The position numbers were made by a program, and so were the translations under genes. 46,171 nt of DNA from an uncultured Candidatus Saccharibacteria bacterium (GTDB lineage: Bacteria > Patescibacteriota > Minisyncoccia > UBA6257 > WO2-44-18). This document shows, piece by piece, positions 1 to 46,171 of the stretch. The notes below the pieces were generated by a model, which worked only from the letters and a program-made list of their open reading frames with translations, did not search any database and was not told the DNA's origin. The stretch lies in assembly GCA_964545345.1 (NCBI GenBank), contig CAZJFE010000002.1, positions 1 to 46,171 on the forward strand, in the 5' to 3' direction. Each line of letters begins with the position of its first letter. Position 1 is the first letter of the stretch.

Positions 1-2
1 TT

Positions 3-431
3 TTGGGTGATTTCAAAGATGTTAAAGGATTTGCCGAAAGCTACCTTTGGAAGAGTGGCGTGGAAGACAATGGTTTCGCGATGTTGCGGACCGCAGACAA
101 GAAAGTTGCTTCCATCCATGTTAGTTGGACTAACTGGAAATGGGTGCATAGTTTTGAATTGTACGGAGAGAATGGCTACTTAATTGTTGATGGTTTGGAT
201 CAGCGTTATGTGGGGCCGGAACGATTAACCATTGGAAAACGTGATCCGGAATTTAAAGCTCCGCCGGAAGAGCAAGTGGTTGTTTTTGATAAGGAACAAA
301 AAGAAGATTCTTTCGCGCGAGAGCTGAAAGAGCTTGCGTCGGCGGTTTCCGAGAAACGCAATCCGTTAACTTCCGGAGTTGACGCATTGGAAGCTATGAA
401 AATTGTTAAAAAAATTTATAAGGGTAAGTAG
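3..431 (+). CDS. Gfo/Idh/MocA-family oxidoreductase, C-terminal fragment (5' end outside window)
   Basis: ORF open to the window edge. The translation (SIHVSWTNWKWVHSFELYGENGYLIVDGL...) resembles the C-terminal alpha/beta domain of Gfo/Idh/MocA sugar oxidoreductases. Confidence 0.6.
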   Translation: MGDFKDVKGFAESYLWKSGVEDNGFAMLRTADKKVASIHVSWTNWKWVHSFELYGENGYLIVDGLDQRYVGPERLTIGKRDPEFKAPPEEQVVVFDKEQKEDSFARELKELASAVSEKRNPLTSGVDALEAMKIVKKIYKGK

Positions 432-489
432 TTGCTTTCAATTGGTTTTCGTGGCAAAATAGCGCCGGGCCTTTGAAAAGGAGAATGTT

Positions 490-1236
490 GTGAGGAAACC
501 AATCGCTGGCGTGGTTTTTGATCTTGAAGGAACTGTTATGGATATGGAGCCCGCGCATCATGAAGCGCATCTTCGAGCGGCCAAAGTAATTGGAGTAGAG
601 CTCACGTTGGAGCAATGCCTGGACGGCAAGACAGTCCCGCATTTTATCGGCGGTCCCGATGAAGTTGTCGCCAAGGAAATCGCTAATTTGATTCCGGGCA
701 TCGAGGTTGGTAGTGAGCAATGGCAGGATTCGGTCAGAATGTTTTCGGCGAACGATAAAGAAATCTACGAGCGTTTGATGAAGCAAAGATCATTTGATCC
801 ACGACCTGGTTTCTGGGATGTGTTAGGTCAGCTGAAGAATGATATTGGTTATCCGGTGGCGATCGGATCTTCTACTCCTCCGGAGTATGCCGAGATTTTA
901 CTTGGCCGCAGCGGACTATTGGAGAGTTTTTCCCGGGACCGGATCGTCCTCGGCCAGAAAGTGAAAGACGGCAAGGCAATTCCTGATGTTTGGGTTGAGT
1001 GCGCGAAGCGTATGAATGTTTCTCCGGATCAGCTCCTAGTTTTTGAAGATTCTCCACGCGGTATCATGGGAGCGGTTCAGGTTGGCGCCGATTGCATTGG
1101 TATGCCGGTCTATAACAAGCCTTCGGTGATTCAGAAACTGTTGGAGGCCGGCGCCGTTCGAGTTTTCATGGATTGGAAGGAGATGAATGTTTACGAAATG
1201 ATTGTCAACCTGGAGAATGAGCGCGCTAAGCCCTGA
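490..1236 (+). CDS. HAD-IA family hydrolase (beta-phosphoglucomutase/sugar-phosphatase-like)
   Basis: GTG start 8 nt after AAGGAG. HAD motif I-like VVFDLEGTV, a C-terminal FEDSPRG motif and 248 aa length fit the family. Confidence 0.75.
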   Translation: MRKPIAGVVFDLEGTVMDMEPAHHEAHLRAAKVIGVELTLEQCLDGKTVPHFIGGPDEVVAKEIANLIPGIEVGSEQWQDSVRMFSANDKEIYERLMKQRSFDPRPGFWDVLGQLKNDIGYPVAIGSSTPPEYAEILLGRSGLLESFSRDRIVLGQKVKDGKAIPDVWVECAKRMNVSPDQLLVFEDSPRGIMGAVQVGADCIGMPVYNKPSVIQKLLEAGAVRVFMDWKEMNVYEMIVNLENERAKP

Positions 1237-1244
1237 AAATTTTC

Positions 1245-1276
1245 AGCTCCCAGTCAATTGACTGGGAGCTTTTTTG
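1245..1276 (+). terminator. Rho-independent terminator
   Basis: Perfect hairpin AGCTCCCAGTCAATTGACTGGGAGCT followed by TTTTTT, directly after the stop at 1236. Confidence 0.85.
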
Positions 1277-1296
1277 TTGCTTAATTTAGGAAGTCT

Positions 1297-1417
1297 ATGA
1301 AATCCCGTTAGAAATTCTACTCAACCGAGTTAGGAGGACTAATGGGTAGTCTGCTAATATGAGACAAATGTATTTTATAAAGTCGTTGTTTGGTCAATAT
1401 TTCTAACGGGATGAAAT
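1297..1417 (+). promoter_or_regulatory. Start-codon-masking long-range inverted repeat, copy 1 (ATGAAAT direct repeats, 14-bp stem, 83-nt loop, mini-ORF MKSR*)
   Basis: ATCCCGTTAGAAAT (1302-1315) is the exact reverse complement of ATTTCTAACGGGAT (1399-1412). The 3' arm ends in the ATG at 1411. ATGAAAT occurs at 1297-1303 and 1411-1417. Confidence 0.7.
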
Positions 1418-2550
1418 CTTCTAAAGGAATGGTTTTAGTTACCGGTGGAGCCGGTTTTATCGGCTCTCACCTGGTTGATGGCTTAATCAACGCCGGATAT
1501 AGCGTCCGTGTTTTGGATTCACTCAATCCGCCGACCCATAACGGAAAAGTTCCGGAGTGGTTCAACAAAAAAGCTGAATTGATTAAGGGAGATGTTCGTG
1601 ATCGGAAAACTCTGGAAAAAGTTTTAGCGGGCGTGGACTATGTTTTCCACTTAGCCGCTTATATGGATTTCCTCCCCGATTTCAGCACTTATTTCACCAC
1701 CAACACCGCCAGCACCGCTTTGATCTATGAAATAATCGTTGAAAAGAAGCTGCCGGTGAAAAAAGTTATCATCACTTCTTCGCAGTCAGTTTATGGAGAG
1801 GGGAAATATCGTTGCGCCAAGCATGGAGAGATGTATCTGAAACATCGGAGCGAGTCGCAATTGAAGAAAAAAGATTGGGAAATGCATTGCCCGCAGGATG
1901 GCAGTGTCGTTCAGCCGGTGGCGGAAAATGAAGACGATATTTTAAGTCCGCAAATTCCTTATGGGATTTCTAAGCTGGCCGCGGAAAAAGTGGCGGTGAT
2001 TTTGGGGAAAATCTACAATATTCCGACTGTTTCGGTCAGATATTCTATTGTTCACGGCATTCGCCAGTCTTTCCGGCATTTTTATTCCGGCGCGCTTCGC
2101 TCTTTCGCGGTGCAGGCGCTTTCCGGAAAGCCGCTGACTATTCATGAAGACGGGAAACAGATCCGTGATTTTGTGAATATAAAAGACGTCACTTCCGCTC
2201 ATCTATTGTTGTTAGAAAATTCAAAAGCTGATTACGAGGCCTTCAACATTGGCAGTGGTCAGGTGACGACCGTTTTGGATGTGGCTAAGCTGGTTGCCAA
2301 AGAAGCCGGGATTAAATTCCAACCCAAATTGACTGGAGAATACCGGCTGAACACCCCTCGGCATCAGATTATGAATATTGATAAGTTGAAGAAACTTGGC
2401 TGGAAACCGAAATACACCTTATCGGATAATGTAAAAGAGTATGTGCAGTGGGTCAGCAATTATCCGGAAGCAATTAAATATTTTCAGCTGAGTGACAAAG
2501 TGCTGAAAAAGGCGAAAATAATAAAAATAAACCGATATTTAAATGGCTGA
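1411..2550 (+). CDS. NAD-dependent epimerase/dehydratase (extended SDR, nucleotide-sugar modifying)
   Basis: N-terminus MKSSKGMVLVTGGAGFIGSHLV carries the Rossmann GxxGxxG. A YGISK (YxxxK) motif is present. ATG 1411 is preferred over the track's TTG 1390, which adds a non-conserved extension. Confidence 0.85.
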   Translation: MKSSKGMVLVTGGAGFIGSHLVDGLINAGYSVRVLDSLNPPTHNGKVPEWFNKKAELIKGDVRDRKTLEKVLAGVDYVFHLAAYMDFLPDFSTYFTTNTASTALIYEIIVEKKLPVKKVIITSSQSVYGEGKYRCAKHGEMYLKHRSESQLKKKDWEMHCPQDGSVVQPVAENEDDILSPQIPYGISKLAAEKVAVILGKIYNIPTVSVRYSIVHGIRQSFRHFYSGALRSFAVQALSGKPLTIHEDGKQIRDFVNIKDVTSAHLLLLENSKADYEAFNIGSGQVTTVLDVAKLVAKEAGIKFQPKLTGEYRLNTPRHQIMNIDKLKKLGWKPKYTLSDNVKEYVQWVSNYPEAIKYFQLSDKVLKKAKIIKINRYLNG

Positions 2551-3397
2551 ATTACTAAAAAATAAAAAGGCAGTAATTACCGGCGGCAGCCGGGGGATCG
2601 GCAAGGTTGTTGCTAAACTCTTTTTGGAAAACGGCGCGGAGGTTTTATTATTTGCCCGGAATTCAAATGAATTATCGGAGGCGCAAAAAGAGTTGTCTGC
2701 TCTGGGGAAGGTTGAGGTTATTGCAGGCGATGTCTCTAATGTTAAAGATGTTGATGAAGTGGCAAAAAAAGCCAAGTCGCTTTGGGGTGAGGCAGATATA
2801 TTGGTTAATGCCGCGGGAATTTATGGTCCGATCGGTCCGGTCACGGAGGTGGACCCAGGAGAGTGGCGTAAGGTTATTGATGTTAACTTGATCGGTACTT
2901 TTTTAATGATTCGGGCGATTGCTCCATTAATGAAGACCAAGAAGATCGGGAAGATCATTAATTTTTCCGGTGGCGGAGAAGCGGCTTTCCCGAACTTTAC
3001 AGGTTATGTAGCTTCCAAGGGTGGCGTGTTGCGATTGAATGAGACCGTGGCGGCCGAGCTGAAGGATTTTAATATTGACGTCAATGCAATCACTCCGGGT
3101 CCGGTTAATACGAAATTTTTAGATGATCTTCTGAAGGCTGGTCCGGAAAAAGTCGGGAAAGATATGTATGACCGTTCCTTAAAGCAAAAGGAAACTGGCG
3201 GGGTGCCACCGGAGAGAGGCGCCGAGCTTTGTTTGTTTTTGGCATCAGCGGCTTCGGACGGAATTAGCGGGAAGATGCTTTCCGCCGTTTGGGACAATTA
3301 TCCGAAACTTCCCGAACATCTTCAGGAACTGATGTCGTCAGATGTTTATACTATGCGCCGGGTGAAGCCGGAGCATCGGGGTATGAAGTTTGATTAA
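2543..3397 (+). CDS. Short-chain dehydrogenase/reductase (classical SDR)
   Basis: KKAVITGGSRGIGK cofactor motif and YVASKGG (YxxxK) catalytic motif. The start overlaps the upstream stop by 8 nt, indicating an operon. Confidence 0.85.
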   Translation: MAELLKNKKAVITGGSRGIGKVVAKLFLENGAEVLLFARNSNELSEAQKELSALGKVEVIAGDVSNVKDVDEVAKKAKSLWGEADILVNAAGIYGPIGPVTEVDPGEWRKVIDVNLIGTFLMIRAIAPLMKTKKIGKIINFSGGGEAAFPNFTGYVASKGGVLRLNETVAAELKDFNIDVNAITPGPVNTKFLDDLLKAGPEKVGKDMYDRSLKQKETGGVPPERGAELCLFLASAASDGISGKMLSAVWDNYPKLPEHLQELMSSDVYTMRRVKPEHRGMKFD

Positions 3398-3420
3398 TTT
3401 GGTGTTATCTTAAAGAAACA

Positions 3421-4407
3421 ATGATCATCACTAGAACTCCTTTTCGTGTCACTTTGGGTGGTGGTGGAACTGACCTTCCTTCTTATTACGAAAAATATGG
3501 AGGGTTTATTTTTTCCGCTGGCTTGGATAAATATATGTATATTACTGTTAACCGCGCCTTGGAAGATGATCTAATACGGCTGAAATACTCCAAAACAGAA
3601 ACTGTTGAGCGAGTGGATCAACTGGAGCACGGTATTGCGCGGGAGGCTTTGCGAATGATGGGCATTGATAAGAAAATTGAGATTAGTTCGGTGGCGGATG
3701 TTTCTGCCGGCACCGGCCTCGGATCTTCCAGCTGCTATGCCGTCGGGGTCTTGAACGCTCTGCATACTTTGCGGCGTGATTACGTTTCGTTACAGCAGAT
3801 TGCCGAAGAAGATTTCAAATTGGAGAATCAAATTTTGAAGCGCCCGATCGGTAAACAAGATCCATATTTGGCGGCTTTTGGAGGGTTGACGGTTTTAGAT
3901 ATCGCTAAGGATGGGAAGGTTAAAGTCCGCAAGGCGAGTGTTTCTGAAGCTACGGCCGCTGATCTGAATCACAATCTGCTGTTGTTTTTTACCGGCGTGA
4001 CTAGAAGCGCTGATACAATCTTGAAAGAGCAATCCACATCGGTGAAAGATGACAAGAAAAGCGTAGTAGACAGTATGAACTACATTAAAGAATTGGGCTA
4101 TGAAATTTTAGAAGCGGTGGAAAGCGACAATATTTCTGAGGTGGGGCGGCTATTTGATGCCCATTGGCAACATAAGAAGAAAATTTCCAGCAAAATGTCT
4201 AATCCACAGTTTGATAAAATTTATAAGGACGCCAAAGCTAACGGCGCTTTGGGTGGAAAGATTTCCGGAGCGGGCGGCGGCGGTTTTTTCACCTTTTACG
4301 TTGAGAGCGATCACGCGAAGTTCCGGGAAGCGATGAAGAAGTGGGGACTGAAGGAGATGCGCTACAATTTTGATCATGAAGGATCAAAAGTTCTGGTTGA
4401 CTTGTAG
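3421..4407 (+). CDS. hddA: GHMP-family sugar kinase, D-glycero-alpha-D-manno-heptose-7-phosphate kinase-like
   Basis: N-terminus MIITRTPFRVTLGGGGTDLPSYY and GHMP motif GTGLGSSS. It sits among gmhA, gmhB and a nucleotidyltransferase gene. Confidence 0.75.
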   Translation: MIITRTPFRVTLGGGGTDLPSYYEKYGGFIFSAGLDKYMYITVNRALEDDLIRLKYSKTETVERVDQLEHGIAREALRMMGIDKKIEISSVADVSAGTGLGSSSCYAVGVLNALHTLRRDYVSLQQIAEEDFKLENQILKRPIGKQDPYLAAFGGLTVLDIAKDGKVKVRKASVSEATAADLNHNLLLFFTGVTRSADTILKEQSTSVKDDKKSVVDSMNYIKELGYEILEAVESDNISEVGRLFDAHWQHKKKISSKMSNPQFDKIYKDAKANGALGGKISGAGGGGFFTFYVESDHAKFREAMKKWGLKEMRYNFDHEGSKVLVDL

Positions 4408-4443
4408 GGCATTTTTGTAGCACAATCATACTTGCAATAAGTT

Positions 4444-5172
4444 ATGCCTATTAAGATCCACAATCTGAAAATAAAGATTTTCGCCGATGGGGCCGAAAAG
4501 GACGGTATGATTGAGCTCGCAAAAAAGCCATATATTCAAGGCTTTACTACTAACCCTACGTTAATGCGTAAGGCGGGTATTACCGATTATGTAAAATTTG
4601 CCAAAGAGGTTGTTGCCGCAATCCCGGATAAGCCGATTTCTTTTGAAGTTTTTTCCGATGATTTCAAAGAAATGGAGCGGCAGGCGAAAATTATTTCTTC
4701 TTGGGGTAAGAACGTTTATGTAAAAATTCCGATTACCAACACCAAGCGGGAATCGGCGGTGCCTTTAATCGCTAAATTAGTTTCCGCTGGGATCAAAGTG
4801 AATGTTACGGCCGTTTTCACTGTTAAGCAGGTGGAGGAGGTTGCAAAGGTTCTTTCTAAGAAAATTCCTTCAGTTGTTTCAGTTTTTGCAGGCAGAATTG
4901 CGGATGCGGGGTATGATCCTAAGCATTATATGAAAAAAGCGAAAGCGATTCTGGATTCTAACCCCAAAGCGGAGCTTTTGTGGGCTAGTCCTCGGGAGCT
5001 TTGGAACGTCTACCAAGCGCACAAAGTTGGATGCGATATTATTACTGTTCCGCACGACATTCTTAAGAAAATGGAGAAGTTGGGTTACGATCTGGACGAA
5101 TTTTCTCTGGACACCGTGAAAATGTTTTACGAAGATGGCCAGAAAGTCGGTTACACGTTATACGAATCCTAA
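4444..5172 (+). CDS. tal: Transaldolase / fructose-6-phosphate aldolase family protein
   Basis: FADGA...GFTTNPTL and the Schiff-base lysine context NVYVKIPITN. Length 242 aa. Confidence 0.8.
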   Translation: MPIKIHNLKIKIFADGAEKDGMIELAKKPYIQGFTTNPTLMRKAGITDYVKFAKEVVAAIPDKPISFEVFSDDFKEMERQAKIISSWGKNVYVKIPITNTKRESAVPLIAKLVSAGIKVNVTAVFTVKQVEEVAKVLSKKIPSVVSVFAGRIADAGYDPKHYMKKAKAILDSNPKAELLWASPRELWNVYQAHKVGCDIITVPHDILKKMEKLGYDLDEFSLDTVKMFYEDGQKVGYTLYES

Positions 5173-5175
5173 ATT

Positions 5176-5796
5176 ATGTATAGAGATTACATTGATTCTT
5201 ACTTAAAAGAAGTTCAGCAAATTGTTGACCAGATAGATAAAAACTCAATCCATCAGGTGATTGATATTCTTAAAGGCGTTCGTGATCAGAAGGGTCGCCT
5301 ATTTATTATCGGAGTTGGCGGTAGCGCCGGTAACGCCAGCCACGCGGTTAATGATTTTCGAAAATTAGCGGGCATTGAAAGCTATGCGCCTACCGATAAC
5401 GTCCCAGAGCTTACCGCCCGAACTAACGACGAGGGCTGGCACACTGTGTTTGCTCAATGGCTGAAGGGAAGCTCCCTTAATAGTAAAGACGCGGTGATGG
5501 TGCTTTCGGTTGGTGGTGGCAATGTGGAAAAAAATGTCAGTATGAATATCGTTGAGTCTTTGAAGTTGGCGAAATCGGTTGGGGCAAAGATAGTTGGTCT
5601 GGTTGGTCGGGATGGCGGATATACTAAGCAGGTGGCTGACGCCTGTGTCGTAGTCCCGACAGTTAATCCGGAAACCGTTACGCCACACTCTGAAGCTTTT
5701 CAGGCAGTAGTCTGGCATTTGATCGTTTCACATCCAAAGTTCCGAGTTAACGAAGGAAAATGGGAAACAGTGCAAAAACCAACCAACCTCGTCTAG
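5176..5796 (+). CDS. gmhA: SIS-domain sedoheptulose-7-phosphate isomerase
   Basis: SIS motif FIIGVGGSAGNASHAVNDF, about 200 aa, in heptose pathway context. Confidence 0.8.
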   Translation: MYRDYIDSYLKEVQQIVDQIDKNSIHQVIDILKGVRDQKGRLFIIGVGGSAGNASHAVNDFRKLAGIESYAPTDNVPELTARTNDEGWHTVFAQWLKGSSLNSKDAVMVLSVGGGNVEKNVSMNIVESLKLAKSVGAKIVGLVGRDGGYTKQVADACVVVPTVNPETVTPHSEAFQAVVWHLIVSHPKFRVNEGKWETVQKPTNLV

Positions 5797-6362
5797 AAAC
5801 GGCGAAGGCCGTTTTTTTAGATCGCGATGGCACCCTCATTAAGCAGGTGGAGTTAATGCACAAAATAGCGGACTTGGAAGTTCTGCCGGGAGTCCCAGAA
5901 GCAGTTGCCCAATTAAACCAGTTGGGTTTCTTGACGGTCATTGTTACCAACCAACCGGTAGTGGCTCGCGGCGTTGCGACGCCGGGGGATATTGAAAAAG
6001 TAAATACCGAATTACTTAAACGTCTCGCGGTTGGCGGTGGGAAAGTTGATGCGGTTTATTTTTGCCCACACCACCCCGAGGCAACCCTTGAGCAATATCG
6101 TGTTGTTTGCGATTGCCGAAAGCCGGAGCCGGGAATGATTTTGAATGGGATCAAGGAATTCAATATTGATCCAAGGCAGAGCTTTATGATTGGGGATGCG
6201 ATTATTGATATAGTGGCTGGCCAAAAAGCGGGTTTAAAAACTATTTTGGTGAAAAGCGGCCCTGGGCATTCCGGCTTGGACAAAAAATATCCCGATGTTC
6301 ATCCGGATTGGGAGGCGGCCGATCTTAGCGAAGCGGTTGAAATTATTAGTCGTCAGTCGTAA
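5760..6362 (+). CDS. gmhB: D,D-heptose 1,7-bisphosphate phosphatase (HAD-IIIA)
   Basis: VFLDRDGTLI motif I, the CPHHP...CDCRKPEPGM zinc/HAD-IIIA signature and a GDAIIDI motif. It overlaps the gmhA 3' end by 37 nt. Confidence 0.8.
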   Translation: MGNSAKTNQPRLETAKAVFLDRDGTLIKQVELMHKIADLEVLPGVPEAVAQLNQLGFLTVIVTNQPVVARGVATPGDIEKVNTELLKRLAVGGGKVDAVYFCPHHPEATLEQYRVVCDCRKPEPGMILNGIKEFNIDPRQSFMIGDAIIDIVAGQKAGLKTILVKSGPGHSGLDKKYPDVHPDWEAADLSEAVEIISRQS

Positions 6363-6382
6363 GTTGGTAGTTATAAGTTATG
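6348..6382 (+). repeat. Tandem heptanucleotide repeat, 5 units (AGTCGTC AGTCGTA AGTTGGT AGTTATA AGTTATG) spanning the gmhB stop and the next start codon
   Basis: Period-7 register read directly from the sequence. The TAA stop (6360-6362) and the ATG (6380-6382) both lie inside units. Confidence 0.8.
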
Positions 6383-7105
6383 AGTAATATAAAACAGGCG
6401 GTCATTTTATGCGCCGGTTTGGGCACGCGATTGCGGCCCATCACGGACACAATCCCAAAACCGATGCTACCGATTCTCGGCAAGCCGCTTTTAGAATGGA
6501 ATATTGAGCAGTTCAAAAAGCATGGAGTAGTGGAGTTTTTTATCAATCTGCACTATCTGCCGGAGGCAATTAAAAATTATTTTGGCGATGGTTCAAAGTT
6601 GGGGGTAAAGATAAATTATTTTTTGGAAAAAAACATTCTTGGCACTGCCGGCGGAATAAAAAGTTTTGAGAATCAGTTGGATGATGTTTTCTTCTTGATT
6701 TACGGCGACATGATCAGCTTGGTGGATTATTCCAGAATGACTAATGATTTTTTCGGAAAGTCGGATGCTATCGGAATGCAAAGAATGCAGAAGACGGATA
6801 ATTATGCCGACGCGGATGTCGCCGAGCTTGCCGACGACGGCAGTTATCTCAAAATCCATCCCAAGCCGCACACAGAGCATTATTCCAACGCCTATCGCAT
6901 GAAGGGAATCTTTATTTTGAAAAAAGATATTTTGAATCATATTCCTCCGGATACTTTCTATGAGCTGGGGAAAAATCTTCTGCCCGAGGTAGTGAGTAAG
7001 GGCAAGAAGTTTTATAGTTACGAATGCGATGATTACTCTAAAGGTATTGATACGGAGGATAAATGGCGAGAAGTTGAGGAATATCTAAAAAAGAGCTCGG
7101 CGTAG
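6380..7105 (+). CDS. hddC: Sugar-1-phosphate nucleotidyltransferase (heptose-1-phosphate guanylyltransferase-like)
   Basis: AVILCAGLGTRLRPITDTIPKPMLPI nucleotidyltransferase signature. It follows gmhB. Confidence 0.75.
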   Translation: MSNIKQAVILCAGLGTRLRPITDTIPKPMLPILGKPLLEWNIEQFKKHGVVEFFINLHYLPEAIKNYFGDGSKLGVKINYFLEKNILGTAGGIKSFENQLDDVFFLIYGDMISLVDYSRMTNDFFGKSDAIGMQRMQKTDNYADADVAELADDGSYLKIHPKPHTEHYSNAYRMKGIFILKKDILNHIPPDTFYELGKNLLPEVVSKGKKFYSYECDDYSKGIDTEDKWREVEEYLKKSSA

Positions 7106-7266
7106 ACCCCGCACCGAGCCGAGCGCTTCGCTTTCTCATCGTTTCAGGTAGAACTATGATTTGTGTTCTCGGGGACAGGTAATGCGAACTCCGTTGTTTT
7201 CCTAAGGAAAGCGGGTAAACGATGCAGCGCTCGATCTGGTGACGGGGTAGACGCCGGGCCTTTTTT
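7095..7266 (+). other. Large structured element: a stem of about 28 base pairs closing a roughly 100-nt multi-hairpin core, followed by a T6 run (candidate ncRNA, complex terminator or MITE)
   Basis: 7095-7126 pairs with 7227-7259 (two small internal loops). The inner helix CATCGTTT (7137-7144) pairs with AAACGATG (7217-7224). Three local hairpins lie at 7150-7169, 7170-7193 and 7198-7210. TTTTTT is at 7261-7266. Confidence 0.6.
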
Positions 7267-7285
7267 GTTGTAAAATAACAGCATT

Positions 7286-8248
7286 ATGCAAGACCCTAAA
7301 TCTATTCTAGTAACGGGCGCCGCGGGTTTTATCGCGGGAAACTTTATAAGAAAATTTCAGAAAGAACATCCCAAAACCGAGATTGCGGGACTAGATAACT
7401 TCTTTAACAGCACTTCGGAGGCCGTTCCAGCCGGCATTACCTTCTACGAGGGATCAATCCGGGACGAGGCGATGCTGGAAAAGATTTTTTCCAAGCACAA
7501 ACCGGAATATGTTTTTAATTTTGCGGCGATGTCTTATGTACCATTAAGTGTTGCAAAGCCAGTAGAAACCAGTGATGTGAATATCGTTGGAACGATCCTG
7601 GTTTTTAAGAAAGCCAGTGAGCATGGAGTGAAAAGGGTGATCCATTCCTCCACCTCCGCTATTGTCGGTACGGCCAAGCACTATCCTACTAATGAAAAAG
7701 ACAATCCACCGGATCCGTTGTCTCCATACGCCGCTCAGAAGCTTGCTTGCGAACCCTTCGCGAAGATTTTTGGAAATCTTTATGGGTTAGATGTGGTTTG
7801 TCTTAGGTATTTTAACGTCTTTGGTCCGGGCCAGTACGGCGTTTCTCCGTATTCAACGGTTATCTCTGCTTGGTTAGAGGCAATATATTTCCCCAAGAAT
7901 AAAAAAGCGGTTCTTTTCGGAGATGGTGAGAATCGCCGAGATTATTGTCATGTTGATGACGTCGTTGACGCTAACATCGGCGCCATGAAGTACGACGGAA
8001 AGTTTAATGGGGAAGTTTTCCATATTGGCACCGGTACTTATTTTTCTGTAAATAAAGTTTTAGAGATGATTGAGAAGATTACCGGCAAGCCCGTAAATCC
8101 GGATCGTCAGATGTCGAGGCCAGGAGATGCAAAAGATACTCTAGCGGATTATTCCAAAGCCAAGGAGTGGTTTGGTTATGAGCCGAAAGTAAGTTTTGAA
8201 GATGGTTTGAAGCGGACGATTGCCTGGTTTGAGCAGAGAAAAAAATAA
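7286..8248 (+). CDS. NAD-dependent epimerase/dehydratase (UDP-/GDP-sugar 4-epimerase-like)
   Basis: ILVTGAAGFIAGNF Rossmann motif and SPYAAQK (YxxxK). Length 320 aa. Confidence 0.85.
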   Translation: MQDPKSILVTGAAGFIAGNFIRKFQKEHPKTEIAGLDNFFNSTSEAVPAGITFYEGSIRDEAMLEKIFSKHKPEYVFNFAAMSYVPLSVAKPVETSDVNIVGTILVFKKASEHGVKRVIHSSTSAIVGTAKHYPTNEKDNPPDPLSPYAAQKLACEPFAKIFGNLYGLDVVCLRYFNVFGPGQYGVSPYSTVISAWLEAIYFPKNKKAVLFGDGENRRDYCHVDDVVDANIGAMKYDGKFNGEVFHIGTGTYFSVNKVLEMIEKITGKPVNPDRQMSRPGDAKDTLADYSKAKEWFGYEPKVSFEDGLKRTIAWFEQRKK

Positions 8249-8251
8249 CCA

Positions 8252-9604
8252 GTGCGAACAATTTTTGTCACAATTTTTCAGGGCGCGGAAGCCAAAAATA
8301 TTCTGCGTACTGATGTATATAAGCATCTGATCGTCAATCCGGAGCTAAGGTTGGTTTTTTTGGCGGGCAATCAGGATCGGATTGATTATTACCGGAAAGA
8401 GTTCAACGCTCCGAATGTAGTTTATGAAGTAGCCGAGATGGGGAAAATGGGTTTTTGGAATCGATTTTTTTCCAATCTGAAATTCCACCTTTTAAATACG
8501 GAAACGGCGGATTTGCGGAGAGAAATGATTTTTGAGGAGACTCATAATCGCCGCCGTTATCGCATCAGCCGACTAGTTAACCGTGTTTTTGCCAGACCGA
8601 TAGTTCGGAAATTAGTTAGGTTATTAGATTACTTTTTAGTTCGCGATCAGTTTTTCGCCGCTCTATTTGATAAGTACGAACCCTCTTTAGTTTTTTGCGC
8701 GCATTTATTTGACGATCAGGAGACCCAGCTTTTGCGCGAGGCGAAGCGCCGAGGAGTTAAAACAATCGGTTTTGTGAACTCCTGGGATAAGATGACTGCT
8801 CGCGGTATCGTGCGTCTTTTACCGGACCGATTGGTTGTGTTTAATGAACTAGTGAAAGCGGAGGCAATTCGTTATGCCGATATGCCTGCCGGCAAAATAG
8901 TGATCGCCGGGATCCCACAATATGATTGGCATGTTAACTATCAACCTCTAAGCAAAGGAGAGTTTTTCCGTAAGAAGAATTTGGATGTCTCCAAAAAATT
9001 AGTGGTATACGCCCCGATGGGAAAAACTTTCAGCAATTCTGACTGGGACATAATTGATCTTTTGCATAATTGGATGGCGGATGGCCAAATCCGGAGCGCC
9101 CAGTTGATGGTGCGATTCCAACCCAATGATTTTTTTGATGAAGCAGAGATGCAGAAGCGTCCGTGGCTGATTTATGATCGTCCCGGTATCCGATTCTCCA
9201 AGGAACGCGGCGTTGATTGGGATATGAGCTTTGATGATATTCGCGGGCTGACTGACACCTTGGCCAACGCCGACTTATTTATTTGCTATGCCTCCAGCAT
9301 GAGTGTGGACGCGGCGGTTTTTGATAAACCGGTGATTAATATTGATTTTGAAGTCCGTCCGAAAGAATTGATGTCTAAATCGCCGACTTATTTTTATAAG
9401 ATGACGCATTATGCCAAAGCCGCGCGGACTGGAGGCATTCGCTATCCGGAGAGCAAGGAGGAATTTTTGAAGGATATTAATGATTATCTGGATAATCCGA
9501 AGCTGGATGATTTGGGCCGGCATAGATTGGTCGGGGAGCAATGCTGGAAATTGGATGGCCATTCCAGCGAACGGGTCGCCAAGATAATTTTAGAAAACGC
9601 TTAA
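8252..9604 (+). CDS. Putative GT-B-fold transferase (TagF/CDP-glycerol glycerophosphotransferase- or capsule-biosynthesis-like)
   Basis: 450-aa soluble ORF with a GTG start. The C-terminal half (VVYAPMGKTF...CYASSMSVDAAVFDKPVINIDF) resembles TagB/TagF-type transferases. The function call is weak. Confidence 0.4.
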   Translation: MRTIFVTIFQGAEAKNILRTDVYKHLIVNPELRLVFLAGNQDRIDYYRKEFNAPNVVYEVAEMGKMGFWNRFFSNLKFHLLNTETADLRREMIFEETHNRRRYRISRLVNRVFARPIVRKLVRLLDYFLVRDQFFAALFDKYEPSLVFCAHLFDDQETQLLREAKRRGVKTIGFVNSWDKMTARGIVRLLPDRLVVFNELVKAEAIRYADMPAGKIVIAGIPQYDWHVNYQPLSKGEFFRKKNLDVSKKLVVYAPMGKTFSNSDWDIIDLLHNWMADGQIRSAQLMVRFQPNDFFDEAEMQKRPWLIYDRPGIRFSKERGVDWDMSFDDIRGLTDTLANADLFICYASSMSVDAAVFDKPVINIDFEVRPKELMSKSPTYFYKMTHYAKAARTGGIRYPESKEEFLKDINDYLDNPKLDDLGRHRLVGEQCWKLDGHSSERVAKIILENA

Positions 9605-9605
9605 A

Positions 9606-9953
9606 ATGAAAAGCATCGGAATAGACATTGTTGAAGTAAAAAGATTTCGAAATGTCCCATACAAAAAGGGCAGCGTTTTTTATTCCAAAATCTTCAGCGA
9701 TGCCGAAATCAAATATTGTTTATCTAAAGATGACCCCTACCCGCACTTCGCCGCGCGCTTCGCCGCGAAAGAAGCGGTTTTGAAGTGTTTGAAGAGCACA
9801 ATCTATAAAATAAAGGAGGTGGAGATTCTTAACGATAAGAAGGGCGTTCCGTTTGTCCGACTTCACGGTCGTAAGTCGTTAGTCGTTAGTCGTTTCTTGA
9901 TTTCGCTATCGCACACTAAAGATCAGGCCGCCGCCATCGCATTCTTACAATGA
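9606..9953 (+). CDS. acpS: Holo-[acyl-carrier-protein] synthase (4'-phosphopantetheinyl transferase)
   Basis: IGIDIVEVKRF, FAARFAAKEAVLKC and ISLSHT motifs. Length 115 aa. Confidence 0.85.
   Translation: MKSIGIDIVEVKRFRNVPYKKGSVFYSKIFSDAEIKYCLSKDDPYPHFAARFAAKEAVLKCLKSTIYKIKEVEILNDKKGVPFVRLHGRKSLVVSRFLISLSHTKDQAAAIAFLQ
9867..9894 (+). repeat. Tandem heptanucleotide repeat inside acpS (GGTCGTA AGTCGTT AGTCGTT AGTCGTT)
   Basis: Read directly from the sequence. It encodes RKSLVVSRF. The stop triplets created by the repeat (9872, 9880, 9887) all fall in the two non-coding frames. Confidence 0.8.
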
Positions 9954-11431
9954 TTAAATTAGTTCAAGAATATTTTTCGGAATCGGCTAGAAAATATCCT
10001 GACCATCCGGCGGTAGTTTTTGGCGAACGGCGCCCAACCTTCAGCGAGTTAGAGAAATCTTCTAATCAGTTCGCGAGGTTTTTGCGAGATAAGGGAGTTA
10101 GAAAGGGAGATCGGGTGGCTTTTTGTCTGTCGAAATCAGTTGAGGCCATTGAATCGATTTTGGGAATCTTGAAGGCTGATGCGGTTTATGTGCCACTCAA
10201 TGCAAAAGCTCCTAAGGCTCGGATGTCGCAGATCATTGAAGATGCCAGGCCCGCTTTAGTTATTTGCGATATGGATACTTCAAAGTTAGTCGGGGAGGTA
10301 AAGATTTTTAATATCCAGACCGACCGTTCTTCTATTTTGGGATTTGAAGATCGCGCCGTTGATTATCAAAATGCTGGTTCGGATCCGGCTTATATTCTAT
10401 ATACCTCCGGATCTACTGGCGTCCCGAAAGGCGTGATGATTACTCACGACAATATTATCAATGCTACCGATTGGGCGGTGGATGAATTCGGAATTTCTCA
10501 TGGTGACCGACTCTCTCAGCACCCACCCTTGTATTTTGATCTCTCCACCTTTGATTTGTATTGCGCTTTTAGCGCCGGAGCTACCTTGTTTCTAGTGCCG
10601 GAGTCGCTTTCAATCTTCCCCGGTCAGCTGATGAGATTCATTGAGGAGAACGAACTGACGATTTGGGACTCCGTGCCATCGGTGATGGTTTATTTGTCCA
10701 ATGCTGATGTTGTGAAGGCGGGAAGAATGCCGAGTGTTCGAAAGATATTTTTCAATGGAGAGGGTTTCCCGGCCCGGTTTCTAGCGGAGTGGATGAAAAC
10801 TTTTCCAGAAAAAGAATTTATTAATATGTATGGTCCAACCGAGACCACCGTGCAGTGTACTTTTTATCGCATTCCTGAACCGCCGCAAGATTTAACGAAG
10901 TTGGTTCCGATTGGGAAAGCTTGTCGCGGAGTGGAAGTTTTTGATGTTGAGGGAGAGTTGTACGTGGCTGGAAAGGGTGTCGGTAAGGGTTATTGGAATA
11001 ATTCCGAAAAGACCAAAGCGTCTTTTGTGCCTGACGCGCGTCCGGGGAAGTCGGGGTTGGTTTATAAAACCGGAGATTTAGTTAGTTTGCGCGAGGACGG
11101 CAATTACGAATTCATTGGCCGGAAAGATTTCCAGGTAAAGATTATGGGAAATCGGATAGAGTTGGGCGATGTTGAGGCAGCCCTACTGGCCCTGCCTTGC
11201 GTTGCTGAGGCGGCAGTAATTGCAGTGGCGGTGAATGAAACTGACGGAAGCGAAATGGTCGGCTTTGTTAAGCTCAAGGAGGCGCGAGAAGAATCATTGA
11301 TCAAAGCCGATTTAGCTAATTTGATCCCTAGTTATATGATCCCGGCAAAGATTGTAGTTCAAGATTTTTTGCCCAGAACTAGCACCGGCAAGGTGGATAG
11401 GAATAAATTAAAAGATGGATATAAAGTCTAA
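9950..11431 (+). CDS. Adenylate-forming enzyme, amino acid/aryl acid--carrier protein ligase (DltA-like, stand-alone A domain)
   Basis: AMP-binding core motifs LYTSGSTGVPKGV, YGPTE, YKTGDL and GRKDFQVKIMGNRIELGDVE, plus a terminal GKVDR motif. The ATGA overlap with the acpS stop indicates coupling. Confidence 0.85.
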   Translation: MIKLVQEYFSESARKYPDHPAVVFGERRPTFSELEKSSNQFARFLRDKGVRKGDRVAFCLSKSVEAIESILGILKADAVYVPLNAKAPKARMSQIIEDARPALVICDMDTSKLVGEVKIFNIQTDRSSILGFEDRAVDYQNAGSDPAYILYTSGSTGVPKGVMITHDNIINATDWAVDEFGISHGDRLSQHPPLYFDLSTFDLYCAFSAGATLFLVPESLSIFPGQLMRFIEENELTIWDSVPSVMVYLSNADVVKAGRMPSVRKIFFNGEGFPARFLAEWMKTFPEKEFINMYGPTETTVQCTFYRIPEPPQDLTKLVPIGKACRGVEVFDVEGELYVAGKGVGKGYWNNSEKTKASFVPDARPGKSGLVYKTGDLVSLREDGNYEFIGRKDFQVKIMGNRIELGDVEAALLALPCVAEAAVIAVAVNETDGSEMVGFVKLKEAREESLIKADLANLIPSYMIPAKIVVQDFLPRTSTGKVDRNKLKDGYKV

Positions 11432-11654
11432 ACTCAAGGCATTTTTGGAAAAAGAAACCCAAAAGGAAATTTCCGATGATTCGGAGAATTTACTTGCATC
11501 TAACATTTTAGATTCTTTTTCTATGATTAAGATTATCGGCTTTGTGGAATCGGAATTAGGAATTAAGCCGAATATGGAGGAGCTAACACCGGATAATTTT
11601 AATTCCGTGGCAACCATCAGTCAGATGATTGAAAAATGGAAATCAGGAAAATAA
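11415..11654 (+). CDS. Acyl/peptidyl (D-alanyl-type) carrier protein
   Basis: 79 aa with the phosphopantetheine attachment context ILDSFSMIKIIGFVE. It overlaps the ends of both neighbours. Confidence 0.75.
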   Translation: MDIKSKLKAFLEKETQKEISDDSENLLASNILDSFSMIKIIGFVESELGIKPNMEELTPDNFNSVATISQMIEKWKSGK

Positions 11655-12676
11655 AAAAATCAGAGTGGGAGAAACTGCAGGCCTTCAACGCGGCGGAATA
11701 TAAGGCCGACCATATTTTAACCAACAAAGTTTATTACGATTGGCAGTTTGACGCGCCTTGGAATTCGGATAAAGAAACTTATGAAACGCTGGGAATGTTT
11801 GACAGCAAGGGAAACTTAATCGGAACCTTCGGGCTTTTTTCCACGCCGCACAATCATCGCGGGACTATGATACTTGGGACTCAGCTTTGCAATTTGATTG
11901 TCAAAAAAGAGCTGCGCGCTTTGGGCTATGGATATCTTTTATTGGATAAAGCATCAACGGTCAACAAAATTACTATTGATCACACGATCAACGATTCGGC
12001 CTGGCCGATGTTTGAAAAGTCGGGTTGGCAGAAAGAAAATTTGAAGCGTTGGATTCACATTATCAAACCCGACAACGATCTTTACTCTCTCTCGGCTTCG
12101 GCGATCAAGCCGATTATGAAAAATGGCTGGCACTTTGATCAAGTTTCGCAATTTGGCGAAGAGATGGATGAATTTTGGAATCGCGCGAAGAAGCGCTACC
12201 CGATAACCCTTGAACGCACAGCGGAATATTTAAATTGGCGGTTCGCGAAGAACCCACTGGTGAAATATCTTATGTTTGTAGTTAAAGGCGAAGAGAAAAT
12301 TAGGGGATTGGTGGTTGCTCGGTCCGAGAGCGTCAAAAACGAGAAGGGGCCGCTGGGTGTGAAGGTATTGAGGATCATTGATCTCATAGTTGATGAAGAT
12401 GCCGAGGGATTTGCCTGCTCACGAATTGCCGAGTGCGCGCGCGAAAACAATTTTGATTTCGTGGAATATTTCTCTAGCGGCGCTTTTCACGATCAAGGAC
12501 TGGAGGCGGCCGGATTTGAGAATGGCAACAAGGGAATTTTCGCCCGTTTACCAATTTTGTTTAACCCGGTCAGCTTCAAGCGTACTCATTTGAATTTTGC
12601 CGTTAAAACTAAAGACAAAAAGGATCTTTCTGATTGGTACACAACCAAAGGTGGGGGTGATCAGGATCGGGCTTAA
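11636..12676 (+). CDS. GNAT-fold acyl/aminoacyl transferase, two-domain
   Basis: GNAT motif A-like LRALGYGYLLLDKA in the N-terminal half. The 346-aa ORF is translationally coupled to the carrier protein gene. Confidence 0.55.
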   Translation: MEIRKIKKSEWEKLQAFNAAEYKADHILTNKVYYDWQFDAPWNSDKETYETLGMFDSKGNLIGTFGLFSTPHNHRGTMILGTQLCNLIVKKELRALGYGYLLLDKASTVNKITIDHTINDSAWPMFEKSGWQKENLKRWIHIIKPDNDLYSLSASAIKPIMKNGWHFDQVSQFGEEMDEFWNRAKKRYPITLERTAEYLNWRFAKNPLVKYLMFVVKGEEKIRGLVVARSESVKNEKGPLGVKVLRIIDLIVDEDAEGFACSRIAECARENNFDFVEYFSSGAFHDQGLEAAGFENGNKGIFARLPILFNPVSFKRTHLNFAVKTKDKKDLSDWYTTKGGGDQDRA

Positions 12677-12681
12677 TCTCA

Positions 12682-12711
12682 TTGACCAAGAGCTTATTTT
12701 AAGGTTATATA
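12682..12711 (+). promoter_or_regulatory. Candidate sigma70-type promoter (TTGACC -17/18 nt- TATATA)
   Basis: TTGACC at 12682-12687 and TTATAT/TATATA at 12705-12711, about 13 nt upstream of the ATG at 12724. Confidence 0.45.
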
Positions 12712-12723
12712 TAGGTACTTTTG

Positions 12724-13896
12724 ATGAGTAAACTATCTAAGCCTAAACGGAAAATTTGCTTCCCAATTATGAGCCGTATCCACTACGCGCGGCAGAAGCA
12801 TTTAATGGGCTTGATCCAAAAAAGTTCCAAGTTGGATCTTCAGCTGGTGGTAGGCGGATCGGTTTTGCTGGATAAGCACGGTGAGCGGTTTTTGCCGGCA
12901 ATGGCGGAAGCCGGTTTTAACGTTAACGAAACTTTATTCAACGTGATTGACGGCGGCAATCATATCGCCATGGCGAAGACCTCCGGCCTCGCCGCCCTGG
13001 AATTTTCCAACTCACTTTATAAATTAAATCCCGATATTGTTTTGATTCGCGGCGACCGCTTTGAACAATTAGCGTTGGCGATGGTAGCGGCCTATTTAAA
13101 TAAAACCATTGCCCACATTGAAGGCGGTGATCTGACCGGTACGATTGATGAAAGTGTTCGGCACGCTATTACAAAACTCGCGCATGTTCATTTTGTGACC
13201 AACGAAGACGCCCGCAAGAGGGTAATTCAAATGGGTGAGAATCCCCGCATGGTTTTCAATGTCGGATCGCCCGATGTGGAGTTCGCGGCTCTAGTAGATA
13301 AGAAAAACGATGGCCGAGCCGTTAATAAAAGTGGTATGGGTTATGAAATTGATGTGAATAAGCAATTTCTGATGGTGATGCAGCACCCGGTGACGACCGA
13401 AAAAAATAACCGGAAGAATTTTGAAGAAACTTTGAAGGCGGTGGACGCGTTGAATCTGCCGACTGTTTGGTTTTGGCCGAACAGCGATGCCGGTACTAAC
13501 GAAATTTCTAAAGCGATCCGTGTTTATCGCGAGCATGGGAAGTTGAAGAATAAAAAAATTCGTTTTGTTACTGATCTTTTGCCGGATGATTTTATCGCGT
13601 TGTTACGCAGAGCGAGCGTGATGATCGGCAATTCCTCCGCGGGGATCAAAGAGTCTTCTTATTTAGGAGTACCGGTAGTGAATGTCGGCACACGTCAGGC
13701 CAACCGTTTGCGATCGGAGAACGTTGCTGATGCAGGGTACAAAGCTGATGTGATCAAGAAAGCCATTCAGAAGCAGTTAACTCATGGAGCGTATAAAAAA
13801 TCCGATCTTTACTACAAGGCCGGCTCCAGCCGGAAAATTGTTGAGGTTCTATCAAAGATAAAACTTAATCCGCAGAAAAAGTTTTACACCATTTAA
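12724..13896 (+). CDS. neuC: UDP-N-acetylglucosamine 2-epimerase (hydrolysing), NeuC/LegG-type
   Basis: RGDRFEQLALAMVAAYLNKTIAHIEGGDLTGTIDESVRHAITKLAHVHF is the NeuC signature region. ATG 12724 is preferred over the adjacent TTG at 12721. Confidence 0.85.
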   Translation: MSKLSKPKRKICFPIMSRIHYARQKHLMGLIQKSSKLDLQLVVGGSVLLDKHGERFLPAMAEAGFNVNETLFNVIDGGNHIAMAKTSGLAALEFSNSLYKLNPDIVLIRGDRFEQLALAMVAAYLNKTIAHIEGGDLTGTIDESVRHAITKLAHVHFVTNEDARKRVIQMGENPRMVFNVGSPDVEFAALVDKKNDGRAVNKSGMGYEIDVNKQFLMVMQHPVTTEKNNRKNFEETLKAVDALNLPTVWFWPNSDAGTNEISKAIRVYREHGKLKNKKIRFVTDLLPDDFIALLRRASVMIGNSSAGIKESSYLGVPVVNVGTRQANRLRSENVADAGYKADVIKKAIQKQLTHGAYKKSDLYYKAGSSRKIVEVLSKIKLNPQKKFYTI

Positions 13897-14621
13897 TGGC
13901 AAAAATTTTGGGAGTTATCACCGCGCGGGGTGGCTCTAAGGGAATCCCGGGTAAAAACATTAAGCCGCTGTTAGGTAAGCCGTTAATCGCTTACACGATT
14001 GAAGCCGCCAAAGCATCAAGCGTGGTTGATCGTTTGATTCTTTCTACCGACGATCTGGAAATTGCTGAAGTGGCGAAGCAATACGGTTGTGAGGTCCCAT
14101 TTATTCGTCCAGCTGACATCGCCGACGATAAAGCCGCGCATTTACCGGTATTGCAACACGCGATTAAAGCTTTGAAAGAAAAGGACGGTTATGAGCCGGA
14201 CTATGTTTTGTTGCTCCAACCGACCTCTCCGGCCCGGCAATCCTTTCATATCAAGGAAGCCGTGGAGTTGATAGAGAAAAGCGGCGCGGATTCCGTTTTG
14301 AGCGTGGCGGAAATCCCGGAGAATTTTCATTACAAGAAAGCGATGGCCGTTAATGAAGATGGAGTTTTGCGGTTAGTTAAGGATTCCGGGCCAATTTATA
14401 ACCGAGTGGCCCGTCGCCAAGATTTGGAAAAAAACTACTGGAGCGTTGGTTCTATTTATCTTTTCAAAACTAGTTTGTTGTTTGATCAGGTAAAGCCGAA
14501 TTTTTATGGCGAAAAAACTATGCCCTACGTGATAGACGCGAAGTATGTCGTGGATATTAATGTTCCCGCGGATTGGGAAGTGGCCGAAAAAGTGATCAAA
14601 CGACTAACGACTAACGACTAA
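13896..14621 (+). CDS. neuA: Acylneuraminate (nonulosonate) cytidylyltransferase
   Basis: ITARGGSKGIPGKNIKPLLGKPLIAYTIEAA is the CMP-NulO synthetase N-terminal signature. The start overlaps the neuC stop. Confidence 0.85.
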   Translation: MAKILGVITARGGSKGIPGKNIKPLLGKPLIAYTIEAAKASSVVDRLILSTDDLEIAEVAKQYGCEVPFIRPADIADDKAAHLPVLQHAIKALKEKDGYEPDYVLLLQPTSPARQSFHIKEAVELIEKSGADSVLSVAEIPENFHYKKAMAVNEDGVLRLVKDSGPIYNRVARRQDLEKNYWSVGSIYLFKTSLLFDQVKPNFYGEKTMPYVIDAKYVVDINVPADWEVAEKVIKRLTTND

Positions 14622-14626
14622 CGACT
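14599..14626 (+). repeat. Perfect tandem heptanucleotide repeat (AACGACT)x4, containing the neuA stop and abutting the next ATG
   Basis: Four exact units. It is the reverse complement of the AGTCGTT repeat found at the other loci. TAA recurs every 7 nt, so stops occur in all three frames. The ATG at 14627 follows immediately. Confidence 0.9.
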
Positions 14627-15562
14627 ATGAAAATTTTAATTACCGAGCCGCAGGATTATTCCAAGAAAGCTGTTGAGATGTATAAATCTCACGGCGATGT
14701 GGTTTTAGGTGGTGAGCCGGACGCGGAGACGGGGGTGATAGCGATTCGGTTAAAACACAAGATTGATAAGAGCTGGATGGATAAAATGCCGAATTTAAAA
14801 ATTATTGCTTCACCAACTACCGGATTGAATCACATAGATATCGCCGAGGCGGAGAAGCGGGGCATTAAATTGATCACTTTACGTGGACATACCGACTTTT
14901 TGGATAAGATCACTTCTACCGCCGAAGAAACTTTGGGATTGATACTGGCTCTAGTTCGCAAGATTCCGCAAGCGCACGAGCATGTTAAGGGCGGAGGATG
15001 GAATCGCGACGCTTTCCGAGGTTATCAGTTGGCCGGTCAAACACTCGGCATATTAGGATTGGGTCGGCTTGGTCGGATGGTGGCGCGTTATGCAAAATCA
15101 ATGGACATGAAAGTAGTCGCCGCTGATCCCGGTATTACCGGAGAGGAAATGAGCAAGCAAGGAGTAACAAAAGTTAGCCACGAAGAATTATTCAAAAATT
15201 CCGACATTCTTTCTTTGCACGTGATGTTGACCGATAATACTAAGAATTTAGTGAAAGAGGGAGATTTGAAGTTAATGAAGCCGTCGGCTTTGTTAGTGAA
15301 TACGGCTCGGGCGGAAATTATGGAAAAGGGAGCTTTAGAAAAAGCATTGAGAGAAAAATGGATCGCCGGGGCGGCGGTAGATGTGATGTGGGACGAAGAG
15401 GGTAGTGGCGCGCATTTGGCCAAGAGTGAACTCTGGGATATGGCAAAAAGCGGTCAGCATAATTTGATTATCGTTCCGCATATCGGGGGCGCCACTTATG
15501 ACGCCATGCAAATCACCGAAGAATTTATCGCCGATTTAGTGAAAAAAGAATTAACAAAGTAA
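14627..15562 (+). CDS. D-isomer-specific 2-hydroxyacid dehydrogenase, NAD-binding
   Basis: GILGLGRLGRMVARY dinucleotide motif and the catalytic-His context VPHIGGAT. Length 311 aa. Confidence 0.8.
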   Translation: MKILITEPQDYSKKAVEMYKSHGDVVLGGEPDAETGVIAIRLKHKIDKSWMDKMPNLKIIASPTTGLNHIDIAEAEKRGIKLITLRGHTDFLDKITSTAEETLGLILALVRKIPQAHEHVKGGGWNRDAFRGYQLAGQTLGILGLGRLGRMVARYAKSMDMKVVAADPGITGEEMSKQGVTKVSHEELFKNSDILSLHVMLTDNTKNLVKEGDLKLMKPSALLVNTARAEIMEKGALEKALREKWIAGAAVDVMWDEEGSGAHLAKSELWDMAKSGQHNLIIVPHIGGATYDAMQITEEFIADLVKKELTK

Positions 15563-15990
15563 TGAATAATTGCGTTTTAGTTCGCAAGGAAGATATTGAT
15601 AAAACTTTAGCGACGGCGCCGGTTCAGGGGAAAAAATTACTGGAGCCATTGAAATCTTTGGCGGCGGCCAACAAAATGCCGCTGAATATTTTGGAAGATA
15701 AAGAAGTTTTGAGTAACGACGCGGAAGTCCATATGCATGAGGCGGATTTGTGGCTTTGCTTGGAAGGGGAGGTGAAATTTATTTATGGCGGCGAGATGGC
15801 GGACCCCTGGTTTAAGAAGAATGCCGACGGCAGCGAAGATCAGCGCGAGATTAAAGCAAAATCAATTCGCGGCGGTACTGAATCGGTATTAAAACCGGGC
15901 GACTGGCTCTGGGTTCCCGCCGGACAGCCACACCAGCATTTGTGCGAAGGCACTGCTAGGTTAGCGATCATTAAAGTCCCGAAGGTGTAG
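15562..15990 (+). CDS. Cupin-domain protein
   Basis: 142 aa. HMHE...PGDWLWVPAGQPHQH fits the cupin metal motifs. The start overlaps the upstream stop. Confidence 0.6.
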   Translation: MNNCVLVRKEDIDKTLATAPVQGKKLLEPLKSLAAANKMPLNILEDKEVLSNDAEVHMHEADLWLCLEGEVKFIYGGEMADPWFKKNADGSEDQREIKAKSIRGGTESVLKPGDWLWVPAGQPHQHLCEGTARLAIIKVPKV

Positions 15991-16006
15991 ACATTCGGGA
16001 CTTTTT
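15975..16006 (+). terminator. Rho-independent terminator overlapping the cupin stop
   Basis: AAGTCCCGAA / TTCGGGACTT hairpin followed by TTTT. Confidence 0.7.
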
Positions 16007-16016
16007 GTTCTATAAT
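15988..16016 (+). promoter_or_regulatory. Candidate promoter TAGACA -17 nt- TATAAT
   Basis: TAGACA at 15988-15993 and TATAAT at 16011-16016, upstream of the AGGAGG Shine-Dalgarno and the GTG at 16057. Confidence 0.5.
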
Positions 16017-16056
16017 CTTCGCGGTTGTTTCAAAACTCTTTCTAAGGAGGAGCGTC

Positions 16057-17049
16057 GTGGGAAAGGTTGTGATCGGTGAGAAGTGGATGAAGTGGACGTT
16101 GTTGGAGGCCGGAACAAGAACCGGATCTAAGCTGTTGCAGAAAGTGATCGGACTCGCCGCGCCTACTTTTGCCTTTAACGTTGTTGCTTCGTTTGTCGTT
16201 GGTTTGATGCAAACATTAGCCGGTTTCCTGGCAGTGAAGAAGCAGGGTAAGTCGTTTTTCCCGAACCGTCAGCAGGTCTGGGGATCGATCGCCTTTGGAA
16301 CACTGGCGACTTTTTCAACGATTGTGCCTTTCACGATTTTTTATCTTGGCGGCGATATTGGCGTAAACACCTTTATCATCACTCTTTCTATTGTTCCCGG
16401 AGCGTTCATTGACCGAATCTTTTTCGGTCACAAGCTAACCGGTCGTCAGTGGGCGGGAGTGGGAATGGCGGTAATAGCTGGCTACTCTGTTCTCGGGTGG
16501 CCGACTGCTCAGGGATTTTTTTCCCTGCCGTTGTGGGTCTGGCTGTCGTTCGCGGTTATGATGGCAAATGCGGTTAATCAAGGAATCACTCAGAAAGTTA
16601 AAGATGTTGATCCGATGGTGAAGAACTTCTGGGGCGGGTTTACCAATGTGGCGCTTTCGCTGGGAGTGCTCGCGTTTATTGGCTCACTTGGCGCCCTGTT
16701 TGATTTTTCGCCCCAGCTCCGCAAGCTCTGGCTAGCGGCCCCGTTGGTTGGTGGAATCGTGATCGCCATGTGGAGTTTTAACCTCCTGAGTTACAAGGGC
16801 GGCGCCAGTATCGCGCTTAAGAAACTAGTGATGAACGGCACTTATCTTACCGCGGTGATGGTGCTTAGCGTCCTGATCCCTTATTTCAAAGAATCAATGA
16901 CTTGGGGTAAGGCGATTGGTATTCCGCTCTACTTTGTCGCCTTTGCTTTGATGGATAACGGCACCTGGAATTATGTTTCCAGCTGGTTTTGTAAGGAAAC
17001 GGTCAAGTCCGGATCCGACGCCCCCGTGAAGGTCCCGACAAAAGTTTAA
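16057..17049 (+). CDS. Polytopic inner-membrane protein (DMT/transporter-like)
   Basis: 330 aa with about 9-10 hydrophobic segments. The GTG start lies 7 nt after GGAGG. Confidence 0.6.
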   Translation: MGKVVIGEKWMKWTLLEAGTRTGSKLLQKVIGLAAPTFAFNVVASFVVGLMQTLAGFLAVKKQGKSFFPNRQQVWGSIAFGTLATFSTIVPFTIFYLGGDIGVNTFIITLSIVPGAFIDRIFFGHKLTGRQWAGVGMAVIAGYSVLGWPTAQGFFSLPLWVWLSFAVMMANAVNQGITQKVKDVDPMVKNFWGGFTNVALSLGVLAFIGSLGALFDFSPQLRKLWLAAPLVGGIVIAMWSFNLLSYKGGASIALKKLVMNGTYLTAVMVLSVLIPYFKESMTWGKAIGIPLYFVAFALMDNGTWNYVSSWFCKETVKSGSDAPVKVPTKV

Positions 17050-17054
17050 TCTTC

Positions 17055-17085
17055 GGCCCCCGCGTAAAACGCGGGGGCCTTTTTG
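17055..17085 (+). terminator. Rho-independent terminator
   Basis: GGCCCCCGCG TAAAA CGCGGGGGCC hairpin followed by TTTTT. Confidence 0.9.
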
Positions 17086-17086
17086 T

Positions 17087-17092
17087 TAAACT
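17087..17092 (+). promoter_or_regulatory. -10-like box TAAACT placed 6 nt before ATG 17099 (leaderless layout)
   Basis: No Shine-Dalgarno sequence. The block TTTGTTAAACTTTAwTTATGTTC is duplicated at 18011-18033. Confidence 0.45.
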
Positions 17093-17098
17093 TTATTT

Positions 17099-18007
17099 AT
17101 GTTCATCTGGTTTGTTTTGGCTTTGGGTTCGGCGATTTCTAATTCCGCTACTCAAGTTATTCAAAAGTGGGCAATCAGCGCCGGGCGTCTTTCCAAAATC
17201 TCTATAACGTTTTTGTCTTCGCTGACCGCTTCTTTAATATTGTTTGCGCTTTCCGGACTTGTAATTGGCGTTCCGGTGATCCAGCCGGGATTTTGGCTGG
17301 CCATCTTCATTACCAGCATATTAAACGCGATTGCTTTCCCGATAATGTTGAAGGCGTATTCGCTGGGAGAATTTTCCACGGTTTATTCAATGATTCTGCT
17401 GACGCCGGTATTTCTGGTCTTTACTTCGTTCTTTTTCCTGGGAGAAGTTCCGACTTTACCGGGACTGGTTGGCGTAGTCCTGACGGTGGTCGGTTTATCG
17501 GTAGTGACTTTGAGCGGCCACAGGCATACGCAGGTACCGAATTTCAAAAAAGGGAATTGGTTGGGAATATTAGTGGCTTTGATTTGGTCGGTGACGGTTA
17601 ATTTTGATAAATTGTCCGCCCGGTATACCGATGCTTTCTTTGCTCCCGCTGTGAGTTTCGGTATTCTGGCGTTTTGCTTCGCATCTTATTTACTCATTCG
17701 GCATCGGAGTTTATTGGTGCGCGCGCCGAGACTCCCGGATATAGAAGAGCCGATGCCGCCAGCCGGTTCTATTAAGGCGGGGTTGTTAATCGTGTTACTA
17801 CTCGGTTTGTCGCTGGCGTTGGGGAACATTTTGCATAATTCCGCGTTATTGCACGGCCCGGCTTCTTACACGATCGCCATCAAGCGTACCGGAGTCTTGT
17901 TCGGCGTGATTTGGGGCTGGCTGTTCTTCAAAGAAAAAAATATTGCCGGGAAAGCTTTGGGCGCCGCGATTGCTATCGGTGGAGTAGTTTTGATCCTGTG
18001 GTCTTAG
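17099..18007 (+). CDS. EamA/DMT-family transporter
   Basis: 302 aa with 10 predicted TM segments. The C-terminal motif GVIWGWLFFKEK...GAAIAIGGVVLILWS is shared with the next gene. Confidence 0.75.
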   Translation: MFIWFVLALGSAISNSATQVIQKWAISAGRLSKISITFLSSLTASLILFALSGLVIGVPVIQPGFWLAIFITSILNAIAFPIMLKAYSLGEFSTVYSMILLTPVFLVFTSFFFLGEVPTLPGLVGVVLTVVGLSVVTLSGHRHTQVPNFKKGNWLGILVALIWSVTVNFDKLSARYTDAFFAPAVSFGILAFCFASYLLIRHRSLLVRAPRLPDIEEPMPPAGSIKAGLLIVLLLGLSLALGNILHNSALLHGPASYTIAIKRTGVLFGVIWGWLFFKEKNIAGKALGAAIAIGGVVLILWS

Positions 18008-18015
18008 GTTTTTGT

Positions 18016-18021
18016 TAAACT
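18016..18021 (+). promoter_or_regulatory. -10-like box TAAACT placed 6 nt before ATG 18028 (leaderless layout)
   Basis: Same block as at 17087. Confidence 0.4.
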
Positions 18022-18027
18022 TTAATT

Positions 18028-18945
18028 ATGTTCTCTTGGCTTTTTTATTCACTCGGTTCGGCTGTCACCACCTCTCTCACTCAAGTTTTTTCTAAAGAGG
18101 CGATTTTAGACCGCCGATATTCTAATGTGGCGATCAAGTTCGTCTCGGCTTTGGTGGCTTCCGTGCTCCTATTTGTAGTTGCCTACCTTTATGGATTTCC
18201 AAATTTGGATCCTCGTTTTTGGCCGGCGGTGATTATTACCGGAGCAATTAACAATGTTTCCGCGTTGATGTATTTGCGCGCTTACCAAGTCGGAGAATTT
18301 TCATCTGTTTATTCAATGAGTCTGATGACGCCGATCTTTCTTTTATTGACTTCTTTTGTTCTATTGGGAGAGAAGCCAACTCTGCTGGGTGCCGTCGGAG
18401 TGTTTTTGACGATTATCGGTTTGTGGGTGGCATTTAGGAAAAATACGGCGCAGAAAAACGTGCAAGATTTTACTAAGGGCAATTTGCTTGGCTTGTCGGT
18501 CGCCCTACTCTCTTCCTTGAGTGTCAATTTTGATAAAGCCGCCGCGTTGTATTCCAACCGGATTTTTGCTCCCGCGGCCACGCTGGCTTTCATGGCAATC
18601 AGTTACGGATTGTATTTGTTGGTTAGGCGTCAACGTTTCTTTGTTGCCGAATCCCTGCCTACCGGCAGGCAGGGCCTACAGGATGAATTGGCGCGAAAGG
18701 CGCCCTGGTGGTTTGCCGGCATGCCGCTTTTGCTACTAATGGGAGTTTTGAGCGCCGGCGGTACGGTGCTTTATAACTCTGCTCTGCTGGGTGGCTTCGC
18801 CTCTTACACGATCGCCGTGAAGCGGGTCGGCGTTTTGCTTGGTGTTATCTGGGGTTGGTTATTTTTTAAGGAAAAAGATTTGGGTAAAAAACTGCTCGGC
18901 GCCGCTATTGCCATTGCCGGCGTGGTTGCTATATTGTGGTCATAA
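18028..18945 (+). CDS. EamA/DMT-family transporter, tandem paralog
   Basis: About half of the residues are identical by eye to the 17099-18007 product, over the full length. Confidence 0.75.
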   Translation: MFSWLFYSLGSAVTTSLTQVFSKEAILDRRYSNVAIKFVSALVASVLLFVVAYLYGFPNLDPRFWPAVIITGAINNVSALMYLRAYQVGEFSSVYSMSLMTPIFLLLTSFVLLGEKPTLLGAVGVFLTIIGLWVAFRKNTAQKNVQDFTKGNLLGLSVALLSSLSVNFDKAAALYSNRIFAPAATLAFMAISYGLYLLVRRQRFFVAESLPTGRQGLQDELARKAPWWFAGMPLLLLMGVLSAGGTVLYNSALLGGFASYTIAVKRVGVLLGVIWGWLFFKEKDLGKKLLGAAIAIAGVVAILWS

Positions 18946-20078
18946 TGAAATACACCTCGGATAGCATCTGGGAGAAGATAAGCAAAGGAGTATTTATAAT
19001 CGCTGAAATCGGCAAGAATTTTATTCAAACCGAAGAGCCGCAATCGGTAGAAACCTATTTAAAAAATGCTAGGCAGTTAGTAGATGAGGCAGTTGCCGCG
19101 GGAGCGGATGCAGTCAAAATCCAGACGCATAACGTTGAGGACGAAATTTTAAATATTAGCTTCGTTTCCCCTCATTTCCCGAATTGGAAGAGTGGCGATC
19201 GCTATGGCTGGGTAAAGCGGAATACTTTAGGCACGCCGGTCAAAGAGTTTTTGTTGCCGTTGAAGAAATATTGCGAGGAAAAGGGAATTTTCTTTTTTTC
19301 TACACCAATGAGTCGGGGAGCGGCTAAGATTTTGCATGAAGAAGTAGACACCCAGCTTTGGAAAATCGGATCAGGCGATATTTTGGATTTCGTAGCGTTG
19401 GATTACATGCGGAATACTGACAAGCCGATTATCTTGTCTTCCGGGATGAGCACGATTGAAGAGGTGGAGCAGGCGGTAAAATTTTTGCGGGCAAAGAATC
19501 CTCGCGTGGCGCTAATGCATTGCGTTTCCAAGTATCCTTGCCCGCCGGAGGATTTGCATTTGAGCACGATGAACTTATACCGGAAGAAATTTGATATGCC
19601 AATCGGATTCTCCGACCATTCCATCGGTATTGAGCCGGATATTTTGGCAGTAGCGATGGGAGCAACTATTTTAGAAAAACATTTTTCTATGGCGCGGGAC
19701 ATTTGGGGTCCGGATCATAAAGTTTCTATGACTCCGGCGGAATTAAAGGATTTGGTCCAAGGAGTGCGGGAGTTAGAAAAAAACCTGGGCAAGAAGCAGG
19801 AAGTCTTGGAGAGCGATTATGGCAAACGAGGGATGGGTAGCGAAGCAAAAATTTTACAAGAAGGCGAAACTGTTTTTCGTCCGCTTTTCCGCAAGGCGTT
19901 GATGGCTGGGCAAGATATTCCGGCTGGCGTCGTAGTTACCAAAGAGATGCTTTACGCCATGCGTCCGCAAGCGATGGCCGGTGGATTGCCATCGGAAAAA
20001 TATGAGGACGTTTTAGGCAAGCAAACTAAAGTTGCCCTGAAGAAGTTTGATCCGATAACATTTGACATTCTAGTCTAA
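18945..20078 (+). CDS. neuB: N-acylneuraminate (nonulosonate) synthase, NeuB family with C-terminal SAF domain
   Basis: IIAEIGKNF N-terminal signature, a TIM-barrel body and a SAF-like C-terminus (GQDIPAGVVVTKEMLYAMRP). ATG 18945 overlaps the upstream TAA (TAATG). Confidence 0.8.
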   Translation: MKYTSDSIWEKISKGVFIIAEIGKNFIQTEEPQSVETYLKNARQLVDEAVAAGADAVKIQTHNVEDEILNISFVSPHFPNWKSGDRYGWVKRNTLGTPVKEFLLPLKKYCEEKGIFFFSTPMSRGAAKILHEEVDTQLWKIGSGDILDFVALDYMRNTDKPIILSSGMSTIEEVEQAVKFLRAKNPRVALMHCVSKYPCPPEDLHLSTMNLYRKKFDMPIGFSDHSIGIEPDILAVAMGATILEKHFSMARDIWGPDHKVSMTPAELKDLVQGVRELEKNLGKKQEVLESDYGKRGMGSEAKILQEGETVFRPLFRKALMAGQDIPAGVVVTKEMLYAMRPQAMAGGLPSEKYEDVLGKQTKVALKKFDPITFDILV

Positions 20079-20105
20079 ATCGGATATTATCTAGCCAGCT
20101 TTGTT

Positions 20106-20128
20106 CCATGCATAAGTGTTATGCGTGG
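20106..20128 (+). repeat. REP-like hairpin CCATGCATAA-GTG-TTATGCGTGG followed by GAT
   Basis: A 10-bp stem with one G-U pair. The arm sequence resembles the arms at 26706-26732 and 37062-37082 / 37158-37178. Confidence 0.55.
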
Positions 20129-20164
20129 GATTCATTAAAAGATTTATACATGGAGGAGGCCTAG

Positions 20165-21217
20165 GTGATCGTTACGCTAATCGCTCGAGATGTGGCGCCG
20201 TCGCAGATTTTGGAGAAGGTGCGGGTAGAATTACACGCGCGCGAGAGGCATGAAGTGCGGGCGTTACTTGCTCATGGGAAGCCGCTGGATGATTTCTCTG
20301 TTGAGTCAATTCAGGCCATGGTGCTTACTTCCAACCTGGTTTTGGCCGGTATGTCGTCTTCTGAAAAGTTGTCCAAGGAAGAAATCGTCGCTGTTCAGAC
20401 CGCAATGGATAACGACATTCCTTATGGGTTCGTTAACGATATTTTTGACTGCTACAAACGTCCCTGGTTCGCTCCCTTCCGGGAGAAGGCCAGTAAGTTG
20501 TTCGTGGTGGCTCCCGATGAAATTCCGGAAGCAAAAACGCTGTTTCCGAACGCGGACGTAGTGGCAAGCGGCAATCCCTGTTGGGAAGACTATTTTGACC
20601 CGACAATGCCCAAGTCCGAAGTCCGCAAGCTGTTGGGAATTCCTGATGAGCACAAAGTTGTTTTGTGTGTTGGCGGTAAGGATCCGATCGGGAATATGAT
20701 TTACGGCGATACGATTCGGGCTATGACTGAAATCGCGGGCACGTTTGATCCTGCTTACACAGTGGTTCTCGCGCCACACCCCGGAGATCCAGTGAAGCCG
20801 GAAAATTATGAATGTTTCGCGGAGTTCAGCAAATTCCCGGTGGTGAAAATTGCCAAACCGGGAGTGATTCCGACCCGGGATCTGATTGCTGCTTCCGACG
20901 TTTTAGTGGTGTTGGCTTCTAATCTTGGAATTGAGGCGGCCTGCCAGCGTAAGCCGGTGATCCACTACTTCCATGAGCTTTACGAAAATAAGGTCCGGAA
21001 TTCCGGTGGTTGGCCCTGGAAGCCGATAGATATGCGGATTGCGGCCGGAGCGGGTAGGATTTCATGGCTGGCAGAAGAGATAGAGTTCTTTCTTGATCAG
21101 TATGCTGATTCCCAGATGCGTCATCGTCAGGAAGAAGTCTTCCCGACCGTAACTGAAAAAGGCGTCGCGGCTCGAAAGATTTGTGATGCGTTGGAGTCCG
21201 ATGTCGTGAAGAAGTAA
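20165..21217 (+). CDS. Hypothetical protein, possibly a GT-B-like glycosyltransferase
   Basis: 350 aa with a GTG start after GGAGGAGG. The alternating alpha/beta pattern and an APHPGDP motif are the only hints. It looks more GC-rich than its neighbours and carries long shadow ORFs. Confidence 0.5.
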   Translation: MIVTLIARDVAPSQILEKVRVELHARERHEVRALLAHGKPLDDFSVESIQAMVLTSNLVLAGMSSSEKLSKEEIVAVQTAMDNDIPYGFVNDIFDCYKRPWFAPFREKASKLFVVAPDEIPEAKTLFPNADVVASGNPCWEDYFDPTMPKSEVRKLLGIPDEHKVVLCVGGKDPIGNMIYGDTIRAMTEIAGTFDPAYTVVLAPHPGDPVKPENYECFAEFSKFPVVKIAKPGVIPTRDLIAASDVLVVLASNLGIEAACQRKPVIHYFHELYENKVRNSGGWPWKPIDMRIAAGAGRISWLAEEIEFFLDQYADSQMRHRQEEVFPTVTEKGVAARKICDALESDVVKK

Positions 21218-21224
21218 AAAATAC

Positions 21225-21259
21225 GACCCATTATCATACGATAATGGGTCTTTTATTTT
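21225..21259 (+). terminator. Rho-independent terminator
   Basis: GACCCATTATC ATAC GATAATGGGTC hairpin followed by TTTTATTTT. Confidence 0.9.
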
Positions 21260-21289
21260 CCCAAATTCTACGCTACACTATCTTAGTTA

Positions 21290-21324
21290 TCCGTAATTCA
21301 TAATTCGTTATTCATCATTCAATG
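21290..21324 (+). repeat. Degenerate heptanucleotide repeat (TCCGTAA TTCATAA TTCGTTA TTCATCA TTCAATG) ending in the start codon
   Basis: Period-7 register read directly. The last unit contains the ATG at 21322. The unit TTCGTTA differs by 1 nt from GTCGTTA. Confidence 0.6.
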
Positions 21325-22239
21325 AACAGTCTAAAACTTGGCGTAATTGGTGTCGGTTGGGTGGGCGCCCAGCTCAAGCGATACTTTGAAGAATTTAAGG
21401 GCTACAAAGCGGGGGAGGATCTGATGCTTTACGATATTGATCCCGCAAAATGCGCCGGCGATATTAATCTGGCCGACGTGGTTTTTGTTGCCGTGCCAAC
21501 GCCGCGCGACCCGAAAACGGGCGGTTGCGATACTTCTATCGTTGAAGATGCCGCTAGTAAAATTAAAGGTGAAAAAATAGTGGTTTTAAAATCAACTATT
21601 ACTCCCGGCACTACCGAAAAATTGCAGCAACGTTATCCCCAGCACAAGTTTTTGTTCAACCCGGAATTCTTGAGTGAAAAAACCGCTTGGAGCGATATGT
21701 TGCACCCCGACCGGCAGATTGTCGGTTTTACTGAAAAGAGCATGGACGCGGCGCACTTAGTCCTGTCTTTGTTGCCGCGCGCGCCTTTTATGTCTCCCTG
21801 GGGGGTCAATACTTATAAGCACACTCGCATCAGCGCTACTGAAGCCGAGATTATTAAATATGCCGGCAATGTTTATTTTTCACAGAAAGTGAATTGGGCT
21901 AATGCTTTAGCAAGAGTCTCTGAAAAAATGGGAGCTAATTATGAAAATGTTCGCCAAGGAATGTCCGCAGACCATCGAATCGGGGATTCTCACCTTGATG
22001 TGACTCATGGCGGTTATCGCGGCTTTGGTGGCTACTGTTTCCCCAAAGATACCTCCGCGTTTATGACGTTCGCGAAAGAAAATGGGCTAGAAGATGTGCA
22101 TAATTTACTAATGGCGGCCTGGAAGTTTAATGAGAATTTGCTTGCCGAACAGGGTTTAACTTATGACGACGTGAGTAAACATATTAGCGATCTTGAAGCT
22201 TTAGAAAAAAAGAAAAAGGCGCAGGAGAACAAAAACTAA
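21322..22239 (+). CDS. UDP-glucose/GDP-mannose dehydrogenase family protein, short form lacking the C-terminal domain
   Basis: N-terminal GVIGVGWVG, FNPEFLSEKTAWSD and the catalytic-Cys context GFGGYCFPKD. It is only 305 aa and ends in a Lys-rich tail. Confidence 0.7.
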   Translation: MNSLKLGVIGVGWVGAQLKRYFEEFKGYKAGEDLMLYDIDPAKCAGDINLADVVFVAVPTPRDPKTGGCDTSIVEDAASKIKGEKIVVLKSTITPGTTEKLQQRYPQHKFLFNPEFLSEKTAWSDMLHPDRQIVGFTEKSMDAAHLVLSLLPRAPFMSPWGVNTYKHTRISATEAEIIKYAGNVYFSQKVNWANALARVSEKMGANYENVRQGMSADHRIGDSHLDVTHGGYRGFGGYCFPKDTSAFMTFAKENGLEDVHNLLMAAWKFNENLLAEQGLTYDDVSKHISDLEALEKKKKAQENKN

Positions 22240-24438
22240 ATGAACGCCCAGGCCTTGAAGAATTATTATGTTTGGGGCATTAAAGCCCTGATGTTTGTGA
22301 TTCCATTTCTTTCATTTTGGATTTCTAAATCCATGTTTTTCCCTTATATCTCCGGGAGAAATTTTGCTTTTCGGATTTTGGTAGAAATCGCTTTCGCTCT
22401 TTGGCTTGGTCTGATCTTTCTCAACAAAGAATACCGACCCAAGCTCACTCCTATTGTTTTGGCAATTTTGGCCTTTGTGGCGGTCATCGGGTTAGCGGAC
22501 TTGCTCGGCGTTGATCCTTACCATAGCTTCTGGTCTCGACTGGAGCGCATGGAGGGGTATATGATGGTTTTGCATCTCGCGGCCTACTTCTTAGTTTTAA
22601 CCAGCGTTTTTCGCACGAAAAAGGAGTGGCTGCAATTTTTTAATTTATTTGTAGTAGCCGGAATTTTAGTGGGAGCTTATGGAGTTTTGCAGGTGTTTGG
22701 ATTAAAAGAAGCAATCCAGGGAGGAAATTTTCGTATTGATGGAACCATCGGCAATCCGACCTATTTGGCCGCCTATCTGACGCTGGTTATTACTTTGGCG
22801 TTGGTCTTGATGGCTAATGTTGCCAACCGAGCCGCGAAATATTTCTACGGGGTGGTGATTGCTTTCAATTTGATTATCATGTTTTTTACCGCTACCCGAG
22901 GCGTTACCTTGGCTTTGGTATTGGCTGTTCCCTTATTCCTTGTCCTCTATTTAATTTTTGACCGCACTCAGGGCGAGCAGAGACTTAGAAAAATAATTTT
23001 GTGGGTGTTGGTAGCGGCAGTATTGCTGCCGGTTGGGTTGTGGCTCATCCGCGGTACTGATTTAGTGCAAAACAATCAGGTTTTGTCTCGTCTGACCTCC
23101 ATTTCTTTGGGGGAGCGGACTATTAAATCCCGATTCGCGATCTGGGGCCTAGGTCTGCAGGCGTTCAAAGAGCGGCCGATTTTAGGATGGGGGCAGGAAA
23201 ATTTTCTTTATGCCTTTTCCAAATATTACAATCCTAAGCTTTATGATCAGGAGCCATGGTTTGATCGGCCTCACAACATCCTGTTTGAGTGGTTACTCAA
23301 CGGCGGAATCTTGGGACTGCTATCTTATTTATCTTTATTCGGCGCTTTGATTTGGTGCTTGATTATTCTGGGTAGGAATAAGCTTCTTAGCATTAAGGAA
23401 ACTTTGATTTTGGCAGTGGCGGCGTTTGCCTATCTTTTTCAAAACCTTTTTGTGTTTGATAATTTTAATACCTACGTCATCTTTTTCGCTTTGCTGGCTT
23501 ATGTCAACCGGATGTCTGAGGGGGTATTCCCGGATGGGCTAATCAAAGTTAGAGATTTCTATTTCCCCGAGAACCCAAAAATTTCCAAAATTTTTTTCGC
23601 GGCGAGCTTGGTGCCGGTCGCTTTCATAATTTATTTCGCTAGCGTCCGCCCTATCGTGCAAAGTCGGGGGATTATCGCTGCCCTTCAAGCCACCACTAGC
23701 CAAACCGATCCTATCAACAAAACATTGGGAGAATTCCATAAAGCCCTGGAGTTGAACACTTTTGCTAACACGGAAACCCTGGAACAGCTTGCCAGAGTCG
23801 CCGGATTGTTAATCGGCAATGGTAGTTATCCGCTGGACGCCAAGAAAAATTTTATTGAGTACACTACTGAGAAAATTGAAGATTTTTTGGAAAAACATAA
23901 TCAGCAGATTCGCCTCCATTTGATGGCCGCGAATTTGTATCAATCAGCGCGGTCGTATGACCCGTCATATTTCGGCAAGGCCCGCTATCATTTGGAGTTC
24001 GCTAGAAGCTTAAGTCCAAACAAACAACAGATTTTATTCTTGCTCGCGGATAATTATTTACTAACCAATGAAATTGATAAAGCTTTGGAAGCGCTGAAAA
24101 CAGCGGTTGATTTGGAGCCGAGCTACAGAGACGCGCAATTAAACTACGCCACGTTGGCGATCTTTATGCAGAAAAACGACATCGTTCAGCAGGTGGTGAA
24201 AAATCTTAACGACATTCGCTTGAATTCAGTAGACACCAAGCTTCCGCACGCTCCCTTGTGGAATTTTATCAATGATTTGAAGCGATTATTTGATGTTTAT
24301 ATGCGCGCCGGTCAGCCACAAAATGCTCGAGCTATCTACGATTACACGCTAAAGTTGAAGACCGACGTTGAGCAGTATGGTATTGAGATTTCGTACGGAA
24401 CTGTAGTGAAAGCGATGCAGGACACCCTCCGAGAATAG
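22240..24438 (+). CDS. O-antigen ligase/Wzy_C-domain membrane protein fused to C-terminal TPR repeats (candidate oligosaccharyltransferase/ligase)
   Basis: About 12 TM segments, GNPTYLAAYL and RPHNILFEWLLNGGILG motifs, and a TPR-like C-terminal 250 aa. Confidence 0.75.
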   Translation: MNAQALKNYYVWGIKALMFVIPFLSFWISKSMFFPYISGRNFAFRILVEIAFALWLGLIFLNKEYRPKLTPIVLAILAFVAVIGLADLLGVDPYHSFWSRLERMEGYMMVLHLAAYFLVLTSVFRTKKEWLQFFNLFVVAGILVGAYGVLQVFGLKEAIQGGNFRIDGTIGNPTYLAAYLTLVITLALVLMANVANRAAKYFYGVVIAFNLIIMFFTATRGVTLALVLAVPLFLVLYLIFDRTQGEQRLRKIILWVLVAAVLLPVGLWLIRGTDLVQNNQVLSRLTSISLGERTIKSRFAIWGLGLQAFKERPILGWGQENFLYAFSKYYNPKLYDQEPWFDRPHNILFEWLLNGGILGLLSYLSLFGALIWCLIILGRNKLLSIKETLILAVAAFAYLFQNLFVFDNFNTYVIFFALLAYVNRMSEGVFPDGLIKVRDFYFPENPKISKIFFAASLVPVAFIIYFASVRPIVQSRGIIAALQATTSQTDPINKTLGEFHKALELNTFANTETLEQLARVAGLLIGNGSYPLDAKKNFIEYTTEKIEDFLEKHNQQIRLHLMAANLYQSARSYDPSYFGKARYHLEFARSLSPNKQQILFLLADNYLLTNEIDKALEALKTAVDLEPSYRDAQLNYATLAIFMQKNDIVQQVVKNLNDIRLNSVDTKLPHAPLWNFINDLKRLFDVYMRAGQPQNARAIYDYTLKLKTDVEQYGIEISYGTVVKAMQDTLRE

Positions 24439-24734
24439 TATTTTCATATTTTCCAATTCAATAGCAGCGAGGTTTTTGCGTAATTCCGAACGAGATTCCG
24501 AGACGTAGCCCCGCGCGAATAGAGATTTTTTCGGGGACCCTTTAGGGCCGGGAAAATATCGTGAAATGAGCGCGTTTCGGCCGTCGAAGGTCGAGAGAGG
24601 AGTTAGGCAAAGGCCGAGCGAATAGTTATCCACAGGGATTATTTGCATTCTTTCTTTGCTCATTTATAATTAAGGTAATTTAAAAACCCGTCGAATTTTA
24701 TTATTAAATAAAAAATAAATTTTTAGTTACCAAA

Positions 24735-25505
24735 ATGTCTAGTTTCAGCTTGAGCGGTCGTCAGTTGTTGTCGGTTTTATTATCGGTCGTAATCTCCGTG
24801 ATGGCCATTTCTTTTATGGCTGACGCGGTTAGCTACATTGATGCGGACAGCATCGGTGTTGCTACTGCAACTCCAGGTGTTGCCTTAGGCGTCAAAGGAG
24901 CGGCTCACGTTGATGGTTTCTTGGTAGTTGATTATATTCGCGCTACTTCTACGACTGCGTCTTCTTTCGGATCTACTTCTCCCGGTGGCTACGTTTTGGC
25001 GGTCGGCGGTTTTGGTTCGGTTAAAGGAAACTGGAACGTTGAAGGCACCTCCACTATTTCTTCCGTGGTTGCCACTTCCACTCTGTCGGTAGGTAGCAGC
25101 TCTCCGGATATGGCCTTTAGCGTGATTGGAGATTCTCTGATCAATGGCGCTTTGGCGTTAGGCGGCTTGTTGGATGTCCAAGGAACTGCGACTTCCACAA
25201 TCGACGGCGGGTTACAGGTTGATTATGATACCTTGGTAGTTGATTCTGCCGCTAACAGTGTTGCTATCGGCACTACAACCACTTCGGGTGCCGAAGATAT
25301 TACTGGCCCAGCTCCGAAATTGATTGTCGGTACAGGCAGCGCTTCTACCACTGTTGCCATTACTGGTGGCGCGGAAGTCGGAGGAGCTTTGCTCTTGAAA
25401 TCGTCTGATGGAGATGGCTGCATTTTGATCAGCCCGAGCCAACTTGAAGCTGACGCTGATGGAACCATTGCTCTTGTTGGCAAGGTGGTTAGCTGCCCAG
25501 AGTAA
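24735..25505 (+). CDS. Secreted/anchored Gly-Ser-Thr-Val-rich repetitive surface protein
   Basis: N-terminal hydrophobic anchor (LLSVLLSVVISVMAISFMA), then low-complexity beta-rich repeats. Confidence 0.6.
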   Translation: MSSFSLSGRQLLSVLLSVVISVMAISFMADAVSYIDADSIGVATATPGVALGVKGAAHVDGFLVVDYIRATSTTASSFGSTSPGGYVLAVGGFGSVKGNWNVEGTSTISSVVATSTLSVGSSSPDMAFSVIGDSLINGALALGGLLDVQGTATSTIDGGLQVDYDTLVVDSAANSVAIGTTTTSGAEDITGPAPKLIVGTGSASTTVAITGGAEVGGALLLKSSDGDGCILISPSQLEADADGTIALVGKVVSCPE

Positions 25506-25522
25506 GGACTTCTTTAATAGTC

Positions 25523-25528
25523 TAAGTT
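25523..25528 (+). promoter_or_regulatory. -10-like box TAAGTT placed 6 nt before ATG 25535 (leaderless layout)
   Basis: No Shine-Dalgarno sequence between the box and the ATG. Confidence 0.35.
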
Positions 25529-25534
25529 AATCTA

Positions 25535-26683
25535 ATGAAAAAAGTTCTAACAACTTTAATAGCTTTAGCTACAATGTCGGGTGTGGCGTTGGCCGCTTAC
25601 AACGATGTCCAATTGTCTACCTCCTCGGCGACAATCCTGCAAGTTACGCTAGATGGTAGTGTCTACAATCTTGGTGTAACCCAGGGCAACGTTGAATCAA
25701 TAAACACCAATGCCGGTAGTCTGACCTTTGTGATGGGTTCAGCTTCCGTTCTCCAGATTACTTCAAGTGATCGGTTGGATTACACGACTTCTTTGGGTGA
25801 TGCAGTTAAAACTTTCACCTGTGGAGCGTCTTCTTCTGATCTCCACATTGAATACTCTGGCAGCGGTACTAACAGCGTAACCGTTACTCCTACCGGAGTC
25901 TGTTCCACTGCTAGCTCTGGTGGCGGAGGCGGTAGTGGAGGTGGCGGAGGGGGTGGATCTTCCCCAAGTCCGTCTCCTAGTCCAACCCCAACCCCAGCGC
26001 CAGCTCCGACTCCGGCTCCAAGTCCGACTCCAGCCCCCGCACCGGTTCCAGCCGTTGCCGTGGTTGCTACGACTCCAGCTGCTGTTAATGCCGCCGCTCC
26101 CGCGCAGTTAGTTTCCCCAGTATTTAACACAAATTTAAGCGTTGGATCCAAGGGAGACGACGTTAAGAGATTACAGCAACTTTTAGCTTCGGATAAAGAA
26201 ATTTATCCCGAAGGTCAGGTTACCGGATATCTTGGTAATTTAACCAAGGCCGCTATTCGAAAATTTCAGCTCAAGTACGGAGTTATCAAGAAAGCGACTG
26301 ACCCCGGAAACGGAAATCTTGGTCCAAAGACCCGAGCTAAAATGAAAGAGGTTTATGGTAGTGGAACAGCGGCTCCCGCCCCTGCTTCCGGCGCCCAAGC
26401 TACTTTGGACGCTCTCAACAAACAGTTGCAAGAGTTGCAAGCGAAAGCCGCTAAACCAACTCCTGCTCCAGTTCCAGCCCCCGCTCCGTCTACATCTGCT
26501 CAACAGGCCCAATTGGATTCTCTGACAAAGATATTGCAGGAGTTGCAAGCAAAAGCCGCGGCGAAACCGGCTCCCGCGCCAGCTCCGACCCCCGCCCCGT
26601 CTTCCAATGCTGCATTGCAATCCCAATTGGATGCCGCGCTGAAAGCGTTGAAGGAACTACAGGCCAAAGCGGCGGCTCAATAG
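25535..26683 (+). CDS. Secreted protein with Gly run, Pro/Ser/Thr/Ala linker, peptidoglycan-binding (PG_binding_1-like) domain and three C-terminal coiled repeats
   Basis: Signal peptide MKKVLTTLIALATMSGVALA, an SPSPSPSPTPTPAPAP linker, and a GDDVKRLQQLL...GYLGNLTKAAIRKFQ domain. Confidence 0.75.
   Translation: MKKVLTTLIALATMSGVALAAYNDVQLSTSSATILQVTLDGSVYNLGVTQGNVESINTNAGSLTFVMGSASVLQITSSDRLDYTTSLGDAVKTFTCGASSSDLHIEYSGSGTNSVTVTPTGVCSTASSGGGGGSGGGGGGGSSPSPSPSPTPTPAPAPTPAPSPTPAPAPVPAVAVVATTPAAVNAAAPAQLVSPVFNTNLSVGSKGDDVKRLQQLLASDKEIYPEGQVTGYLGNLTKAAIRKFQLKYGVIKKATDPGNGNLGPKTRAKMKEVYGSGTAAPAPASGAQATLDALNKQLQELQAKAAKPTPAPVPAPAPSTSAQQAQLDSLTKILQELQAKAAAKPAPAPAPTPAPSSNAALQSQLDAALKALKELQAKAAAQ
26395..26680 (+). 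repeat. Three in-frame tandem repeats (about 108-114 nt) encoding LDxLxKxLQELQAKAA plus a Pro/Ala spacer
   Basis: Repeat starts are near 26399, 26507 and 26621, seen at both the DNA and the protein level. Confidence 0.7.
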
Positions 26684-26691
26684 ATCCGAAT

Positions 26692-26756
26692 AAAATCCCC
26701 CCTTGTCCCTTACATAAGGTTTATGTGAGGGATAGACTACGGGGGGATTTTGTTTT
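26692..26756 (+). terminator. Compound terminator: an 11-bp outer stem (AAAATCCCCCC/GGGGGGATTTT) enclosing a 12-bp REP-like hairpin
   Basis: Outer arms at 26692-26702 and 26741-26751. Inner hairpin TCCCTTACATAA-GGT-TTATGTGAGGGA at 26706-26732. A T-rich tail follows. Confidence 0.7.
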
Positions 26757-26761
26757 ACGAT
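26756..26761 (+). promoter_or_regulatory. -10-like box TACGAT placed 7 nt before the upstream ATG at 26769
   Basis: The spacing is the same as at the other leaderless-layout genes in the window. Confidence 0.3.
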
Positions 26762-26768
26762 TCAGGAA

Positions 26769-26900
26769 ATGAATCCCGTTAGAAACAGCCAAACCTAAAT
26801 AACCATGACAATTAATATGCAAAAATCAGTCGTGAATAAAAAAGTAGTATGTGTGCCACGGGTACGCCCGGCAGGCGCACCCTGCTTCTAACGGGATGAA
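26769..26900 (+). promoter_or_regulatory. Start-codon-masking long-range inverted repeat, copy 2 (12+3 bp stem, about 93-nt loop, mini-ORF MNPVRNSQT*)
   Basis: ATCCCGTTAGAA (26773-26784) pairs with TTCTAACGGGAT (26886-26897), extended by CAG/CTG after one mismatch. The 3' arm ends in the ATG at 26896. ATGAA lies on both flanks. Confidence 0.7.
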
Positions 26901-27597
26901 AGGAGTTATCTTAGCGGGTGGCTTAGGGACTCGGCTTCACCCGGTGACCTTGGAAATGCCCAAGCCATTATTGACCGTTAAGCGGCGGCCGATTTTGAAT
27001 CACTTATTAGATTTGTTTAAGAAACACGGCATTGATCAGCCGACGATTTTGATTAACAAAGGCCACCTTGAAGATTACCAGTGGTGGCAGAGGCGTTATG
27101 AGAAAGAAGTGCCGGCGAATTTGGAATTAGTTGTGGAGCCGGAACCGCTGGGCACTTTCGGTGGATTAAAGATTGTTAAAGAGCGTCTGACGGAACCGTT
27201 TATTTTGTCTAACGGCGATGAGCTAAAGGATTTTGATTTAGGGGCGCTGGTCAAGGCGCACAGAGAAAATCCTACCAAACCGGTGGCGACGATCGCCCTT
27301 GTTGAAGTAGAAAACCCATCCGATTATGGAGTACCGGTTTTAGATGGAGATAAAATAAAAGAATTTTTAGAAAAACCGCAAAATCCGCCGTCCAATTTTA
27401 TTTCTTCCGGCCTCTACGTGGTGGAACCGGAGATTTTTCAATACGCGGATTGGTCAAAAAACTTTCTAATGATTGAAAGGGATATTTTCCCGAAAGTAGC
27501 CGCTGCCGGCAAATTGGCCGGTTACAAAGTTAAAAACGGCAAATGGTATGACTGCGGGACGTTTAGCCGCTGGGAAAAAGCTATTAAAGAGTGGTAG
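26896..27597 (+). CDS. Sugar-1-phosphate nucleotidyltransferase (mannose/glucose-1-phosphate)
   Basis: MKGVILAGGLGTRLHPVTLEMPKPLL signature begins at ATG 26896. The track's start at 26851 adds 15 non-conserved residues. Confidence 0.85.
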   Translation: MKGVILAGGLGTRLHPVTLEMPKPLLTVKRRPILNHLLDLFKKHGIDQPTILINKGHLEDYQWWQRRYEKEVPANLELVVEPEPLGTFGGLKIVKERLTEPFILSNGDELKDFDLGALVKAHRENPTKPVATIALVEVENPSDYGVPVLDGDKIKEFLEKPQNPPSNFISSGLYVVEPEIFQYADWSKNFLMIERDIFPKVAAAGKLAGYKVKNGKWYDCGTFSRWEKAIKEW

Positions 27598-27607
27598 TGT
27601 TTTTTTG

Positions 27608-28930
27608 TTATCTAACCAATCTTGTCAAGAAGCGGAGATAAAATCCGAATTGCGGCCAGATGTGGAGGCGGTGAATAGAATTCATCTTGCGCCAGATCAG
27701 GAAGTTGGTGATCAGTTGTGTGATCAGGGTGGAGATAGCGGCGCCTTCAATGCCCCAGATTGGGATCAGGAGGAAGTTGAGTAATATGTTCCCGACAGCG
27801 GAAACCATCACGAACCAGACAAAACTTTTTTGCGCGTCGAAGGCGAAAATAGCATTACCGATTATGGCGGATGGGTAGACGATTAAGACGGTGAAGATCA
27901 GGATGCGGAAGGTGTTGATAGCCGGGAAATATTCCGGTCCGAATAGGATATTGATAATCGGGCCGGCGAAGATCACTCCCAAAATTACAACCGGGATAGC
28001 GCACAGAATCACTCCGGCAATCGCTTTCTCCAACAGGGCGGCCACTGCCCCGGGAAAGGTTTTGGCCATCCGCGCCATTACCGGGAAAATGCTGGAAGCA
28101 AGAAGAGTTGGGATGATGTATAGAAGCAATACCGGCTTTTGGGCGGCGGAATAAAATCCGACCTCCGCGGCCGAACGCATCCAGCCAACCATAATAATAT
28201 CGGTGTTCAGATTGATTGCTCCCATCAGGCCCATTAAGCCAAATGGCCAGGCGGTCGCCAAGATATCTTTCACGAGCTTTTTATCAAAATTAGAAAAGAT
28301 ATTTCCGAAATATTCTCGTAGGACGAACCAAATCGCCAACAATCCCAATCCGCTACCTATCGCATAGGCGTAAGCCAACGACTGGCTGGTGGGAGTAAAG
28401 GTTAAGAAGATAAATCCCAGAACAACAATGGCTAGGTTGGTGAAGACTCCGATCAAGGATTCTATTTCCATTTTTTCCATCGCCCGACTAATGGCGGATC
28501 CTAGGTCGCGCAGGGTATCAAAGGCGAAGACAAACATCAGAATTGGCATGATAATCGCCGCCTCCGGGATGTTGGTGAGATAGGGCAGCGCAACAGCCAC
28601 TCCGGCGATTAACAGGCCCAGCAAGACTAATTTCGTCCAAAAAGCAGTGGCGATGTATTTATTCCTGAGTTCCGGGTTGCGTGAGGTTTCTTTGGTGATT
28701 AGGGCATTGATTCCGATATCGGAGAAAATGGTTAAAAAGGCCGCCAAACCCAGAGCGTAAGAGAAGGCGCCCCAACTGGCCGCGCCGAGTACTCGGGCGG
28801 CGTAAATTACAATCGCGGCGCGGAACAGGCGTCCGGTAATTTGACCGAAAAATAACCAGAAAGTGTTTTTAGCGATGGTTTGACCGACTGTCCTGTTTTT
28901 CAGCAGGAAGTTAAAAAGAAATTTGAACAT
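27608..28930 (-). CDS. wzx: Polysaccharide flippase (Wzx, MOP superfamily)
   Basis: 440 aa with about 12-14 TM segments and a typical Wzx N-terminus (NTFWLFFGQITGRLFRAAIVIYAARVLG). Confidence 0.75.
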   Translation of the reverse strand: MFKFLFNFLLKNRTVGQTIAKNTFWLFFGQITGRLFRAAIVIYAARVLGAASWGAFSYALGLAAFLTIFSDIGINALITKETSRNPELRNKYIATAFWTKLVLLGLLIAGVAVALPYLTNIPEAAIIMPILMFVFAFDTLRDLGSAISRAMEKMEIESLIGVFTNLAIVVLGFIFLTFTPTSQSLAYAYAIGSGLGLLAIWFVLREYFGNIFSNFDKKLVKDILATAWPFGLMGLMGAINLNTDIIMVGWMRSAAEVGFYSAAQKPVLLLYIIPTLLASSIFPVMARMAKTFPGAVAALLEKAIAGVILCAIPVVILGVIFAGPIINILFGPEYFPAINTFRILIFTVLIVYPSAIIGNAIFAFDAQKSFVWFVMVSAVGNILLNFLLIPIWGIEGAAISTLITQLITNFLIWRKMNSIHRLHIWPQFGFYLRFLTRLVR

Positions 28931-30301
28931 TTACTTGAGGTTAGTGAACAAGTACTTAACCGTGCGAAGAAGAATAATGAAATCCAGGGTAATGGAGCGG
29001 TTTTTCAGGTAATACATGTCATATTGGAGTTTTTCGTAGGCGTCTTCCACCGAAGCTCCATATTTGTAATTTATTTGGGCCCAGCCGGTGATTCCGGGGC
29101 GAACCAACAAGCGTAACTCAAAATATGGAACATCTTTTTTGAGATGGGTGACGAATTCCGGACGCTCGGGGCGCGGACCGACAAAGGACAGATCGCCGCG
29201 GATAATGTTGATCAATTGCGGGATTTCATCCAGGTGACTGCTACGGAGGAATCTTCCGATCAAGGTGGTGCGATCATCGTTCGGCTTCGCCCATTGCGGG
29301 CCATCTTTCTCCGCGTCGGCGCGCATGGTTCGGAATTTATGGATCATGAATTCCTGCTCGTTCCGGCCGCTACGTTTTTGCTGGAAGAGGGCCGGCCCCT
29401 TAGAGGTGATCGCTACCAGCAGTCCTAATAAAGCGGCAATCGGCGATAAGATGATCGCCAACAAGGTTGCTAAAATTACCTCAGTAGGACGCTTGATGAA
29501 TTCATAGACCTTATGACTTTTGGATAAGTTTTCCAGAAACCAGACCTCTTCCAGTTCGGCGAGCGGCAGTTTTTGGAAGACTTTTTCATAAAGTTCCGCC
29601 AAGTCCATCACTTCAATTCCTAAAACCAGGTTTTTGTAGATTAGGCGCGCCGCTTTGGAATTTTTCTTGATATGCGCCGGTACGACAATCAAGTTGATGT
29701 TGTTGGTGAGGATAATTTGGGCGAGATGTTCAAACTCTTTATCTTGCAGGCCTTCTTTCATCCAAAATTTTGTTTCATAGCCAAGTTGGGGGTTTTTGGC
29801 GATGTGGTCGGTTAGGTCTTCAACGGTTTTATTGTAGCCGATCATCAGGATTCGGTTCTCGGGGGCGCCGGAGCTAAGCAGGGTGTTATAGAAAGTGCGC
29901 CAGAAATAGCTGGCCAGGCCGAAGATTAAGAGAGCAGTGAAAAGATTAGTCTTCGGTGTAATGCCTAAGATTGGTAAAAAGTAGAAGAGGAGCGTGGCGA
30001 TTACGCCGTTGAGGATCAACAGCGAGACGAATTTTTTATAAAAATCCAAGTCGTTTTTTAAGCTACGCAAATCGTACAAACCGCCAATGTAAAAACTCAA
30101 TAGCCAGATGAAAAAGATAGCCGTGAACGGCCAAAAATGAAGGTCAATAATCACCCGATTAAGTTCGCCATAGCGAATAAATAGGGTAATTGTCAGAGAT
30201 GCGTATAAAATAAGAACATCTCCTAAAAGGAGAGTGATCTGCTTAAGCTTTACACCTAAGTCCATTGACCTTATATTAGATAAAGTATGGAGGATAGTCA
30301 A
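28931..30301 (-). CDS. Polyprenyl-phosphate sugar-phosphate transferase (WbaP/EpsB-type initiating enzyme)
   Basis: C-terminal bacterial sugar transferase domain (KFRTM...PRPERPEF...PGITGWAQINYKY). The true start may be the internal ATG at 30265, because 30301 overlaps the divergent gene. Confidence 0.85.
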   Translation of the reverse strand: MTILHTLSNIRSMDLGVKLKQITLLLGDVLILYASLTITLFIRYGELNRVIIDLHFWPFTAIFFIWLLSFYIGGLYDLRSLKNDLDFYKKFVSLLILNGVIATLLFYFLPILGITPKTNLFTALLIFGLASYFWRTFYNTLLSSGAPENRILMIGYNKTVEDLTDHIAKNPQLGYETKFWMKEGLQDKEFEHLAQIILTNNINLIVVPAHIKKNSKAARLIYKNLVLGIEVMDLAELYEKVFQKLPLAELEEVWFLENLSKSHKVYEFIKRPTEVILATLLAIILSPIAALLGLLVAITSKGPALFQQKRSGRNEQEFMIHKFRTMRADAEKDGPQWAKPNDDRTTLIGRFLRSSHLDEIPQLINIIRGDLSFVGPRPERPEFVTHLKKDVPYFELRLLVRPGITGWAQINYKYGASVEDAYEKLQYDMYYLKNRSITLDFIILLRTVKYLFTNLK

Positions 30302-30982
30302 AAAGCCCCAAAAGACATTTTATTGCCAGGCAGCATCATTGTGGCCGCTCTTTTGATTTCCGGAGCGCTGGTTTATAACATTGGTTCCCGGTCTTTGGAC
30401 CCGGCGGTGCCTGAGGCCCAAGCTGATGTTACTAAGATGGATCTGGTGGATGACGATGTTATCGTGGGGAGCGCCGACGCGCCGGTTACAATCGTGGAAT
30501 TTGGTGATTACCAGTGTCCGTTTTGCGCGAGATTTTTCACTGACGTTGAGCCGAGGTTGCGGGAGGATTATATCAAGACTGGCAAAGCCCGAATGGTCTA
30601 TCGCGACTTCGCCTTTTTAGGCCCGGAATCGGCTGACGCGGCTATGGCTTCTCAATGCGCGGCTGAGCAAAAAGCATTTTGGAGTTTTCATGATGCCCTG
30701 TTTGCTACCGAAGTCAGAGATGGCGTAGAGCACAATGGCAATCTTAATGAGCAGTTGTTTAAAACTATCGCTTCCGGCCTGAAGCTGGACCGCGCCCTTT
30801 TTGATAACTGCCTTTCTTCCAAGAAATATTTCAAGGAAATTGAAAAAGATTATAACGACGGTATTGCCGCGGGGGTACGGGGAACTCCGGCTACCTTCAT
30901 CAACGGGAAAATGATTTCCGGAGCGGCTAGCTATGATTCCTTTAAGTCCGCGGTTGATGAAGCATTAAAGGCGGTTAAGTAA
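30287..30982 (+). CDS. DsbA-family thiol:disulfide oxidoreductase, membrane-anchored
   Basis: N-terminal TM segment and the thioredoxin-fold motif FGDYQCPFCARF. Confidence 0.8.
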   Translation: MEDSQKAPKDILLPGSIIVAALLISGALVYNIGSRSLDPAVPEAQADVTKMDLVDDDVIVGSADAPVTIVEFGDYQCPFCARFFTDVEPRLREDYIKTGKARMVYRDFAFLGPESADAAMASQCAAEQKAFWSFHDALFATEVRDGVEHNGNLNEQLFKTIASGLKLDRALFDNCLSSKKYFKEIEKDYNDGIAAGVRGTPATFINGKMISGAASYDSFKSAVDEALKAVK

Positions 30983-30988
30983 CAACGG

Positions 30989-32587
30989 ATGGAGAAAATG
31001 TCCAAGAAAAGCGAAAAAGAGGTTGAGTTTCTGAAAAATCTGGAGGATCAGTTTGAAAAAGCTAAGCCGGTCAAGGAAGTCGCCGACAAGCTTTCGGAGC
31101 ATGGATTTGAGGCCTATCTCGTGGGCGGTTGCCTGCGCGATCTTTTGCTTGGGAAAACTCCTAAAGATTGGGATCTAACCACCGATGCCAAACCGGAAGA
31201 AATTCTGAAGGTTTTCCCGGATAGTGTTTATGAAAACCAGTTTGGCACGGTTGGAGTGAAAACTCGGTCTGATGATCCGGCAATGGCGTTGGTGGAGGTG
31301 ACTACTTTTCGGAAGGAAGGGAAGTATACCGATAAGCGGCATCCGGACGAAATTACTTTTGCAAAAACTGTTGAAGAAGATCTTTCCCGGCGTGATTTTA
31401 CTATCAACGCGATGGCTTACTTGGTGCATCCTGATAAGCGCCGCGCCGAAGGTTTAGTGGATCCGTTTGGCGGTAGGAAAGATTTAGAAGATGGGGTGAT
31501 CCGGGCGGTTGGAGAGCCAAAGGAGCGGTTTGAGGAAGACGCGCTTCGTTTGATGCGAGCTGTCCGATTCGCCGGCCGATTGGGTTTTTCTGTTGAGGAA
31601 AAAACCGCCCAGGCGATTAAAGAAAAAGCCGGTTTGTTGGAATTTATCGCCAAAGAGAGAATTCGGGAAGAATTCTGCAAGTTAGTAATGACCGACAACG
31701 CGGCCGAAGGAGTGCGTCGCATGGAAGAGCTGGATCTGTTGCGTTATGTGATGCCGGAATTACGCGAGGGCGTCGGGATGGATCAGAACATGCACCATGT
31801 CTACACTGTCTTTGAGCACAACGTTAACGCGATGGCTTACGCGGCGGATGAAAAATTTCCGCTGTATCTTCGTCTGGCGGCTTTATTGCACGACGTAGGC
31901 AAACCGAAATCTCGCGAGTGGAAGGCGAAGCCCACAGGCACTCGAACGCATAATGGGCAAAAAGGCGAGTGGACCTTTCTTCAGCACCAATATATCGGAA
32001 AGAAAATGGTGATCCCGATGTTGGATAAACTAAAGTTCCCTAAAAAAGAGATTGAAAAAATCGCTCTTTTGGTGCGCGAGCATATGTTCGCTTTTGACGC
32101 GGATCTGGGAACCGCTCGGGGCGCGCGCCGTTTTGTGAACCGAGTCGGTCAGGATAATGTTGAGGATTTGATGAAGCTACGCGAGTGTGATCGTATCGGC
32201 TCGGGCACTGAAGTGGCGGTGCCGATGCGTCTTCGTAAATTTAAGGCGATGATTGAGATCGCCATGAAGGATCCGATTAGCGCCAAAACCTTGAAGATTA
32301 ACGGCGGGGACGTTATGAAATTGTTGAAGATTACTCCCGGGCCGAAAGTTGGCGCGGTTTTGGCTGTGCTTCTTGAAAAAGTTTTGGATAATCCGAAGCT
32401 CAACGAGAAGGCCAAGCTTTTAAAAGAGGCGGAGAAGTTGGGGAAATTAGACGACAAAGAACTTTTGGGATTGCGGGAAAAAGCTAGGAAAGAAATAGAA
32501 GAGGCGCAGAAAAGAGTTGACGAAGGGGTAATGGACCAGTATGGTGTTAAGGGTCCGATGGCTAGACCTCCAAAGAGGAAAAAGTAA
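30989..32587 (+). CDS. cca: CCA-adding tRNA nucleotidyltransferase with HD domain
   Basis: YLVGGCLRDLLLGKTPKDWDLTT, RDFTINAMA, and an HD region LHDVGKP. Length 532 aa. Confidence 0.85.
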   Translation: MEKMSKKSEKEVEFLKNLEDQFEKAKPVKEVADKLSEHGFEAYLVGGCLRDLLLGKTPKDWDLTTDAKPEEILKVFPDSVYENQFGTVGVKTRSDDPAMALVEVTTFRKEGKYTDKRHPDEITFAKTVEEDLSRRDFTINAMAYLVHPDKRRAEGLVDPFGGRKDLEDGVIRAVGEPKERFEEDALRLMRAVRFAGRLGFSVEEKTAQAIKEKAGLLEFIAKERIREEFCKLVMTDNAAEGVRRMEELDLLRYVMPELREGVGMDQNMHHVYTVFEHNVNAMAYAADEKFPLYLRLAALLHDVGKPKSREWKAKPTGTRTHNGQKGEWTFLQHQYIGKKMVIPMLDKLKFPKKEIEKIALLVREHMFAFDADLGTARGARRFVNRVGQDNVEDLMKLRECDRIGSGTEVAVPMRLRKFKAMIEIAMKDPISAKTLKINGGDVMKLLKITPGPKVGAVLAVLLEKVLDNPKLNEKAKLLKEAEKLGKLDDKELLGLREKARKEIEEAQKRVDEGVMDQYGVKGPMARPPKRKK

Positions 32588-32589
32588 GT

Positions 32590-32738
32590 TTGCGGGCTGT
32601 AAGCAAAGCTTTCGGCCCATCACTCGGAGAAAGCGCACAAGTAAGCTTGTCCGATTCTCCTTCGTTCGGGCTGTAAGCAGAGCTTGCAGCCCATCATTCG
32701 GAAGAAGCGTACAAGCGAGCTAGTACGATCTTCCTTCA
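32590..32738 (+). repeat. Two tandem 74-75-nt units, each folding into two hairpins, sharing the 5' sequence TTCGGGCTGTA with the tRNA that follows
   Basis: Unit A spans 32590-32664 and unit B 32665-32738, about 80 percent identical. The stem of hairpin 2 changes GGAGAA/TTCTCC to GGAAGA/TCTTCC, which is compensatory. Confidence 0.7.
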
Positions 32739-32740
32739 TT

Positions 32741-32919
32741 CGGGCTGTAGTATATCGGCAGTACACACGCCCCGCCCCCACACCAAAATTTCGGAGAGTA
32801 GTATATCGGCAGTACACACGCTTCGGGTGCGTGAAGGCCGGGTTCGATTCCCGGCTCTCCGACGGTGTGGTGTGGGGGTGAAGGTGCGTGAGGGCTGGGT
32901 TCGATTCCCAGCAGCCCGA
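32741..32919 (+). tRNA. Interrupted tRNA-Pro-like gene (outer): intact acceptor, D, anticodon-stem and T arms, but 115 nt in place of the 7-nt anticodon loop
   Basis: The 5' part is CGGGCTG TA GTAT ATCGGCA GTAC A CACGC (32741-32770). The 3' part is GCGTG AGGG CTGGG TTCGATT CCCAG CAGCCCG A (32886-32919). C1-G72 and A73 match the Pro signature. No identifiable NGG loop. Confidence 0.6.
32792..32862 (+). tRNA. tRNA-Pro (anticodon CGG), 71 nt, no encoded CCA
   Basis: Manual cloverleaf: CGGAGAG/CTCTCCG acceptor, D arm GTAT-ATCGGCA-GTAC, anticodon arm CACGC-TTCGGGT-GCGTG, 4-nt variable loop, T arm CCGGG-TTCGATT-CCCGG, and A73. Confidence 0.85.
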
Positions 32920-32930
32920 CTAAACAAAAG

Positions 32931-32950
32931 CAGGCCCTATGGCCTGTTTT
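32931..32950 (+). terminator. Rho-independent terminator after the tRNA locus
   Basis: CAGGCC CTAT GGCCTG hairpin followed by TTTT. Confidence 0.75.
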
Positions 32951-33022
32951 TGTTTGCTGCCTCTATCCGTAATCTGTTAGACTGTGGGCGTTCTTTGAAA
33001 TTATTAGAAAGAGAGGCCTTCC

Positions 33023-34207
33023 GTGAAAGTAAAGATTTACGACGACATCCACTATTTGACCATTTTGCATTGTTTGCATGATTTGGAGTTTGATCCAGAG
33101 GTCACCGAAGAAAATACGGAGGCGATCTTTGTTCGTTCCAAAGATTTGAAGAAAATGACCCTACCGAGGACCTTAGTGGCGATTGGCAGGGCCGGTTCCG
33201 GTGTGGATAACATTCCGCTTGACTGGTGTAGCCGAAATGGCGTGGCGGTGTTTAACGCTCCGGGCGGCAATTCTAACGCGGTCAAGGAAATGGTATTGGC
33301 GGCGCTAGTGATGGCGGCTCGTCCGATGTTTCAGGCGGCGAACGCATTAGCCAAAGACCCGAAAAATCCCGAAAAACTAAAGAAAGAGTTTAAGGGAAAT
33401 GAATTGGCGGGAAAGCCCATCCTGATTTTAGGAATGGGCGCAATCGGTTCTCGGGTTGCCAAGATGTGTTTGGCTTTGGATATGGAGGTCATCGCTCATG
33501 ATCCGTTTGTTGACCGAAAGAATTTTGATCCGGTAATCAAATTTGTGGATTCTCTGGACGAGGCGGCGGAGTTGTGTCCGAGGTTCATCACCATTCATTC
33601 CGCGTTGACCGATCAGAATCGGGAAATGGTGAATGAAAGATTTTTCCGAGGCGGAGTCGGTATCATCAATTTCGCTCGGGCGGAGTTCGTCGCTGAGCAA
33701 GATCTTTGCGACGAACTGAAGACCGGCAGGGTGGGCGCCTACATTTCCGATTTTGTCCCGAAGAAAATTCCGATTGAGGAATTTTTGAAAACTGGCCGCG
33801 CTGTTTTCTTCCCCCATCTTGGCGCTTCTACCTGGGAAGCTGAAACTCTCGCTACCGAAATCGTTGGAGAACGGATCAATAATTTTTTCTACTACGGAAT
33901 TTGTCGGGGTTCGGTAAATTTTCCGGATATGCCGGATGAAAAAGTTCAGGAAGGGCGAATGCGTTTGCTGGTGAGTAATCACGACGCGCCCGGGCTAATC
34001 AAAAAAATTAGCGAGACGATTAGCGCCGCCGGATTGAATATCGGCTCCATGACTAATCGGAGTCGCAAGGATAGTGGACTCGCCCTGAATTACGTTGATG
34101 TTGATACTCAGCCATCCGATGAGCGTTTGCGGAAAGTCGTTGAAGAAATTGGGCAGATCCCCGGCGTTACTCGCGCCAGGATTTGCGATCCAAATTCAAG
34201 ATATTGA
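33023..34207 (+). CDS. serA: D-3-phosphoglycerate dehydrogenase with C-terminal ACT domain
   Basis: 2-hydroxyacid dehydrogenase core (ILGMGAIGSRVAK) plus an ACT-like tail (RLLVSNHDAPGLIKKISETISAAGLNIGSM). GTG start. Confidence 0.8.
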   Translation: MKVKIYDDIHYLTILHCLHDLEFDPEVTEENTEAIFVRSKDLKKMTLPRTLVAIGRAGSGVDNIPLDWCSRNGVAVFNAPGGNSNAVKEMVLAALVMAARPMFQAANALAKDPKNPEKLKKEFKGNELAGKPILILGMGAIGSRVAKMCLALDMEVIAHDPFVDRKNFDPVIKFVDSLDEAAELCPRFITIHSALTDQNREMVNERFFRGGVGIINFARAEFVAEQDLCDELKTGRVGAYISDFVPKKIPIEEFLKTGRAVFFPHLGASTWEAETLATEIVGERINNFFYYGICRGSVNFPDMPDEKVQEGRMRLLVSNHDAPGLIKKISETISAAGLNIGSMTNRSRKDSGLALNYVDVDTQPSDERLRKVVEEIGQIPGVTRARICDPNSRY

Positions 34208-34214
34208 GGATTAT

Positions 34215-34248
34215 AATTCCCCGCCATTGACGGGGAATTTATTTTTTG
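34215..34248 (+). terminator. Rho-independent terminator
   Basis: AATTCCCCG CCATTGA CGGGGAATT hairpin followed by TATTTTTT. Confidence 0.8.
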
Positions 34249-34284
34249 TATGATATAGCTGGTTTCATTGATAAGGAGAAAGCA

Positions 34285-35385
34285 GTGAAAATTCAAGCGG
34301 AATATATTTGGTTGGATGGTCAGGGGAAGAAAAAGCAGCCAGGAAATTTTGATCAAATGGCCGAATTGCGTTCTAAGACGCAGATCGTCTCTGTCCCGGA
34401 TCTAAAGCATCTTTATCCGGATCAGCTCCCGATTTTGTACTTGGGTGAACAAGTTGGTAATTGGGGGTTTGATGGTTCTAGTACGGAACAGGCCCTTGGA
34501 GGCGACAGTGATTGCGCTCTGAAGCCGGTCGCGGTTTACAGAGACCCGATTAGAGGTGGTTCCAATATCTTGGTGATGTGTGAAGTGTTGCAGCCCAACG
34601 GCCGTCCGCACTGGAGTAATACTCGGAGGAAGCTGGCGAATGCCGCTCTCAAGCATAGGGATGCCATGTCCCTTTTCGGTATTGAACAGGAGTACACTCT
34701 TTTTGCCCGGGATATGAAACCCCTGGCTTGGGCGATGCTCGGCGCGGATCCGGTAGCGCAAGGTCGCTATTATTGCGGAGTTGGCGCTGACAGAATTTTT
34801 GGCCGAGAGCTAATGGAACGTCACACTAAAGCTTGTATTGATGCCGGCTTGAAGATTGCCGGAACAAACTGGGAAGTGATGCCCGGGCAGGCGGAATTCC
34901 AAATTGGACCACTGCCCGCTCCGGAGGTCGCGGATCAGTTGTGGGTTGCTCGTTGGTTAATCCAGCGTATCGGCGAGGATTTGGGAATTGTTGTTTCATT
35001 CCATCCGAAACCGATGGGGAAGGACGCGGACTGGAACGGCGCCGGCGCTCATACTAACTACAGCACTGGGACGATGATGGAAAAGGAAGGTGGCTGGAAG
35101 GCAATCAATGAGGCATGCAAGCGTCTCGAGGCCAGTCATAATGAACACATTAAAGTTTATGGAGAGCGCAATGATCAGCGTTTGAGCGGAAAGCATGAAA
35201 CCTGCAAAATCACGGAGTTCTGTTATGGCGTAAGTGATCGAGGCGCTTCGGTGCGTATTCCAATGGGAACGGCGAAGAAGAAGTGCGGATACATTGAAGA
35301 CCGTCGTCCGGCGGCGAACATGGATCCATATTTAGTTTGCCGCGCTATTTTGGAAACGGTTTGCGGCGAAGGATTTAAGAAATAA
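34285..35385 (+). CDS. glnII: Glutamine synthetase type II (eukaryote-like GSII)
   Basis: KIQAEYIWLDG N-terminus and GTNWEVMPGQAEFQIGP signature. GTG 34285, 6 nt after AAGGAG, is preferred because the track's TTG 34246 lies inside the serA terminator. Confidence 0.85.
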   Translation: MKIQAEYIWLDGQGKKKQPGNFDQMAELRSKTQIVSVPDLKHLYPDQLPILYLGEQVGNWGFDGSSTEQALGGDSDCALKPVAVYRDPIRGGSNILVMCEVLQPNGRPHWSNTRRKLANAALKHRDAMSLFGIEQEYTLFARDMKPLAWAMLGADPVAQGRYYCGVGADRIFGRELMERHTKACIDAGLKIAGTNWEVMPGQAEFQIGPLPAPEVADQLWVARWLIQRIGEDLGIVVSFHPKPMGKDADWNGAGAHTNYSTGTMMEKEGGWKAINEACKRLEASHNEHIKVYGERNDQRLSGKHETCKITEFCYGVSDRGASVRIPMGTAKKKCGYIEDRRPAANMDPYLVCRAILETVCGEGFKK

Positions 35386-35391
35386 AGACAT

Positions 35392-35416
35392 GCCCCGTGT
35401 TCTCACGGGGCTTTTT
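35392..35416 (+). terminator. Rho-independent terminator
   Basis: GCCCCGTG TTCT CACGGGGC hairpin followed by TTTTT. Confidence 0.9.
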
Positions 35417-35433
35417 AATTTGGAAAAACGAAT

Positions 35434-35439
35434 TATAAT
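35434..35439 (+). promoter_or_regulatory. TATAAT box placed 6 nt before ATG 35446 (leaderless layout)
   Basis: Consensus -10 hexamer with no Shine-Dalgarno sequence. Confidence 0.5.
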
Positions 35440-35445
35440 GAAGTA

Positions 35446-35628
35446 ATGAAATGGCTTAGTTGGGCGATGCTGGTTATGGGGATTTGGCTGATTCTTTCAC
35501 CTTTTGTTTTGGGTTATTGGGGCGTTACTTCGGCTCTCTGGGTTCAGTTGGTAGTCGGAGTGTTGGTAGGTTTGTCCGCCATCTGGCAGTTAGTGGATAC
35601 AAATGACAATACTAATAGCGATCTATAA
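35446..35628 (+). CDS. Small two-TM membrane protein (SPW-repeat-like)
   Basis: 60 aa. The LILSPFVLGYWG motif resembles SPW repeat proteins. Confidence 0.5.
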   Translation: MKWLSWAMLVMGIWLILSPFVLGYWGVTSALWVQLVVGVLVGLSAIWQLVDTNDNTNSDL

Positions 35629-35637
35629 CAAACATCC

Positions 35638-35871
35638 ATGGCAAAAATAATTATTTACTCAACTCCGACCTGCGTCTATTGCAAGATGGCGAAGGATTTT
35701 TTCAAGGCAAATAATCTTGCTTATGAAGAGCATGATGTGGCGTCCGATATGAAAGCTCGCGAGGAGATGGTTCAGAAGTCCGGTCAGCTGGGTGTTCCGG
35801 TAATTGATATTGATGGGAAGATCATGGTTGGTTTTGATGAGGAGGAGCTTCGGCAGGCGCTTGGTTTATAA
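35638..35871 (+). CDS. Glutaredoxin-family protein (NrdH/Grx-like)
   Basis: 77 aa. IIIYSTPTCVYCKMAKDFF carries a CxxC motif. A GVPVIDIDG motif is present. Confidence 0.85.
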   Translation: MAKIIIYSTPTCVYCKMAKDFFKANNLAYEEHDVASDMKAREEMVQKSGQLGVPVIDIDGKIMVGFDEEELRQALGL

Positions 35872-35912
35872 CTGATGCATATTTAAACATTTAAATATTG
35901 AAATATTTTTTT

Positions 35913-36854
35913 ATGTACGATCTTGTAATTATCGGCGGCGGCCCGGGCGGGATAGCGGCCGGCGTGTACGCCGCTCGGAAGAAAATAAAATCTGCCATTG
36001 TGGCGGGGGATTTCGGAGGCGCTTCAAAAGTATCGGCTGACATCCAGAATTGGATCGGAACGAAATCAATTTCCGGTTATGACTGGTCCAAGACGTTGGA
36101 GGGGCACCTGCGGGCTCAACAGGGAATTGACGTGATTCATCCGGATTTGGTTGAGAAGGTGGAAAAAATAGATGCCGGTTTTTCCATTAAGACCAAAAGC
36201 GGGAAGTTATTGGAATCAAAGACTATTCTGGTAACTACCGGTAGCGCGCGGAAAAAGTTAAATATTCCCGGAGAAAAAGAATTTGACGGCAAAGGAGTAG
36301 TTTATTGTTCAACTTGCGACGCTCCGATTTTCGCCGGGAAAACGGTGGCGGTAGTGGGCGGAGGAAATGCCGGACTAGAGGCGGTTTTGGATGCCGATCC
36401 GTACGCGACCAAAATTTATATTTTGGAATTTTCCGATCAATTGAAGGGAGACGCCGTGACGCAGGAGAAATTGCGAGCCAATCCGAAAGTGGAAATCATT
36501 ACCGGCGCTAAAACGTTGGAAATCATCGGAGATAAATTCGTCAGCGGTTTGAAGTATGAAGATATAAAGAGCGGCGAGGTAAAGGAATTAAAGTTGGAGG
36601 GGGTTTTCGTTGAGATTGGAGCTTATCCGAATGTCGGCTTTGTAAAAGAATTGGTTAAGACGAACGATTTCGGAGAAATTGTAGTGGATCATAAAACCCA
36701 AGCCACTTCTATGCCGGGAATTTGGGCGGCCGGCGACGCCTCAGATGTTTTGTACAAACAAAACAATATTTCTTCGGGTGACGCGATTAAGGCGGTTTTA
36801 AACATTGTTGACCATCTCAACAAAACCGAATCTCAGAGGGAATATTCAAAATAG
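35913..36854 (+). CDS. trxB: Thioredoxin-disulfide reductase
   Basis: MYDLVIIGGGPGGIAAGVYAAR (FAD motif), the redox CSTC motif, VAVVGGGNAGLE (NADPH motif) and GIWAAGDA. ATG 35913 is preferred over TTG 35898. Confidence 0.85.
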   Translation: MYDLVIIGGGPGGIAAGVYAARKKIKSAIVAGDFGGASKVSADIQNWIGTKSISGYDWSKTLEGHLRAQQGIDVIHPDLVEKVEKIDAGFSIKTKSGKLLESKTILVTTGSARKKLNIPGEKEFDGKGVVYCSTCDAPIFAGKTVAVVGGGNAGLEAVLDADPYATKIYILEFSDQLKGDAVTQEKLRANPKVEIITGAKTLEIIGDKFVSGLKYEDIKSGEVKELKLEGVFVEIGAYPNVGFVKELVKTNDFGEIVVDHKTQATSMPGIWAAGDASDVLYKQNNISSGDAIKAVLNIVDHLNKTESQREYSK

Positions 36855-37007
36855 ATGGCGCCACAACAAAATCTGGTTAAATTTCAGCTCCAGTACGCTT
36901 CCGGCGAGTTTCATAGATTTATTAATTTAGTCGTGGAATACAAGTGGTGGATTCTTGGCGGCATCGTTGTCTTCTTATTGCTTCTCCGTTGGCTGTGGCG
37001 CCGGTAG
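36855..37007 (+). CDS. Unlisted small ORF, 50 aa, C-terminal TM helix (tail-anchored)
   Basis: The ATG abuts the trxB stop (TAGATG). The translation is MAPQQNLVKFQLQYASGEFHRFINLVVEYKWWILGGIVVFLLLLRWLWRR. It is below the 60-aa cutoff of the ORF track. Confidence 0.4.
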   Translation: MAPQQNLVKFQLQYASGEFHRFINLVVEYKWWILGGIVVFLLLLRWLWRR

Positions 37008-37041
37008 CCCTTCTATTTGGGGATAAGCTAAAAATGTGATC

Positions 37042-37050
37042 TGGTATAAT
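37042..37050 (+). promoter_or_regulatory. Extended -10 promoter TGgTATAAT, 7 nt before the upstream ATG at 37058
   Basis: TG at 37042-37043 and TATAAT at 37045-37050. The predicted transcription start falls at or next to A37058. Confidence 0.55.
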
Positions 37051-37057
37051 TAAGTTA

Positions 37058-37181
37058 ATGAATCCCACACATAACAAAGAGTGCCGTGGGATCGTAATAG
37101 TCGTCGGGCGTAATTTATAAACATAAAAAATAATTAAAGACAGAGAGCGAATAAATAACTCTTTGTTATGTGTGGGATGAA
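37058..37181 (+). promoter_or_regulatory. Start-codon-masking long-range inverted repeat, copy 3 (21-bp perfect stem, 75-nt loop, mini-ORF of 20 codons)
   Basis: ATCCCACACATAACAAAGAGT (37062-37082) is the exact reverse complement of 37158-37178. The 3' arm ends in the ATG at 37177. ATGAAT lies on both flanks. The uORF (MNPTHNKECRGIVIVVGRNL*) spans 37058-37120. Confidence 0.75.
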
Positions 37182-37587
37182 TAAAAAAATGCTTCTTTGG
37201 TTAGTGGTTGCCGCTGTTTTGTTGGTCGGAGGGTATTTAGTTTTTGGTCCGGGTAAATCCGTAGTTCCCCTACCAGGTCTGGGAACATCACCGACTCCAA
37301 GCACTCAGCCGTCGCCCGCTCCGACTACCGGAGGATTAGTTCAGGTAGCGATTCGCGGATTCTCGTTTGTAGGAGCAAGTACTAAGGTGGTGCCTGGCAC
37401 TACTGTCGTTTGGAAGAATTTTGATGATGTGAATCACAGCGTTGTTGGAGCTAGTTTCCAGAGTAAAATTTTGGGTAAGGGGGGATCTTATTCCTATAAG
37501 TTTACTAAAGAAGGCACCTATCCCTATTACGACGGTCTCCACCCTGAAACCAAAGGTGAGATCATCGTTCGGAACAGTAATTTCTAG
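37177..37587 (+). CDS. Membrane-anchored cupredoxin-fold protein (plastocyanin/amicyanin-like) lacking the canonical Cys ligand
   Basis: N-terminal TM segment, a Pro/Thr linker, then VVWKNFDDVNHSV...GTYPYYDGLHPETKGEIIV. In the position of Y-C-x-x-H-x-x-M the sequence reads Y-D-G-L-H-P-E-T. Confidence 0.65.
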   Translation: MNKKMLLWLVVAAVLLVGGYLVFGPGKSVVPLPGLGTSPTPSTQPSPAPTTGGLVQVAIRGFSFVGASTKVVPGTTVVWKNFDDVNHSVVGASFQSKILGKGGSYSYKFTKEGTYPYYDGLHPETKGEIIVRNSNF

Positions 37588-37608
37588 GTTTTTAAGGTTA
37601 GACAGTTA

Positions 37609-37644
37609 AAAAAATAATTGCTAAACTCTTAGCAATTATTTTTT
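37609..37644. terminator. Bidirectional A/T-flanked terminator hairpin
   Basis: A 16-bp stem AAAAAATAATTGCTAA / TTAGCAATTATTTTTT with loop ACTC. It abuts the ATG at 37645. Confidence 0.8.
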
Positions 37645-38499
37645 ATGGCGAAACTCTTTTATTTGGGATCGGTTCTGGCATTTGGCGCGATCATCATTGG
37701 AGTTTCTCTTGACCGCGGTTTGTTGTTTTCGGAAAAATCCGGTCTGACGGCAGGATTCAAATTAGTGGCGGAGATTCCGGTTGTTGGTGAGAGGCCAAAG
37801 ACCAATGGCTCACAACCTACGACGACGAAACCGGAAATTAAGAAAGTTTTTGCCGTTGCCAAAGTCGCGCCACATCCAACTCCTATTTCGGCTCCAGCGC
37901 CAGCAGTAGCTCCGGCCACTAATGTTGCTGTGACTTCGGCGCCGGCTCCCCAGCCGACGCCAACTCCATTACCTGCGCCGGCCCCGTTGCCGGTACCGAC
38001 TTCATCACCCACTCCCGCCTCGGCGTCCACTCCCGCGCCAGAACCGACTCCCGTCCCAACGTCTTCGCCAGCGGAGCCGACCCCGCCACCAGCTCCTGAA
38101 CCGGTTCCCGCGCCCGTTCCTCCGCCACAGCCCGCTATTGTTGATCCGGTGATCAGCGAAATTTTATTTGACGCGGTTGGCTCTGATTCCGGAAAAGAGT
38201 TTATAAAAATTTATAATTCAAACAATACCGATCTCAATTTAGAAAATTGGTCGCTCAAAAATGGAGACAGTTCTTTGGTGAAAATTGGTTCAAAGTCGGA
38301 AGATGTTTTGGTGGTCAGGGCGAATAGCTACCTAATCGTTGGATTGTCCGGAAATACCGATGCCGACATAACGCGCTCCGCGTCTCTGCCTAATGGGGTG
38401 GCTACCATTGTATTAATTAATGAAGCGGGCGCGATTATTGATTCCGTATCATACGACGGAGCCAATTTTGCGGAGGGGCAAAGTTGGGTAAGGCCTTAG
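37645..38499 (+). CDS. Membrane-anchored lamin-tail-domain (LTD) protein with a long Pro/Ala/Thr linker
   Basis: N-terminal TM segment, about 100 aa of P/A/T-rich linker, and a C-terminal ISEILFDAVGSDSGKEFIKIYN...NWSLKNGDSS region typical of LTD. Confidence 0.7.
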   Translation: MAKLFYLGSVLAFGAIIIGVSLDRGLLFSEKSGLTAGFKLVAEIPVVGERPKTNGSQPTTTKPEIKKVFAVAKVAPHPTPISAPAPAVAPATNVAVTSAPAPQPTPTPLPAPAPLPVPTSSPTPASASTPAPEPTPVPTSSPAEPTPPPAPEPVPAPVPPPQPAIVDPVISEILFDAVGSDSGKEFIKIYNSNNTDLNLENWSLKNGDSSLVKIGSKSEDVLVVRANSYLIVGLSGNTDADITRSASLPNGVATIVLINEAGAIIDSVSYDGANFAEGQSWVRP

Positions 38500-38909
38500 G
38501 GTTTCGGGCAGGAGTTTTCGGTGACGCTGGAGATAACTTTTGCAGTCACTACTTCGGTAATTTTACTGACCAGAGTTGGATTGTTTTGGATTTCTGATAT
38601 TTCCTTGACGATTTCTCGGGTTCGTTGAACGGTTTTAATATCCGAGGTTGGCTGTTCGGAATATTTTTGGATAATGCTTTCTATCGTCTCAAAATTGTCG
38701 TCTAACTCCTCAATTAAAATCTCCCGCTGATATTTCGGCGTCGCGTATAAGTTTTCTGCCGCTTTCTTAATCTCCAGCGGAATGTAATTTTGGTCGTTGA
38801 GATAGGCCAGTCCCTGTTCTTTAATAGAATCCGGGGCGAAGTAAAAAGCCGCGCCGGCCACGACGCTAGCGATCGCCAGAAGTATCAACAGCCGGATTAG
38901 TCCAAACAT
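38496..38909 (-). CDS. Hypothetical membrane-anchored protein
   Basis: 137 aa with an N-terminal TM segment (LILLAIASVVAGAAFYF), then a charged helical region. Confidence 0.55.
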   Translation of the reverse strand: MFGLIRLLILLAIASVVAGAAFYFAPDSIKEQGLAYLNDQNYIPLEIKKAAENLYATPKYQREILIEELDDNFETIESIIQKYSEQPTSDIKTVQRTREIVKEISEIQNNPTLVSKITEVVTAKVISSVTENSCPKP

Positions 38910-38957
38910 GGTTCTATTATAGCATCGCCGATAGCTATTTTCTTTAATGATTTAGTT

Positions 38958-38966
38958 TGCTAAAAT
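38958..38966 (+). promoter_or_regulatory. Extended -10 TGcTAAAAT, 7 nt before ATG 38974 (leaderless layout)
   Basis: The same nonamer TGCTAAAAT recurs at 45108-45116, before rpe. Confidence 0.5.
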
Positions 38967-38973
38967 ATTTTTT

Positions 38974-39606
38974 ATGCTCTACAAAATCTTGGCCGGATTA
39001 GTTTTAGCGGTGGTGGTAGTGGTCGGAGTTTATTTAGTAGCGGCAGACGTGGCGGGTGAGTCAAAAGAAAATTTATCAGAAAATTCTATGGAAAATAATT
39101 TACCAAAATATGATTTCCCGAATGCCGTAATTGAAACCAGCATTGGAGCCGTTGTGGTCAAACTTTATCCCGAGGATGCTCCTAAGACCGTGGAAAACTT
39201 TAAAAAGCTAGCCGGGGAGCAATATTACGACGGCCTGACCTTCCATCGGGTGATCCCTGGTTTTATGGTTCAGGGCGGCGATCCGAATTGCACTTCGGAG
39301 CGCAGTAAAGGGTCTTGCGGCAGTGGTGGTCCGGGATACAAATTCGCGGATGAACTGAATCCGAATACCGCTTCCGCCAAGGAGGGCTACAAGAAGGGTG
39401 TACTAGCGATGGCGAACGCCGGGCCGAATACCAACGGCAGTCAGTTCTTTATTATGGTCGCCGATGTTCCGTTGCCCCACAACTACACGATTTTTGGAAA
39501 GGTGGTTTCTGGTCAGGAGATAGCTGACAAAATTAGCATGGTCAAAACAGGGATGAATGATCGGCCAGTGGAAGCGGTGGTTATTAATAAAATTACTGCA
39601 CAGTAA
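38974..39606 (+). CDS. ppiB: Cyclophilin-type peptidyl-prolyl cis-trans isomerase, membrane-anchored
   Basis: FHRVIPGFMVQGGDP and NTNGSQFFI signatures, with an N-terminal TM segment. Confidence 0.9.
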   Translation: MLYKILAGLVLAVVVVVGVYLVAADVAGESKENLSENSMENNLPKYDFPNAVIETSIGAVVVKLYPEDAPKTVENFKKLAGEQYYDGLTFHRVIPGFMVQGGDPNCTSERSKGSCGSGGPGYKFADELNPNTASAKEGYKKGVLAMANAGPNTNGSQFFIMVADVPLPHNYTIFGKVVSGQEIADKISMVKTGMNDRPVEAVVINKITAQ

Positions 39607-39613
39607 AAAAAAT

Positions 39614-39639
39614 AAACCCCCGACTCGGGTCGGGGGTTT
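39614..39639. terminator. Bidirectional terminator between convergent genes
   Basis: AAACCCCCGAC TCGG GTCGGGGGTTT hairpin flanked by A and T runs. Confidence 0.85.
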
Positions 39640-39642
39640 TGG

Positions 39643-40242
39643 TTATTCTTCTTTGCTTAAGAGCGGGATTACCTTACAATCAACGAAAGCTCGGATTTCT
39701 TGTTTCAAGAATTCTCTATCGTTGAAGTTATTATCAATTTTCCAATCAGCTTCGGCGCCGATTGTTCTGATTAGCTTTTCTGTTGGCGACTCGTCTTTTT
39801 TCAGAAATTCTTCGTAGGATATATTTTGATCGTCGGGTTTGTCGCTACTGGCGAGACCGCGTTTCCAGCGAACTTCCGGAAGAGCAGTCACGTATAGAAG
39901 AAGATTATTACTTTGCTGTCTGAGGGCATCCTTGTCGGTAAGCCAGCGGATGCTATCTACCATCCTAACGGTGGACCGATCTTCTCGGACAACGTTGAAG
40001 ATTCTCTCGGTGATCCGGCCCTCTCCGAAGTTAGAATCCATGAGGACCGCGAATTTCATGCGATTTTCTCTGGATTCAAAAACTCCATATTCTCTGAGGG
40101 TTTTGGCAATGGCGTCAGAGGTACTAAAGGAAGCGACTGACAACACTCCGTATTCACGCAGAACTTCCCGCATGAGGGTTTGCGATGTCCCTTTTCCGCC
40201 CCGTTTTTCCCCGACAAAGCCGATTACAACCACGTTTCTCAT
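39643..40242 (-). CDS. P-loop NTPase, deoxynucleoside-monophosphate-kinase-like
   Basis: N-terminus VVVIGFVGEKRGGKGT resembles the GxxGxKxSGKDT loop of phage T4 gp1-type dNMP kinases. The function call is weak. Confidence 0.45.
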   Translation of the reverse strand: MRNVVVIGFVGEKRGGKGTSQTLMREVLREYGVLSVASFSTSDAIAKTLREYGVFESRENRMKFAVLMDSNFGEGRITERIFNVVREDRSTVRMVDSIRWLTDKDALRQQSNNLLLYVTALPEVRWKRGLASSDKPDDQNISYEEFLKKDESPTEKLIRTIGAEADWKIDNNFNDREFLKQEIRAFVDCKVIPLLSKEE

Positions 40243-40874
40243 TTCAGTCTCCTATCCAGTATTTTCAAAATGTCCGACAGGGATTTTACCACGAAATCCG
40301 GCCTTTTCGCAACCAGTAATTTACGGGTATTGTAGCCGCCGGTAAAGGCGATTGAGATGATCCCGGCTAGATTAGCGTCTACTATGTCAGAAGCGGTGTC
40401 GCCGATGTAGAAAGCTTGCTGGGGCGGGATTCGGAATTTATCCAGCATTTCTAAGAAAGCAATCCGCTTATTTTCCCGTCCGCCAACTAGAAAATCAAAA
40501 TGCTTTTGGAGGTTCATTTGCTCCACTCTTTTTTCAAAGAGCGGCTGGTTCAGGGCGCTGACGATGCCGGTGATAATTTTCCTCTCACGCAGCGCATGAG
40601 CTACGGCAATGGCGTCCGGGCGCAGTTTTGATTTGTCCCAGATGGGGTCTTCCGTAGCGCTGAATGTTTCCTTCAGCTCTTCTTCGGTGACGCTTTCCGG
40701 TAATCCTTGCGAGCGGTACCAGGCGGTGTTGATCGGAGCGGCATTTCGGAATGCCCGCAAAGACGGCGGCTTCAATTTATATTTGTGAAATACCGAGGAC
40801 GTCCTCGCATAAAGCACATGCATGTCGTCAACCAACGTTCCATTGAAATCAAACATTGCCAGTTTGTATTCCAC
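40239..40874 (-). CDS. HAD-family hydrolase (phosphoglycolate-phosphatase-like)
   Basis: Motif I-like LAMFDFNGTLVDD and a late YIGDTASDI motif. Length 211 aa. Confidence 0.7.
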   Translation of the reverse strand: MEYKLAMFDFNGTLVDDMHVLYARTSSVFHKYKLKPPSLRAFRNAAPINTAWYRSQGLPESVTEEELKETFSATEDPIWDKSKLRPDAIAVAHALRERKIITGIVSALNQPLFEKRVEQMNLQKHFDFLVGGRENKRIAFLEMLDKFRIPPQQAFYIGDTASDIVDANLAGIISIAFTGGYNTRKLLVAKRPDFVVKSLSDILKILDRRLK

Positions 40875-40901
40875 CCACTGATCCTTTTGAGGAACTGGCT
40901 G

Positions 40902-40907
40902 TATAAT
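40902..40907 (+). promoter_or_regulatory. TATAAT box placed 6 nt before ATG 40914 (leaderless layout)
   Basis: Consensus -10 hexamer with no Shine-Dalgarno sequence. Confidence 0.5.
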
Positions 40908-40913
40908 AAACTA

Positions 40914-41384
40914 ATGGTGGCGATTTTGCATAGTGTCCGCAGTCTTCACAACGTCGGTTCTATTTTCCGCACGGCGGACGCCGCCGGAATTGAAAAATTG
41001 TATTTGTGCGGAATTACTCCGACGCCATTTGATAGATTCGGCGCCGTAAGACAGCAAGTAGGGAAAGTTTCCTTAGGAGCGGAAAAAACCGTGCCATGGG
41101 AAAAGATCGCTTCTACTACTCGGCTTATTGATAAGCTAAAAAAGGAGGGATATAAGATTTTTGCTCTGGAACAATCAACCAAATCCATTCCGTATAACAA
41201 AGTTGGCGCTTTGACGCGTCAAAGCAGGGTAGCTTTAGTTGTTGGGCATGAGGTCAAGGGTCTGCCGGCGGCAATTTTGAAGAAAGCTGATAGAATTCTA
41301 GAGATACCGATGGTTGGCGAAAAAGAATCTCTAAACGTGGCAGTCGCCTTCGGAATAATGGCCTTCAGATTAATCCATGGCTAA
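40914..41384 (+). CDS. SpoU/TrmH-family RNA 2'-O-methyltransferase
   Basis: MVAILHSVRSLHNVGSIFRTADAAG, LVVGHEVKGL and IPMVGEKESLNVAVAFGI motifs. The track's start at 40707 would overlap the divergent HAD gene by 168 nt. Confidence 0.8.
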   Translation: MVAILHSVRSLHNVGSIFRTADAAGIEKLYLCGITPTPFDRFGAVRQQVGKVSLGAEKTVPWEKIASTTRLIDKLKKEGYKIFALEQSTKSIPYNKVGALTRQSRVALVVGHEVKGLPAAILKKADRILEIPMVGEKESLNVAVAFGIMAFRLIHG

Positions 41385-41832
41385 AACTTTTTTACTTTCA
41401 CTTTTAATATTCTTGGTAGTGGCCTTGTGGGCGTTGCTTTCCTGGATTGGAAAAGTACCGCTGGAATCTTTGCGGAAAACCGAGATTATTCTCGGAGGAA
41501 AAACTTTCAAAGTAGATGTGGCGGAGAGCTTCTCTACCCGAGCGACTGGTCTTTCTGGTCGGTCGGTTTTGGGTGAGGATGAAGGGATGTTGTTTATTTT
41601 TCCATTTCCCGGAATTTATAGTTTTTGGATGCGAGGAATGAATTTTCCTTTGGACATAGTCTGGATTAGCGGCAATCGGATAGTCGGCATCGCGGAGAAC
41701 GTTCCGGTGTCTTCAGGTTTAAGTTTACCGACCTATTCACCCCCCGGCCCTATTGATAAAGTAGTAGAATTAAACGCAGGAGTAGCCAGTAAGCTAGAGC
41801 TCAAGATTGGCGATAGCATTTCTATTAAATGA
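41377..41832 (+). CDS. DUF192-family protein, N-terminal TM segment
   Basis: GLSGR...EGMLFIF...FWMRGMNFPLDIVWI is typical of DUF192 (COG1430). Confidence 0.7.
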   Translation: MAKTFLLSLLIFLVVALWALLSWIGKVPLESLRKTEIILGGKTFKVDVAESFSTRATGLSGRSVLGEDEGMLFIFPFPGIYSFWMRGMNFPLDIVWISGNRIVGIAENVPVSSGLSLPTYSPPGPIDKVVELNAGVASKLELKIGDSISIK

Positions 41833-42215
41833 CAATCGTTTTAAGAAAAGGGGACAAGTTTTCGGAAAAATTTAGGGGATTTCTGGAGAAGAATCGGGTT
41901 AACAGCGGTTTTTTCTTTGGCTTGGGAGGCTTTCAGAAGGTAGAGATCGCTTTCTATGATTTGCGGACTAAAAAATATAATAGGAAAAAATTTATCGGGC
42001 CGTTTGAGGTATTGAGCTTGATCGGGAATGTCGCACAAAACGGTGATGAAATTATGGTTCACGCGCATGTTGTTTTGGGAGATAAGAATTTTAAAACTTT
42101 TGGCGGGCACTTAGTGGATGGAGTGGTGGGTGGCACGTTGGAGATAAATTTAAATGAGTCGGGAATGATGGAGAGGAAGTTTGATGACGAAACCGGTTTG
42201 AATCTGCTAAAGTAA
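41829..42215 (+). CDS. PPC/DUF296-domain protein
   Basis: 128 aa. The FFGLGGFQKVEIAFYD...HAHVVLGD...GGHL pattern matches the PPC (DUF296) fold. Confidence 0.6.
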   Translation: MTIVLRKGDKFSEKFRGFLEKNRVNSGFFFGLGGFQKVEIAFYDLRTKKYNRKKFIGPFEVLSLIGNVAQNGDEIMVHAHVVLGDKNFKTFGGHLVDGVVGGTLEINLNESGMMERKFDDETGLNLLK

Positions 42216-42238
42216 TAAGGATTTAAAAATAAAAACTT

Positions 42239-43279
42239 ATGGCAAAAATTGCGATTAACGGTTTCGGCAGGATCGGGCGGTTATTTTTTCGTCAGGCATT
42301 CGGTCAGAAGGGTATAGATATTGTCGCTATCAACGATTTGGGCGACATTGAGAACCTCGCCTATTTATTAAAATACGATTCGGTTTATAGAGCTTACGAT
42401 AAAGAGGTTTCTTTTGATCGCGATGCCAGCGGTGTTGGCGGTCATTTGATTGTCGGCGGAAAAAAGATTCAGGTCATTCAGGAAAAAGAGATGGCCAAGC
42501 TTCCTTGGGGAGCTTTGAAAATTGACGTGGTGGTTGAATCCACGGGAGCTTTTGAATCTTTTGAGAAATCGGCCCCGCATGTCACGGCGGCGGGCGCGAA
42601 ACGGGTAGTGATCTCTGCTCCAGCTAAAGATGCTGAGGGAGTTGCCGGAGGAAAAACTATTTTGATGGGTATCAATGATGATCAGTTAGGAACTTGCCAG
42701 GTTTCTTCCAACGGTTCTTGCACCACCAATGCCACTTCCCCGGTGGTTGCGGTCCTTCATGAAGCTCTAGGAATTCAAAAAGCGATGCTTTCTACCACGC
42801 ATGCTTATACCGCCACGCAAAACCTTACCGACTCTCCGACCAAAGGAAAAGATTTCCGTCGCGGTAGGGCGGCGGCAAATAATATCGTCCCGTCTTCTAC
42901 CGGAGCGGCAGTCTCGGTGACTCGCGGAATTCCAGAGTTGAAAGGAAAGTTTGATGGAATTGCTTTGCGGGTTCCGGTAGTTACCGGTTCACTTGCCGAT
43001 ATTACTATGTTGGTCAAAAGGAAAACGACTGTTGAGGAGGTTAATTCTATTTTGAAAGTTGCGGCTGAGAGCAAGCGTTGGAAGGGAATCCTGGAATACA
43101 CCGATGAGCAATTGGTTTCCTCTGACACTATTGGTATGGTCCACGCCGCTTTAGTAGATTCTCAATACACGAAAGTGGTTGATGGTGATTTAGTGAAGGT
43201 GCTTTCCTGGTATGACAACGAGTGGGGGTACGTGACTACGCTTGTAGATCATGTTAGAAAGGCAGCTGATTCAACATAA
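42239..43279 (+). CDS. gap: Glyceraldehyde-3-phosphate dehydrogenase, type I
   Basis: KIAINGFGRIGR, the active-site motif SNGSCTTN, and WYDNEWGY. Confidence 0.95.
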   Translation: MAKIAINGFGRIGRLFFRQAFGQKGIDIVAINDLGDIENLAYLLKYDSVYRAYDKEVSFDRDASGVGGHLIVGGKKIQVIQEKEMAKLPWGALKIDVVVESTGAFESFEKSAPHVTAAGAKRVVISAPAKDAEGVAGGKTILMGINDDQLGTCQVSSNGSCTTNATSPVVAVLHEALGIQKAMLSTTHAYTATQNLTDSPTKGKDFRRGRAAANNIVPSSTGAAVSVTRGIPELKGKFDGIALRVPVVTGSLADITMLVKRKTTVEEVNSILKVAAESKRWKGILEYTDEQLVSSDTIGMVHAALVDSQYTKVVDGDLVKVLSWYDNEWGYVTTLVDHVRKAADST

Positions 43280-43281
43280 AG

Positions 43282-44133
43282 ATGATAAAAAAGATTCTTG
43301 TTTTATTAGCGGCGGGAGTGGTTGTGGCTTCGGTGGCGGGGGTGGGGGTCAGATATGTTTTGGAAAGTAGCCGTCAGCCAGAGTCGTTAGTTTTAGCGAC
43401 CGCTTGTAATGCGGATTTCCGAGACGTCGAAGGGAGGCAAATTGTGGGGTCAAATCTTTTGAAATTATCAGCCCCATCTATCTGGGAGCAACAGCAACCC
43501 AATCCTGATTTTGATGAGAGAGTATTACATTTCCTTTATAGAGGCGACCCGCGTAGAGATAGCGCCAAGTTAAACGCGAGGTTTGTTATAAATACAAGTA
43601 GAGAATTTCTGGACGATCCTTTTGATCCTAAAGGTGTTAAGGCAACCCTTGACGCGCTGGGTAAGATATATGACAAGCGCTCACTAGCTGGAGTTGGCGA
43701 TAAGGAATCATTAGAGATACCCATCGGCCCTATTGCTCAAATTATTCTTCCGGGGTCCTATGAATATTTGGAATCTTCCGATGGGGCTTGGAGGGGCTAT
43801 TACTACATTACTTTATACGTAACGCAGGACGCCGATCGCCACGAGCCTTATGCTCAGTTCATTCTGTTCAATAAAAATTCTGTCGGTTCTCCGGTATTGT
43901 CGGGCACGGTAGACCTAGAAACCTCGGAAAGGTTATCTCTCGATCAGCGATTGGATAATTACTTTAAAAATGATTCTCAAAAAGATTCCGATAATAAGTT
44001 ATACGAATTGATTAACAAAGATATCGGCGCGGCCAATCAGGCAATCCGAGACGGAAGAATCACAAAGGAATTTGCCTGTCAGCTGGATAACTTTAAATCC
44101 GTGATTAAGAGCATTAAAGTTACTCAAAAATAA
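43282..44133 (+). CDS. Hypothetical membrane-anchored protein
   Basis: 283 aa with an N-terminal TM segment (ILVLLAAGVVVASVAGVGV). No recognisable motif. Confidence 0.55.
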   Translation: MIKKILVLLAAGVVVASVAGVGVRYVLESSRQPESLVLATACNADFRDVEGRQIVGSNLLKLSAPSIWEQQQPNPDFDERVLHFLYRGDPRRDSAKLNARFVINTSREFLDDPFDPKGVKATLDALGKIYDKRSLAGVGDKESLEIPIGPIAQIILPGSYEYLESSDGAWRGYYYITLYVTQDADRHEPYAQFILFNKNSVGSPVLSGTVDLETSERLSLDQRLDNYFKNDSQKDSDNKLYELINKDIGAANQAIRDGRITKEFACQLDNFKSVIKSIKVTQK

Positions 44134-44139
44134 GTTTTT

Positions 44140-44577
44140 ATGAAGATTTACCTCGGAGGCGATCATGCCGGTCTACAACTGAAAGATAAAGTTAAGGCGG
44201 TACTTGCGGAGTGGGGGTACGAGGTCAAAGACTTCGGGCCGTTTGAGTTTAATAACGACGATGATTATCCGGATTTTGTTAAGCCGGTAGCGGAAGCAGT
44301 CGCCAAAGAGCCGGAGAATAGCCGAGGGATTTTGTTTGGCGGTTCTGGGCAAGGCGAGGCGATGGTGGCGAATCGGTATAAAAAAATCAGGGCCACGGTC
44401 TTTTATGGCGGGCCGGAGGATATCGTCTCGCTATCTCGTCAACACAATAATGCCAACATTCTTTCTATCGGGGTGCGGTTCATTGAAGAAAAGGAGGCGA
44501 TGCGTGTGATAAAAATGTGGCTAGAAGCAAAGTTTCCGGCTGAGGAGCGGCATAAACGCAGAATAGACAAATTTTAG
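44140..44577 (+). CDS. rpiB: Ribose-5-phosphate isomerase B
   Basis: MKIYLGGDHAGLQLK N-terminus and a GSGQGEAMVANR motif. Length 145 aa. Confidence 0.9.
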   Translation: MKIYLGGDHAGLQLKDKVKAVLAEWGYEVKDFGPFEFNNDDDYPDFVKPVAEAVAKEPENSRGILFGGSGQGEAMVANRYKKIRATVFYGGPEDIVSLSRQHNNANILSIGVRFIEEKEAMRVIKMWLEAKFPAEERHKRRIDKF

Positions 44578-44617
44578 AAATTTCAGTATTATCTTAGCAG
44601 TTCATTGAGGAGGATGT

Positions 44618-45091
44618 ATGGCTGATCCCATCGTCATTTCTCCAGTTTCCGGAAAACTTACCTGTAAGTGTGTTGGCTCCATTCTTGAATTTGGCGGAAA
44701 GATTCTGATGCTGGATCGTCGTAAGGGCGTACTGGGCTGGGCCTGTCCGGCTGGACATATGGATATTCATGGTGAGGATTGGTCTGACTGTGAGTCGCGC
44801 GAGGTAATGGAAGAGGTTGGCATCAATTTTTATACGAATTCGTGTAAGCCAAGATCTAGCTTTGATGCAGATATCAATAATCAGTGCAGTCGTGGAGCCG
44901 CCGGGCATTGGTGGCGCGTGAATCATTATGTTTTTAATCAAGAGCCGATGATAAAGCTTGGTGAGCCCGACAAGCACAAGGGCATTGGGTGGTTTCGTCC
45001 TGAGGAGCTGGAAATGATGGAACTTGAACCCGTTTGGAGAGCTATTTTGCAGAGAGTTGGTATCTTGAAGAATTATGTTGATCCGGCGTAA
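44618..45091 (+). CDS. NUDIX-family hydrolase (divergent, Cys-rich)
   Basis: Nudix-box-like GHMDIHGEDWSDCESREVMEEVGI (E-x7-REvxEEvGi). A GAGGAGG Shine-Dalgarno sequence lies upstream. Confidence 0.6.
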   Translation: MADPIVISPVSGKLTCKCVGSILEFGGKILMLDRRKGVLGWACPAGHMDIHGEDWSDCESREVMEEVGINFYTNSCKPRSSFDADINNQCSRGAAGHWWRVNHYVFNQEPMIKLGEPDKHKGIGWFRPEELEMMELEPVWRAILQRVGILKNYVDPA

Positions 45092-45106
45092 AGCCGGATT
45101 TTTTTT
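45081..45106 (+). terminator. Rho-independent terminator overlapping the stop codon
   Basis: ATCCGGC GTAAA GCCGGAT hairpin followed by TTTTTTT. Confidence 0.8.
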
Positions 45107-45107
45107 A

Positions 45108-45116
45108 TGCTAAAAT
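45108..45116 (+). promoter_or_regulatory. Extended -10 TGcTAAAAT, 6 nt before ATG 45123 (leaderless layout)
   Basis: The nonamer is identical to the one at 38958-38966. Confidence 0.5.
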
Positions 45117-45122
45117 TCACTT

Positions 45123-45764
45123 ATGCAAGTAATTCCCGGTATAGAAGGAGCGGATGCCGAATCCGTCAAAGAGCAATATGAGAAAGTTAAAGATTTGAAT
45201 CCTGATGGTTGGGTTCATTTAGATATTACCGACGGAAAGTTTACACCGGCGGTGAATTGGGGCTCGCCAGAAGGGCTTAAGTCCTTAGTCCCTAGTCGTA
45301 AGTCGTTAGTCGAGCTACACCTGATGGTGGAGGATGTGGAAAAATCTATAGATAGTTGGTTGAAGACAGGACTGATCAAGCGGGTGATTGTTCACCTAGA
45401 GGCGATGTCTGATCCGGTTTTTGTGATTCAAAAATGTAAGGAATATGAAGTTGAGCCGATGTTAGCAATTAAGCCGGAGACGGAGGTTGAGCGTTTATTC
45501 GCGCACAAAGATGATTTTCGCGCTTTTCAGATCTTGGCGGTTAATCCGGGTTGGTCGGGTCAGAAGTTTAATGAGGATTCTTTGGCAAAAATAGAGTGGA
45601 TTAAGGCCAAAATACCGAATGCTATAATAGAAATAGACGGGGGCGTCAATCCGGAGGTAGCTAGGAAGTGTTACCAGGCCGGAGCAAACGTCTTAATCTC
45701 AACTTCTTATATCCAAAAGAGCCAGAGTCCTCAAGATGCATACAAGGAACTATTCAATGATTGA
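45123..45764 (+). CDS. rpe: Ribulose-phosphate 3-epimerase
   Basis: HLDITDGKFTP, ELHLMV, AVNPGWSGQKF and EIDGGVN motifs. Length 213 aa. Confidence 0.85.
   Translation: MQVIPGIEGADAESVKEQYEKVKDLNPDGWVHLDITDGKFTPAVNWGSPEGLKSLVPSRKSLVELHLMVEDVEKSIDSWLKTGLIKRVIVHLEAMSDPVFVIQKCKEYEVEPMLAIKPETEVERLFAHKDDFRAFQILAVNPGWSGQKFNEDSLAKIEWIKAKIPNAIIEIDGGVNPEVARKCYQAGANVLISTSYIQKSQSPQDAYKELFND
45280..45314 (+). repeat. Tandem heptanucleotide repeat inside rpe (AGTCCTT AGTCCCT AGTCGTA AGTCGTT AGTCGAG)
   Basis: Read directly from the sequence. It encodes KSLVPSRKSLVE. The repeat-generated stop triplets (45286, 45293, 45299, 45307) all avoid the coding frame. Confidence 0.8.
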
Positions 45765-46171
45765 GCCATTGCACGAAAAAAAGTTAAAATTTCTTGAAGA
45801 AAAAGCGAACCAGATTCGTGAAGATTTGATTGAGACTCTTCTTGAGGCGGGCTCCGGGCATTCCGCCGGGCCGCTTGGAATGGCGGATATTTTCACCGCG
45901 CTGTATTTCCATGTGATGAATTACGATCCGAAGAAACCGGATTGGCCGGAACGGGATCGGTTGGTGCTATCTAACGGCCACATTTGCCCAATCCGTTACG
46001 TCACAATGGCGCACGCCGGATTTTTTCCTTTGGAAGAGTTGAAGACTTTGCGAAAGATTAACTCCCGCCTGCAGGGGCATCCACATAGAACCGCTCTTCC
46101 AGGTTCGGAAACCACATCCGGACCTTTGGGATCCGGTCTTTCGCAAGCGGTAGGCATGGCGCTCGCGGCTC
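45757..46171 (+). CDS. tkt: Transketolase, N-terminal subunit (3' end outside window)
   Basis: Not in the ORF track because it runs off the window edge. The translation is MIEPLHEKKLKFLEEKANQIREDLIETLLEAGSGHSAGPLGMADIFTALYF...LSNGH. The ATG overlaps the rpe 3' end. Confidence 0.85.
   Translation, partial: MIEPLHEKKLKFLEEKANQIREDLIETLLEAGSGHSAGPLGMADIFTALYFHVMNYDPKKPDWPERDRLVLSNGHICPIRYVTMAHAGFFPLEELKTLRKINSRLQGHPHRTALPGSETTSGPLGSGLSQAVGMALAA

Follow-up and report, generated by a model that had tools for sequence, protein, structure and literature searches.

A complete tRNA-Pro(CGG) gene sits inside the anticodon loop of a second tRNA-Pro(CGG) gene in the window, that is, the whole 46,171-nt stretch of Candidatus Saccharibacteria DNA analysed here. 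Judged by its sequence, the rod that carries the inner gene is the terminal inverted repeat pair of a MITE-like element widespread in Patescibacteria, and the nested design recurs for many tRNAs of CPR bacteria. The outer tRNA-Pro has apparently been replaced by the element-borne copy. In the reading that we consider probable, a MITE-like element with tRNA-Pro(CGG) as its cargo split a resident gene for the same tRNA, so that the inner copy now works in place of a dead outer gene.

Anatomy of the nested locus

The features of the locus, all on the + strand, are these:

30989–32587, +: gene for a CCA-adding-enzyme-type nucleotidyltransferase, directly upstream (Pfam PolyA_pol, PolyA_pol_RNAbd, HD and tRNA_NucTran2_2)
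32593–32740, +: two 74-nt tandem units of two hairpins each, abutting the outer gene (repeat analysis, folds)
32741–32770, +: 5′ half of the outer tRNA-Pro(CGG), comprising acceptor strand CGGGCTG, D arm and anticodon-stem strand CACGC (sequence)
32771–32774, +: left junction tetramer CCCG, in place of loop nucleotides 32–35, which read TTCG when uninterrupted (outer/inner alignment, empty site in L081)
32775–32784, +: left terminal inverted repeat CCCCCACACC of the MITE-like element (inverted-repeat analysis)
32785–32791, +: A/T-rich subterminal spacer AAAATTT, the would-be 5′ leader of the inner tRNA (sequence)
32792–32862, +: inner canonical 71-nt tRNA-Pro(CGG), the cargo and presumed working gene (ARAGORN, Rfam RF00005)
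32863–32868, +: subterminal spacer CGGTGT, the would-be 3′ trailer of the inner tRNA (sequence)
32869–32878, +: right terminal inverted repeat GGTGTGGGGG (inverted-repeat analysis)
32879–32882, +: right junction tetramer TGAA, no duplicate of the left tetramer (comparison of nested copies)
32883–32885, +: GGT, all that remains at the 3′ side of the outer anticodon loop, its final three nucleotides 36–38 (alignment with L081 and the inner tRNA)
32886–32919, +: 3′ half of the outer tRNA-Pro, comprising GCGTG, variable loop, T arm, CAGCCCG and A73 (sequence)
32922–32955, +: intrinsic-terminator-like hairpin and T run that closes the transcription unit (inverted repeat, sequence; the terminator scan placed this hairpin on the − strand)

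The acceptor stem of the outer gene pairs CGGGCTG (32741–47) with CAGCCCG (32912–18), next to which stands A73 (32919); the D arm is GTAT/GTAC and the T arm CTGGG-TTCGATT-CCCAG. Its anticodon stem pairs CACGC (32766–70) with GCGTG (32886–90), the two strands being separated by 115 nt (32771–32885). There is no continuous cloverleaf with a 7-nt anticodon loop, as a canonical tRNA would have, and neither standard ARAGORN nor Rfam calls the outer gene. With introns permitted, ARAGORN calls it at 32741–32920 with a 108-nt ‘intron’ and leaves the loop TGAAGGT; when the element and TGAA are deleted in silico, a tRNA-Pro(CGG) with the loop CCCGGGT is returned.

The inner gene has the 7-bp acceptor stem, three arms, U33 loop and TTCGA-type T-loop of a canonical bacterial tRNA. 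Its Rfam score (RF00005) is 54.9 bits against a gathering score of 29, across model positions 1–71, and ARAGORN agrees. Inner and outer genes have one identical 23-nt block in common, and the differences between them are fully compensated stem changes, which argues that both evolved as working tRNAs. The element that encloses the inner gene measures 104 bp end to end, is non-coding, and follows nucleotide 4 of the anticodon loop in the resident tRNA-Pro(CGG). It has no target duplication: CCCG stands to its left and TGAA to its right. The 179-nt transcript (32741–32919) has a predicted fold with z = −6.1, and in the minimum-free-energy structure the rod still ends in the inner cloverleaf.

The locus had been singled out from its sequence as a tRNA within a tRNA: outer arms with anticodon-stem strands 115 nt apart, a rod formed by pairing of CCCCCACACC with GGTGTGGGGG, an entire tRNA-Pro(CGG) at its tip and a 23-nt block identical in both genes. 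Sequence, repeat analysis, ARAGORN, Rfam and the predicted fold agree with each part of this description, and the arrangement is a genuine one, with a canonical inner tRNA between two outer halves. The 74-nt tandem units had been overlooked. Each begins with the first 9 nt of the outer gene; in hairpin 1 the stem is a mimic of the outer acceptor stem, and in hairpin 2 it resembles the inner one. The units fold with z = −3.9 and −6.2 and show a compensatory difference (GGAGAA/TTCTCC versus GGAAGA/TCTTCC). A related minihelix is present in L211, the units are absent from L081, and no further copies were found in the rest of the DNA examined; they are probably debris or accessories of earlier events at the locus.

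Synteny between the CCA-enzyme gene and tRNA-Pro(CGG) is conserved in dozens of relatives. A search of the genome collection with the CCA enzyme returned relatives of at most 57% identity only, which were used for synteny; it missed the close relatives, which were retrieved by exact-protein look-ups. Groundwater samples from Hainich contain close relatives of the organism. In the closest relative (L081, CCA enzyme 93% identical) the outer gene stands in the same place, uninterrupted, with the loop TTCGGGT. The restored outer gene differs from the intact gene by 2 nt in L081 and by 1 nt in L082: its 3′ half is identical to theirs and its 5′ half differs by 1–2 nt. The inner tRNA, for its part, matches the resident L211 gene, which is un-nested, at 71 of 71 positions and differs by 2 nt from its L209 counterpart.

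The original prediction held that an ordinary arrangement in relatives, together with confinement of the nesting to one assembly, would indicate an artefact. Its first part is borne out by L081 and its second is not: contig L220, from another ENA assembly, is identical at 481 of 481 positions over the entire cca–serA spacer, and the arrangement is therefore not an assembly artefact. What the relatives with an ordinary arrangement reveal is an insertion polymorphism, with L081 empty at this site and both the window and L220 filled.

The element family and its tRNA-bearing copies

Exact copies of the termini CCCCCACACC and GGTGTGGGGG were found in at least 120 metagenome contigs, and also in L004 and L007. 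Members of the family measure ∼95–140 bp, are without coding capacity, lie at gene boundaries and are present several to a contig; widely spaced repeat pairs flank ordinary genes. Among the 111 cargo-less copies, whose interiors are unrelated to each other, 58 are flanked by a perfect 4-bp target duplication, mostly TAAA, TGAA, CAAG or TCAA. The pooled flank profile reads T-T-W-A immediately before CCCCCACACC, and consensus positions 11–12 are A-rich. Such C-run ends and T-T-W-A targets are reminiscent, we presume, of IS1380/piggyBac-type ends. No transposase with these ends was found in the 1.6 Mb of DNA examined, and the parts of the window scanned with Pfam hold no mobile-element genes, transposases included. 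Elements inserted into one another were observed in L105, L130, L150 and L153. Seven matches to the family ends in viral contigs were set aside, all being GC-rich chance matches or unrelated repeats.

A whole tRNA is enclosed by these exact termini in 14 copies, with Pro-CGG, Pro-GGG, Ala-CGC, Arg-GCG, Arg-CCG, Val-TAC, Thr-CGT and Met-CAT as cargo; Trp is also among the enclosed tRNAs when copies with a variant rod are included (nested cases L005, L007, L017, L049, L067, L082, L170 and L173). All 14 exact-end copies lie co-oriented inside a tRNA or tRNA remnant, of the same anticodon class wherever the host can be typed (three remnants are too decayed for firm typing). Most insertions are after the fourth nucleotide of the T-loop or anticodon loop; some are in the T-loops or D-loop regions of other tRNAs, or replace whole arms. 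The enclosed tRNA is always central, 3–19 nt from each terminal repeat.

Cargo-bearing and cargo-less copies differ sharply in their sites. Deletion of the element restores a tRNA recognised by ARAGORN in 10 of 14 cargo copies as against none of 111 cargo-less copies (Fisher p = 6e-12), and not one of the 111 cargo-less copies interrupts a tRNA. Conversely, no cargo copy at all was encountered at a neutral site, neither among the 14 with exact ends nor among the variant-rod cases. This absence counts against a pure selection filter, which predicts cargo copies at neutral sites. Target duplications, present in 58 of 111 cargo-less copies, are missing from all 14 cargo copies (p = 9e-5), so that either ordinary transposition did not make the latter or their junctions have been remodelled. 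The junctions are nonetheless regular: once the element is oriented, the right tetramer is TGAA or TAAA in 12 of 14 cargo copies and CYYG is the recurrent left tetramer of nested copies, left and right being conserved but non-identical. A mutated TTCG duplication, a 2-bp duplication, piggyBac-like donor overhangs and IS200/IS605-like transposition were each considered as the source of these tetramers, and none fits all of them.

Outer copies are found at all stages of decay. They are intact in the window, L004, L005, L132, L134 and L142, and truncated, short of an arm or full of extra hairpins in L007, L017, L104, L127, L139 and L175. Many retain perfect stem pairing although their stem sequences are not those of the inner copy, which could reflect recent insertion or constraint on the outer RNA; in L049 and L175 outer and inner copies are nearly identical, resembling a local duplication. 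Allele types also alternate between the inner and outer positions, both for Pro (the window versus L082) and for Ala (L004 and L007 versus L005 and L017).

Origin of the nesting

We suggest the following course of events. Insertion of the element would have split and inactivated the resident gene, and the loss would have been tolerated, the passenger being a working tRNA with the same anticodon and the same orientation. A Pro-UGG tRNA does not read CCG efficiently when the CGG species is missing. That this cargo was brought in by transposition or horizontal transfer, and was not duplicated locally, seems to us the better account. Against it stand the missing target duplications of the cargo copies, their absence from neutral sites, the near-identical outer and inner copies of L049 and L175, and the transposase search, negative in the 1.6 Mb examined and in the scanned parts of the window. 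Because it is co-oriented, the inner tRNA could rely for its transcription on the upstream signals of the outer gene, or on read-through out of cca, with the terminator at 32922–32955 as the end point. Within the transcript the inverted repeats would pair, forming a rod that sets the inner cloverleaf apart, and RNase P, 3′ trimming and CCA addition would free the inner tRNA. The outer halves would be by-products, their RNA presumably without function, and would decay over evolutionary time. With no clean duplication at the junction, the old gene could not be regained by losing the element, which would thus have become indispensable.

A bolder extension is possible, if rather doubtful: that these selfish elements specifically invade the loops of the cognate tRNA gene, destroying the old allele, installing a foreign one and making themselves indispensable, with the choice of target perhaps coupled to the cargo. 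Such coupling might operate through tRNA/DNA pairing or through TTCG hairpin loops being recognised by their structure. The insertion reaction of the elements would produce CYYG...TGAA junctions and no target duplication, and repeated rounds of invasion would explain why Pro and Ala alleles alternate as inner and outer copies.

The nesting might instead have been built where it stands. A palindromic element already lying in a tRNA loop would capture a cognate tRNA copy in situ, for instance by hairpin-stimulated breakage at the tip of the palindrome and repair from a paralogue, the sister chromosome or taken-up DNA; cargo copies would then never have been mobile as such, and the outer gene would still be dead and the inner one working. 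This fits the lack of target duplications in all 14 cargo copies, their confinement to cognate tRNAs and the central position of the tRNA, 3–19 nt from the repeats, as well as the near identity of outer and inner copies in L049 and L175, the nesting of elements in each other and the orphan partial self-copies carried by ∼9% of tRNAs in the loci examined. We nevertheless think it unlikely: the intermediate that it predicts, a tRNA interrupted by a cargo-less copy beside an intact cognate copy, was not found (0/111), and conserved junction tetramers across different tRNAs are not among its predictions. Moreover, the inner and outer copies of the window, L103, L134 and L142 differ only by compensated stem changes, as expected of long-separated working alleles and not of recent duplicates. 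Origin from a tandem pair by two deletions, or from a composite transposon, was rejected as unparsimonious, given that many tRNA families show nesting independently of one another and that the loop position varies.

Quite improbable, in our judgement, is an outer gene that still functions, be it intron-like or split. Rod-directed excision by RNase III or another endonuclease, with or without ligation, would keep both tRNAs in use, or else a two-piece outer tRNA-like RNA, as the original prediction had envisaged. The perfect acceptor, T and anticodon stems of the six intact outer copies, unlike the inner ones as they are, point in this direction, as do compensatory outer-stem differences between lineages (L004 versus L005, L132 versus L145), the conserved junction tetramers and a whole RNA that folds far better than its shuffles (z = −6.1); in L017, removal of TTTA and the element yields the loop TTCGCAT exactly. 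In the window, however, excision leaves CCCGGGT (with C33) or TGAAGGT (with G33), neither of them canonical. The initial contention that no simple excision rebuilds a canonical loop was thus correct, none restoring TTCGGGT, and so was the exclusion of a bulge-helix-bulge (the only bulge of the predicted helix is one of 3 nt, confined to one strand) and of a group I intron (no Rfam intron match in 32400–33100 at E ≤ 10). Rfam searches of the window at gathering level and of 32400–33100 at E ≤ 10 returned the inner tRNA and chance matches only, with no intron, ribozyme, tmRNA or Y-RNA-like family. Inserts in T-loops and D-loop regions, or in place of whole arms, could leave no working outer tRNA, and truncation or decay is common among the outer copies. 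That no cargo-less copy lies in a tRNA (0/111), unexpected were the insert removable, argues against removal at the RNA level, and the closest relative has a plain intact gene. Together with the transposon-type ends, these observations leave the split or tRNA-like outer molecule unsupported. Less probable again is a scar of integration or excision by a tyrosine recombinase; integrating elements bring along pieces of tRNA that make the gene whole again. Integrase crossover in tRNA genes reportedly has its classic sublocations in the anticodon loop and the T-loop, which the insertions seem to match, and att-type orphan 3′ fragments are common in the loci (L023, L031, L044, L054 and L115); but the insert is only ∼110 bp, its ends are those of elements with 4-bp target duplications, the two junctions bear no direct att-like repeats, and the scanned neighbouring genes of the window include no integrase or recombinase. 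Nor does a single crossover place 5′ and 3′ orphan halves on either side of a whole tRNA. As for a chimera of two tRNA-Pro alleles, produced by the assembly or by mixed strains, the 23-nt block and T-loop common to both could confuse a de Bruijn graph, and the tRNA-Pro of L013 has a 100-N gap exactly in its anticodon loop; yet neither allele contains the junction or rod sequences, the independent contig L220 is identical throughout, and architecture and termini recur in many unrelated assemblies, all of which makes a chimera negligible.

Significance and relation to known systems

If a self-rescuing insertion is the correct reading, it would constitute a new route for the turnover of essential single-copy tRNAs in minimal genomes: allele replacement by way of a ∼100-bp mobile repeat. 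It has an easily searched signature, namely a complete tRNA that is bounded by inverted repeats and surrounded by fragments of a like tRNA, and adds tRNA genes to rRNA among the RNA genes that bear insertions in CPR bacteria. There are consequences for annotation: standard tRNA finders give the inner gene only, modes that permit introns give false ‘intron-containing’ tRNAs with wrong anticodons, and assemblies may break at such sites. Were target choice coupled to cargo, the system would amount to a naturally occurring disrupt-and-rescue drive and might serve as a tool for site-specific insertion into tRNA loops. Searches of the accessible literature brought up no description of tRNA-in-tRNA nesting, of these repeats or of MITEs in CPR tRNA genes; within their reach, the earlier statement that no bacterial tRNA-in-tRNA had been described stands.

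The closest likeness of the family as a whole is to bacterial MITEs, derivatives of DDE insertion sequences: both are small and non-coding, with terminal inverted repeats and 4-bp duplications, and both occur several to a contig and insert at gene boundaries and into each other. Unlike those MITEs, copies of the window type carry a whole tRNA, are found only in cognate tRNA genes and lack a target duplication. Prophages and islands that integrate at tRNA genes also target an essential tRNA, preferably in the anticodon loop and T-loop, supply a replacement and leave displaced fragments behind. They run to kilobases, however, have an integrase gene of their own, exchange no more than the 3′ portion of the tRNA and generate a direct repeat, whereas here ∼110 bp supply a whole tRNA and displace both old halves, with neither integrase nor att repeat.

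Insertion in the anticodon loop is likewise a feature of group I introns in bacterial tRNAs, but these are typically ≥200 nt with a P1–P9 core; the present insert is 115 nt, has no such core, contains a tRNA and occurs in T-loops too. Archaeal intron-containing, split and permuted tRNA genes offer a parallel as genes in pieces joined by long helices, and mobile elements have been proposed to create or select for disrupted tRNA genes (PMC4390854). In contrast to the archaeal cases, the host here is a bacterium, there is no bulge-helix-bulge, the loop is not restored and the insert is itself a complete cognate tRNA.

Rickettsia palindromic elements are short selfish palindromes tolerated inside the genes of reduced genomes; the host product still works there, while here tolerance apparently comes from the replacement gene within the insert. 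Two further likenesses are conceptual only: to the Pack-MITEs and Pack-MULEs of plants, in which host gene sequence is captured between transposon ends, and to synthetic cleave-and-rescue drives, which combine disruption of an essential gene with a rescue copy.

Architecture and setting of the nested locus

The structure originally described at 32741-32919, a complete tRNA-Pro(CGG) nested in the anticodon arm of a second tRNA-Pro, is borne out by the sequence. The two anticodon-stem strands of the outer gene are separated by 115 nt, an interval that holds the inner gene between paired inverted repeats (the rod):

Outer tRNA-Pro, acceptor stem: CGGGCTG/CAGCCCG, perfect, then A73
Outer tRNA-Pro, other arms: D arm, 5-bp anticodon stem CACGC/GCGTG, T arm
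32775-84: left rod arm, CCCCCACACC
32792-32862: inner tRNA-Pro(CGG), canonical, 71 nt, between the rod arms (ARAGORN and Rfam)
32869-78: right rod arm, GGTGTGGGGG
32922-32955: terminator-like hairpin after the RNA cluster

At the nested locus ARAGORN and Rfam call the inner gene alone; with introns permitted, ARAGORN recovers the outer gene only by way of a 108-nt "intron" and a non-canonical loop, TGAAGGT. The predicted fold of the 179-nt RNA (z = -6.1) keeps the inner cloverleaf at the rod tip. CCA is encoded by neither copy, and the gene for a CCA-type nucleotidyltransferase (cca) lies immediately upstream. An assembly artefact is ruled out, because L220, a 3.6-kb contig assembled independently from a different ENA data set, is identical to the window (481/481) across the whole spacer from cca to the next gene.

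The window belongs to a chromosome of Patescibacteria (CPR, Parcubacteria-type): close homologues of the nucleotidyltransferase (532 aa) all come from MAGs of this group, and the order dsbA-like, cca, tRNA-Pro(CGG), then serA-like or other genes, is kept in dozens of relatives. No transposase, integrase or nuclease gene was found in the Pfam-scanned parts of the window. The 3′ end of cca contains a sigma-70-like promoter match (TTGACG-17-TATGGT, 32517-32545), located 48 nt before the RNA cluster, from which the tRNAs could be transcribed separately from cca; the stretch is also conserved in relatives, a conservation rendered ambiguous by its being coding sequence.

Comparison of the locus downstream of cca among relatives, a check proposed with the original prediction, returned both an ordinary, uninterrupted gene and the reverse nesting. 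In L081, the closest relative (CCA enzyme 93% identical), an uninterrupted tRNA-Pro(CGG) begins 4 nt past the cca stop; it corresponds to the window's outer gene, has TTCGGGT as its loop, and differs by 2 nt from that gene as restored. The resident, un-nested tRNA of L211 (74%) is identical to the window's inner tRNA (71/71), from which that of L209 differs by 2 nt. L082-84 (78%) are the reverse of the window: a CGGAGAG-type (inner-type) 5′ half comes first, and inserts plus a complete, rod-flanked CGGGCTG-type (outer-type) gene follow. These arrangements make the window an insertion polymorphism joining two alleles. The 9-11 differences between the alleles are compensated changes in the acceptor and T stems, and both therefore evolved as working tRNAs.

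The interval from the cca stop to the outer tRNA contains two 74-nt tandem units (32593-32740), 81% identical, which are missing in L081 and present in L220. Each opens with the first 9 nt of the outer tRNA (CGGGCTGTA) and contains two hairpins: the first forms a minihelix with an acceptor stem of the outer type, and the stem of the second resembles the inner acceptor and shows a compensatory change from one unit to the other (GGAGAA/TTCTCC versus GGAAGA/TCTTCC). Just upstream of the resident tRNA of L211 is another minihelix (4533-4569, CGGAGAG-TAAGCAAATCTTG-CTCTTC-TTCGTT), whose stem matches the adjacent acceptor stem and whose loop matches that of the window's first hairpin. Co-varying with the adjacent tRNA right behind the CCA-enzyme gene, such minihelices could be remnants of earlier rounds of replacement, or substrates or decoys for tRNA-end enzymes.

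Antisense T-arm fragments (e.g. CTGGGAATCGAACCC) occur just downstream of the tRNA-Pro terminator in L081 (2615-2640) and L209 (4650-4670), and L209 additionally has a long structured stretch terminated by an orphan acceptor 3′ end, GGCTCCCCGA. The locus accumulates tRNA debris in both orientations. In L208 (4706-5584) and L212 (4681-5541) a gene for an HNH_repeat (PF18780) protein directly follows cca and tRNA-Pro, in place of serA. Orphan T-arm/acceptor fragments precede both genes, so a nuclease-carrying insertion may occupy the same locus. In L013 a scaffold gap of 100 N (2581-2680) falls exactly in the anticodon loop of the cca-adjacent tRNA-Pro; the repeated halves of nested tRNAs may be a cause of assembly breaks.

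The rod repeat family

The 10-nt rod arms are also found in L004, around a complete tRNA-Ala(CGC) within the anticodon loop of another tRNA-Ala, and in L007, around AT-rich non-tRNA DNA. A metagenome scan for CCCCCACACC-N(75-105)-GGTGTGGGGG matched at least 120 contigs. Among the matches listed, 58 of 111 tRNA-less copies have perfect 4-bp direct flank duplications (TAAA 33, TGAA 8, CAAG 7, TCAA 5) and 6 more have 3-bp duplications; their interiors are unrelated to one another, and arm complementarity usually runs a few private bases past the 10 conserved ones. The pooled flank profile is T-T-W-A|CCCCCACACC-A-A, and copies occur between genes (L185) and nested in each other. Given the shared termini, 4-bp duplications, unrelated interiors, and intergenic and mutually nested positions, the family has the properties of MITE-like transposable elements. 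Like MITEs, it has inverted repeats, target duplications, small size and presence/absence polymorphism; unlike them, the window copy is without a target duplication and no parent insertion sequence was found, a search between distant repeat pairs in 1.6 Mb of DNA yielding no transposase.

Some cargo-less copies sit exactly between consecutive genes (L185:848-953 and 2770-2872; L113:10617-10757 and 11493-11594). There the duplicated TAAA/TTTA overlaps stop codons and the G-rich end, GGTGTGGGGG, lies at or just upstream of the next gene start, with possible effects of these repeats on termination or translation initiation. Adjoining a full element in L007 is a solo mini-hairpin (976-1005, CCCCCACAT-AACAAGTT-ATGTGGGGG, flanks TTCAT/ATTCA), which may have arisen from a family member by internal deletion or been left behind by excision.

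Recurrence and rules of nesting

Among the matches listed, 14 exact-end copies enclose a whole tRNA (Pro-CGG, Pro-GGG, Ala-CGC, Arg-GCG, Arg-CCG, Val-TAC, Thr-CGT and Met-CAT, although for CAT sequence alone does not distinguish Met from Ile2), and each of the 14 is flanked by fragments of a second, co-oriented tRNA. Outer and inner anticodon classes agree wherever the outer can be typed, those of L104, L127 and L139 being too decayed for firm typing. Nests with variant rods involve Ala (L005, L017), Pro (L007, L049, L051, L054, L055, L067, L082), Trp (L170) and Arg (L173).

Alignment of outer with inner places the element, in most exact-termini copies, after the fourth nucleotide of a 7-nt loop reading TTCG in the inner gene, that is, the T-loop or the anticodon loop of a CGN tRNA. 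The insertion point is shifted by two nucleotides in the Ala copies, and some other copies occupy D-loop regions or take the place of an arm. Where the common pattern holds, the final three nucleotides of the loop remain 3′ of the element. This junction geometry is that of a 4-bp duplication, yet the two tetramers are not duplicates: one is CYYG and the opposite one TGAA/TAAA, and the Ala group carries the element in flipped orientation; L017 retains the original CGCA. Among the matches listed, target duplications flank 0/14 cargo versus 58/111 cargo-less copies (p = 9e-5), and deleting the element leaves an ARAGORN-callable tRNA in 10/14 versus 0/111 (p = 6e-12). Insertion points differ within one tRNA family (T-loop and D-loop region for Arg-CCG; anticodon loop, T-loop and position 26/27 for Pro); nests have therefore formed repeatedly.

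Outer copies are complete, with perfect stems, in the window, L004, L005, L132, L134 and L142; others (L007, L017, L104, L127, L139, L175) have lost the 5′ half or an arm, or carry extra hairpin insertions. Such a spread is consistent with pseudogenes of different ages. Several intact outers differ from the inner by compensated stem changes, which we read as two alleles brought together recently, a combination directly shown for the window by comparison with L081 and L211; constraint on the outer RNA may also act.

Perfect 11-17-bp inverted repeats, unrelated in sequence to CCCCCACACC, flank tRNAs elsewhere (L082:6770-6860, L155:2474-2575, L067:1596-1696, L115:2920-3020) and abut the acceptor stem (0-2 nt away); in these genomes it seems common for a tRNA gene to be placed at the tip of a long hairpin. 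Many relatives have a tRNA-Arg(TCG) gene just ahead of cca, and a duplicate of its last 18-26 nt repeatedly occurs ~100 nt downstream of it (L031:6898-7098, L044:1-197, L051:1402-1580, L063:3550-3732, L004:2420-2622), the repeat running past the tRNA end in L031. These duplicates are a different kind of small insertion at the tRNA 3′ end.

Origin of the nests and known systems

The best-supported reading, which we favor with somewhat better than even confidence, is a self-rescuing insertion. The element would split and inactivate the resident tRNA gene, and a cognate, co-oriented passenger tRNA would take over, relying on the transcription signals of the resident gene. In the transcript, pairing of the inverted repeats would leave the inner cloverleaf accessible to RNase P, 3′ trimming and CCA addition. 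Confidence is held at this level because the junction tetramers are conserved and non-duplicated, and because no cargo-bearing copy lies at a neutral site among the matches listed and the variant-rod cases, an absence that a pure selection filter does not predict. The same two facts leave room for capture of the tRNA in situ, which we consider rather unlikely, and for a coupling of insertion chemistry or target choice to the cargo, which may exist. Against an intron-like removable insert, which we consider very unlikely, the strongest single argument is that cargo-less family members never lie in tRNA genes (0/111, among the matches listed).

In the searchable literature we came upon no account of either tRNA-in-tRNA nesting or the CCCCCACACC/GGTGTGGGGG repeat family. 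Bacterial tRNA introns known so far are self-splicing, and insertions in CPR have been reported for rRNA genes; the window insert is not a group I intron, nor is the arrangement an archaeal-type intron or split tRNA. The self-rescuing insertion has a logic similar to that of integrative elements that target and restore tRNA genes; unlike them, the nested element has neither integrase nor att repeat, and supplies a whole tRNA.

Follow-up and report, generated by a model that had tools for sequence, protein, structure and literature searches.

The cupredoxin locus and its inverted repeat

The window, by which we mean the whole stretch of 46,171 nucleotides that was analysed, belongs to a genome of the Patescibacteria (CPR); GCA_007376325.1 contains the same locus, and homologues are named Patescibacteria. 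On the + strand, positions 37177-37587 encode a cupredoxin of 136 aa with an N-terminal membrane anchor (Pfam Copper-bind / Cupredoxin_1). Directly on its start codon lies an element of 117 bp with the ends ATCCC ... GGGAT, referred to here as copy 3. The 5' arm, a terminal inverted repeat of the sequence ATCCCACACATAACAAAGAGT (37062-37082, +), is the exact reverse complement of the 3' arm ACTCTTTGTTATGTGTGGGAT (37158-37178, +), whose final two bases are the AT of the cupredoxin ATG at 37177. These arms form a perfect 21-bp repeat, which is the top inverted repeat of the 46-kb window and has 0 matches in window shuffles; as RNA, the region folds with -39.9 kcal/mol (z = -5.1). ATGAAT occurs twice, at 37058-37063 and 37177-37182, and an extended -10 box, TGgTATAAT (TGGTATAAT, 37042-37050, +), leaves 7 nt between its TATAAT and A37058. 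From there an upstream open reading frame (uORF) of 20 codons, MNPTHNKECRGIVIVVGRNL, runs from 37058 to 37120 (+); its codons 2-9 are the 5' arm, and its stop codon (37118-37120) lies 57 nt upstream of the main AUG. The initial annotation had described the helix that ends in the start codon, the duplicated ATGAAT, the box 7 nt before the upstream ATG, and the 20-codon uORF, and every one of these features is present.

The arms enclose an AT-rich variable interior (37083-37157, +). Its 3' part (GAGCGAATAAATA) aligns with copies of the same sub-subfamily at other genes, and near its 5' end a GTGGGAT (37086-37092, +) duplicates the end of the 3' arm, which could provide a decoy or an alternative helix with the start of the 5' arm. 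Copy 3 has the internal copy of the 3'-arm end but not the 3' hairpin found in many family members. On the other side of the cupredoxin gene, a terminator-like hairpin with a perfect 16-bp stem (AAAAAATAATTGCTAA/TTAGCAATTATTTTTT) occupies 37609-37644, and its T-run directly adjoins the ATG (37645) of the next gene, which encodes a lamin-tail-domain protein, with a spacer of zero.

Two further copies of the layout ATG...ATCCC / GGGATG are found in the window, confirming the initial annotation, which had listed them as copies 1 and 2 with the same helix ends; both have arms ATCCCGTTAGAA... and belong to what we call the main family. Copy 1 (1297-1412, +) consists of an upstream ATGAA (1297-1301) and the element itself (1302-1412; arms ATCCCGTTAGAAAT), which lies on the start codon (1411) of an NAD-dependent epimerase gene. 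Copy 2 (26769-26897, +), with an upstream ATGA (26769-26772) and the element at 26773-26897, lies on the start codon (26896) of a nucleotidyltransferase gene. In 3/3 window copies, a recognisable gene (epimerase, nucleotidyltransferase, and cupredoxin) naturally begins at the downstream ATG.

Elsewhere in the window, tRNA-Pro(CGG) (32792-32863) lies inside an apparent second tRNA gene that is split in the anticodon arm (32741-32917), with a 5' part from 32741 to ~32770, a 3' part from ~32886 to 32917, and complementary acceptor halves. The interruption of ~113 nt is bounded by an inverted repeat (CCCCCACACC / GGTGTGGTGTGGGGG) similar to the CCCACAC arms of copy 3. For the outer tRNA to function, the helix-bounded insert would have to be excised at the RNA level; neither an ARAGORN run with introns nor splicing in silico settled what the outer split gene is. 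Directly upstream of it, two 74-nt tandem units (32593-32749) each begin with the CGGGCTGTA that also forms the 5' end of this tRNA, and fold into an acceptor-like mini-helix plus a second hairpin; these units have no Rfam match. The window also holds two perfect heptamer tandems whose units are mutual reverse complements: AACGACT x4.1 (14599-14627), which stops precisely at the ATG with which the gene at 14627 begins, and GTCGTTA x3.9 (9868-9894), inside or near the junction of the genes at 9606-9953 and 9950-11431.

Related loci without the element

The element is absent at the cupredoxin loci of the three closest relatives, whose proteins share 96, 81, and 69% aa identity with that of the window. 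There, the -10 box is followed after 6-7 nt by ATGAATAAAAAAATG without an element; the DNA of the closest relative (L122, 96%) reads ...gatttGGTATACTgaagttaATGAATAAAAAAATGCTT, and the loci at 81% (L123-126) and 69% (L127) are likewise without the element. The empty cupredoxin site gttaATGAATAAAAAAATG corresponds to gttaATGA/ATCCC...GGGAT/GAATAAAAAAATG in the window (slashes mark the element boundaries), and the target-site duplication is seen when the empty gttaATGAATAAAA is set against the filled gttaATGA/.../GAATAAAA. The exact difference between the window and its empty relatives is ATCCC...GGGAT plus a repeated GA; the same difference may equally be read as a duplication of ATGA, or of as much as ATGAAT. 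A 2-bp duplication of AT was ruled out against the empty site. The insertion of copy 3 is shown to be precise.

The ATGA at 37058-37061 (+) is, from this comparison of empty and filled sites, the upstream copy of the duplicated target, and the upstream ATG (37058) is predicted to be the original leaderless start position, which now opens the uORF; the uORF is then a by-product of insertion. The ATGAAT repeat, which the initial annotation had listed as duplicated on both flanks, is a target-site duplication and not a designed signal. The cupredoxin start codon now consists of the terminal AT of the element and the duplicated G, and the orthologues begin at the same MNKK.

Copies 1 and 2 are also missing in their closest relatives, at 91-94% identity. 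The empty site of copy 1 reads gttaATGAAATCCTCC (L223/L224), and those of copy 2 read ggcaATGAAAGGAG (L218/L219) and ggaaATGAAGGGCG (L220/221). Insertions that vary between genomes at 91-96% protein identity could serve as strain-level markers.

A more distant cupredoxin locus (L128, 54% aa identity) has an insertion at the same ATGA, and the inserted element belongs to the subfamily of copy 3. We tried and rejected the reading that this copy and the window copy are orthologous; their interiors have a likeness of 0.51, and the window copy is no closer to it than to copies at other genes (0.59 to L194). Because the interiors are no more alike than those of other-gene copies, independent insertion at the same site is more likely than inheritance. 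Near-identical copies at different genes of one genome were found in L065 (two) and L072 (two), and in L063, L110, and L015 an element was inserted in tandem into the ATGA left by an earlier copy.

A family of elements on start codons

The initial annotation had proposed a genome-wide search for the arm pattern. Scanning one genome per species for ATCCCGTTAGA-N76-106-TCTAACGGGAT, the pattern of the arms of copies 1 and 2, gave at least 120 genome loci, mostly in Patescibacteria (Saccharibacteria, Paceibacteria/Parcubacteria, Kaiser-, Nomura-, Wolfe-, Levy- and other CPR), and the arm type of copy 3 (ATCCCNCACATAAC...GTTATGTGNGGGAT) was found at 89 loci in a metagenome scan. Hainich groundwater samples (ERZ12926xx) are rich in copies. 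In viral contigs, the main-family pattern had 0 matches. Main-family elements also occur in MAGs without a Patescibacteria label, mostly again at ATGA start codons: L064, L080, and L081 are labelled Sedimentisphaerales, L016 Omnitrophota, L061 WOR-3, and L029/L045/L051 Gammaproteobacteria. For L064, a binning error is probably not the cause because the contig is 211 kb long.

About 90% of copies lie on start codons, and these belong to unrelated genes (topA-, typA-, and murG-like genes, epimerase, and others). Open reading frames that begin at the downstream ATG have 238 codons in the median; 10 of them are short, and several of these are followed by a further element in tandem. The flanks of the 117 oriented main-family copies fall into three classes, ATGN-element-GN (103/117), ATG-element-G (7/117), and ATGNN-element-GNN (7/117), so that the duplicated part after AT is 2 nt long in 103/117 copies but can also be 1 or 3 nt. 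The duplicated bases are identical in 112/117 main-family copies, and in the copy-3 family 62/63 have ATGN...GN with matching bases. The fourth base of ATGN therefore matches site by site, even among related copies, which rules out an insertion of the IS200/IS605 type (no duplication, an element-borne right-end tetranucleotide) and equally an ATGN carried along from a retrotransposed leaderless transcript. An integron attC was also rejected, as the GTTAGA/TCTAAC boxes are in reverse order.

In 113/117 copies, the interior points the same way with respect to the gene. In the other four (L040, L069, L023 (1783), and L009), the interior is inverted and the flanks are normal, as expected of occasional recombination between inverted arms. 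Main-family arms span 11-20 bp (median 14, 117 copies) and are almost perfect, and the interior of the family is AT-rich (GC 0.31). Many copies have a GG...CC hairpin just 5' of the 3' arm, the stems of which are compensated. The internal motif that repeats the 3'-arm end occurs in ~24% of copies, 7-27 nt downstream of the 5' arm, which is 2.6-2.7x the shuffle expectation and holds in this orientation only.

We found no autonomous or transposase-bearing version with arms 140-4000 bp apart in 1.4 Mb of fetched loci. Rfam 15, run on the window and 14 loci at the gathering threshold, returned tRNAs only, and a permissive Rfam scan of 36950-37300 gave a chance miRNA match alone.

Pairing between the arms is maintained

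The arms of L128 differ from those of the window copy by two compensated changes, and arm position 6 varies across 63 copies as A:T (33), C:G (16), and T:A (7). Judging from these substitutions, pairing between the arms holds while the sequence changes, which bears out the proposal in the initial annotation that pairing, not sequence, is kept. The asymmetry of G:U versus A:C in the arms, a test for selection on an RNA versus a DNA hairpin, was not significant. Of the two strands, the sense strand gives the better fold, a difference that may reflect strand composition.

Predicted leaderless initiation and possible translation through the element

Almost none of the window genes have a Shine-Dalgarno (SD) sequence, and in many of them the ATG is preceded at 6-7 nt by a TATAAT-like box (TATAAT/TAAAAT/TAAACT, e.g., 35446, 38496(-), 38974, 45123, 17099, and 18028), which suggests that leaderless mRNAs are widespread in this CPR genome. 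At the cupredoxin gene, G[GC]TATA[AC]T is kept 6-7 nt before the ATG in five orthologous loci (among L122, L123-126, L127, and L128), and it is conserved at both filled and empty loci. The box at 37042-37050 is part of the promoter of the cupredoxin host gene and not of the element. Because the duplication does not alter the DNA before the original ATG, the signal for initiation passes to the upstream ATG, whose position is the one where a leaderless mRNA would start, as had been predicted. Family-wide, TAnnnT peaks 6, 7, and 9 nt before the upstream ATG (49/117 copies). We also considered and rejected an outward promoter inside the element: its -10-like hexamers are equally frequent on the sense and antisense strands and have no preferred distance to the AUG, and the 3' arm is without a plausible -10 at leaderless spacing.

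In the main family, the variable region is free of stop codons in the frame of the upstream ATG in 37/117 copies, compared with 11 and 9 in the other frames. When each sequence cluster is represented by one copy, the proportions are 31/103 for this frame vs 21/206 for the others (p = 2e-5). Crossing uORFs end at the UAA in the 3' arm, 4 nt before the AUG, in 25/50 copies with that spacing and at the UGA of AUGA in 10/39; a uORF stop that overlaps or adjoins the main start is present in 36/117 main-family copies, but not in copy 3. In-frame read-through into the gene was found in 1/28. This frame pattern suggests that ribosomes may read through the main-family element, opening the helix and initiating anew at the true AUG; it would also fit selection against N-terminal extensions. 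The copy-3 family has 15, 10, and 3 copies with stop-free frames, a bias that is not significant (clustered p = 0.46). The earlier proposal that the uORF is translated is thus favoured by the frame signs of the main family; in the copy-3 family the bias does not reach significance, and neither the peptide nor its length is conserved.

The upstream ATG has been lost, with the gene intact, in 12/119 main-family and 15/73 copy-3-family copies. As 10-20% of copies are without it, the uORF is not strictly required, and it is at most helpful rather than essential.

Insertion at the start codon and proposed rescue of expression

We consider copy 3, with high but not full confidence, to be a non-autonomous hairpin mobile element that was recently inserted at the leaderless start of the cupredoxin gene, which uORF translation would keep expressed. 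For the family as a whole, the aligned copies show many insertions at start codons, in a fixed orientation, with arm pairing kept. Integration at the cupredoxin start codon duplicated the target ATGA (generally ATGN), so that the terminal AT of the element and the duplicated G rebuild an intact start codon and open reading frame behind the element, and the upstream target copy stays promoter-proximal (+1). Ribosomes would load at the upstream AUG, translate the 5' arm, and hold the helix open, which would make the true AUG usable. In many family members the ribosome would then stop at a UAA or UGA right at the true AUG, where it could re-initiate; in copy 3, with its early uORF end, coupling would rely on helix melting or occlusion and not on termination and re-initiation. 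We infer this rescue by the uORF rather than assert it, because the uORF of copy 3 stops early and because of the copies that lack the upstream ATG.

Among the alternatives, one accepts the mobile insertion and differs in the rescue: the helix would be cut, e.g., by RNase III, to yield a near-leaderless mRNA that starts within the 3' arm or directly behind it. Neisseria Correia elements and rRNA intervening sequences are processed by helix cutting, and here a perfect duplex of 14-21 bp with maintained pairing, a host that uses leaderless or SD-less starts, and the copies without an upstream ATG that still head intact genes would all suit such processing. It would not by itself predict the uORF frame bias or the avoidance of in-frame fusion, however, and the arms have no G:U bias, so we regard it as rather unlikely, if worth serious consideration. 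Initiation at the foot of the helix is a further candidate. A further proposal has the ribosome hop, with the initiator tRNA on the 5'-terminal AUG re-pairing with the identical downstream AUG and the element being skipped. The duplicated AUG(N) does supply identical take-off and landing triplets that the helix would juxtapose, and 5'-terminal AUGs have reportedly been seen to recruit ribosomes for a downstream start in E. coli ptrB. Against hopping stand the signs of translation through the element in the uORF frames, the persistence of copies without the upstream ATG, and the want of a stop after the take-off codon, unlike in T4 gene 60; we hold it to be highly improbable.

Another reading takes the helix for a cis-regulatory RNA that is conserved at the cupredoxin gene, as a leader, thermosensor, riboswitch, or ribozyme, and that sequesters the start codon until uORF translation or a ligand opens it. 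This reading could draw on the very stable helix that covers the AU of the AUG, on the covarying arms, and on the better folding of the sense strand. It is largely refuted by the empty sites. A cupredoxin-specific regulator does not fit an element that is absent from the three closest orthologous loci and present on unrelated genes; the interior is moreover not conserved, and there is no Rfam match at the gathering score or at a permissive E-value. We give this reading slightly less credence still than hopping. The slimmest chance goes to an inverton, in which the inverted repeats would be recombination sites and inversion would switch a promoter in the AT-rich segment. The repeats do flank a 75-95 bp AT-rich segment directly before genes, -10-like hexamers occur on both strands, and the interior is opposite in 4/117 copies (L040, L069, L023_1783, and L009), but an orientation of 113:4 is not the mixture that switching implies, the -10 boxes have no strand bias, and outside the repeat there is already a promoter of the host. 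No nearby recombinase was seen, and polymorphic presence and absence together with ATGN duplication are features of a transposon.

Returning to the mobile element with rescue through the uORF, we tentatively propose, at somewhat below even confidence, that it represents a previously undescribed class of selfish elements, spread across Patescibacteria and a few other phyla, which home to start codons, rebuild them, leave the earlier leaderless start ahead of them as a short uORF, and carry a hairpin that translation of this uORF opens. Full-text literature searches, which included the arm sequence itself, did not find the element described, and neither start-codon targeting nor start-codon repair was found described in the literature searched. 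If true, such an element would be as silent in phenotype as an intron or intein, except that its silence would arise during translation initiation. In so compact a genome, the start codon is apparently one of few positions that tolerate a lasting transposon insertion. Hundreds of independent insertions between a leaderless start and its open reading frame amount to a natural experiment on how starts are selected on leaderless mRNAs without an SD sequence, and the uORF frame statistics already hint at re-initiation.

The elements also corrupt the annotation of start sites in CPR genomes, where gene callers extend open reading frames into them. The cupredoxin of the window is called from 37168, inside the 3' arm, as MCGM..., and for several nucleotidyltransferase homologues (P0126-P0128) the call exceeds the 233-aa open reading frame by 10-14 aa. 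CPR start-site annotation may be systematically off at these elements.

Comparison with known systems

The element is closest in kind to bacterial MITEs, REPINs, and Rickettsia palindromic elements (RPEs). With MITEs it shares terminal inverted repeats, a target duplication that is evident against the empty site, and many copies at unrelated sites. The likeness to the Correia elements of Neisseria extends further: both are non-autonomous and ~100-150 bp long, their terminal inverted repeats are long and their target duplications short, and both occur in many copies per genome, differ in presence and absence between strains, form a long hairpin, and are co-transcribed with a neighbouring gene. 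For Correia elements, the duplicated target is TA and the insertion sites are intergenic, at no set distance from genes, whereas the element described here lies on the ATG(N) of start codons in ~90% of cases, in a single orientation, with its terminal AT serving to rebuild the start codon.

REPINs are likewise hairpin-forming inverted doublets of ~100 nt, and their arms covary as they do here, which suggests a single-stranded intermediate. They are doublets of REP sequences moved by RAYT transposases in genomes with a RAYT gene, and are extragenic, without target duplication or association with start codons; here, in contrast, ~90% of copies are on start codons. RPEs share a palindromic structure, a selfish character, and the ability to survive in gene bodies of reduced genomes without destroying the gene. 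They are inserted in frame and translated as part of the protein, however, while in-frame read-through of the present element is almost absent (1/28) and the open reading frame is restored downstream of it.

The proposed expression of the interrupted gene has its nearest parallel in translational coupling to uORFs and in 5'-terminal upstream AUGs, where a start likewise lies at the 5' end of the mRNA and a helix includes the main start codon; many copies even have the stops that overlap or adjoin the main AUG (AUGA, UAACGGGAUG). Unlike in those systems, the peptide is not conserved here, copy 3 is without the stop-next-to-start geometry, and the arrangement was made by the duplication of a transposon target and did not evolve for one gene.
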